From Rotaria socialis (taxonomy: Eukaryota), in contig CAJNYD010000038.1 of assembly GCA_905331295.1 (NCBI GenBank), forward strand, positions 1-43,747: DNA of 43,747 nt. The letters run 5' to 3'. A program made the position numbers and the translations under genes. Shown here one piece after another: positions 1 through 43,747 of this stretch (position 1 is the first letter of the stretch; each line of letters starts with the position of its first letter). Under the pieces are notes generated by a model. That model did no database searches and was not told the DNA's origin. It worked only from the letters and a program-made list of their open reading frames with translations.

Positions 1-470
1 CAAAATATGTGCATCATGACTGAGAACAATAGCTTGTAAGATAGAATCATTAAAAAATAGATCTCGAATCATCTCAATTGTTGCATCTCGTCTGTAAGAA
101 TCAAAACTTGTAACTGGATCACCAAAGACCAATGTCGGTCTCGTCACTGTGGTGAATGAACCCTGAATAGCATAATCAAGTTTCGTCAGAAAAAAATGCT
201 AGAGCTATGGCACTCCGACCATCTTCACTCAGAAACTCAGCATTAATTGGGTTTAATATTAGCAGAGGATGCTTGGCAGGAATATCATATGTGATAGTTC
301 TAGTTTGATGAATGTCGGACCTTGTAAATTTCCTGATGTAAGCAAAACAGTTAGAAAACCTATATCACTGACTTGAGAGTTAACCTGACAGGGTTTATAT
401 GAAGATTTTGTAGCTGAAAATCAGCACACAACTTTTGAAGATGCTATTTGTAACGGTATTTACCGCTACG
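1..470 (-). pseudogene. Decayed C-terminal part of a bacterial-type AAA_13/RloC-like ABC ATPase; runs off the left edge of the window
   Basis: Minus-strand translation gives EFLSEDGRSAIALAFF, then a +1 T frameshift in the 7-nt run at 190-196, then LTKLDYAIQGSFTTVTRPTLVFGDPVTSFDSYRRDATIEMIRDLFFNDSILQAIVLSHDAHIL. This matches the order ABC signature (LSEG..A.A.AFFL), Walker B/D-loop (hhhDDPxxSxD) and H-loop (IVLSHD). A further fragment, HLQKLCADFQLQNL, lies near 400-445 in another frame. Confidence 0.65.
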
Positions 471-548
471 GCTCATTTTATGTACTTTATCCTCTTCGCT
501 GTATCCTATGTCTGTGCAGTGACCTGAGGAACTCTCATTGTTCTATTG

Positions 549-705
549 CGTGACCGTTCCCTCTTTGTCTATATCCGCCCAAGCGTGGTCACTCTCGCGT
601 ATATAAGTGAATGTAAGTAAAGGAAATGCACGACTAGAGATGTGCAGATGACACAATACACCATCATGCCGACGGGCATAGGCGACACTCTCTATGTTCG
701 TCACA
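549..705. mobile_element. Possible short solo-LTR-like insertion
   Basis: Ends are CGTGAC...GTCACA (TGTGAC/GTCACA with one change). Flanks are CTATTG (543-548) and CTATTT (706-711). There is an internal TATATAA and higher GC than the surroundings. Confidence 0.4.
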
Positions 706-1135
706 CTATTTACTTGTATGAGAATGGTTAATATGATATTTTTCCTCACATATTTAGGAAAAAATCCGTATTAAAATGCAAAGAGAGCACTAAACTACTT
801 TGCAAATATGAAACAATTTCAAATTTCAAACATAAAATAATAATCCTAAGAAGCAATTATTCGCAATCGAAAGCGTTAAAATGACTACATATATGAGTAA
901 TTTTAGACTACTTAAAAAAATCAATTTCAAAGAGTTCAAGCAATAAAAATATCTTTTTCGGAAGTTTCTAGATTTTAATAAAACACATTTTTTATATCAT
1001 GATTATTCAATGACAATTTCGTCAAATATGACACTAAAGCAAGCTCATGGTGTATAGAAGTAAATAGAAGGTCTACATAGAAAGATGAAACGGATTAACC
1101 ATATACGTGCATTAATTTTGCCGTCAGTTGGTATC

Positions 1136-1209
1136 GGTCCCTTAGCTCAGCTGGTTAGAGCGCCGTGCTAATAACGCGGAGGTCATGAGTTCGATCCTCA
1201 TAGGGACCA
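1136..1209 (+). tRNA. tRNA-Ile(AAT): tRNA-Ile (anticodon AAT)
   Basis: Acceptor stem GGTCCCT/AGGGACC plus discriminator A; D arm GCTCAGCTGGTTAGAGC; anticodon arm CCGTG-CTAATAA-CGCGG; T arm ATGAG-TTCGATC-CTCAT. No encoded CCA. Confidence 0.97.
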
Positions 1210-1210
1210 G

Positions 1211-1219
1211 TTTTTTTTT
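1211..1219 (+). terminator. RNA polymerase III oligo-T terminator of the tRNA
   Basis: T9 run starting 2 nt after the tRNA discriminator base. Confidence 0.85.
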
Positions 1220-3170
1220 CTTCTTTTAACAAAAGTAATTACTCAAGTTAATAATATCCTTCAGAAAAGAAAAAAACAGAATGAACAAAAGCAAACAGAA
1301 CAGGTTAATGTAATTTTAGCATGCTTTCTGTTTCTCTTTATTATCTGAGTCAAATCGAGTTTGATGTTTTCTCTAAAGTCTGAAAGGTATGTGCAAAGAA
1401 ACCAGATGAAAATCTGATTATTGAAGAGATTGACTCTATTTGGATATGATCTCAATATATTAACGCTGTTTTTTTTTTTATAAATTCTACCTTTGTCTTC
1501 CTTTTTCAATGACACTAATTCTTGTGAGTTATTAGATAATTATGAATACAGGCACTAAATAGTGATTCAATTATAGTCAATATGGGTTAACGTATAGTAT
1601 CCTAATATCGTTACAAAAAGACTGTACAAGCGACCGAGACTTTCTTAATATATCTTTGCTATGCATGCTTCCGCTGCTGATCATGGCAGTTATTTACCTA
1701 CTAATTACATGTTACGATATATGCCATCGTATTTCGCTTGAAGAGCGACTCTAGGATTGTGTCCTTTCGATTTGTAAATATCGACAAATATTAGTGAATA
1801 TGTGACAAATGAGAATCACTTCTGTTTCGATTATTGAAAAGATTATCTCGTAATCATCACTTCATAATGCATTAGTTCTGATATGCTTTCTATCTTGTAT
1901 GAATGCGTTTGTCATTGTCAATATTATGTTAATTCTAGATGACATATTCAATGACTCTGGGAATAAGTTAAGTGACAATTAATTTTAATATGAGTACTTT
2001 ATTATTTAAACTATACGATACATTAAATTTATGAAAAAGAAATAGAAAAATAGAAATGACAAACTCATCAAAAATCTTGCATTATACATTGTACACATCT
2101 GTGACAAAAATAAAATAAAATACTCATACCTCAACAAATGAATATCGAAATTCCTCTTTCACAATGTTTTTCTTGCTTCTCGTTATAAACAAATCGAATA
2201 GATATTTCAATGTTAAAATTTATGGAGAATTCTGCATCATGATTTTATAGAATTTTTATTAGGTGAACAGAGTTTTTGATTTCACAGCTACCGAAAGGCT
2301 TCTTTTCGATATATTTTTATTTCGTTCATAGATGGGAAATCAAATAGCAAGATGCCGATTGATATGTACCTATTAAGTATTCAATGCGATCCCCATGTTT
2401 TATTAAACGATTAGAAGCTACAGCTTTCATTGAAGATAGTCAAAGTCTATTTAAGTTAAAAATATTAATTAAAATTATTCAAAATGATTCATGTTACAAT
2501 TGATGATTCTAACAGAATGCCAAATTCGTTTTCTGCTTCACATATTCGCTTGCAAATATCTTACAAAACTGCGAGTAGAGTTAAGCGTGTTGTACGTTTC
2601 TGACAAATCAAACAAGTATTTTAAGAATCAATTGGCACTGCCTTATCGTTGAATTAAATCGATGTATTTCTTTTCGGGTCCATAGCATTTTTCGATAAGA
2701 ATTTCGTTCGTAATAAAAAATTCCCTCTAACCAATCAATTGATTCAGACGTAGGAAATATAATTTATTGAATATCGGCTAAACATGATAGTTTTATCGAT
2801 TGATGTCAAATGAACAAAAATTTCTATTTCAAACGAAATCATTCTATAAATGGGACAACTAAGACTTTCCAAAGATACCTGTTTTAATCAATGATTAAAT
2901 TAATTCAAGCGCACTAAATATTACACAATTCATTGATTCTAACATCAAATACAACAGGACGTACTCATCATACAGAGATCATCGAAAAAGTTCCTTTCTA
3001 AAAAGACATCAAGAACGTGATTAAAATGTTTTCTTGACAAGCAAAATGAAAATTTCTGGACTGATTCATAATCAAATTATACATAGGCATATCAATGCAA
3101 AATAATTTCGCATTGGTTTATGAATAGATGGTTTCAATATAATAACTACATAGATCGTCACCATCTGTCA

Positions 3171-3233
3171 AAATCAAATTTTCGCGATTGAAAATGTTAA
3201 ATCAAATTTTCGCGATTGAAAATGTTAAATCAA
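3171..3233. repeat. Perfect 28-bp tandem duplication (about 2.25 copies)
   Basis: AAATCAAATTTTCGCGATTGAAAATGTT at 3171-3198 and 3199-3226, followed by AAATCAA. Confidence 0.95.
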
Positions 3234-3935
3234 TATTTAGCATCTAATGTGTAAACACCTTTTTCATGACATGATTTACACTGAAAAAACGTTGCTGTCT
3301 TCACACTCCAATGAATATAGACATGATGAGAAAAAAAGACTATTTTTCTTCGTCACGCTGTTCGATTAATACTGACATAAAGGTAAACTCGTTTAACAGC
3401 ATGATCAGGGTACGCGAGCGACTCTATAACAACCAAAACGTTGCATGCAGGCATAGAGTAAAAATATATTCCGTTCTCTTTTTGAAAAGCAACCAGCATA
3501 CATACTACTAATCATTGTTTACGCCTTTACCAAGATATTGACGAAAGAAAATTTGTTCAAATCATCAAGTCTGATTTTTATAACTACGGGGAAAAGTAAT
3601 ATCATACTTAAAATCGAATTATTCTATATTTGCGAATTTTCAAAAAATTATTATTATATATAATTTATTCCTCTCATTTTTGTGGCGTAAATGATACATC
3701 GATTGATTCCATTTTATTTATTAAAACATAATACAAGGTTTACAAGTGAAAAAAATAAAAATAAAGATAAAACTTTAGTAGATTATTGAACGAATAGATA
3801 CAACTAAAGAAATAGTATCATCATATTACATACACTACTAAGCCGTCACACAGCACTCTTTTAGTCGATATGCGTTTATAGGATGCATATCACATGAAAA
3901 ATTGCAGAAAAAGCTATAAACAATGTTATCAATAA

Positions 3936-4271
3936 TTAAACAAAATTGTATACATATGATGTTGCTGATTGTCCAATTCTCACGATGTTGCCATAGACAT
4001 TTCTGCCAAAATTAAGAATTCCACCTCCGATATCGAAATGATTCGGTGGATTTGGTTTTCTCGTTTTGGTACAAGAAGGACCATCCGAGTAAGCTGTACC
4101 GAATGAAGCTTAAAGAGAAAAACAAAGAAAAAATAGAAAGGCAATTAAAAAGAACAAGACAATACGTGGAGTTGTAAACGGCTCATCCATTTCTGCGTGA
4201 AATGGTTTATTATAGGCATGGCTATAGTGCATTGCTACGGGACCGTGGTTGAATAAACGATAAAGTGTCAT
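3936..4271 (-). CDS. Small spliced orphan protein, 92 aa (coding exons 4271-4166 and 4108-3936)
   Basis: ATG at 4271. A 57-nt GT..AG intron (4165-4109) joins in frame to give MTLYRLFNHGPVAMHYSHAYNKPFHAEMDEPFTTPPSFGTAYSDGPSCTKTRKPNPPNHFDIGGGILNFGRNVYGNIVRIGQSATSYVYNFV*. A TATA-like element lies near 4460-4468. Absent from the ORF track because each exon is short. Confidence 0.6.
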
Positions 4272-5121
4272 TGCTGGTCGAGATTGATTTGAAAACGAGA
4301 AATCTTAAAAAAATAGTGACTTTCTGAATATAATTATCGTTTGCATCTGATTTATATACGTCGACAAAATAATTGAAATTTGTCACAGTCGAATCGCTAC
4401 AGTCATGACAAAATCAAAAAATAATGCAGCTTTGTCTCCTTCTCTGAATATTAACCAAATATATATAAGGTGTAGCGAATATTGTTAATGAGATGTGAAG
4501 CCTACTCTAAAATAACACGTACACACAAACGAATCAACTTTTGCGTTCTAGCAAAGCAGTCGTTTTTCAAATGTATAAACATGTCAAGTAAAAAAAAATA
4601 TATTCACCTTTCAACCTGGACTCTGTCTAACATATATTCGTGTATCTGATTTAGATTTAGATATAAAAAAGAATTATTCACTTTAAATAGGACATATTTT
4701 CTATAAATGAATTATCATCTTAAATGTATCTGATGTTGAGTCGTATAGACGAGTTAAAATATTGTACCTTGTATATAATAGAACATGGCCGATCAAAAGA
4801 ATTATCTATATTCTTGTCTGCCATGTTGTAAGTTCATCGTTTTCTATGGTTTTCTGATAACTTCCCATGAAAGAGTGACATCGTTTTTTTCTCTCATATA
4901 TTTTAAATCAAATTCTGCTATATTTTTCATACTGTTTTTAAGGATAAATTCACAACAGAAGAAAAAATCTGGAAATAGATATCGAATGTATACCTTGATG
5001 TTATTATTCGAACAATATTCACAAGCAATTGGTTTTCGAATTTAATTCCTTTATGACATGAGAGAACATTCAAGATTTAAAAAATTACATAGTTAAATCA
5101 CATACACTGGTGACTGGACAA

Positions 5122-6728
5122 CCCAAGACACTCGATCCTGCCTCCGGATCCTGCTGGATAATACAACCGATCGACCCAGACTACCGGATGATCCCGGGTT
5201 CACAAGTGCTTCAGCACATATTTGACCGGATTCCATCAGATTCCGATGACAAGGACCCCACAAACATCTCTCATACAAGCGTTCTTTAATCATAAGATGA
5301 ATCAACTGTAGTATTCAGAAACACGTACACCAACCGAAACGACTACGCCTGATGAATAATGATACATAATACAAATCCTCACCGCTCAAACGGGTTCACA
5401 ACATACATTTCCCCCAACAGCAATCACCCTAAAAAAAATTGTAACCCGAAAACAACAACATCTGACTCACTAATACCCACACTTAGAATGATCCAAAACC
5501 AACCTACTATACATCACATTCATTAAACACATTACCAACCCGTTTATTGCGCCATCTTGTTGCATTTCAGTTTTTGAAAACATATCCCCTGACATCATTT
5601 TGCACCCATCGAAATCATTAATAATTCATAGAAAACGCATCGGAGTATCATTTTGGATGATCACCGCTTTCTTTTTCATTAATCATTACCATTGTAAACG
5701 TCATTGAAGAGTTATCTTGTTGCGTAAACACGAACACAAAATCACTCCAAACATAATTTTTGAGGGATCGAAAAATTCACTAAGACAGAGAATCGTTCAG
5801 AAAAGTAGCTTTTCTTCATGAAACAGGATTTTGAGTGACATCGGAAAACTATTTAATGGTATATGGAATTGTTAATATTATGTGTAAGCAATATTCGAGC
5901 GTCCGCAAAAGCGTTTGTTGGTGATTCGAAGTGGTGTTTTCGGTCTTGCCAGATCGAGGAGACACGTGCTGCCGGCGTTTTAAACGATGTCGAGTTGCAA
6001 GGACGAACAACAGAGTATGCATATATAGCAAGTTTATCTCGCCCTGGGTAATAATAAATGATTCTGGGTTTCTCGTTAGACCTGGAGATGATGGATGAAT
6101 CATGTTATAGTAGCAGGAGTTATGATAAACGACTTGAGTGAAATTCATTCGGGTGGATAACTTCGCGCAGCATCAATAAATACAGGATCATGTTGCTCAT
6201 GTGGATGAACTTCTCATAAATAACCTATTGGATAAACCATAATTTTTAATTTATGCCTATCATCGCTTGTATGAGATGTTAACTAACGGTCTGAATGGAT
6301 CACAAGATCTTTCTTTAGCATCTGGTAATTAGTTGTATATGTTGTTGGTCAGATCTGTGTTTTAGTAAGTGGCTTAATCCGGTGAGTAATACCGTTTGTT
6401 TCTGATACGATCCGATTGGTTCCGGTGAGACTGATTAAGTCGGATCTACCAAGAAATCGAGCGTCATGCGGCACGCAGATTCCGGTAAAGTTTCGTTACC
6501 GGTTTTTGTCGAATCACGTCGTATACGCCCCAATCGTATCATCTAACCTGATATTTTCCGGCAATGTAAATCTGACCGGTTCTCGGAGAATCCGGTAACC
6601 AGATTTGATAAGAAAACAAAGAAAATCATCGGAATTCACCAGAAATTAACCGACCGAATTCGGTCACCATGTGACATCGGAAATATAATCCGTCCGACAA
6701 GATCCGACTGATCGATAATGACCTTGGA
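5122..6728. mobile_element. Degenerate non-autonomous DNA-transposon-like region
   Basis: Both ends (about 5122-5255 and 6375-6728) are dense in GATCC/TCCGG/CCGAT motifs. The termini are loosely inverted (CCCAAGACACTCGATC ... GATCGATAATGACCTTGGA). No recognisable transposase and no clear TSD. Confidence 0.4.
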
Positions 6729-9569
6729 CGGTGCATCTATCTAAAGTCTTATTCAGACGTACAATACGTCTCGTTTTTAGACATAGTGGCCACAGACAGA
6801 AAACCGTCTAAAGATTCTCTTTCTCATAAACTATTATTAAAGCGATTGACCACTAGTTCCAGTTTTTTTTAAATTTCTTTCGTGGTTCTGTTAACATATT
6901 TTTGTTACAGTTGACATGAGAATTTAGTTGAAATTGGAATAATAGATTTAATTAAAGATAAAGAAAATAGACAAAAAAGAGAGCTAAGAAAAGAAAAAAA
7001 AAGATTTTCGAAAATCAAAATGCAAATAACATTATACGAACGATGTGGAAACTTTGTCTATGAGTTAAATTTAGCAAAGTATTGTTGAATTAATCATAAT
7101 TTTAATTTCTTTTTCAAATTGGTGACCAAAACAAAACAAAAAATTTTATTTCTTATTTTTCATTTATCTCAATGCGCTCTCATATCGCTTGTATGCGTCA
7201 TATAGTAATTAATGTATCTTGTTCAACTGATACTTTAATATTAAAAGAAAATAAAATACTTCATAGATTATGATATTAATGTTACATCATCAAATAAATA
7301 CTTTTATTTATCCTAGTTTTACATTCTAAAAAATTTAGTAGAATCTATTAAATTCTAATTTTTTTATTATCATTTCGTTATTAATTTGACTTTTAACAGT
7401 AGATCTTCGTCACTATGAACCAGACAATGATCAACCATAAATTATGATATTTCTTTTATATTAACTTATTTATCTGTTGAACGAAGAACCATTGCCGATA
7501 ATAACACATCAAATGGGCTAATATAAGAAACTTCTCTATTAATTTCATTAAAAATTCAAAAAAAAAATTCCTTTCCTTCCATATCATTCGAATTAAAAAC
7601 CGTTCCATCCCCATCCCAGCTGCTCGAGACCCGTACTTCGAAATAACGATAGCGAAAATCTTCTTCTTTTCTTCGAGTATAGGAAGAAAAACATCAATGT
7701 CCCTATGTCCCAATGTCCCGAGCATTAAAACATGAATATCTATTCAGAATCTTTGTCGTTTTTCTCTCTTCAATCAGAAAAAATAGACACAATTAATCTT
7801 GGGAACAGAAACGTTTTTTTTAGTCTACATGCTGAATCAAATTATCTCATATGACTCACTAACAAAATTTTATTTCTAGGAATCACTTTCTCACAGCATC
7901 TATAGAATAATCAACAATTCCAATCTCAACTAGATTCTAAACTCTACTGCCACATATGCATATATACACCTGTTGTTTACAACGATAAAGTTGCATATAC
8001 CATACGTGATAAACTAAAGCTTTTATTAGACTAATAACTGAATAGTGGTTTACTACCTATCAAGTGTATGTGAACAGTTAAAATTGCAATACATCAATTA
8101 CTCGTACTAGATCTTCACAAATTCGAACTATACACATATCACATATGTTTAAATATTCCAGATGCTTTATGGCCATCATTAGTCAGCGTCAAGTATATAT
8201 AGCAAGTTTCTATTATGCTTATGGTTCAAATATTAAAAAAATACACCACGACTTTATTGATTCATAAATACGAATGATATTAAAAAATATGCTTACTTTT
8301 GTTGATCAATCATTGTAGTAGTGTCAATTCAGGCTGATCTTTTTCAAATGAAAAATATGATCCAGGAGGGACTTTGAAGGTTATGGTGTCGGTGAATAAA
8401 AATAGCATTTTCGTAATTAGCATGATCAATTACCTCATGCCCATTGCGACTTCGGGACGATGCCTCTTACCATAAGCAAAAATAATTTTGAAAAAACACA
8501 ATGCAAAATGAACGAAAAAGACATGAGTTGTCTAATTCAAATTATAGCTAATATAAATAAAGTTCGCAATTCATATCATAATTTTGCAAACGACATTCGA
8601 CCTAACGTAAGGTTGACTTACTAAAAGCAGCATCTGTGATGCTACAGGCACTCTGAAGTATGCTATAGCACCACATTTAATGTAAGCGAGATGTCTATCA
8701 GAATCATATATCGTAGCGTTTGTCAGAATTCCAGTGAACAAGTATTTGCAAAGAGCGTTCCCCTCGGGACTTATCAGGATACTACGATGTATGATCAGAA
8801 TATAAATAACGATCCTTGTCAGTTCTCAGCAGAAAATTAACTTATGGAGTACTACTTTAATTATATAGTACTTCATAATGCTCAGAAAAATATTGGATAA
8901 CGTAACTGATGCTTCTCTATGTAGCATCTGACTTGGTACTTGTAGCAAACCAATATTCTGAAACTTGTGTCTCATGATATAAATTTATACACGGCAGAAT
9001 TGTTGTTTTTGTGCTGCATGCAATTGCTAGCATGTTTTTTTTTCTTCAAATTACAATTATATTTGAGTCGCATTAGACAACTACTCATAGATTGAGTAAT
9101 TACTTTTGCATTCTTACACTATGATCGATTGGTGTGAGAGAAGCCAATAAAATATTCTTTTACCTTTAAAATCTTATTCTTATAGAGGCCCTTTTTTTAT
9201 CATGTATTTATGTTCTGATTGCTTTCGTGAAGTCTTCGATAATTCGTTCTTGGATTGACACAATTTATTTTATAGCAAAGAATTGTTTTATACTAAAGGT
9301 AAATGTTAAGAGAAGTAAAAGCAACATATTAGAGTTTTCTGAGCTTTTAATATGTATGCATACACTTATTATAGACTCCTATGAGGCCAAACTGTTTAAT
9401 TCTATTTCTATGATATTTTGTTTTTTATCATAATCGTAAGAAATACGAATGAAATTAGTTAGTTTAAATAAAAATCTATTATCATTCACTGCTAATATAA
9501 TTTAACATTTTTGAGCAATTTATTGATCACGTGATAGATACATCCTCGTTTAAACCAATGAAGGCTAAT

Positions 9570-9581
9570 TGGAAATTTCCA
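9570..9581 (+). promoter_or_regulatory. kB/NFAT-like palindrome upstream of OTU-RHD-like gene A
   Basis: Perfect 12-bp palindrome TGGAAATTTCCA. Nearby: ATCACGTGAT (9526-9535), TATATAAAA (about 9680) and AP-1-like TGAGTCA (9690-9696). Confidence 0.55.
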
Positions 9582-9955
9582 TCATCAAGGTAGCTTCTAA
9601 AATACTATATCGTGATTTGTTGGACTTATATCCATTCTTCTGTCTCTCTCTCTCTCTGACACGGTAATGATTATTATCATATATAAAAATGAGTCATTAG
9701 CTAAAATAATACAAGAAAAAGTTGAGCATCTATCTATTGACTACAAAATTTGAATATTTATATGAGCAAGTAGTAAATATTTCAACAGTATATAGTAGTA
9801 TTGAATCATATTTTCAGCGATGAGTAATCGATTCTTATAAACAACATAAAATATAATGTTAATTTTTTTCTAAACAAGCATAGTGATTTTAATATTAGTT
9901 TTACATATTTTTCTCATTTTAGAGACTGACATATATTTTATTCTCATTACTTAAC

Positions 9956-12091
9956 ATGGTGTCAACAATAACACATAGCCTCAAACGTAAGACAGTCGAC
10001 GCGAAAAATGAATCACTCTATACAGCAATACGTTTTGCAAATGGTATTATGAAAACGATGGATAACGAAAGGTTTCGTTCTTTGGTGACTTCTAAACTTG
10101 ATCACAAGAACAAACCGATAGATGTAGCTGTCCAACGTAATAAATGTGGTGAAACTATTAGAAAATGTTCTAATACGAAAACTACAACACAAGGCGAATT
10201 ACAAGATCGTGAAAAAGAACTTGATGCTTTGGCAAAATTATGTCGTTTACTGATCTATGTTGTTGTGATAAAACCAAGTTTACGAGGAAACATTATACAT
10301 GTGTTGAATTACGGTGCATTGGCAGTACCATATTCTGAATGTATTTGTATTCTTCGTGAAGAAGAAGAGGATCATTATGATCCTTTGTATGCAGTCAACA
10401 AACAAAATCTCAATGAAGAGATCACGCTTTTTGAACGTGATGAAAGAAACATTTCTGAACTTCTTACGATATTTATTCGAGAAGAACTCCATTGTAAGAA
10501 ATAAGACATATATTTATACAAGAGAATTTTTCTTATTTCTTTCTAGATAACGACGATATACATTCAGATTGCAATAATAAATCGTTTATAAATGAACCAA
10601 CAGCTGGATTAAATGGTAAATAAATAATCTTATTAGCTTTATTAAAATATTTGATTTTAGTCTCAAATGATGCTGATAATATATTTGATATGTTTACTTC
10701 CGGTGCCAATGAAAAATATTCGAACAAACGAAAAGATCTAGGTAGATAATTATTAATCCGTGCATTTTTCTTTAAACTCAAGTGTTTTAATAGATTATGG
10801 CAGTCTTGAATTTGCTGAAACTACCGAAAAACTTTCAGTAGTGATTAATAAACGTCAAAAATGTTCTACGCCAGGTGAATTATTGGGTATGTTGATAACT
10901 TTGATTTTCACGTAATCAATCTTTTCCTTTTTTTTCTATTAGATATGCCCATTCGAGAATCGATAGCTGTTGAGCAAAGTGCAGAAATGGACATTGACAC
11001 TAGTGAATCAAGTGCGTATGCAAAATATGAAAAAGTTTTTTTGGTTAATTAGAATAATGTTAGATTCATTAATAGGTAGTCAATCATCAGAAAATGCTCC
11101 GCAGATTTCGAATAATGAAGAAGAAAACGAAAAAATGCGATTTAAAATTGAACCTCCTTGTACATTTCGTGGTCGTCTATTAAGCGAATTCGAGCCAACG
11201 AAAGTAACAAAACGTAACGGAGAACCATCAGAACCAGGACCACCACGTTATTTTGCCGATGAACAAAATAATAACTATCTCAATCTATTGGTTTGCTCTT
11301 ATAATTAAATATACAATAATTATATAAGCTATGTTTTTTCTTGTCTATAGATTCCAAATTCATATCTTCCAGGTGATATATCTCGATATCGTCTTGAAAT
11401 CTGCTTGGCTACACGAGAAATCGATGGCTATAGATATATTCATCCATATTTCAAATTTCGAGTACAACCAAGGGATCGCAAATCTCTACTGCTCAATCCG
11501 ATATATATCTATTTCGATGATGAACTTAAATTAGAAAAAATATCGGAAGCATTACGACAATTACCGTAATTAAAAACAAAATTCACGAGAACTAATAAAT
11601 ATATAATATGATTATATGTGTAGACTTCAATTCATGATCGTTATGCATACAAATAAGGAGTTGATGGAAAGTGTACAACCGTTAACGGTCTTTTCATCAC
11701 CAACGGATAATAATCGTACGATAAAAAAAGAAAATTTTTTTTTTTTAAATATAAATTACTTTTATAGATAGAAGAATGATAAGAACAAAATTTGATGACC
11801 AGAAAACATTCAAAGACGCTTATCATCTTAATGAAATATTTTTTGCAGTAACATTGTGGAGCAAAAGCCCTGGCGAAAATGAATTCCATCGACATGCTGA
11901 TAAACAATATATTAGCCAGATGTCAGAACAAGATAGACATGTAAAAGCAAATTTTTTATTTTAATAATTTATTTTCGCTTTTTGTTTCTAGGCAAAAGTT
12001 CCGAAGAAAGATACAAAAGAACATATTGCAATTTATGAATATTTGTGCAGTTTTATTTATGAACAGATTGGAAATTAATAGTAAATTTTAG
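9956..12091 (+). CDS. Multi-exon protein: inactive YOD1/OTU1-like OTU domain, linker, divergent Rel-homology-like domain (paralogue A)
   Basis: Ten coding exons join in frame through GT..AG introns (e.g. 10494-10546, 10616-10660, 10742-10793, 11291-11350, 11941-11991); stop TAG at 12089-12091. OTU motifs: NESLYTAI (Cys box with C>S), ELDALAKLCRLLIYVV, HYDPL. C-terminal motifs: FKIEPPCTFRGRLLSE, RLEICLATRE..YRYIHPY, LQFMIVMHTNKEL, YHLNEIFFAVTLW, QYISQMS. The gene itself is well supported; the RHD call is tentative. Confidence 0.8.
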
Positions 12092-12837
12092 TTTTTATGT
12101 TCAATTATACTAATCTAAAAATTTTCTTGTTCATTCAACGTACGAAAATCTCTTTGTTATTTTTTATAATAAAAAAAAATTGGTTGCTTTAGCCACTGCC
12201 ATATTTATCTTGAGCTCGAGTCATCGATATACGCGACAGCGCTAACAGTCTTACTAATAGATCGGTGATGTACATCAAAACACGATAGAGTTTGTGAAGG
12301 AGTCCAGTGTTTAACCATTTCCGACATCGTTTTTTTTCGATTTAGTAACACTTCACTCTTCATATGCCTGTGAGAGTTTGTCTCCTTTTTCTATGCTAAT
12401 ATCATGACAAAACTATTAAAAATTTTATCATAGAAAAAAGTATTATTTCTTGAAAAATAATTGCACATTTGTCGATTAATCACCAGAAGTAACGCGATTT
12501 ACACACATTGGTTCGTATTAAATGTACGAAACAAGAAGTATTTTCTATTTTCCGCACTAAATATGCTGATTTTACTGTCTTAGTGCGACATCTATCAGTG
12601 TCCGCTTATTATTGGCCAGCGATTTGATTATTATAGAATAAAGTGAGGAGCCATCATTCGTTCGTTTCTAAACTATGTTAAACAGAATAAACTAAAAGCA
12701 TACAGAAAAGTATTTTTTGCTCAACCTATGAGAAAAAAATCATCAGCTACTTACATATTAATTTGTATATTATTTTTTAGATCTTTTTTTCCTAACATGT
12801 AGTATTTAGAAAATTCTACTAAAGATTACAACGTCCA

Positions 12838-15800
12838 ATGATGATGAACCAAGCAGCACCACCTTCACAACAACAAACAAGTATTTAAGAAAAAGATACA
12901 CCCAAATCATTGAATTTAATTCTTAAATATATTTTCAGTGTACATGTCAAATTCAAATGTAACAGAGAATCAAATGATGAATGCGTCATCGAATTCATCA
13001 CCATTAAATATGACAATGAATTCGGCTCAATCAAATTTATTCAATCATCAAATAAGTGCTTATAAGTATCTTGTTCGAAATCAAAATGTACCCGATCAAC
13101 ATTTGATGGCTATTAAGCGCAGTCAACAACAACCTACACAGCCACAACAGCAACAATTTTATCCACCCAATGCTGTTATTTCTAAACAATCGTCTAGTCC
13201 AACAGTCGACGCTCGTTATACTCCATCTATTAATACAAGTAAACCACCAGTAAATGGTTTAAATCCACGTTATCCAACTCCGCCAACTTACTATTCACCT
13301 GTTCAAGTTAATGGAAACTCGACAACAAATATAAATTTTCAACCAGGAACTGTTCAAGCGTCAACAAATATTATCAATCAAACACCATCGATAACTGAGA
13401 ATGTCTTAACCAATGTTTCCAGTGTACCGCTTCCTCAAACAAATACAACAACGACGACAACTGCAACATCAACAACAGCTCGTATGAATAACAATCTTCG
13501 TTTAACACCCGTACTAAAGCCAACTGGTGTTGATATACAAGAAGTTCTTGTCGAACGTGATCTTCGTATTCAACATAATATTGTTATACGTATAGGCGAA
13601 CTCGACAAACTCTTACCAACTTTATTGCACGATGATCTACGCATGAGAGCTATGATTGAACTCAAAGCGCTGAAATTATTAAATTTCCAAAGACAAGTTC
13701 GTATTTAATTTTACTCAATCATCCAGCGTGAAAAATACTAGCATTTTCAGACTCCGAAAGAAAACGATCGTCTAAGATTATCTTTTCAGGGCATCCTATA
13801 TAATGTGGGCAAAACCTCACATTAAAATATAGCTATTCCATTTGACTACGAGGATTTAAGAATGTTTTCCGGCTTCTGTCACTGTTTAATATAACTTCTA
13901 TTGTTTGTTTTTCGTTTAATTTAGCTTCGTACTGAAGTAGTTACATGTATGCGGTTGGATTCAAGTCTTGAAACGGGCAATAATCCTCGTTTATATAAAC
14001 GCTCGAAACAATTTGGTATGCGTGAAGCACGTGCCACGGAAAAATTAGAAAAACAACAAAAAGCTGAAATCGATCGCAAACGTCGTCAAAAACATCAAGA
14101 ATATCTAACAGCTGTATTAACAGTAGCACGTGAATTTAAAGAATTTCATAAAGCGGTTCAATTGAAAACAAATAAATTAGCACGTTCAATATTATCATGG
14201 CATCAAAATACCGAACGTGAACAAAAGAAAGAACAAGAAAAACGTGAACGTGAACGTATGCGTCGTTTAATGAACGAAGACGAAGATGGTTATAGAAAGT
14301 TAATCGACGAAAAGAAAGATAAACGTTTAGCTTATTTATTATCACAAACCGATGCATATATCATAAGTTTAGTTAATCTTGTTAAAGAACATCAAAACGA
14401 TTTGAAGAAGAAAAAAAGTGAAAAAAGACAATATTTCATCGAGAATAACAATCCTCAAATAAAAGACGAGGGCGGTTATTTACGTGCTCGAGTTAAAAAT
14501 ACGGTTACAGGTGAAGTTAAATATGGAAGTGACGCACCATTATCAGCTGAATTAGATTCATGGTTAGAAAAAAATCCCGAATGGCTACCGGTGTCAGGTG
14601 ATGGAAGTGATGTCGAAGAAGAAGATATCCCACAATTAGCGGAACCAATAAGTTCAATACCTGCGCCAACACCCGATGAACAAGAAAAAGGCGTCGTAGA
14701 AGATGAAAACATTGTTAAAGAAGTTTTAACTAAAGCTAAACAAGCAACAGAAGATGATGAATATCATACATCATCATTGGATTCATATTATGCGGTTGCA
14801 CATCGTGTTAGAGAACGTGTTGTTAAACAATCAGGATTACTGGTTGGTGGTAGTCTTAAACAATATCAAATACAAGGTTTAGAATGGCTTGTTTCATTGT
14901 ATAACAATAATCTTAATGGTATTCTTGCCGATGAAATGGGTCTCGGAAAGGTAAGTTTGTTGTTGTTGATCTAGCCTGAAGAATCTCATCATTCCTTGAT
15001 GAAAAAATTTAGTTTCTGAGGAGAATTTTCTTACTAAAGGTAGGCACCTATAAATCGCTGTAAAACTGATAAGAACTTTTTCTTTAATGTCACTAAACAC
15101 TGAAATTTTCAAATATTTAGACAATTCAAACGATTGCACTCATAACATATTTAATGGAAGTTAAAAAAGTCAATGGACCCTATTTAATCATTGTGCCATT
15201 ATCGTAAGTTGAAGAGTCATTTTTTTTTCTTTATACATCGTTCCCGTTCTGTTTTATAGCACATTAGCTAATTGGGTTAATGAATTCAGTAAATGGTCAC
15301 CAGCTGTTTCAATAATCATCTTTAAAGGAAATCCACAAGTGCGTAAATCTCTTGGACAAACATTACGAAGCGGTAAATTTAATGTGTTGTTAACCACATA
15401 CGAATACATTATCAAAGATAAAGCACTGCTAGCCAAAATCAAATGGCGTTATATGATAATCGAGTTAGTAATTTTTTATTTTTGAGAACTTCTCTTTTTA
15501 ATTTCTTTCTCAGTGAGGGCCATCGAATGAAAAATCATCATTGTAAATTAACACAAATACTCAATACACATTATATCGCTCCACATCGTTTGTTGTTAAC
15601 TGGTACACCGTTACAAAATAAGTTACCTGAACTGTGGGCATTATTGAATTTTCTTTTACCGTCAATCTTTAAATCTTGTACAACATTCGAACAATGGTTT
15701 AATGCACCATTTGCAACAACATGCGAAAAAGTTGAACTCAATCCGGAAGAAACATTACTTATTATCAGACGTTTACATAAAGTTCTACGACCATTTCTTT

Positions 15801-18633
15801 TACGTCGACTTAAAAAGGAAGTTGAATCTCAATTACCAGACAAAGTAAAATAGTTGTTTGCTTCTGTTATAAGCAAAAATTCGACATTCTATAATTTAGA
15901 TTGAATATGTGATCAAATGTGATATGTCTGCATTGCAAAGAGTTATGTATAATCAGATGCAATCAAGTGGAATGCTTCTTACGGAAGATAAAGTAAGCAC
16001 GAACGATATATACGTTGATGAACTAGGGGATCGGAAGTGAAGATCCGTGGCTTGCAGTGAGATGATATAAATTTGTATTTTCCTGTTCTTTTAGAATGGC
16101 AAACCCAGTAATCCAAAAGCCTTGATGAATACTATCATGCAATTACGTAAAATATGTAACCATCCATTTATGTTTAATGAAATCGAAGAAAAAATCAGCC
16201 AGCATTTTAACTATACGAATGGTGTTTGTCTGGGGTATGAAGATGAATTTAGATTTCTTCAAATTTTGAAATTGAATATTTTTAGCGCTGATCTTTATCG
16301 TGCATCGGGAAAATTTGAAGTACTGGATCGAATATTACCGAAATTAAAAGTATCAAATCATCGTGTTTTACTGTTTTGTCAGATGACTTCTTTGATGACT
16401 ATCATGGAAGATTATTTTGCTTATAAAAGTAAATATTTTTTGAATTTTCTGTTCATTATTAACTTGTTTTTTGTCATAGATTTTACTTATTTACGTCTTG
16501 ATGGTCAAACCAAATCTGAAGAACGTGGCGATCTATTAGCTAAATTTAGTGAAGCTAATTCTGATATATTCATATTCTTATTATCAACACGCGCTGGTGG
16601 TTTAGGTTTAAATTTACAAAAAGCCGATACAGTCGTTATATTCGATTCTGATTGGAATCCGCATCAAGTAAAATCTTATTCTTTGAGTCAATTAAATATT
16701 TAATGTCTTTATTTCGTTAGGATTTACAAGCCCAAGATCGTGCACATCGTATCGGTCAAGTGAACGAAGTTCGTGTTCTACGTTTGATGACTGTAAACAG
16801 TGTTGAAGAAAAAATCTTAGCTGCAGCTCGTTACAAATTAAATGTTGATGAAAAAGTTATTCAAGCTGGAATGTTTAATAATAAATCAACAGGAAATGAA
16901 CGGAAACAATTTCTACAACAAATTCTTTTACAAGAAACTGAAGAAGACAATGAAGAAGAAGACGAAGTTCCTGACGATGAAATTATCAATCAAATGATTG
17001 CAAGAAGCGAAGATGAATACAATCTATTTAATGTAAGAAGAAGCAAGAAAACAATTTTGTTTAAATTTTTAAAATTTTTTTGCTATAGAGAATGGATCGA
17101 GAACGTAGACATGCAGAAGCTCGTGTGACCAATAGAAAAGCACGTCTTTTTGAAATATCAGAATTACCAGCGTGGATAACTAAAGATCCAAAAGAATTAG
17201 AAAATGCTCTTCTCGATCAAGAAACATTGGACTTATTCGGACGTGGCTCCCGACAACGAAAAGAAGTCGATTATTCAGATTCGTTAACTGAAAAAGAATG
17301 GATTAAGGTAAGAAAATTGAATAGTTTTGCAGAGACTAGAAAAAAAAATGCAGTGAGCAGCTAATGCTTAGAATTACAAAACTTCAGTCGTCGAATGATT
17401 CAAGTTTTCTTTTATTGAAATTTTCAGGCCATCGAAGATGGAACATTGAATTCAACTGAAGATAAAAAACGTCGACGTCGACGACGTTTTAATGTTGACT
17501 TGGATGAAGATGAAGAAGGCCAACTGGATGATACCGATATGCGACAAGTTGATAATGATTTTGAAAGTATGGACGCAAAATCAAGTAAACGTAGTGGTAA
17601 ACGTAAATTAAAAGATACAAGTCGAAATTTTACGAATGAACCGATATCATCGAAATTATTTAAACAATTACAAACTTTATTAGATTTTGTTGTTAAATAT
17701 CGTGACAAGTATGAATTAACAGGTTTTTGTTTTCTTTAAGTGATGCTTTTCTTTTCTGCAGTGATGATAATCGAATTTTAAGTAAACCGTTTATGCGGTT
17801 ACCAACACCCAAAGAATTACCGGAATATTATGATATGATTAAAAATCCAGTGGATTTTAATAAAATAAAAGTATGAATTTTAAATACAAAAGAATCTTTG
17901 GTTTTTGTTTTTGTAAATAAAAAATTTTGTGTTCTTTAGAAAAAACTTAATGACAATCGTTATCGAAGCATAGATGAACTTGAAGTTGATGTTATGCTTT
18001 TATGTAAAAATGCTCAAGAATTTAATATCGAAAGTTCAAATGTAATATTCTCGAAATAACAAAAAAAGAACTCATCGAAAATAATTCAATATTTGTTTTT
18101 GTTTAGATCTATGAAGATTCAATTATTCTTCAATCAGTATTTACCAATGCACGTGAACGTCTTGAAAAAGGCGAAATTCCAATTAGTTCAAATTCAGAAG
18201 AAGAATCTGATGATGATGGTAAAGAATAAAATTAAAAAAACGAACATTATTTCTTACTCTAATAATAATACATTTATGTTTAGAACCCCTAAAAAAACGA
18301 GTTAAAAAAGATGGTAGTACGAAAAAGGTAAGAAAAAAAATAATCACTGAGTATTTCGATAATGAATTTCGTTTTCTTTCTCACTATTTAGAAATCTCAA
18401 AGTCAAGCGCGCACACCTGGTAGTGTTAGTAGTAATTCAAATAGTCGACGTAAAACTCGTGTAATGAGCGATGATGAAGATATAACCATGGATGAAACAA
18501 ATCAAGTATGTCTTAGTTTACCTTTTGTTCGTTCATCGAACTACTTATGTTTATCATTTAGTCTTCGTTTGGCTGTTTGGATGATGACGATGATGATGAA
18601 GAAACTCGTGGCTCTGGTTCGCGTCAAAAATAA
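12838..18633 (+). CDS. SMARCA4: SWI/SNF ATPase brahma / SMARCA2-SMARCA4 orthologue (multi-exon)
   Basis: QLQ ([16 protein letters not shown]), HSA, BRK-like segment, SNF2 ATPase motifs ([68 protein letters not shown]), SnAC ([21 protein letters not shown]) and a bromodomain (about 17760-18170). ATG at 12838; final exon stop TAA at 18631-18633. Confidence 0.97.
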
Positions 18634-18742
18634 AACAAAATTGTCTATTTGTTTTTTTCTCTTTTTGGGTCTATTCCTGTTCGAAAAATTTCTGTTACTG
18701 TATGCGTGTTTTAGCTATACTGTAAAATTTGTGTGCGTTGTG

Positions 18743-18768
18743 CGTGTGTGTGTGTGTGTGTGTGTGTG
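18743..18768. repeat. (GT)n microsatellite in the probable 3' UTR of the brahma gene
   Basis: Direct reading of the dinucleotide run. Confidence 0.9.
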
Positions 18769-19703
18769 ATGTACAAAAGAAACGAAACGAAACAAATGAG
18801 CGTGAAATAGAAGAAAAGAGACGTTATCGTGAACACCGATCCGAGAACGAACAGTTTTAATATGCAATATTTGCATGAATAGAAAACTTTCTCTTTTCTC
18901 AGTCAATCTAAATCTCTCACGCATTTATTATTTTTCGGTTGTATATTCGTTCATTCTCCTTTTTTTTTCTCACGAATGATGCGCTCGTATTTCGTTTTCT
19001 TGTTTTTCGTTGTTCTAATTATTATTATTCATTTTTTGCTCGATAGGACAAATAAGGAAACAAAAATCTTACACATTCATTGATAAAAAGACAAATAAAT
19101 ATATAATGACTCAGTGTCAAACACACACGAATTCAATTATTGTTAATTTCTAAATCAAGAAATGATTCACGGCTTGCCATTTCCGAATGATCATACGAGT
19201 CGTTTAGAAATTGCGTGTTTAATCATATCCTGTTTATCGTGAAAATACCGAACATCTATTTCGGGACAACACAGCATGCTCGCATTGTTCATCCGAGTTA
19301 AATTGAGCTATAGAATCTTAATTTCACTTACGTTTCAAACATCGATTCGAACCATGAAGTACATTTACAAAAATATTAATCTTTCTTGAAGCTGATTAAT
19401 CCGAGCGAACAGTATATGATCCTTCGATGTTTATTTTGTATGTTTAGAAACTAGCAGACGAAAGACACTGTCTAATATTTGTATTATATGTATTGTTTAG
19501 TTGATTTAAATCTACTTAAATAATGGCAAGTACAAAAACATTGAACGGCTTAGTTGACGATGTGACATGTTTACTAATTTCTATTCACATTCGTTCTGTA
19601 TATAGCTTATTAAGATAGTCTCGCCTCTGTCTTAAGCTTTTGTTGATCATTAATTGGGATGAAACGTGCTTGACTTATGTCTTATGAGGTGCCTATCGAC
19701 ACG

Positions 19704-19711
19704 TATAAATA
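19704..19711 (+). promoter_or_regulatory. TATA box of the chitin-binding protein gene
   Basis: TATAAATA about 60 nt before ATG 19766, with an Inr-like TCATTC about 30 nt downstream. Confidence 0.6.
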
Positions 19712-19765
19712 GCCACTTCCTACAACGAATTCTTTCATTCAATTCAATCGCATTGGAATACAACA

Positions 19766-22059
19766 ATGACTTTTCGGACTAGCTTCATAATTCGTAAGTA
19801 CAATTATTCTTTCATCTAAACTATTGATTCGAGATTTTTCTTTAAACTATAGTATCTCTTATTTTCCATATCATCAATGGAATCTTTGGTTTATCTCTTA
19901 ATGAAACAAGTAGTACAAGTGCATTGCCATCAGTACAAAATTCAACAGTAGTCGTTAAAAAACTTGCAAAATGTAAGTTTATGAATGAATGAATGATTTC
20001 TATTCATTTTTATATTAATCATAGATACACTTCAAGAAAAAACGTCAAGTATTCAATATCTATCTGAAGCTGGCTCACGTTGTGCTGGTAAATTATTTTA
20101 CACTTGATAATGGCTTTTTCCATGACACTAATCTTTCGAAATATTTAGAAGATGGTTTCTATCCAGATAAAGATGACTGCCGAAAATTTCATGTCTGCTA
20201 TAGTGGTACACAATCGGTTCGTTGGTGCAAAGAAGGAATGTTATGGGATGAAATTAAAATTGGTTGTGGTATGCAGAACGTAACGGTATGCAGTGGCGGT
20301 CGAAAAACATGGACTCGCGATGAAGGTAAAGCATTGTTCGATAGTTGATTTATGAAGAAAATAACGAGAAAATTTAGAAACTACAACAACAACAATTGCA
20401 TCGAAAACATTGAAAGGAAATTATACGTGTCGATCAGGTGCAAATGGATTATTTGCTGATCCGAGTTCCTGTTCGATTTATCATTGGTGTGTTCTTGGTG
20501 TACTTCATTCAACGCATTTTTGCAATCCTGGTTTACACTTTTCAGCTAGTGCCAGTGGATGTGTTTGGCCAAAAGATGCTGAATGTAAGAATTTATTTAT
20601 CGATGTTGACGGGGAACTTGGATTTTCCACTGTTTTAGGCGAAGGACAAATTGCACCACCTTATTCGTCAACTGAATGTGCATTAGGCAATTCAGGTTAT
20701 TATCCTGATCCTTATGATTGTTCGGTATTTCATTATTGTGATGGTAAGATATAAATGTTTTCTTCTTTTTTATATAAGTAAATAATTTTCTTACATATAG
20801 GTGTTCGAGTTCTTAGTGAATCATTACTTTGTTCAGCTGGTCGAGTTTGGAGTTCACGTAAAGTTTATCTAAATTAACAATTACTGAAGAAAATAGTAAT
20901 TTTTATTTTTTAGGATTAGAAAATTGTGCATGGCCTCATGAAGTACCTGAATGTATGTTTCGATTTTGCTGTTTGATAAGTTCCTATTGAATATATTTTG
21001 TAGGCGTCAATTCATGTCCTGCAAACTATTCAAGTCAAATGCGTTTTGCCGATCCAGCAGTATGTTCTCAATATATTCAATGTGTTGATGGTCATTTAGA
21101 ACCACGCATGTGTCCACAAAATTTTCTTTTTGATCGTATTACAAAAACATGTAAGCCATACGATCAAGCTGAATGTCATGGTAGTAAACCAGATATATTT
21201 TTAACAACAACAACAACAACAACAACAGTTAATCCTTGTGAGTTTTATTGATTGGAACCGTTAGAAAGAAAGAACAAAAAAAAAACATTTCCATCAATTT
21301 TTCTAGATCCATCACAGGATTCGTATGACTATAATCCAACGGTTTCAGAAGATGTCATTAAAAAACAACGCATCTTTCAATTTAGTTGTATTGGTAAATA
21401 GAGTCGAATTTTTTTGTTTTTCAGTAAATTGAATTTTAATCTAGTTGACGGTTATTATGGTGATGTTTATGATTGTCGCATTTATCACGTATGCGTTGAT
21501 GGCCGTGACCATCGATCACTTTGTGCTCCAGGTCTCGCTTGGGAATCGCTATTACGTTTATGTATGCCAGTTCAGCTTGTTAATTGTCAAAGTTCGAAAT
21601 CAATTGAAGGATCACCAGGTAAATGGAAACTTCTTTTTTCTTCGTTTCATATATTAAATCTTCTTTTAATAGATTCATCCAAGAAAAAATGGCTTCAACT
21701 CTATACTCGTTCCGTTCTAAGAACAACGACAACATCGACAACAACAACAACACCAAAACTACCGTTTGCTTTACCCTCCATTTTCACTTGTGCTGGTCGT
21801 TCTAACGGTTATTACGCAGATCCAGTTTATTGCCATAAATTTCATTACTGTGGAACGGGTATACTACATATCTTGTTTTGTTTTTAGTTTTTATCTATAC
21901 ACATTTATTTTCATCATTTGTCTGGCCTTATTTTTTTCAGGCTGGCATAGTGTGATGGAATGTGATAAAGGCTTAGGATATTCGGCTCGAGAACATGATT
22001 GTATACCAATTGAACTTGTTAATTGTGGTGCCAAGAAGTTTCTCAAAAAACAAAATTAG
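19766..22059 (+). CDS. Secreted peritrophin/obstructor-like protein with six CBM14 (chitin-binding type 2) domains
   Basis: Signal peptide MTFRTSFIILSLIFHIINGIFG after splicing. Six 6-Cys units (C..G.YPD..DC..FH.C...C..GL.W....C....C) separated by poly-Thr mucin-like linkers. Stop TAG at 22057-22059. Confidence 0.92.
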
Positions 22060-22550
22060 CTCATCATTTGTTATACTAATATTCGTGTTCTTTATCTTTT
22101 ATCTAATTATGTATTTAAATTCATTTAATCAAATAAAAATCTTCCTATATTGACCAACATATGTGCATTTTTCCCTTGTTTTTTTCTCGCACGCATTAGA
22201 ATATTTTTATTATGCTATGATGCAATGCTCTTTGTATTTGACATAGAGAACATACAAAAAGAAAACGAGAGAAATGAAAAAACGAAAAAGAAAAAGAAAA
22301 AGCAAAGAAAAAAAAAGAAGGATATTAATGTATAAAAAGATAGAAAAGAAACAAGCGAGTCTACAGTCGTCAGCATAGCCTAGAAGAAATACTTAGTAGT
22401 TGTAGATTTCGTCTATTTATTGTTTTTTCCATTCAAGGAAAATTATAGTTAATATTCAGCTGTTCTTCAAAAAAACAAAAACAAAATCAATTTGCTTATT
22501 CCATTAATTGCTTTGGATTTTAATTATTAATGATTTAAAATTTACTATAA

Positions 22551-24453
22551 ATGTCATCAATCGTTACCATTATTGATAATGACATCTTAGTGTCCACCTT
22601 ACAAAAAGGACTGTATACACTTGCAGCTTGCTCTATTCTTGGTACAGCAGCCTATCTAGGTTACAAAGCGGCTGAACCTGAAAACAAAAATATTCTTCAA
22701 AATCGCAATCCAGAACTAAACGAACGGGTAAGCTGAAGAAAAACGAAAAGGACCGTAGCCGATCTCAAAGTATATTTTCCAGCTCTTAGAATCATCAATC
22801 AAGATTAAGTATCGAGATATTACCTATTAGACAGGGATACTAGTGCACACTTTTTTTATTGCACGGAAAGAACAGACTATGCAACGAGGGGTTTGGCCTT
22901 GTTACGTAAACGAATAGAAAAACAACACAAACAAATATGTAAAAAAAGAAAGGTAATAGACCAAAATGAAGAGGTTCGTTATAGTTTGTTACGGGGGCAC
23001 ACGAATGATAAGCGTCCATTTAGGAAGATGAAAATCCAGTTGAGTTGAAGAAGAAGCAAAATATATCGGTATACTAGCTGCCTTGCTTCTCTTCGAAGAT
23101 TGATTAAAAGTCAGCAGTATAGCAAAACAAAAGATATACGATTATTATGGTTTTTTTTTGTATTGATAAATTTGCATTCGTTGCTTTGCAATAGATAAAA
23201 GAACGTCCTGCTGATAATAGAAACGCTAATAAATAAAAATCATGTCAGGCCTCTCTTGAAGTTTACAATCATTCCGTTCCCACTGAGTTTCTTCTCGCTG
23301 TTTATAATAAACTTATAGGCTTTTGTTTTCAATTGACATTGAAATTGTCTAATATTCTTTCGTAGAAAAAAAAGAAAAGAAAATGAAGATAATTTTATCA
23401 AGAATCACTTACGAAAGATAATAAAAAGGGAAGAGCTGCCTTGCCCATTGTTACAAATATTACCACTAGTCACGTTATGACTCATAGAAGGACTGTAGCG
23501 GGAGCCCCGGTATATGATGACTTGCTGCCTATTCTTATCGAGAGTTGATTATATATTGTGATGTAATTGACTTTATCATCATCCCTCCCGTTCCCTTTTT
23601 TTCTTTTGAAGGTTTTTATATAAAATGATTGCTCATCATGCAAAGACATGATCCATAGCAAATTTTGTAAAATAGACGAATCTGATTTCTCTATTATTAC
23701 CTGATTGTAACAATGAGAAATTGAAAAACAAGATTTGCACCTAAATACATGTTAATGATATAATAACGAATGACAAATTGTATTTAAACATCAATCTGAA
23801 AGTCAAGAGCACCAAATGGCATATCTCACAAGGGCGTGTATTTTACTATCGTCTAATAGGAGAATATCTGGTAATATTTATAGCAAAAGAGTCTACTGTT
23901 ATAAAAGAAAACGGGCTGATGCCAAAGAGAAAACACTTCCTATCGTATGTGTTTATCAGAAGAAATTCTTTAGGATTTATAAAAGAAAACGACGTGTTGT
24001 ATAAATCGACTTAACCTCTTATTCTGCTTACAATAGAAGGCCATCATTTACTTGAAAATCTCCCGATAATCCAATGAATGTCGATTTTTTTTCACAGTAC
24101 AAATTCTTAGAATATTGAAAAATATCAAATTTTTGAAGGTTATTTATATTCGAAAAAAATATTTGTCGTAGTTGCATATTTTTTCATGACTCAATAGAGA
24201 TGTGCCCGTATTGCCTTCAAAATAATAAAGCTCTATAATTATGTTTTTTCTCGATAGCATTGTATTTCATTGGATTAAATTGCGTGTTGAAAATATTGTT
24301 GACTGCAAACCTTGACAACGAGCGACCTTGACAGTAATAATACCCTTTATTATATACTAAATGCTATTAGCGATTATTTATACAACATAAATGGTGACTT
24401 TGTTCTGTAAAACGTATGCTAACGTATGAGAGGGTCGCACGGGAATTCAAAGT

Positions 24454-24487
<34 letters not shown>

Positions 24488-26508
24488 GAACGTGTCATTT
24501 TCGTCAAATGCCAATGCCAATAAGGTGTGAAATTAAAAATTTCATAAGCATATATCTCAAATTGATTATTGAAATAGATTGAAACAGTACTTGAATCTTT
24601 GCGTCTTGACGATGATTCTTTACGACAAATTATGCAATTACTTGAGCAAGAAATGGATGCTGGTCTCTCTCCAGCTACACATGCCAAGGCTGATGTAAAA
24701 ATGTTTCCAACTTATGTTCGAAATATAGCCAACGGATCAGAAACTGGTCAAGTACTTGCATTGGATTTAGGTGGCACTAATTTTCGTGTTCTACTTGTTG
24801 ATTTATTACCTGAAGGAAAAGTTGAATTAACATCGAAAATATTCGTTATACCACAATCAATTATGCTTGGCGAAGGAGTGAATGTAAATGAGAAAAAAAA
24901 AGAAAAATTGTTTTTAATTTTCGAGAAAATTTTCATTCGATTATTTTAGTTATTTCGTCATCTTGCTGATTGTCTTGTTGATTTTATGAAACAAGAAAAA
25001 CTGATTCAACCCGGTGTTCATTATCCATTAGGCTTTACCTTTTCATTTCCTTGCTATCAAGAAGGTCTTGCATCAGCACGATTAACATCATGGACAAAAG
25101 GCTTTACATGCGCAGGTGTTGTCAAGGAGGATGTTGTTAAAATGCTACAAAAAGCTATCGATGAAAAGGTATTTTAGTTTGAAAACAAAAAGGAACGATT
25201 TTCATTTCTTATTTCGTTCTCAAACTCTAGAATATTAATGTACAATGTGTCGCACTTGTTAATGATACTGTTGGCACATTAATGGCATGTGCCCATAAAA
25301 AGCCTCACACATCGATTGGTCTTATATTAGGTACAGGTACAAATGCATGCTATATGGAAACTCTAGATCGAATTGGTACATGGAATGGCGACTATGAGGA
25401 GCCAAAACAAGTGATTATTAATATGGAATGGGGTGCATTTGGTAACAATAAGCGTTTAAATCACGTTCGAACAAGATACGACGAAGAAGTTGATTTGTCA
25501 TCCGTCAATCCAGGGAAACAAATGTATGAAGAAAAGAGTTTTCTGATGACAAAATCAAATCCGATCGTTTTCTTTTTCTAGTTTTGAAAAGATGATCAGC
25601 GGAATGTATATGGGTGAAATCGTTCGTTTAATCATACTTGATTTAATGCAACAGGATTTATTATTTATTGGTCAATGTGATAATTACGGAGATTACAAAA
25701 CACCGTTGTTTACACGCGGCGGTTTTTATACGAAATTTGTTAGCACTGTTGAAACCGACGAAGGTATTGCATTTTCAAACACGAGACGCGTTCTTCAAGA
25801 TATTGGAATTAGAAATCCAACGTTTGATGATTGTGCAATTGTACAACATATCTGCAAAAATGTTTCCAAACGAGCAGCGCGATTAGCCGGTGCAGGTAAC
25901 ATATATTATTATATTCATGATACTTTTAGAATTAAGCAATTATTTTCGTATCCTTCTTTTTGTTTTTGTGTTTATTCAGGTGTTGCTGTGCTCATTAATA
26001 GAATCAATAAGCCACATATAACTGTTGGCGTTGACGGTTCACTTTATCGTTATCACCCAAGATTTGAAAGAAACATGCAGAAATGTATAAAAAACTTAGT
26101 CAATAAAAACATAAAAGTCTGTAGTAAAATTCTATTGAACAAGAACAAAACACTAAAGCCCAAGTATCATGTTAATACATTTTAGTTTGAAATGTCATTG
26201 TCCAATGACGGTTCGGGTGTTGGTGCTGCATTGACTGTAGCAGCCGAAGTATTGTCATGTCAAAACGATAAAAATCATCTGACAATCAAAAACCGAAACA
26301 ACGTCGACGATCACACGTGTAAGATGACGAATAGAAAAGAGAATTTGAAAAACTCGCGGACAAACCAATAAATTGCTTTATTTGGAATTCAAGATCTATG
26401 CTGCCTTCTTGCTTAACCTTTGTTGAAATCTATTAAGTTCACATGCCTATCTGTATTTTGTTTCATTTTGTATATTTAGCTCAAAATCGAATTAACCTTA
26501 TCCAATGA
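22551..26508 (+). CDS. HK: Hexokinase (single-domain, about 50 kDa type) with an N-terminal hydrophobic segment
   Basis: Motifs VKMFPTYV, LALDLGGTNFRV, LGFTFSFPC, WTKGF, VNDTVGTL, ILGTGTNACYME, INMEWGAFG, FEKMISGMYMGE, VGVDGSLY, DGSGVGAAL. Exon 1 is 22551-22727, followed by a 1.85-kb intron. The 3' end is either 26508 (splice 26319-26479) or 26371 (unspliced). Confidence 0.95.
24453..24487. repeat. (CT)n microsatellite in hexokinase intron 1
   Basis: Direct reading of the dinucleotide run. Confidence 0.9.
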
Positions 26509-28574
26509 TCGCAAAAGCAAAAGGAGTACCGTTAGTTGCAATAGCATAAAGCTATTTTATACCAACACAAAAAACAGCAATCACACATTTACATCAATGT
26601 CCTACTTGGATGATCATAATGATAAAGTGAATCTTTTATACACAATTTCAAAAAAAACAACGACATTTATCTTAGTAGAGTAGGCATGCATATTGCGTAA
26701 GAGTCACTAATATTTTAGTTAGAATGTTATTTTAATCATGCTGTTTATACTTTAATGTTTTCTTTCTTTTTTTTTGTATAAAAAACCGATTTTCTATATG
26801 CTCAATATTTATAGTGTTTTGGAAAGAACATGTGCGACTTTTTTCCTGTTGTCTGTTTTGTAGAAGAACTTCTTTTCTTGTTTTTTTTTCTAATTTAAAT
26901 TAGTCGATTGTTAATTTTTTTTAAATTTATGCTGTAAATGTAGATCATTCGTTGAAATCTTGTGTTTTGCTATTCAATGGGTATGTTAATTCAATAAGGA
27001 AGATTGGATCCTGAAATATTTAAATGTTTTCTTTATATTAACAATATTCTTGACAGCGAGAGATTTTCATTCTGACATTCGAACTCTCTGTTAGTAGTGA
27101 TTGTATGCAATAGCACAAAGAGCATGACATACCGCATGTCACTTGCGAACTCGTGCATTTTAGACGCTCAAGAGATTGATCACATTCACATTAAGTAAAT
27201 AATCTCGCTATCGAACTAATTATTTATGGTAGGAAAAGTGAGCTGCGCTTATTGTGCGTACGCATCGACCTATTCGAATTTCGCGTCGTTTACAATTAGA
27301 GCAGCATCTTTGTTTTTTTCGTCATGGTTGAATAGAGCCCGATCAGCTTAATAATAAATTTTTGTTTTCTCGTATGTCATGTACTGGCAAAGTAATGTTG
27401 CAAACATTCAAATCGAACATTTTCTTCTCGAGTTTCCGTACTACAACACACTGTTGTGTTTTATGTTTCAGTTTGCCATCATCTTGGATTTCACCACCAC
27501 GTTATACTTAATTTTAATTCGCTAGCAATGACTCATTTTGTGAGTATCCTACGCGTTGACAAGAAGGATATTTTTGTAGTTTGAAGAAAAGAGAAATATT
27601 TAAATGTTTTCTTTTCATTTCCATTGTAAACATAAATATTGGTAAAACTATTTGATACATAGAAACGAGTCACGTTACTGTAACGATGAATCATCTGCAG
27701 TTTATGACTGACTTTTTGATTGAGTTTTACTTCTTTTAGTTTATCTATCGAAAGTACATATCGTATAAGCATATTCAAGTAAACCTTCTCTTCAGAACTC
27801 TACATTCCATGCAACGGAACAATTTGTTAAAATCTTCTTGTTTACTACGAAAGCGACTTTTATCGTTTCTGATACTTGAATCCTGTAAGACGTTTTCTTT
27901 TAATTTCCGTATAAATAAATCGATAGATAGACAGAATCATCTTAACTATTTTCACATAAAACTACGAGCATGATCAAGTAGGTTTCATTTGACCAACTAG
28001 TACGAATGCATAATTTTATGCTGTTAGTCATCAATAGTCATTATAATGTGTCATCATTGCCTATGATACCATATTTTGACTCATTCTGAGTTATATTTCG
28101 AAGAATGACTATTGCAGTGGTTTGTTTCTTCTTCTTCTTCTTCTTCTACTCCTTCTTCGTGTGCGATTATTTCTTGTATGATGTGGCATTTATTGAAGGA
28201 AAGGTTTCTTTTTCCCTTATTCTCTACGTCGACAACAACACAGCCCACGCCATCCACATTTCTTATTAAAGACGAGAATTTCTTTAAAGAGAAACAAGCG
28301 AAGAGAAAAAAACAACGAGTATTTTTTCTCATTGTGACATTCACAGCAAGTTACTGTTAACTCAAAATTATGTTCGATGCCGACAAAAATACACACCGTC
28401 TGTGTAAACTGCGGGAAAACAATGAGAATAAAAGCATGTAGATTTATGGAAATTGGTTTTTATTGATTTCTTTCTTTCTATTAGAATATACGAAAATAGA
28501 TGCTAAGATTTTGATATTCAGTATATGTTCAATTTTGTTTTAGATTTATTTCAATAAACTAATTTCTTTTATTC

Positions 28575-30458
28575 ATGGCTGAGCAATGCCTATCTAATGC
28601 TACTGAGACTCCGTCCATTTCCCATCCGATGAAACAGCCAACTTCGATAGAAGCTCGTCATGTAAATACTCTCATTCGTCGTTCTCTATCCAATAAACTA
28701 AACATTCTTTCTCTAACTCCATCAACTACAATGACGACTGCTTCGACACCATCGACAGGTTCACTGGCGATGACTTGTATTGAATTAGGTTGTGTCGTTC
28801 GATCGATTCATCGTCCTCAATCTATAACGAATGCAACGGAAACGATCACGACGACTCCTTCTACTGACGAGGATCACGTATTTATGCATGATGTTAAACG
28901 ACTCGAAGTATTGACAGATGCCAACAACTGTGCCTTAACTTTTGATAGTGACAACGACGACAATGATGACGATGATGATGATGATTCTTTTGACGATGAA
29001 GAAGAAGCTATTGTAGCTGACTCTCTTAATTCTTCATTGTCTTCAACTATGTTGAATTACGTTCCTATGCCATGTCCCATTTGCCTCGAGCAAGCATCAT
29101 TACAAACAGCTCCATGTTGTACATTTTATTGTTGTTCTTCTTGTTGGCGTTCTCACATTTCAGCTTCATTAAATGATGGTCGCATTAAAATGTTATGTCC
29201 ATCGAATGAATGCAACAAATATTTGACGAGAGATTCTATTGTAAATTTTCTTCGTTATGATCCAATATTATATGAACGTTATCATAAATTATATGATAAT
29301 GCAAATCAAAATCCTCGTGCTAAAACATGTAAGTTAAATATTTGATGTTCTAGTCAAATAAATTCCTTTCTATGATTGATTTCATTAGGTCCACGTTGTT
29401 CACATCTTTATTCACTCGATACAATAACACCTGTTAAACTAAAAAAACATAAGAAAATTCCCAAACAAGTTCAATGTTCCGAATGTTCGCTTGTGTGGTG
29501 TTTTCGTTGTTCGGCACCATGGCATGATAGTTTAACATGTAAACAATTTATGAAAGGCGATAAACTTTTATTAAAATGGATTAAACAAAAATCTGAAGAA
29601 CAACGAAATGCAAGAAAATGTCCAAAATGTTCTTCATTTATACAACGCGCTGGAGGTAAAAAATTGAATATTTTCATTTTTATATAGAACATCTTTTTGT
29701 TTTGTAAATTAGGTTGTCCTCATATGACATGTTCATCGTGTTCTTGTGAATTCTGTTATTTATGTGGTCGACGTTATGTTAAAATTCCAATTATTGGCCA
29801 ACATAGTAATAAGCTCAGGTTCGTTGATCTTTGTCTTCTGAAATTAAACTAAAGAAATTTAATTTTAACTAGTATGTTTGGATGTCCATATAATCTTCAT
29901 CCGGACAGACCCTGGCTACGTCGAACCATTCGTGGTATGGTTGCTACGGGTGTTATTGTTGCATCACCTATTATTGTTGCTGGTGCTGTAACTGCAGCTG
30001 CTGTTGTTTTACCACCAGTTGGCATTTATAAACTTGTTAAACGTATACGTGCTCGACGTTCGACAGATATTTTAATGCGATCTTTTCGTGACGAACAAAA
30101 TTTGTTAAATGGTATTCATATTCAGCAATTGCAAAATCCTCTACTGGAATTCGATTACAACGATGAACACATTAGTGCTGCTGCAAGATTAGCTATCTTA
30201 CGAGAACATTATGAAATAAGATCTTTTGCACAAAGAAACGAAGAAACTATCAATGAAACATTTCCATTAGCAATATTTGCCGATATGGATGTTGAAAATT
30301 TAACTTCCGATGATGATAAAATCCCACCAGGCTTTCAAACGTGCCCAACGACACCCTTGCTTGACAAACGAAAAGTTCGTAGTCGAAGTTTAAGCAATTC
30401 AGAACCTATAATTCATCCAAATATTAATCGTTATCATTCAGTCTCGTTAGAACATTAA
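28575..30458 (+). CDS. RNF217: RBR-type E3 ubiquitin ligase, RNF217-like (RING1-IBR-RING2-TM)
   Basis: RING1 CPIC..CC..CCSSCW..CPSNEC; IBR CPRC..QCSECSLVWCFRCSAPWH..C; RING2 CPKC..IQRAGGCPHMTCSSC..EFCYLCG. These are followed by GQHSNKLSMFGCPY..PDRPWLRRTIRG and a hydrophobic TM, as in RNF217. Confidence 0.9.
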
Positions 30459-31134
30459 TTTATTTTTCGTTTCATAAAAAGAAAGAACGTGTGTTAAATA
30501 TTTGCTTAGCATGATGACATTAAAGTGCATGTGCAGTACTACTGAACATGTCGTGTCTTTTTTTCTTGTCGAAGAAAAATGATTGCTGATGCTATTCGTA
30601 CTGGACATTCATAGAATCTCTAGTCCGGTGTTTTTTGCCGATTTTAATTGCTTATAATACCTTGCTTTGTTTTGCGTATACTTTCTCAATGTAATTACGT
30701 AGTTTCATGAAAATAAAAGTTTTGCATTATTTTTTACTGGAGTCTTCACTGTTCTGACGATGTTGCTGTTGTTACAGTTAAAAAAAATTAATTCTATCAA
30801 TAAACATCGTTTGATAAAGAAACGAGAAAATAGCTGAATTGGTTGGCTGAGAATAAATAAAAAAAGATCTCAAGAACATTATGCCCTATTGATTTATAAC
30901 GATCGAGGAAACAAAAATCTAAGCTGTGATAGAAGGACTATTTGTCTATTGGACTGGATATGTCTTGACGAGTATGCACATACTATGTTTATGATTCCAT
31001 ATGTGGTTTAATATAAACAACAGAACGTGTACTCGAGGAAAATAAACGTATATTAAATTGTATCCGATCTAGTTTATTCTTAATAAAAGTAGATTGTAAA
31101 ATATGAAACTTAAAAAAATATAAAACAGCCATTA

Positions 31135-33193
31135 TTATTCATCATTAACATTCTCGAAAATAGAATCACAGAGTTGTTGATAGATTTTGACTTTTTTGTT
31201 CAAAGTATTCTTTGGAACTTTAGTCTAAAGTAGAAAAAATTAAAAATTAAAAAATCATAATATTTTTTTCTTACATTTTTATCTTCGATTGAAATTTCAC
31301 TAATATATTGCTTTTCACTATGCCGACGAAATTCGTCATCATCACCCGTTCTGCTCCATGGTGTTACTGCAAAGCGAATTTCATGAAGATGGTAAACTGC
31401 TTTAAATTCTTCATGTTGTTTCTTAGCGAATATTGTTGTTATTTGTGTTGCATCTTAAAAAAAGAAAAAATTTATATTAACTACTGAACATTTATTAACT
31501 TACGATTATTATCTTGTGGTGATGAAAAAACTCGCAAGGGTTGTTCACTTTTCATTAATTCATTATTCTTTTTCATAACGACGACAAATTGAAGTCTAAA
31601 AATGTGAGAAAAAATGTATATTTATTAGATAATATGAATATATATTAATTACTTTAATAGTCGGAATAGTTCGGAATAGTGTTCTAATTTGAGTTGACTA
31701 TTAAGATAGATGTATATCGGATTGACAAGTAGGCTTGCGCGATCTGTTGGATGTATTCGGAAGTTGAAGTACGGATTAATATAAGTATAGTTATTGATTT
31801 CTGGTGTAACTATACAAATTTCAAGACGATGCCGACGAATATCACCTGAGAAATGGGAATTCGGCAACTAGAGAAGAAGAAAAACAAAAGTGTAGCAATT
31901 ATCTAGTTTAACTATTGGCATGTAATAATAACAAACCAATAAGTTCAAATAATTATTGTTGTTTCTATCAGGAAAGTAACGTGGTGGTCCAAGTTTTAAT
32001 GGTTCTCCATTGCGGTCCTCCGTTCTTTTTGGTTCGAATTCGCTCAATGTACGACCACGAAATTCTAAAGCAAGTTCGATCTCAAATCGCATATTTTCCT
32101 GTTCAACTTCAACACTTGATAATTTTTGGCGACCATTAGATGAATCTTAAAAGGAGCTTAATTAAGCAATGACAACTTTTCATGCATTCATACTTTTGAC
32201 GTGTGAAACTTCTTCAGTAGATTCCGGTGCATCTAGAAGAAGAATGATTAATAGGAAAAGGAAAATACTCAATTTACTCGATGTCGACATTTCAAAAGTA
32301 TCGCATGTAGAAATTTTTTTTCGTTTATTCGAATCTATAAAAGATATTGTAGCAAATAACACGATTCGAAATATAATTGCAACGTACTATTAACTTCATT
32401 AGACACTAATGTTGACGGGCGTTTAATAGTAAATCCTTTTTTTGGCTCATCGTATGAAGTTGTACTGGCAGCAAAAGTAGCCAAATGTTCTATTTTACTT
32501 TCAGATGAAACTAAAATTAAAAAAAACAATAAATCAAACAAGTAACAATTGAGATGATTTTTTTACCCAGTGACTCATCGTCAGGTTGATGATCAACATC
32601 GCCTAGAAATATTACAAAACGAGTATTTTCTTTACGTTCAATATGTATTTCTTTTTTTTACAAGCAAGCGTTTCTTGAACAAATTTAGTAGCTAGTTGAT
32701 AAATGTGTTGATCATCAGGTTTAAAAATTGTCATCTTTTCCATTGGGTTTTCTTTATTAATTGCATATAGGGAATCATAACGTTCATCATCTTCATCATA
32801 ATAAAGATAAATACATTCTTTGAAGGGTACTACAGGTGCATCATAAAGCGAAACATGTATATCATCTTCTCCGAATAAATTGTTTTTCATTGAAATAACA
32901 TGAATTAAGAATTGACATACCATAGCCAACGCTTTAATTTGTATTTCATCTTCTGGCAATTTTCCTGTCATGATCTGATTACAATAAGTATCAATAGATT
33001 TACAATTTGTGCCCCTTTGTATGACTAAGCTCTTTAGATTCTCATTTTTACGAATATAGTCAGCCACGAGCGAACGTAATTTTTTGTTATCCATGCTCTC
33101 CAGAGTTCCATTTGCAAAACGTATTGACGTATACAAAGATGCATCATCATTACTTTTGCTACGGTGGAATGTGTATATTTCTGCGGATTTCAT
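31135..33193 (-). CDS. Multi-exon protein: inactive YOD1/OTU1-like OTU domain, linker, divergent Rel-homology-like domain (paralogue B)
   Basis: ATG at 33193. OTU-like motifs: DDASLYTSI, KSIDTYCNQI, QIKALAMVCQFLIHVI, ERYDSL, TIFKPDDQHIYQLATKFVQE. C-terminal exons: FRGRTLSEFEP, RLEICIVTPE..YINPY, LQFVVVMKKNNEL, YHLHEIRFAVT, QYISEIS. Intron positions in the C-terminal domain match paralogue A. Stop at 31137-31135. Confidence 0.8.
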
Positions 33194-33566
33194 GCCCCAC
33201 AATATCAATCAAGGATGTGTCGCTCACTGTAAAAAAAAGATTTAAATGAAAGGTAATATTCGACTTCCTAGTTTCTTCTAGTTTTCAAAGCAAAAGTCAA
33301 CAATGGTGTGCGAGTCGCAGGAAAGAGAAAAAAAAATTTGTCAAGCGACTGAGGCGACAACAGTCAACGTTTTCTATTTGCTCCTTGCTACGATTATGCT
33401 TGTTGACTAAGTCAGCTGTTACTACTCAAAAATATGAAAACTAAAACACAGAAAAAACAATTTTACATAGATTTCTTACCGAAATAAAAAATATGCGAGG
33501 ATCACTATAATTGAGAAAGAGAATCGCAATGAATAATAGCTATAGTTCTTGTAACATAATATTTTG

Positions 33567-33584
33567 AGTTGGACATTTCCAACT
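33567..33584 (-). promoter_or_regulatory. kB/NFAT-like near-palindrome upstream of OTU-RHD-like gene B
   Basis: Minus strand reads AGTTGGAAATGTCCAACT, an 18-bp palindrome with one mismatched pair. It shares TTGGAAAT(T/G)TCCA with the site upstream of paralogue A. Confidence 0.5.
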
Positions 33585-33917
33585 AGAGTCGACCGTTTCG
33601 AATAGTAGAGTGATCAAAGAAAAAATTTCTTATTGAATAATCATAAAATAATACGATAAGAAATCCTCATTTAAATTCTTCATTTTGTTGCAATATTTCG
33701 TACCACCAATACCATGATCAAAGTTGTATTTACCTATCTATGAATCATTCAGCATCATTTTCCAGTGTCAAATAATTCAGAAGATCTGAGTTATGAATCA
33801 TATGATGATAATATCTTTTGTGCAAAGTACGCACACACACACACACACAATCTTTCTTTTTTGATTTATCTGAGTATCGGATTCTTCCGACGTATAAACT
33901 ATACGAAAGAGCGAAGA

Positions 33918-34130
33918 ATGCTTACTTTCGTAAGTGATAGAGAACCAAGTCTTGTTTTTCTTATCACCAATTTAAAACAAAGCCTTGCTCCAAATCCTTC
34001 TCTTGATAAATCTATACAAGACGCACAATGTCGGTCAAAACCAGCTTGTGTTGCAGCATGCACTGCTGCACAAGTGGCATGTATGAACGCCTGTGTCACA
34101 GCGTTCACAGCTGGTAGTGGACCGATTTAA
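33918..34130 (+). CDS. Possible small Cys/Ala-rich peptide; 5' structure unresolved
   Basis: C-terminal CRSKPACVAACTAAQVACMNACVTAFTAGSGPI* has regular CxxxC-x6-CxxxC spacing. A donor-like GTAAGT follows MLTF, and AATAAA lies downstream (about 34287). Confidence 0.4.
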   Translation: MLTFVSDREPSLVFLITNLKQSLAPNPSLDKSIQDAQCRSKPACVAACTAAQVACMNACVTAFTAGSGPI

Positions 34131-34387
34131 ACAGCACAACAAAGTTCACTCGTATGAGAGCAAGAGTTTTGAAAACATAATTACTCTAATTTGTTCTGAA
34201 CAATACTACATCTTCTTTTTTTATCGCAAAGTTGTTTCTCTGTTTTATTCTGTATGAAAAACAGTAATTGTGTGATTTTTCATCAAAATAAATAAGCAAT
34301 AGTTATCTAGTATATGAAGGGGGAATCCTCTTGAAACACTCGATTTTTATTGAAAAACTGGAAGTTGGATTTTTATCGTAGGAAGAT

Positions 34388-35183
34388 TCCAGGTCGAGCA
34401 ATCCTATATTCAGATCCTGTCGTAGGTTGGATCCAGGGATATCCGACAGTCAATCCGGTATTCGGAAAACGTCGGATATCGTTTGATTCCCCCTCCTTCT
34501 CCTCAAACACATGCTTCCTTGATCACTTGCAATGAACTCCAAAATTAAATAGTTCATTTTAGTTTATGATAAGTTTTATTAAACAAAAATTAAAATTAGA
34601 TACAAAAAATAATTTACGAAAAATTGGAATAAAATTACAAAAAAATATCAACTTCATATTAATAAGAAATTCAATAATTAGTTTCTACTCATTGTTGATA
34701 AACTCATGCCCTAATACAATCTAAAATAAAATAGAATAAAGTGAGCAAAAAATAATGAAATGATATTAAAATATAACAATTGAAATAAGTAAAATTGAAT
34801 AAAAAACTGAATTCCAAAAAAAATTACAGTGAACTGAAAATAAAATAAAATAAAGAATAAAAGTTAGAAATTACTTTCGACTCACTTTTTGTGAGCATCA
34901 TGCCATACTAAATCGAAAATACCCAATTTGATTTTAATGACATCCGTAGAGTGATTGGTGAAATTTACATACACTAATACTAGTATAGGCGCGGGCGCTG
35001 TGAGTAAAGTGAACAGGAGTCAATGAAATGAATAAACTGCAAAAAATTTAACTACAATTAAATTAAAAAAGTAACATAATGTAATATATAATATAAAATT
35101 AAAAATTAAATAGCGAGCCCTCAAATTCAACGGGTGAGATAAAGTATCTATAGATACGTTAAAAGCATCTGATTCGACCTGGG
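34388..35183. mobile_element. MITE-like non-autonomous element with terminal inverted repeats
   Basis: Left end TCCAGGTCGA and right end TCGACCTGGG (9/10 inverted match). Subterminal GATCC/ATCCG repeats, very A-rich non-coding interior. No clear TSD. Confidence 0.55.
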
Positions 35184-36547
35184 CTTGTATGAGGTGGTCT
35201 TGGAAACAAGAAAGAAGAAAAAGATTAGGTAAGTGTAGGAGAAATTAGTCAGTACAAGGAAGCAATATTTCTATTAATATGCAGTTATTCCTTGCATCAT
35301 CATATTACGCTCTAATCCGAGAAGAAGTACATAGAACATAATGGACTATTTAAGCAGACGTTAAAAGTGCGTCAATTGTTAAACTTCACTGGAAACATTT
35401 CCTCTACTTTTCTTTTTCCTCGAAAAGTAAGTATTGTGTGGAACGTGTGGATATTAATGATAATACCATCTTAATTTCATATCCGCACATCTAACTACAT
35501 GCATTTACCTTCTGTAGACTATGAAGAAAGAGAGGACAGTTGAAAACACATAAAAAACTCGCTTTAATGCACTTTGATCGCTTTAAACTCAGGCGAATTG
35601 TCTAGTCAATGTCTTTCTAACAGAGTTTTAAAAAAAAGTACTGTCTCGACGGCTCTCTTTCTTGATTGACGACTTTTTGGGTTCAGTTCTGACACCTATC
35701 GTGTTACTTAAGTTTTTGTGGATAACTAAGCGTGGAATCTCTTCAAAACAAAATGTTAAACTCTGAGTAATATGGACTAGCAAAGAGATTTTCAAAATAC
35801 CGCGATCACTTTGCAGATGAAATATTCGATAAGAGATAAATGAAAATCGGTCCGACAAAGAAATAAAATTTGTCCACTGCTTTTGTGTATTTATATTTAT
35901 GTGAGTCATGATGTTTGGGGGAACCGCCAGAGGAAGAGCGGTGTTCACGTTTCCACTTTATATATACTTCAACATACACTTTTAATTGTCCTTCGTACAA
36001 CTACATGAAAATTTTTACAAAGTTATCTTTTAGCACGAATTATGTGGCATGCTAGGGATATTCATAACGAAATGACCTGCAACTTTGAACTCAATCAAGT
36101 ACGATGTTCATAAACAGTTTCCATGTTGAATATGGAAAAGTACTTAAAAGCGTAACCATGTATGAATAAAAAAATAGCATTATAAGAAAAAATTCTATTC
36201 AAATAAAAAACAATATATTTGTAGTCTGCTCGATACGCTCTGTCAAAGCATAGGCGACTAACTGAAAATTTGCATTTTCTATATAATATTTTTTATTCTT
36301 TTATTATTTTGTGGAACTCACATATACTTTCGAAGAAAAGGGTGTGGGTGTGTCAGCATAAAAAAGACCCACATTCGTGATATCGAAATGCTTTTGCTTT
36401 TTCTTCCGGTTTGATGTCATCTTGAATGTTTCTATGAATATCAACTTTTTTCTGAATCTCCTGAGAAATTCCACTCATTTTTAATTTGTAGATAGAGATA
36501 AAGAAAATAATTTGTTTGAATCAATACTGTAACGATAAATAAGACTC

Positions 36548-36896
36548 TGTTGAGTTTATATCGTATTGACAAACTGGATAGAGGTGGAGTAGCTTACAGC
36601 CACTCACGGCAATGATGTTTATTCGTTTATTCACATATCCAGAGTGTAACAACTTCATACATAACACACGTATATATAGGAGAGAGAGATAGAAGAGAGA
36701 CAGGAGAGAGATATATTATAATAATGGAAAGAGAATAGAAGGAAGAGGAAGGAGAATCATCGAAGCGTGCCATCAATATCGGCACAAATACAACGTTAGA
36801 TAGAGCTACTTGTGTTTTAATCCTTTTAATAGCAATACTACTACTATGAGGATGGAACTGTACTCAAGAATACCGATTCATCCATTGCGTATAACG
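36548..36896 (-). mobile_element. Possible degenerate solo LTR
   Basis: On the minus strand: CGTTATA start, CT-rich tract, TATATATA, two AATAAA, then a ...CTCAACA end. Same layout as the LTR at 37146. No TSD found. Confidence 0.4.
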
Positions 36897-36952
36897 AATG
36901 AAAAATAAGAGGGGTATAGGTATAAAGCCATATATATATATATATATATTAG

Positions 36953-38108
36953 AATCTACTCCAAGTTCTTTTCAACAAGTCTTTTATCCAATTCCTTCTA
37001 GAAACATTTTTGTTCTTGGACCTGTAACTCAAACACAACTTGATTATTTAGTCTGGCAGGTAATAACGTCGAAACATGAGGGATTCATTTAATATTTTTC
37101 TTTTTCAGTTTCAAACAAGACTTAATGATAATTCAACAACCGCTGTGTTACAGGGATGTCGCTCGCATACAACTCTATATATCTATATATGTCATCCTCT
37201 ATCCTCTTTCATCTTCTTTGATCTGGATTTGTTTCTCTTCTTTCTCTCTCTTCTCTTCTCTTGTTTTTTCTCTCTATATAAAGATGTAACTATTATATTC
37301 AAGGACATTCTTGTTAAATAAAGTTAACGTACACGTTGTACGTACACACAATACATCACTCACTCTAACACGCTGGTTCAACTATTCAATTACCGAATGG
37401 CTTTATCTCATTCTCTATAATACAAGTTAGTTAAGAATTCTTTATTTTCTCATCTTTGAATGGACAAATATATTTATCAGAAAAAAAGGCGACAAGCAAT
37501 TGAGCAACAACAATTGTTAACGTTTACGTATCGTATTTTATATCGTCTAGGAGTTGAAATTCGTCGACGAAATTTGATGTTTGCACGGGCCAATAAATTC
37601 ATTCGTGAATATTTTATTAACTTTAACAACTTAGGTAAGTCGATTTATTTATTTCTTAAATTAAAATCTAGTGAATTTTAGTTGATTTGGTGAAAAATGT
37701 AAGTAGTTGAGCAGATGCAAGTACATCTATCTATATTGACCAACAGCAACGGTAAAGGTAAGAAAATCTATTATTGACAAAAGCTATACCTTTTTTCTAG
37801 AGAGTACAGGTCATTTAACAAATTTCTTCTTTTTTCCCAAAGATGCAACTTTGACAACAACACCCTCTTCGATGATAAGTGTCGCCAGTAAGTTTTATTA
37901 ATTATCAGAGAAAAAAAATTCTTTCCACAGAAACGTAACTATAATATTTGTTTAGATATTCCTGGATATACTCCAATTGGTGTTTCTTGTTAGAATGGTC
38001 CATTTCTTTTTTCTGGTAACGCTCTTTATCCCGATGAAGCAATCTGGTTACAAAAACGAATATCTGTTGCAGAAAATTCTTTGAGAATCTGACTTCAGGG
38101 AATTAGTC
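36953..38108 (+). pseudogene. Decayed multi-exon gene of unknown family, interrupted by a solo LTR
   Basis: A series of exon-like segments with GT..AG boundaries (STPSSFQQVFYPIP..LVWQ; FQTRLNDNSTTA|GSTIQLPNGFISFSIIQ; ..YRILYRLGVEIRRRNLMFARAN..; IPGYTPIGVSC*NGPF..LYPDEAIWLQKRI). In-frame stops occur in later exons. Confidence 0.5.
37146..37370 (+). mobile_element. Solo LTR (225 bp) with a 5-bp target-site duplication
   Basis: TGTTA...TAACA inverted termini; perfect CGCTG direct repeats at 37141-37145 and 37371-37375; internal CT-rich tract, TATATAAA and AATAAA in the expected order. Confidence 0.88.
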
Positions 38109-38129
38109 TAAATGTAAACGATTATAATG

Positions 38130-38435
38130 TCAGTATGCTAATGCACCTGCAAAAGAGAGCAACATGATCACTACCACACCAACGACGATTACAAAACGTT
38201 CAGCTAGTGATAATTCATGCGGTTCTTGTATTAGATTATATGTCCTAATAATGATATTATTGTTGTTTAAATTGTATTGATAGATATGATAAATACTCCA
38301 TGATACGATCAAGATTATAAGCATAAAAATTACCAAAATGCACATACACATCCATGTACGATTAGTACTTCTTGTTGGTGCATTTCGTCTTTCATCTTTA
38401 GTATTGTCATCTTTACTTTTCGCTGAATCTTTCAT
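38130..38435 (-). CDS. Small two-TM orphan membrane protein (about 101 aa)
   Basis: From ATG 38435: charged N-terminus MKDSAKSKDDNTKDERR, TM1 WMCMCILVIFMLIILIVSWSIY, TM2 FVIVVGVVVIMLLSFAGALAY*. The longer ORF-track start runs through intron-like sequence. Confidence 0.5.
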   Translation of the reverse strand: MKDSAKSKDDNTKDERRNAPTRSTNRTWMCMCILVIFMLIILIVSWSIYHIYQYNLNNNNIIIRTYNLIQEPHELSLAERFVIVVGVVVIMLLSFAGALAY

Positions 38436-40817
38436 AATTTTATTTATCTGAAAAATTTTTTTCATTTCATAGTTCCCTCTTAAAAAAATTCTGTAAAAGA
38501 CGTGGTCTAGATTACAAAACAAATTATTACCAAACTTATGGTTGGTCGAAAGTTTATATATATTCGATACACTTTTCGGAGGAAAGTGTATCAAAGTTAA
38601 TGCACCAATCAAGAAAAGATTCGATTCACTAATCAAAATGATGACTGTGTCTCATTAAAGTCGTTTTAGATCTTCGATAGTTAAATGTTGCCAACAAGAT
38701 AAACAAATTGTCTTTTCAAAGTGGGTATCTATACTTCGAACAACGATTACCCATAGAAATTTTCACCGATTAGATTCTATTCGTTGTTTTACAAGTGAAT
38801 ATCATCTATCATTAAAATTAATAAGAATTGATTATTAGGATAATGATTTAATAGTACATGAAAATGCGCATATGTGTAATAAATAATCAATATTAGATGA
38901 AAAATTTATACTATTTCAATTATTAAAGATCATTCAGTCAGTCAGATGGTTAATGGTACATCTAGGAAATGGCGCTAAGGATCAGAAATGAAGGAGAGTG
39001 ATTACTTGATATGTGCTCGTTGGAGTCTGCCGAGCCCGGATCTGGAAATATTTCGTTGACCGTCACCAAAATCCAGGTTCACGTCCGCTTCAATGAAATT
39101 TACTCTGAAAGAAAATGTCAATAATAGCTTGATTCTTATAACATCATCATTACGATCGCTGAAGCAATACGTGAGGGTGTGTTTCGGATGACTATCAGTT
39201 GCAGATTTAAAAACTTCAGTGAGTATCACAAATACGGTTTGAGTCCGGACCCGATGAAATCTAGTGTTGGTCGTTAATTAAGTCTTGAAAGGCGCAACTG
39301 TATGTGTAACGAAAGGATAAATTTACATTTGCGACTTTGTATTCTGTTTAAACTAGAAATTGTAGTAAAATGGTCTACGTTTTTGAAGGAATTATCTTAC
39401 CAATCAAAATAGAGTTGGAGAGAGTTTACCAAAAGATGTTAATCATCAACTGAATGAATGAAGAAAACTCAGTATTAAAGAATATTTTTGAATTTGATGT
39501 GAATAAATAAAATTCCGAAAAACTAATATTACCGGGACTACTGCCAAAGAAGTTGCCGGAATCCAACTGAGAACAGGAGTAAAAACAACTCGGTTGCATA
39601 CATCTACAGATTGAAGTCATAATCTATATAGACAGTTGTTATCTCAGACATTATTATACTCGACAAACAGAAAAACATAATAGTTTCACTGAGCAGATTC
39701 CGAAAAAATGTTTTTGTCAAGAAGAGTTTCGAAAATATCGCATTTAATCACGAGACCAGTGGTCCAACATGACTAAAATATTTATCACACAAGTTTTCAA
39801 ACAGTCTTTTGTAGCAAAGATGTTTAAAAGATTCCAACACGGCAGCGGCAAATTCTTTTTAGAAGACATTGCAAAGCTTCATGGATTTGCAGAGCATTCA
39901 GGCGCCCATAGGTGTAACACTCAGGGACTAGACGAATCTCATGGATTCATACCAACAGTTCTAGTTCAGTACAATGAGGGGTCCTCATCGAGAGCACGAA
40001 ATTTCAATAGATTTTTTGAAAACCATTACGGTAGCGGCAGATTCTCAGCCGTGGTGGACATCTATATTTTGCAGAAAAAATGGTTGCGTTGACATTTATC
40101 TCTTTATGATTGATATTATTTATTTTATCAATTATTATTTAATATATTTAATATAAAACGTTGTGAAAAATTTCACATTAAGTAGCGAAAAATGATTACA
40201 TAGAATATCGATAATTACGAAAATTTATTTTATTTTTGTTTCGCCGATTTCGAATAATATTTTTTCGATATTTTATTTATATTTATTTAATAATCATTCA
40301 TACCATAATATTAGATATTTCTTAGTAAGTTATATTCAACCAAGTTTTATGGTTATGCATATGCTATGAGCACTTCTAAATGCATTAGTTGCTTCGAATA
40401 TAGTAATAATGTTATTACAGAAAGTGAATTGTATTCATGGAAAAAATTGATTTCTGTAATTTATAAAACTTTGTTTTGTTTGGGTAGATTAATTATAGTA
40501 GAAAAGCAATAATTCTTTGAAGACGTGACGCTTGTTTCAATTATATACTTTTCGTGATAGTTCATATTTTAGATATAATCAATTCACTAGCAAAAACATC
40601 ATTGTCATTCTGTTCAATGGCAAAAATTCTAACGATTACCCATACAACTTGAATCTATTATTCGACAAAAACAAATGAAAGCATTCAATAGTAATAATTA
40701 ATAATCAAAAATTCAGCTTTTTCTTCGTGACATAGACTGCAAAAGTATAAAATCACGGAGTTTTTTTTTCATCAATGAATTATTAAAGTATCAAAAGTCA
40801 TAATAAAGGTTTTCCCT

Positions 40818-43024
40818 TCATTTCAACAGATTCTCACAGTTAAGATTTGAATATTCAATAATGGCATCAACAACGATAGCATAAGCAGTGGCAGCAATCG
40901 TTGGAAGAGGCAGAGCCGGCAAAGAATCAGAATCAGTATAGTGAAGCAGGGAATCAGTGCATATATCAGCAAGTTGTACGCTGACTATGCAACCGAATGC
41001 TATGCATGTTCTTATTGTAATCGAAGAATTGGTGGGTATAACCAATAGTAGTAAAATATTGAAAATAAGAAAGTCACCCCATCCAAGAAACGAATTACAC
41101 TTGTCTTCTTTTTCTACATCATCATTCAGTTCATTGATATCATATACGCAATAAACACCAAGTGGAGTCGTTGGATAATCAAATGACAGAGCGTCCACCA
41201 CTGCTTCATTTATTCGGTCATTACCACCACATTTTGGATGCAAACATATGATACTATTTTAAAAAAACAAATCTTATTTGTACGAATAAGAAGAGAAGAA
41301 CCAATTCATTCAGAAGATATCAAAATAGAGAGAAATATCTAATTTGATGACAGTGTTTTTCACTCTGCCAGTCCTACGTAATTAAAGTGTGTTATGGCTT
41401 GTATCTAAACACGTGTCGTAAGACAAAACAAATGCGCTATGAGTATTATTCATATATATTTGTTCTCTTTCTTTCTCTACAAATATTTTGTTTACTATAT
41501 ATAACTATCTCTTTTCTTTCGTTCTGTCAGGTATTTTTCTTGATGTGCTCTCTTGATTTTTTTCTTCACACTGTCTTTTCTTCCTGATGGAATAACTCAC
41601 GTATTTGTCCAACGATATTATGCTACCTATTGGAATATTCCACTCTTCATTTAACATTTGATATAAACACCTCTTGTTTTTGTACAAATGTGTTTCATTT
41701 AACTTCATAAATAAACACCTATACGCATAAATATATGCACGCTCTAAGAAAGTTAATAATGTTCTTTTTTTTTCAACAAAATCTATTAAATCAAACGACA
41801 AAGTTGATTGCTACAGAATGAAAGAACCAAAGAATGGTTTGCACTAGTCAACATATCAGATCGTTCGATGGTTATATCCTAGAGCCATTCAAGATCTCAT
41901 ATTATATACCACTAGTTTCCCAATAGATGACATATAGTCAAGTATTTTATTTATACAAGCTCTCAAAAAGTTGATGAGAAAGGTTTTAAACCATTATTTT
42001 TTCTTCTAATACTTAGGTGATAGTAAAAAGTTAGAGAAGCACAATTAGCTATTGAACAAAATAAATCAGATTATCGATGGATCGACTTAATTGAGTTTAC
42101 TTATATATAAATATTTTTTCTAGATTGAAGATTGAAAAATTCTCAATCCGGAAGAAGTCTCGATTGTGTTGATCTAAGAAAGAGAATATAGTACGATAAG
42201 AAATAAACATTTATATAGATTATACAAATGTCTTAAATCTGTATTTGGATGTGTATTTTTAGATCTTAAGCGATCGATTATTTCTCAAATGATTACTAAC
42301 AGTAATGTGTACAATGTTATTGTCAAAAAAATGTTTGACTATCACAGAAATAAAAATCACTTATACAGACTTACATATCCATAGCAGATACTAGCCAAAA
42401 AAAAGCAAAATCGATATATGTGGGTACAAGTCGAAATACAATATCATACGTCGTAAATGCTAAATATGCCATAGATAAACAAGTTACTTGTTGATGAAGA
42501 GTAAAAGAAATAATCGGTAGATCCTGATAAAGCCATTTATAAATAAGAGCAGCGAATTGCCAAACAAGGAAATAGACGGTAAATGTGTCAACTTCATACC
42601 ACATGTAAATAGTATGACAGTAACGAGCCAATAGCCAAGTAGCTGTAATCATCAATGACAAAAGAGTAATGATCCTCGGTATTTTTCGAACAGAACTATA
42701 CAACAAGTAGGGTAAGCAAACTTTAAGTATCACCATGACGAGTGGATACGAATAATATGTACCATCGTACGCAATATAAGAAAGACACGGGTGATCTACA
42801 CAAAGTATAACAAGATATGAATAATCTATAATTCATGAATGCATACACAACCAATAACACTGAACCCAGCAGCGTACAGCCAGTGCATGATCACGCATTG
42901 CATCTGCAACCATGTACTGAAACAAAGAGCCACTTGCTCTTGTGTCTTTCAGAGCACAGTGGAGTATGAATGTCATGAACATACTCAAAGTACTTCCCAT
43001 ATATTTGTATATAGAATCTTTCAT
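40818..43024 (-). CDS. Divergent presenilin-like GxGD aspartyl intramembrane protease (A22 family), 344 aa, 3 coding exons
   Basis: Exons 43024-42847, 42795-42375 and 41253-40818 sum to 1035 nt, in frame. Motifs: VDTFTVYFLVWQFA (cf. presenilin VDYITVALLIWNFG), LHQQ, LVSAMDIIICLHPK (cf. ISVYDLVAVLCPK), FLGWGDFLIF and LPALPL. Confidence 0.85.
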
Positions 43025-43356
43025 TGCTCAAGCAATTTTTGTAGAAACTATCAATAAAACACAAATTTTTGTTTCTTCTGTTTCTATTTTGAATAAAATC
43101 AATATTGAGAAATATCAATGAAATGAATACTTACTTTTCACAATTTTTTCAATAAAGTGAAAGCCGCATTGGTCTCGCTCAATTTTTATAGGTGAATAAA
43201 AAGTGAAGATAGAGAAGAGATAGGAAATAGAAGGAAAAAGCTGAAATTGCAGTCGTTTGACCGACGACGATGAATTCTTTTCCTTTTTTTTTGTTCATCA
43301 TATATGCAGAAAAAAAGAAACAACTATTTTCTTGTCTGAGGTCATTGCAGATAAAG

Positions 43357-43456
43357 NNNNNNNNNNNNNNNNNNNNNNNNNNNNNNNNNNNNNNNNNNNN
43401 NNNNNNNNNNNNNNNNNNNNNNNNNNNNNNNNNNNNNNNNNNNNNNNNNNNNNNNN
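43357..43456. other. Assembly gap (100 N)
   Basis: Run of exactly 100 N, probably a placeholder of unknown true size. Confidence 0.99.
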
Positions 43457-43464
43457 TAGTTCTA

Positions 43465-43747
43465 ATATCATCTCATAATGGTTTCACTGAGAAATATTTC
43501 GAGATTGATTGGAGAAGTGTCGCATATTATTGAATATATTTATGATGAGATTCCTACAGATATCATGTCATAACGATTTCATTGAGAAATATCTCGACAT
43601 TGATTCCACAAATATCGAATATAATTGAATATATACATCTTTAGATCATTTCCAATGACATCTCATCATGAGCTCACCGAGAAATGTTTCGATTTGATTC
43701 AACAAATATGGAATATTATTGAATATACTGATGATGACATTTGTTCT
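43465..43747. repeat. Diverged 95-bp tandem repeat (at least 3 copies, runs off the window)
   Basis: The unit CAT(C/G)TCAT...TCA(C/T)(C/T)GAGAAAT.T.TCGA..TTGATT...ATAT.ATTGAATATA starts at 43469, 43564 and 43659. Confidence 0.85.

Follow-up and report, generated by a model that had tools for sequence, protein, structure and literature searches.

A probable pseudo-OTU domain fused to a predicted, IPT-less Rel homology domain in a gene family of bdelloid rotifers

Our analysis of a 43,747-nt stretch of Rotaria socialis DNA (contig CAJNYD010000038.1; 'the window') shows that a single gene, here called gene A, encodes a chain in which a predicted YOD1/OTU1-like deubiquitinase fold with serine in place of the catalytic cysteine is followed by an acidic linker and a predicted Rel homology N-terminal (DNA-binding) domain, behind which the protein ends. 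Judging from sequence and predicted structure, we assign a probability of about one half to the reading that gene A is a nuclear, IPT-less DNA-binding regulator that uses its inactive OTU domain as an interaction module, with those relatives that have intact catalytic residues acting as DNA-tethered deubiquitinases. Family gene models with such intact residues lay beyond what a sequence-only reading of the window could see, and they change the picture that this reading had drawn.

The coding sequence of gene A extends on the forward strand from the ATG at 9956 to the TAA at 12076-12078 and consists of ten exons (9956-10493, 10547-10615, 10661-10741, 10794-10886, 10943-11011, 11076-11290, 11351-11565, 11624-11715, 11768-11940 and 11992-12078), which together form an open frame of 543 codons. 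All nine introns are of the GT..AG type and 45-64 nt long, in an AT-rich locus of eukaryotic character. A single spliced frame had been assembled by hand in the sequence-only reading and placed at 9956..12091; the frame and its start are confirmed, but the end lies 13 nt beyond the stop codon. One transcript contig of 1789 nt (run X1, from one study) spans 9921-12178, joins all ten exons and shows zero mismatches to the window within the aligned pieces shown; GT..AG is recorded for eight of its joints, and the ninth, from 11715 to 11768, is seen as the adjacent record positions 1429/1430. The run type is only guessed as RNA, but because the introns are removed precisely, the contig derives from mRNA. 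The idea that the OTU and C-terminal exons belong to separate genes was rejected, since this one contig joins them, and an annotation artefact was rejected on the strength of the transcript and of the eight species labels found in the family. A second run, X2, covers 188 nt of exon 1 and nothing more. A database protein labelled Rotaria socialis, P0001 (547 aa), is identical to the gene A protein except for a different splice choice near intron 5, which adds four residues; its AlphaFold model, built on an alignment of 59 rows, is used below.

At its 5′ side the contig carries 22 loose letters, joined at the splice acceptor (9921; AG at 9921-9922) behind which the 5′ untranslated region (9923..9955, forward strand) begins; they match nothing in the window when up to three mismatches are allowed. 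We take them to be the bdelloid spliced leader, which is the likely explanation. Since bdelloids trans-splice a leader of 23 nt (PMC1925144), the contig likely reaches the true 5′ end; at its 3′ side it is unspliced to 12178.

The N-terminal domain (residues 1-179) lies entirely in exon 1 (9956..10493, forward strand) and is of the YOD1/OTU1 type, as had been proposed. With a profile of nine sequences, the only PDB matches are three sequences of human OTUD2/YOD1 (E values from 2e-4 to 3e-4), and the predicted fold (residues 6-182 of the P0001 model) superimposes on OTUD2/YOD1 (4BOS) with Z 15.8 and rmsd 3.5 over 142 aligned residues. Further structural matches are yeast Otu1 (Z 13.5) and viral OTUs (Z 8.9-9.4); as the latter score so far below YOD1, a viral origin of the domain was rejected. 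Exon 1 alone gives no Pfam family match, and PDB sequence searches with exon 1 or P0001 returned nothing relevant. In the profile alignment to 4BOQ, Ser20 (codon TCA, 10013..10015, forward strand) falls on YOD1 Cys160, in agreement with the first reading of the site, and His140 (10373..10375, forward strand) falls on His267, i.e. the catalytic histidine is kept in gene A, with arginine at this position in a second copy in the window, paralogue B; YOD1 numbering follows the 4BOQ construct, amino acids 132-314 (PMC3705208).

Changes also extend beyond the catalytic cysteine, with Q-D-R at the site of the Trp-Gly-Gly motif (P-E-D in paralogue B), lysine for the aspartate of the Cys loop and arginine for the aromatic residue before the His loop. 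The Trp-Gly-Gly motif has a role in binding the ubiquitin tail, and its loss is the telling change, because the aromatic column and those of the S2 residues vary also among intact family members. The S2 residues of OTUD2, Ile292 and Val295 (PMC3705208), correspond to asparagine and glutamate in gene A. Both the glutamate following the Trp-Gly-Gly site and the catalytic histidine are kept in gene A and gone in paralogue B. By these sequence features, the OTU domain of gene A is likely an inactive enzyme.

An important question is whether such a domain could still bind ubiquitin or polyubiquitin. The sequence-only reading had proposed an OTU–Rel fusion factor or decoy that reads ubiquitin chains; the architecture stands, but the ubiquitin-reading and decoy mechanism has become weaker with the loss of Trp-Gly-Gly and aspartate and with the absence of an IPT domain. 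A ubiquitin reader, which we consider doubtful, would be consistent with the retained His140 and glutamate, with the OTU fold kept in the predicted model and with the finding that inactive OTUD2 C160A binds K11 diubiquitin (PMC3705208), whereas the altered Trp-Gly-Gly, aspartate, aromatic and S2 positions argue against it (the aromatic and S2 columns with the variability just mentioned), as do a pLDDT below 50 for residues 53-79 within the domain and the report that the human pseudo-OTU FAM105A does not bind ubiquitin (PMC7862380). Because aspartate, Trp-Gly-Gly and the aromatic residue are lost and residues 53-79 are poorly modelled, the reading of ubiquitin chains is not our default expectation.

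The OTU domain is followed by an acidic (21% D/E), Ser/Thr-rich (19% S/T) linker of about 120 residues (10547..11134, forward strand; exons 2-5 and the start of exon 6), which is predicted to be disordered: residues 188-299 of P0001 have a pLDDT below 50, and the pTM of 0.53 for the whole model indicates no fixed arrangement of OTU and Rel domains. The linker contains the basic patch KRK (10726-10734, forward strand) and the NLS-like motif KRQK (10850..10861, forward strand), and that of paralogue B contains KRKK, all of which had been noticed from the sequence. Across the family, K[KR]x[KR] is present in 14 of 17 linkers compared with 1.8 expected from shuffles, a comparison in which the rows are related and therefore non-independent.

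The Rel homology domain comprises about residues 302-517 (11135..11940, forward strand; exons 6-9) and is recognized by its predicted fold. At about 14% identity to RelA, it escapes detection by sequence: Pfam RHD (PF00554) matches none of 54 Rel-domain rows at E values up to 10, nor single exons of gene A, nor P0001, and the profile of the Rel-domain family found no RHD among PDB sequences. The AF2 model of the domain has a pLDDT of 92.8, and in an ESM Atlas search RHD_DNA_bind clusters rank first (0.90, 183/256 features). Foldseek gave 38 matches at E <=0.001, with NF-κB or NFAT complexes throughout the matches listed to rank 35 and with modest TM-scores of 0.32-0.47 in the listed rows at this threshold. 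In a search of 48,161 chains done without Foldseek, the top six were RelA, a RelA/c-Rel chimera, RelA, p52, p50 and TonEBP (Z 10.3-11.6, rmsd 3.2-3.9, 155-168 residues aligned), the next being Velvet at Z 6.6; within the whole-protein P0001 model, the domain reaches Z 12.5. By the ranges that the structural aligner reports, residues 306-520 of P0001 are collinear with RelA 19-192, i.e. with the whole DNA-binding subdomain. The absence of a Rel/NFAT fold had been named beforehand as the outcome that would speak against a Rel-type C-terminal domain; the predicted model does have the Rel fold.

In NF-κB/Rel proteins, this subdomain is followed by a dimerization (IPT, RHD-DD) subdomain (PMC11432056). 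The gene A protein ends about 25 residues past the Rel domain and therefore has no IPT or ankyrin region, exactly as the sequence-only reading had it: the stop is in the transcript, the coding part of exon 10 (11992..12078, forward strand) provides a short C-terminal helix and the stop codon with no space for an IPT domain, and for ankyrin repeats or a transactivation domain no sequence remains behind the domain and no Pfam match exists. The same holds for all 15 proteins that combine an OTU match with a near-complete Rel domain, in which at most 23 residues follow the profile match. A full NF-κB or NFAT orthologue was rejected for lack of the IPT domain, and the proposal of a heterodimerizing dominant-negative decoy has against it that gene A is devoid of the very domain through which NF-κB dimerizes. 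A homodimer prediction for the Rel domain gave a score of 0.00, with the alignment not used, and is neutral on the question of dimers.

In gene A, the equivalent of the recognition loop is R-G-R-L-L-S-E (residues 315-321; 11168..11188, forward strand), followed by F, as compared with the NF-κB consensus RFRYXCEG (PMC2751831), i.e. Arg1, Arg3 and Glu7 are kept and positions 2, 4, 6 and 8 are changed. The loop is covered by 54 of 93 Rel-domain segments; of these 54, 51 have Arg1, all have Arg3, 51 have Asp/Glu7, 13 have Tyr4 (leucine in gene A), 28 have Ser6 and nine have Thr6. Conservation concentrates on those loop positions that contact bases in NF-κB, which supports DNA binding by the family, probably with another specificity. 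Position 6 is serine in both A and B and not the threonine of NFAT, and serine at this position is compatible with DNA binding (PMC2751831). That the Rel-like domain has given up DNA for a role as a protein- or RNA-binding scaffold seems quite unlikely to us: it would go along with the missing IPT domain, the loss of Tyr4 and the low identity to NF-κB, but within the loop conservation is highest at the two arginines and the acid, and the NLS-like motif is retained.

How, then, does gene A compare with known systems? It shares with the NF-κB/Rel proteins (RelA, c-Rel, p50, p52; PF00554) the predicted RHD-N fold over its whole length (Z 10.4-11.6) and the Arg, Arg and Glu of the loop, but differs by the missing IPT domain and ankyrin repeats, by the C-terminal location of the Rel domain with an NLS-like motif before it and an OTU domain attached, by the replaced Tyr and Cys of the loop and by being undetected by Pfam. 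NFAT proteins have a long Ser/Thr-rich disordered region and an NLS before the Rel domain, and gene A resembles NFAT1-4 and NFAT5/TonEBP in this layout as well as in the RHD-N fold (TonEBP Z 10.3, NFAT1 Z up to 10.9, slightly lower than the Rel proteins), whereas the missing IPT domain, serine instead of threonine at loop position 6 and the attached OTU set it apart. Gene A would act in the manner of an RHD transcription factor, but stands outside both NF-κB/Rel and NFAT by the IPT criterion. Fungal Velvet proteins (VosA, VeA), with an RHD-like DNA-binding fold, are the next-best structural family (Z 5.9-6.6), but score far below NF-κB, have no OTU domain and are fungal.

On the OTU side, YOD1/OTUD2/OTU1 (PF02338) is the best match of the N-terminal domain by both sequence profile and structure. 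YOD1 itself has a UBL and a zinc finger; gene A has neither, and differs also by its Cys-to-Ser exchange, the lost Trp-Gly-Gly and the fusion to a Rel domain, and its relatives by carrying two or three tandem OTUs. Pseudo-OTUs such as Drosophila Otu and CG3251 or human FAM105A/OTULINL likewise have an OTU fold without the catalytic cysteine, and repeated Cys-to-Ser losses after duplication have been described for Drosophila OTUs (PMC4654579), but these proteins belong to other OTU subfamilies and are partnered with Tudor or membrane motifs rather than with a DNA-binding domain.

Paralogue B (31135..33193, reverse strand) is a predicted gene of ten exons and 523 aa, with an open frame and GT..AG introns, that has the same order of pseudo-OTU (with Ser and Arg in place of Cys and His), linker and RHD-N; its exon 1 does match Pfam OTU (E 1.3e-7). 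The database model of this gene, P0012 (449 aa), begins with an internal methionine and is without the first part of the OTU domain; upstream of this start, the frame is open from an ATG at 33193 (33193-32972, reverse strand). The Rel domains of A and B are 60% identical (127/213), in line with the good conservation that had been noted for the C-terminal domain, and the OTU domains 41% (71/173).

The lower conservation of the OTU could mean that it is a functionless, decaying remnant and that gene A encodes a plain RHD-N transcription factor. We regard this as unlikely, although the OTU of gene A is without a Pfam match, a helix region in it is poorly modelled and RHD-only relatives exist (P0087, P0109, P0130), since its frame is intact and expressed, the domain is 77% identical to one labelled R. 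magnacalcarata, and dead single-OTU forms are retained in both Rotaria and Adineta.

The wider family was found with the Rel domain. A sequence search with it gave ten proteins, all labelled Rotaria, and a profile run against 1.84 billion representatives yielded 191 matches at E <=0.001; among the matches listed (150 of 191), many are single-exon fragments. Of 20 matches that were looked up, 14 carry species names, all Rotaria or Adineta, and six are environmental records; the eight species labels are R. socialis, R. magnacalcarata, R. sordida, R. sp. Silwood1, R. sp. Silwood2, A. steineri, A. ricciae and A. vaga. Three of seven further homologues match Pfam OTU above the curated cut-off. With the whole protein, the ESM Atlas returned one cluster of 50 members, mostly from rotifers and annotated as OTU only, which may be the protein's own. 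A homologue search restricted to proteins of 1673-4775 aa found none, and a metagenome scan with the intact OTU protein P0019 found one contig of 1024 nt, too short for a linked Rel domain, and two weak matches.

According to the gene predictions, the family occurs in three architectures. In the first, a single OTU precedes the Rel domain, with serine at the cysteine site in ten of ten complete models that cover it. The second has two or three tandem OTUs and a Rel domain, one OTU keeping both Cys and His (P0013, P0016, P0017, P0020, P0022, P0026 and P0050). The third consists of Rel-only proteins that keep the loop tyrosine, i.e. P0087, P0109 and P0130, which have an acidic N-terminal region and no Pfam RHD match and may represent an unfused sister group; P0109 and P0130 end in a CPxC motif. 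P0024 and P0042, with one intact OTU and a Rel domain, may be cut pieces of multi-OTU genes; including these two, nine representatives are predicted to combine, in one chain, a Rel match with an OTU whose Cys and His are both intact.

Loss of the catalytic residues does not come alone. In a set of 65 OTU domains, from which near-identical cluster members, three near-duplicates, rows with gaps in catalytic columns and rows of fewer than 140 residues had been dropped, 32 keep Cys and His and 33 are non-intact (27 with Ser, three with Cys but without His), the histidine being kept in 20 of these 33. An aromatic-Gly/Ala motif at the Trp-Gly-Gly site is present in 26 of the 32 intact domains versus one of the 33 non-intact ones, and catalytic and tail-binding features have therefore been lost together. 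The OTU core is nevertheless conserved in the dead clade, with 14 columns at >=78% (18 rows). The frequent serine, together with the often retained histidine, might suggest a Ser-His OTU with residual ubiquitin esterase activity, and weak Ub-Ser esterase activity has been reported in a preprint for the pseudo-deubiquitinase OTULINL (FAM105A) (10.64898/2026.10.20.760496). For gene A we hold this to be very improbable, given that the Trp-Gly-Gly motif is gone and that paralogue B is without the histidine; moreover, the frequency of serine needs no function as its explanation, because serine is one base away from cysteine.

On a quick OTU tree, the backbone of which is weak with 28 of 61 inner branches open, the intact or non-intact state changes at least seven times. 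In a Rel-domain tree of 22 rows, rooted with the three RHD-only proteins on a long root branch, these proteins are split from all OTU-associated domains (branch 100/100), A is sister to B (98/97), and the multi-OTU forms unite in a single clade (100/100), which is nested among the dead single-OTU forms. With this nesting, dead forms can be derived from active ones only by assuming that the intact state was lost several times or that an intact OTU was acquired later. Both kinds of OTU are present in Adineta vaga: P0014 (I4U23_013917) is a dead-OTU–Rel gene and P0041 (I4U23_013918) an intact-OTU gene, whose consecutive locus tags suggest that a dead and an active OTU may be neighbours in the genome.

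For our preferred reading of gene A as an IPT-less DNA-binding regulator, one may envisage the following mechanism. The protein would be imported into the nucleus through the basic linker motif and would contact DNA, in the absence of an IPT dimer, by way of the two arginines conserved in the loop. Members with intact residues would deubiquitinate chromatin or transcription factors in the vicinity of their bound sites, whereas dead copies would sit on related sites without deubiquitinating and, with the dead OTU fold serving as a protein-interaction module, could tune or oppose the active ones. What is known of pseudo-OTUs gives a mixed picture: Drosophila OTUs with Cys-to-Ser exchanges (Otu, CG3251) are inactive even when the cysteine is restored (PMC4654579), and FAM105A has the reported lack of ubiquitin binding and the weak esterase activity mentioned above. 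A more far-reaching and distinctly tentative version is that bdelloids have assembled, from a hidden NF-κB-type domain and a YOD1-type OTU, a family of sequence-specific DNA-tethered deubiquitinases, in which active multi-OTU and dead single-OTU members would compete for related sites, and that this balance of enzyme and pseudoenzyme would set local ubiquitination instead of dimer choice and IκB control; the sharing of sites between the two kinds of member is our inference.

The OTU deubiquitinases that control NF-κB signalling exist as proteins of their own. In this expanded bdelloid family, with its eight species labels, the two domain types are united in one chain, with the Rel side invisible to Pfam. 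Both domains are known; what we have not found described is their fusion, the missing IPT domain and a family of active and dead members. Full-text literature searches, covering main texts and abstracts in openly accessible journals, gave no OTU–Rel fusion, and no paper for rotifer with Rel homology, for OTU with Rel homology domain and invertebrate, or for Adineta with NFAT. For Rotifera with RHD, RHD stood for rhodanese in the paper examined, and no relevant title was among the matches listed for bdelloid or rotifer NF-kappaB. The main text of an animal-wide NF-κB survey contains none of the words 'rotifer', 'Adineta', 'Rotaria' or 'OTU' (PMC11432056), and a term search of two bdelloid-related genome papers gave no mention of NF-κB or OTU (PMC11258130, PMC12804077). 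A hidden branch of IPT-less Rel-domain factors bears on how this domain binds DNA alone, as well as on Pfam-based surveys of how NF-κB is distributed. Should the intact members prove active, they would represent naturally occurring deubiquitinases directed to specific chromatin sites, with matched dead paralogues at hand.

Some observations at the margins of the family may also be of interest. The ESM Atlas holds two further Rel-like clusters of mostly rotifer proteins, one of 73 members with PF00554 in 44% and one of 107 members with no common family, and bdelloids may thus hold more Rel-domain families. P0080 (labelled Adineta steineri, 819 aa) has an intact OTU at about 203-363 and a Ulp1/SENP protease domain at 628-799; its middle region (about 395-570) shows Rel-like motifs by eye and no match to the Rel-domain profile, and P0080 is a possible OTU–Rel–SENP fusion. 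In the window itself, frames with a GxGD and a PAL-like motif, without a Pfam match at E 0.01 and presumably presenilin-like, lie at 40821-41258 and 42374-42832 (reverse strand). Between the two paralogues, all on the forward strand, are genes for a multi-CBM14 chitin-binding protein (20025-21884), a hexokinase (24578-26182) and an IBR-domain protein of the RBR E3 ligase type (28563-30455), and about 870 nt past the gene A stop begins a BRM/SMARCA2/4-type remodeller with QLQ, HSA, BRK, SNF2, Helicase_C and SnAC domains (12920-18766, forward strand).
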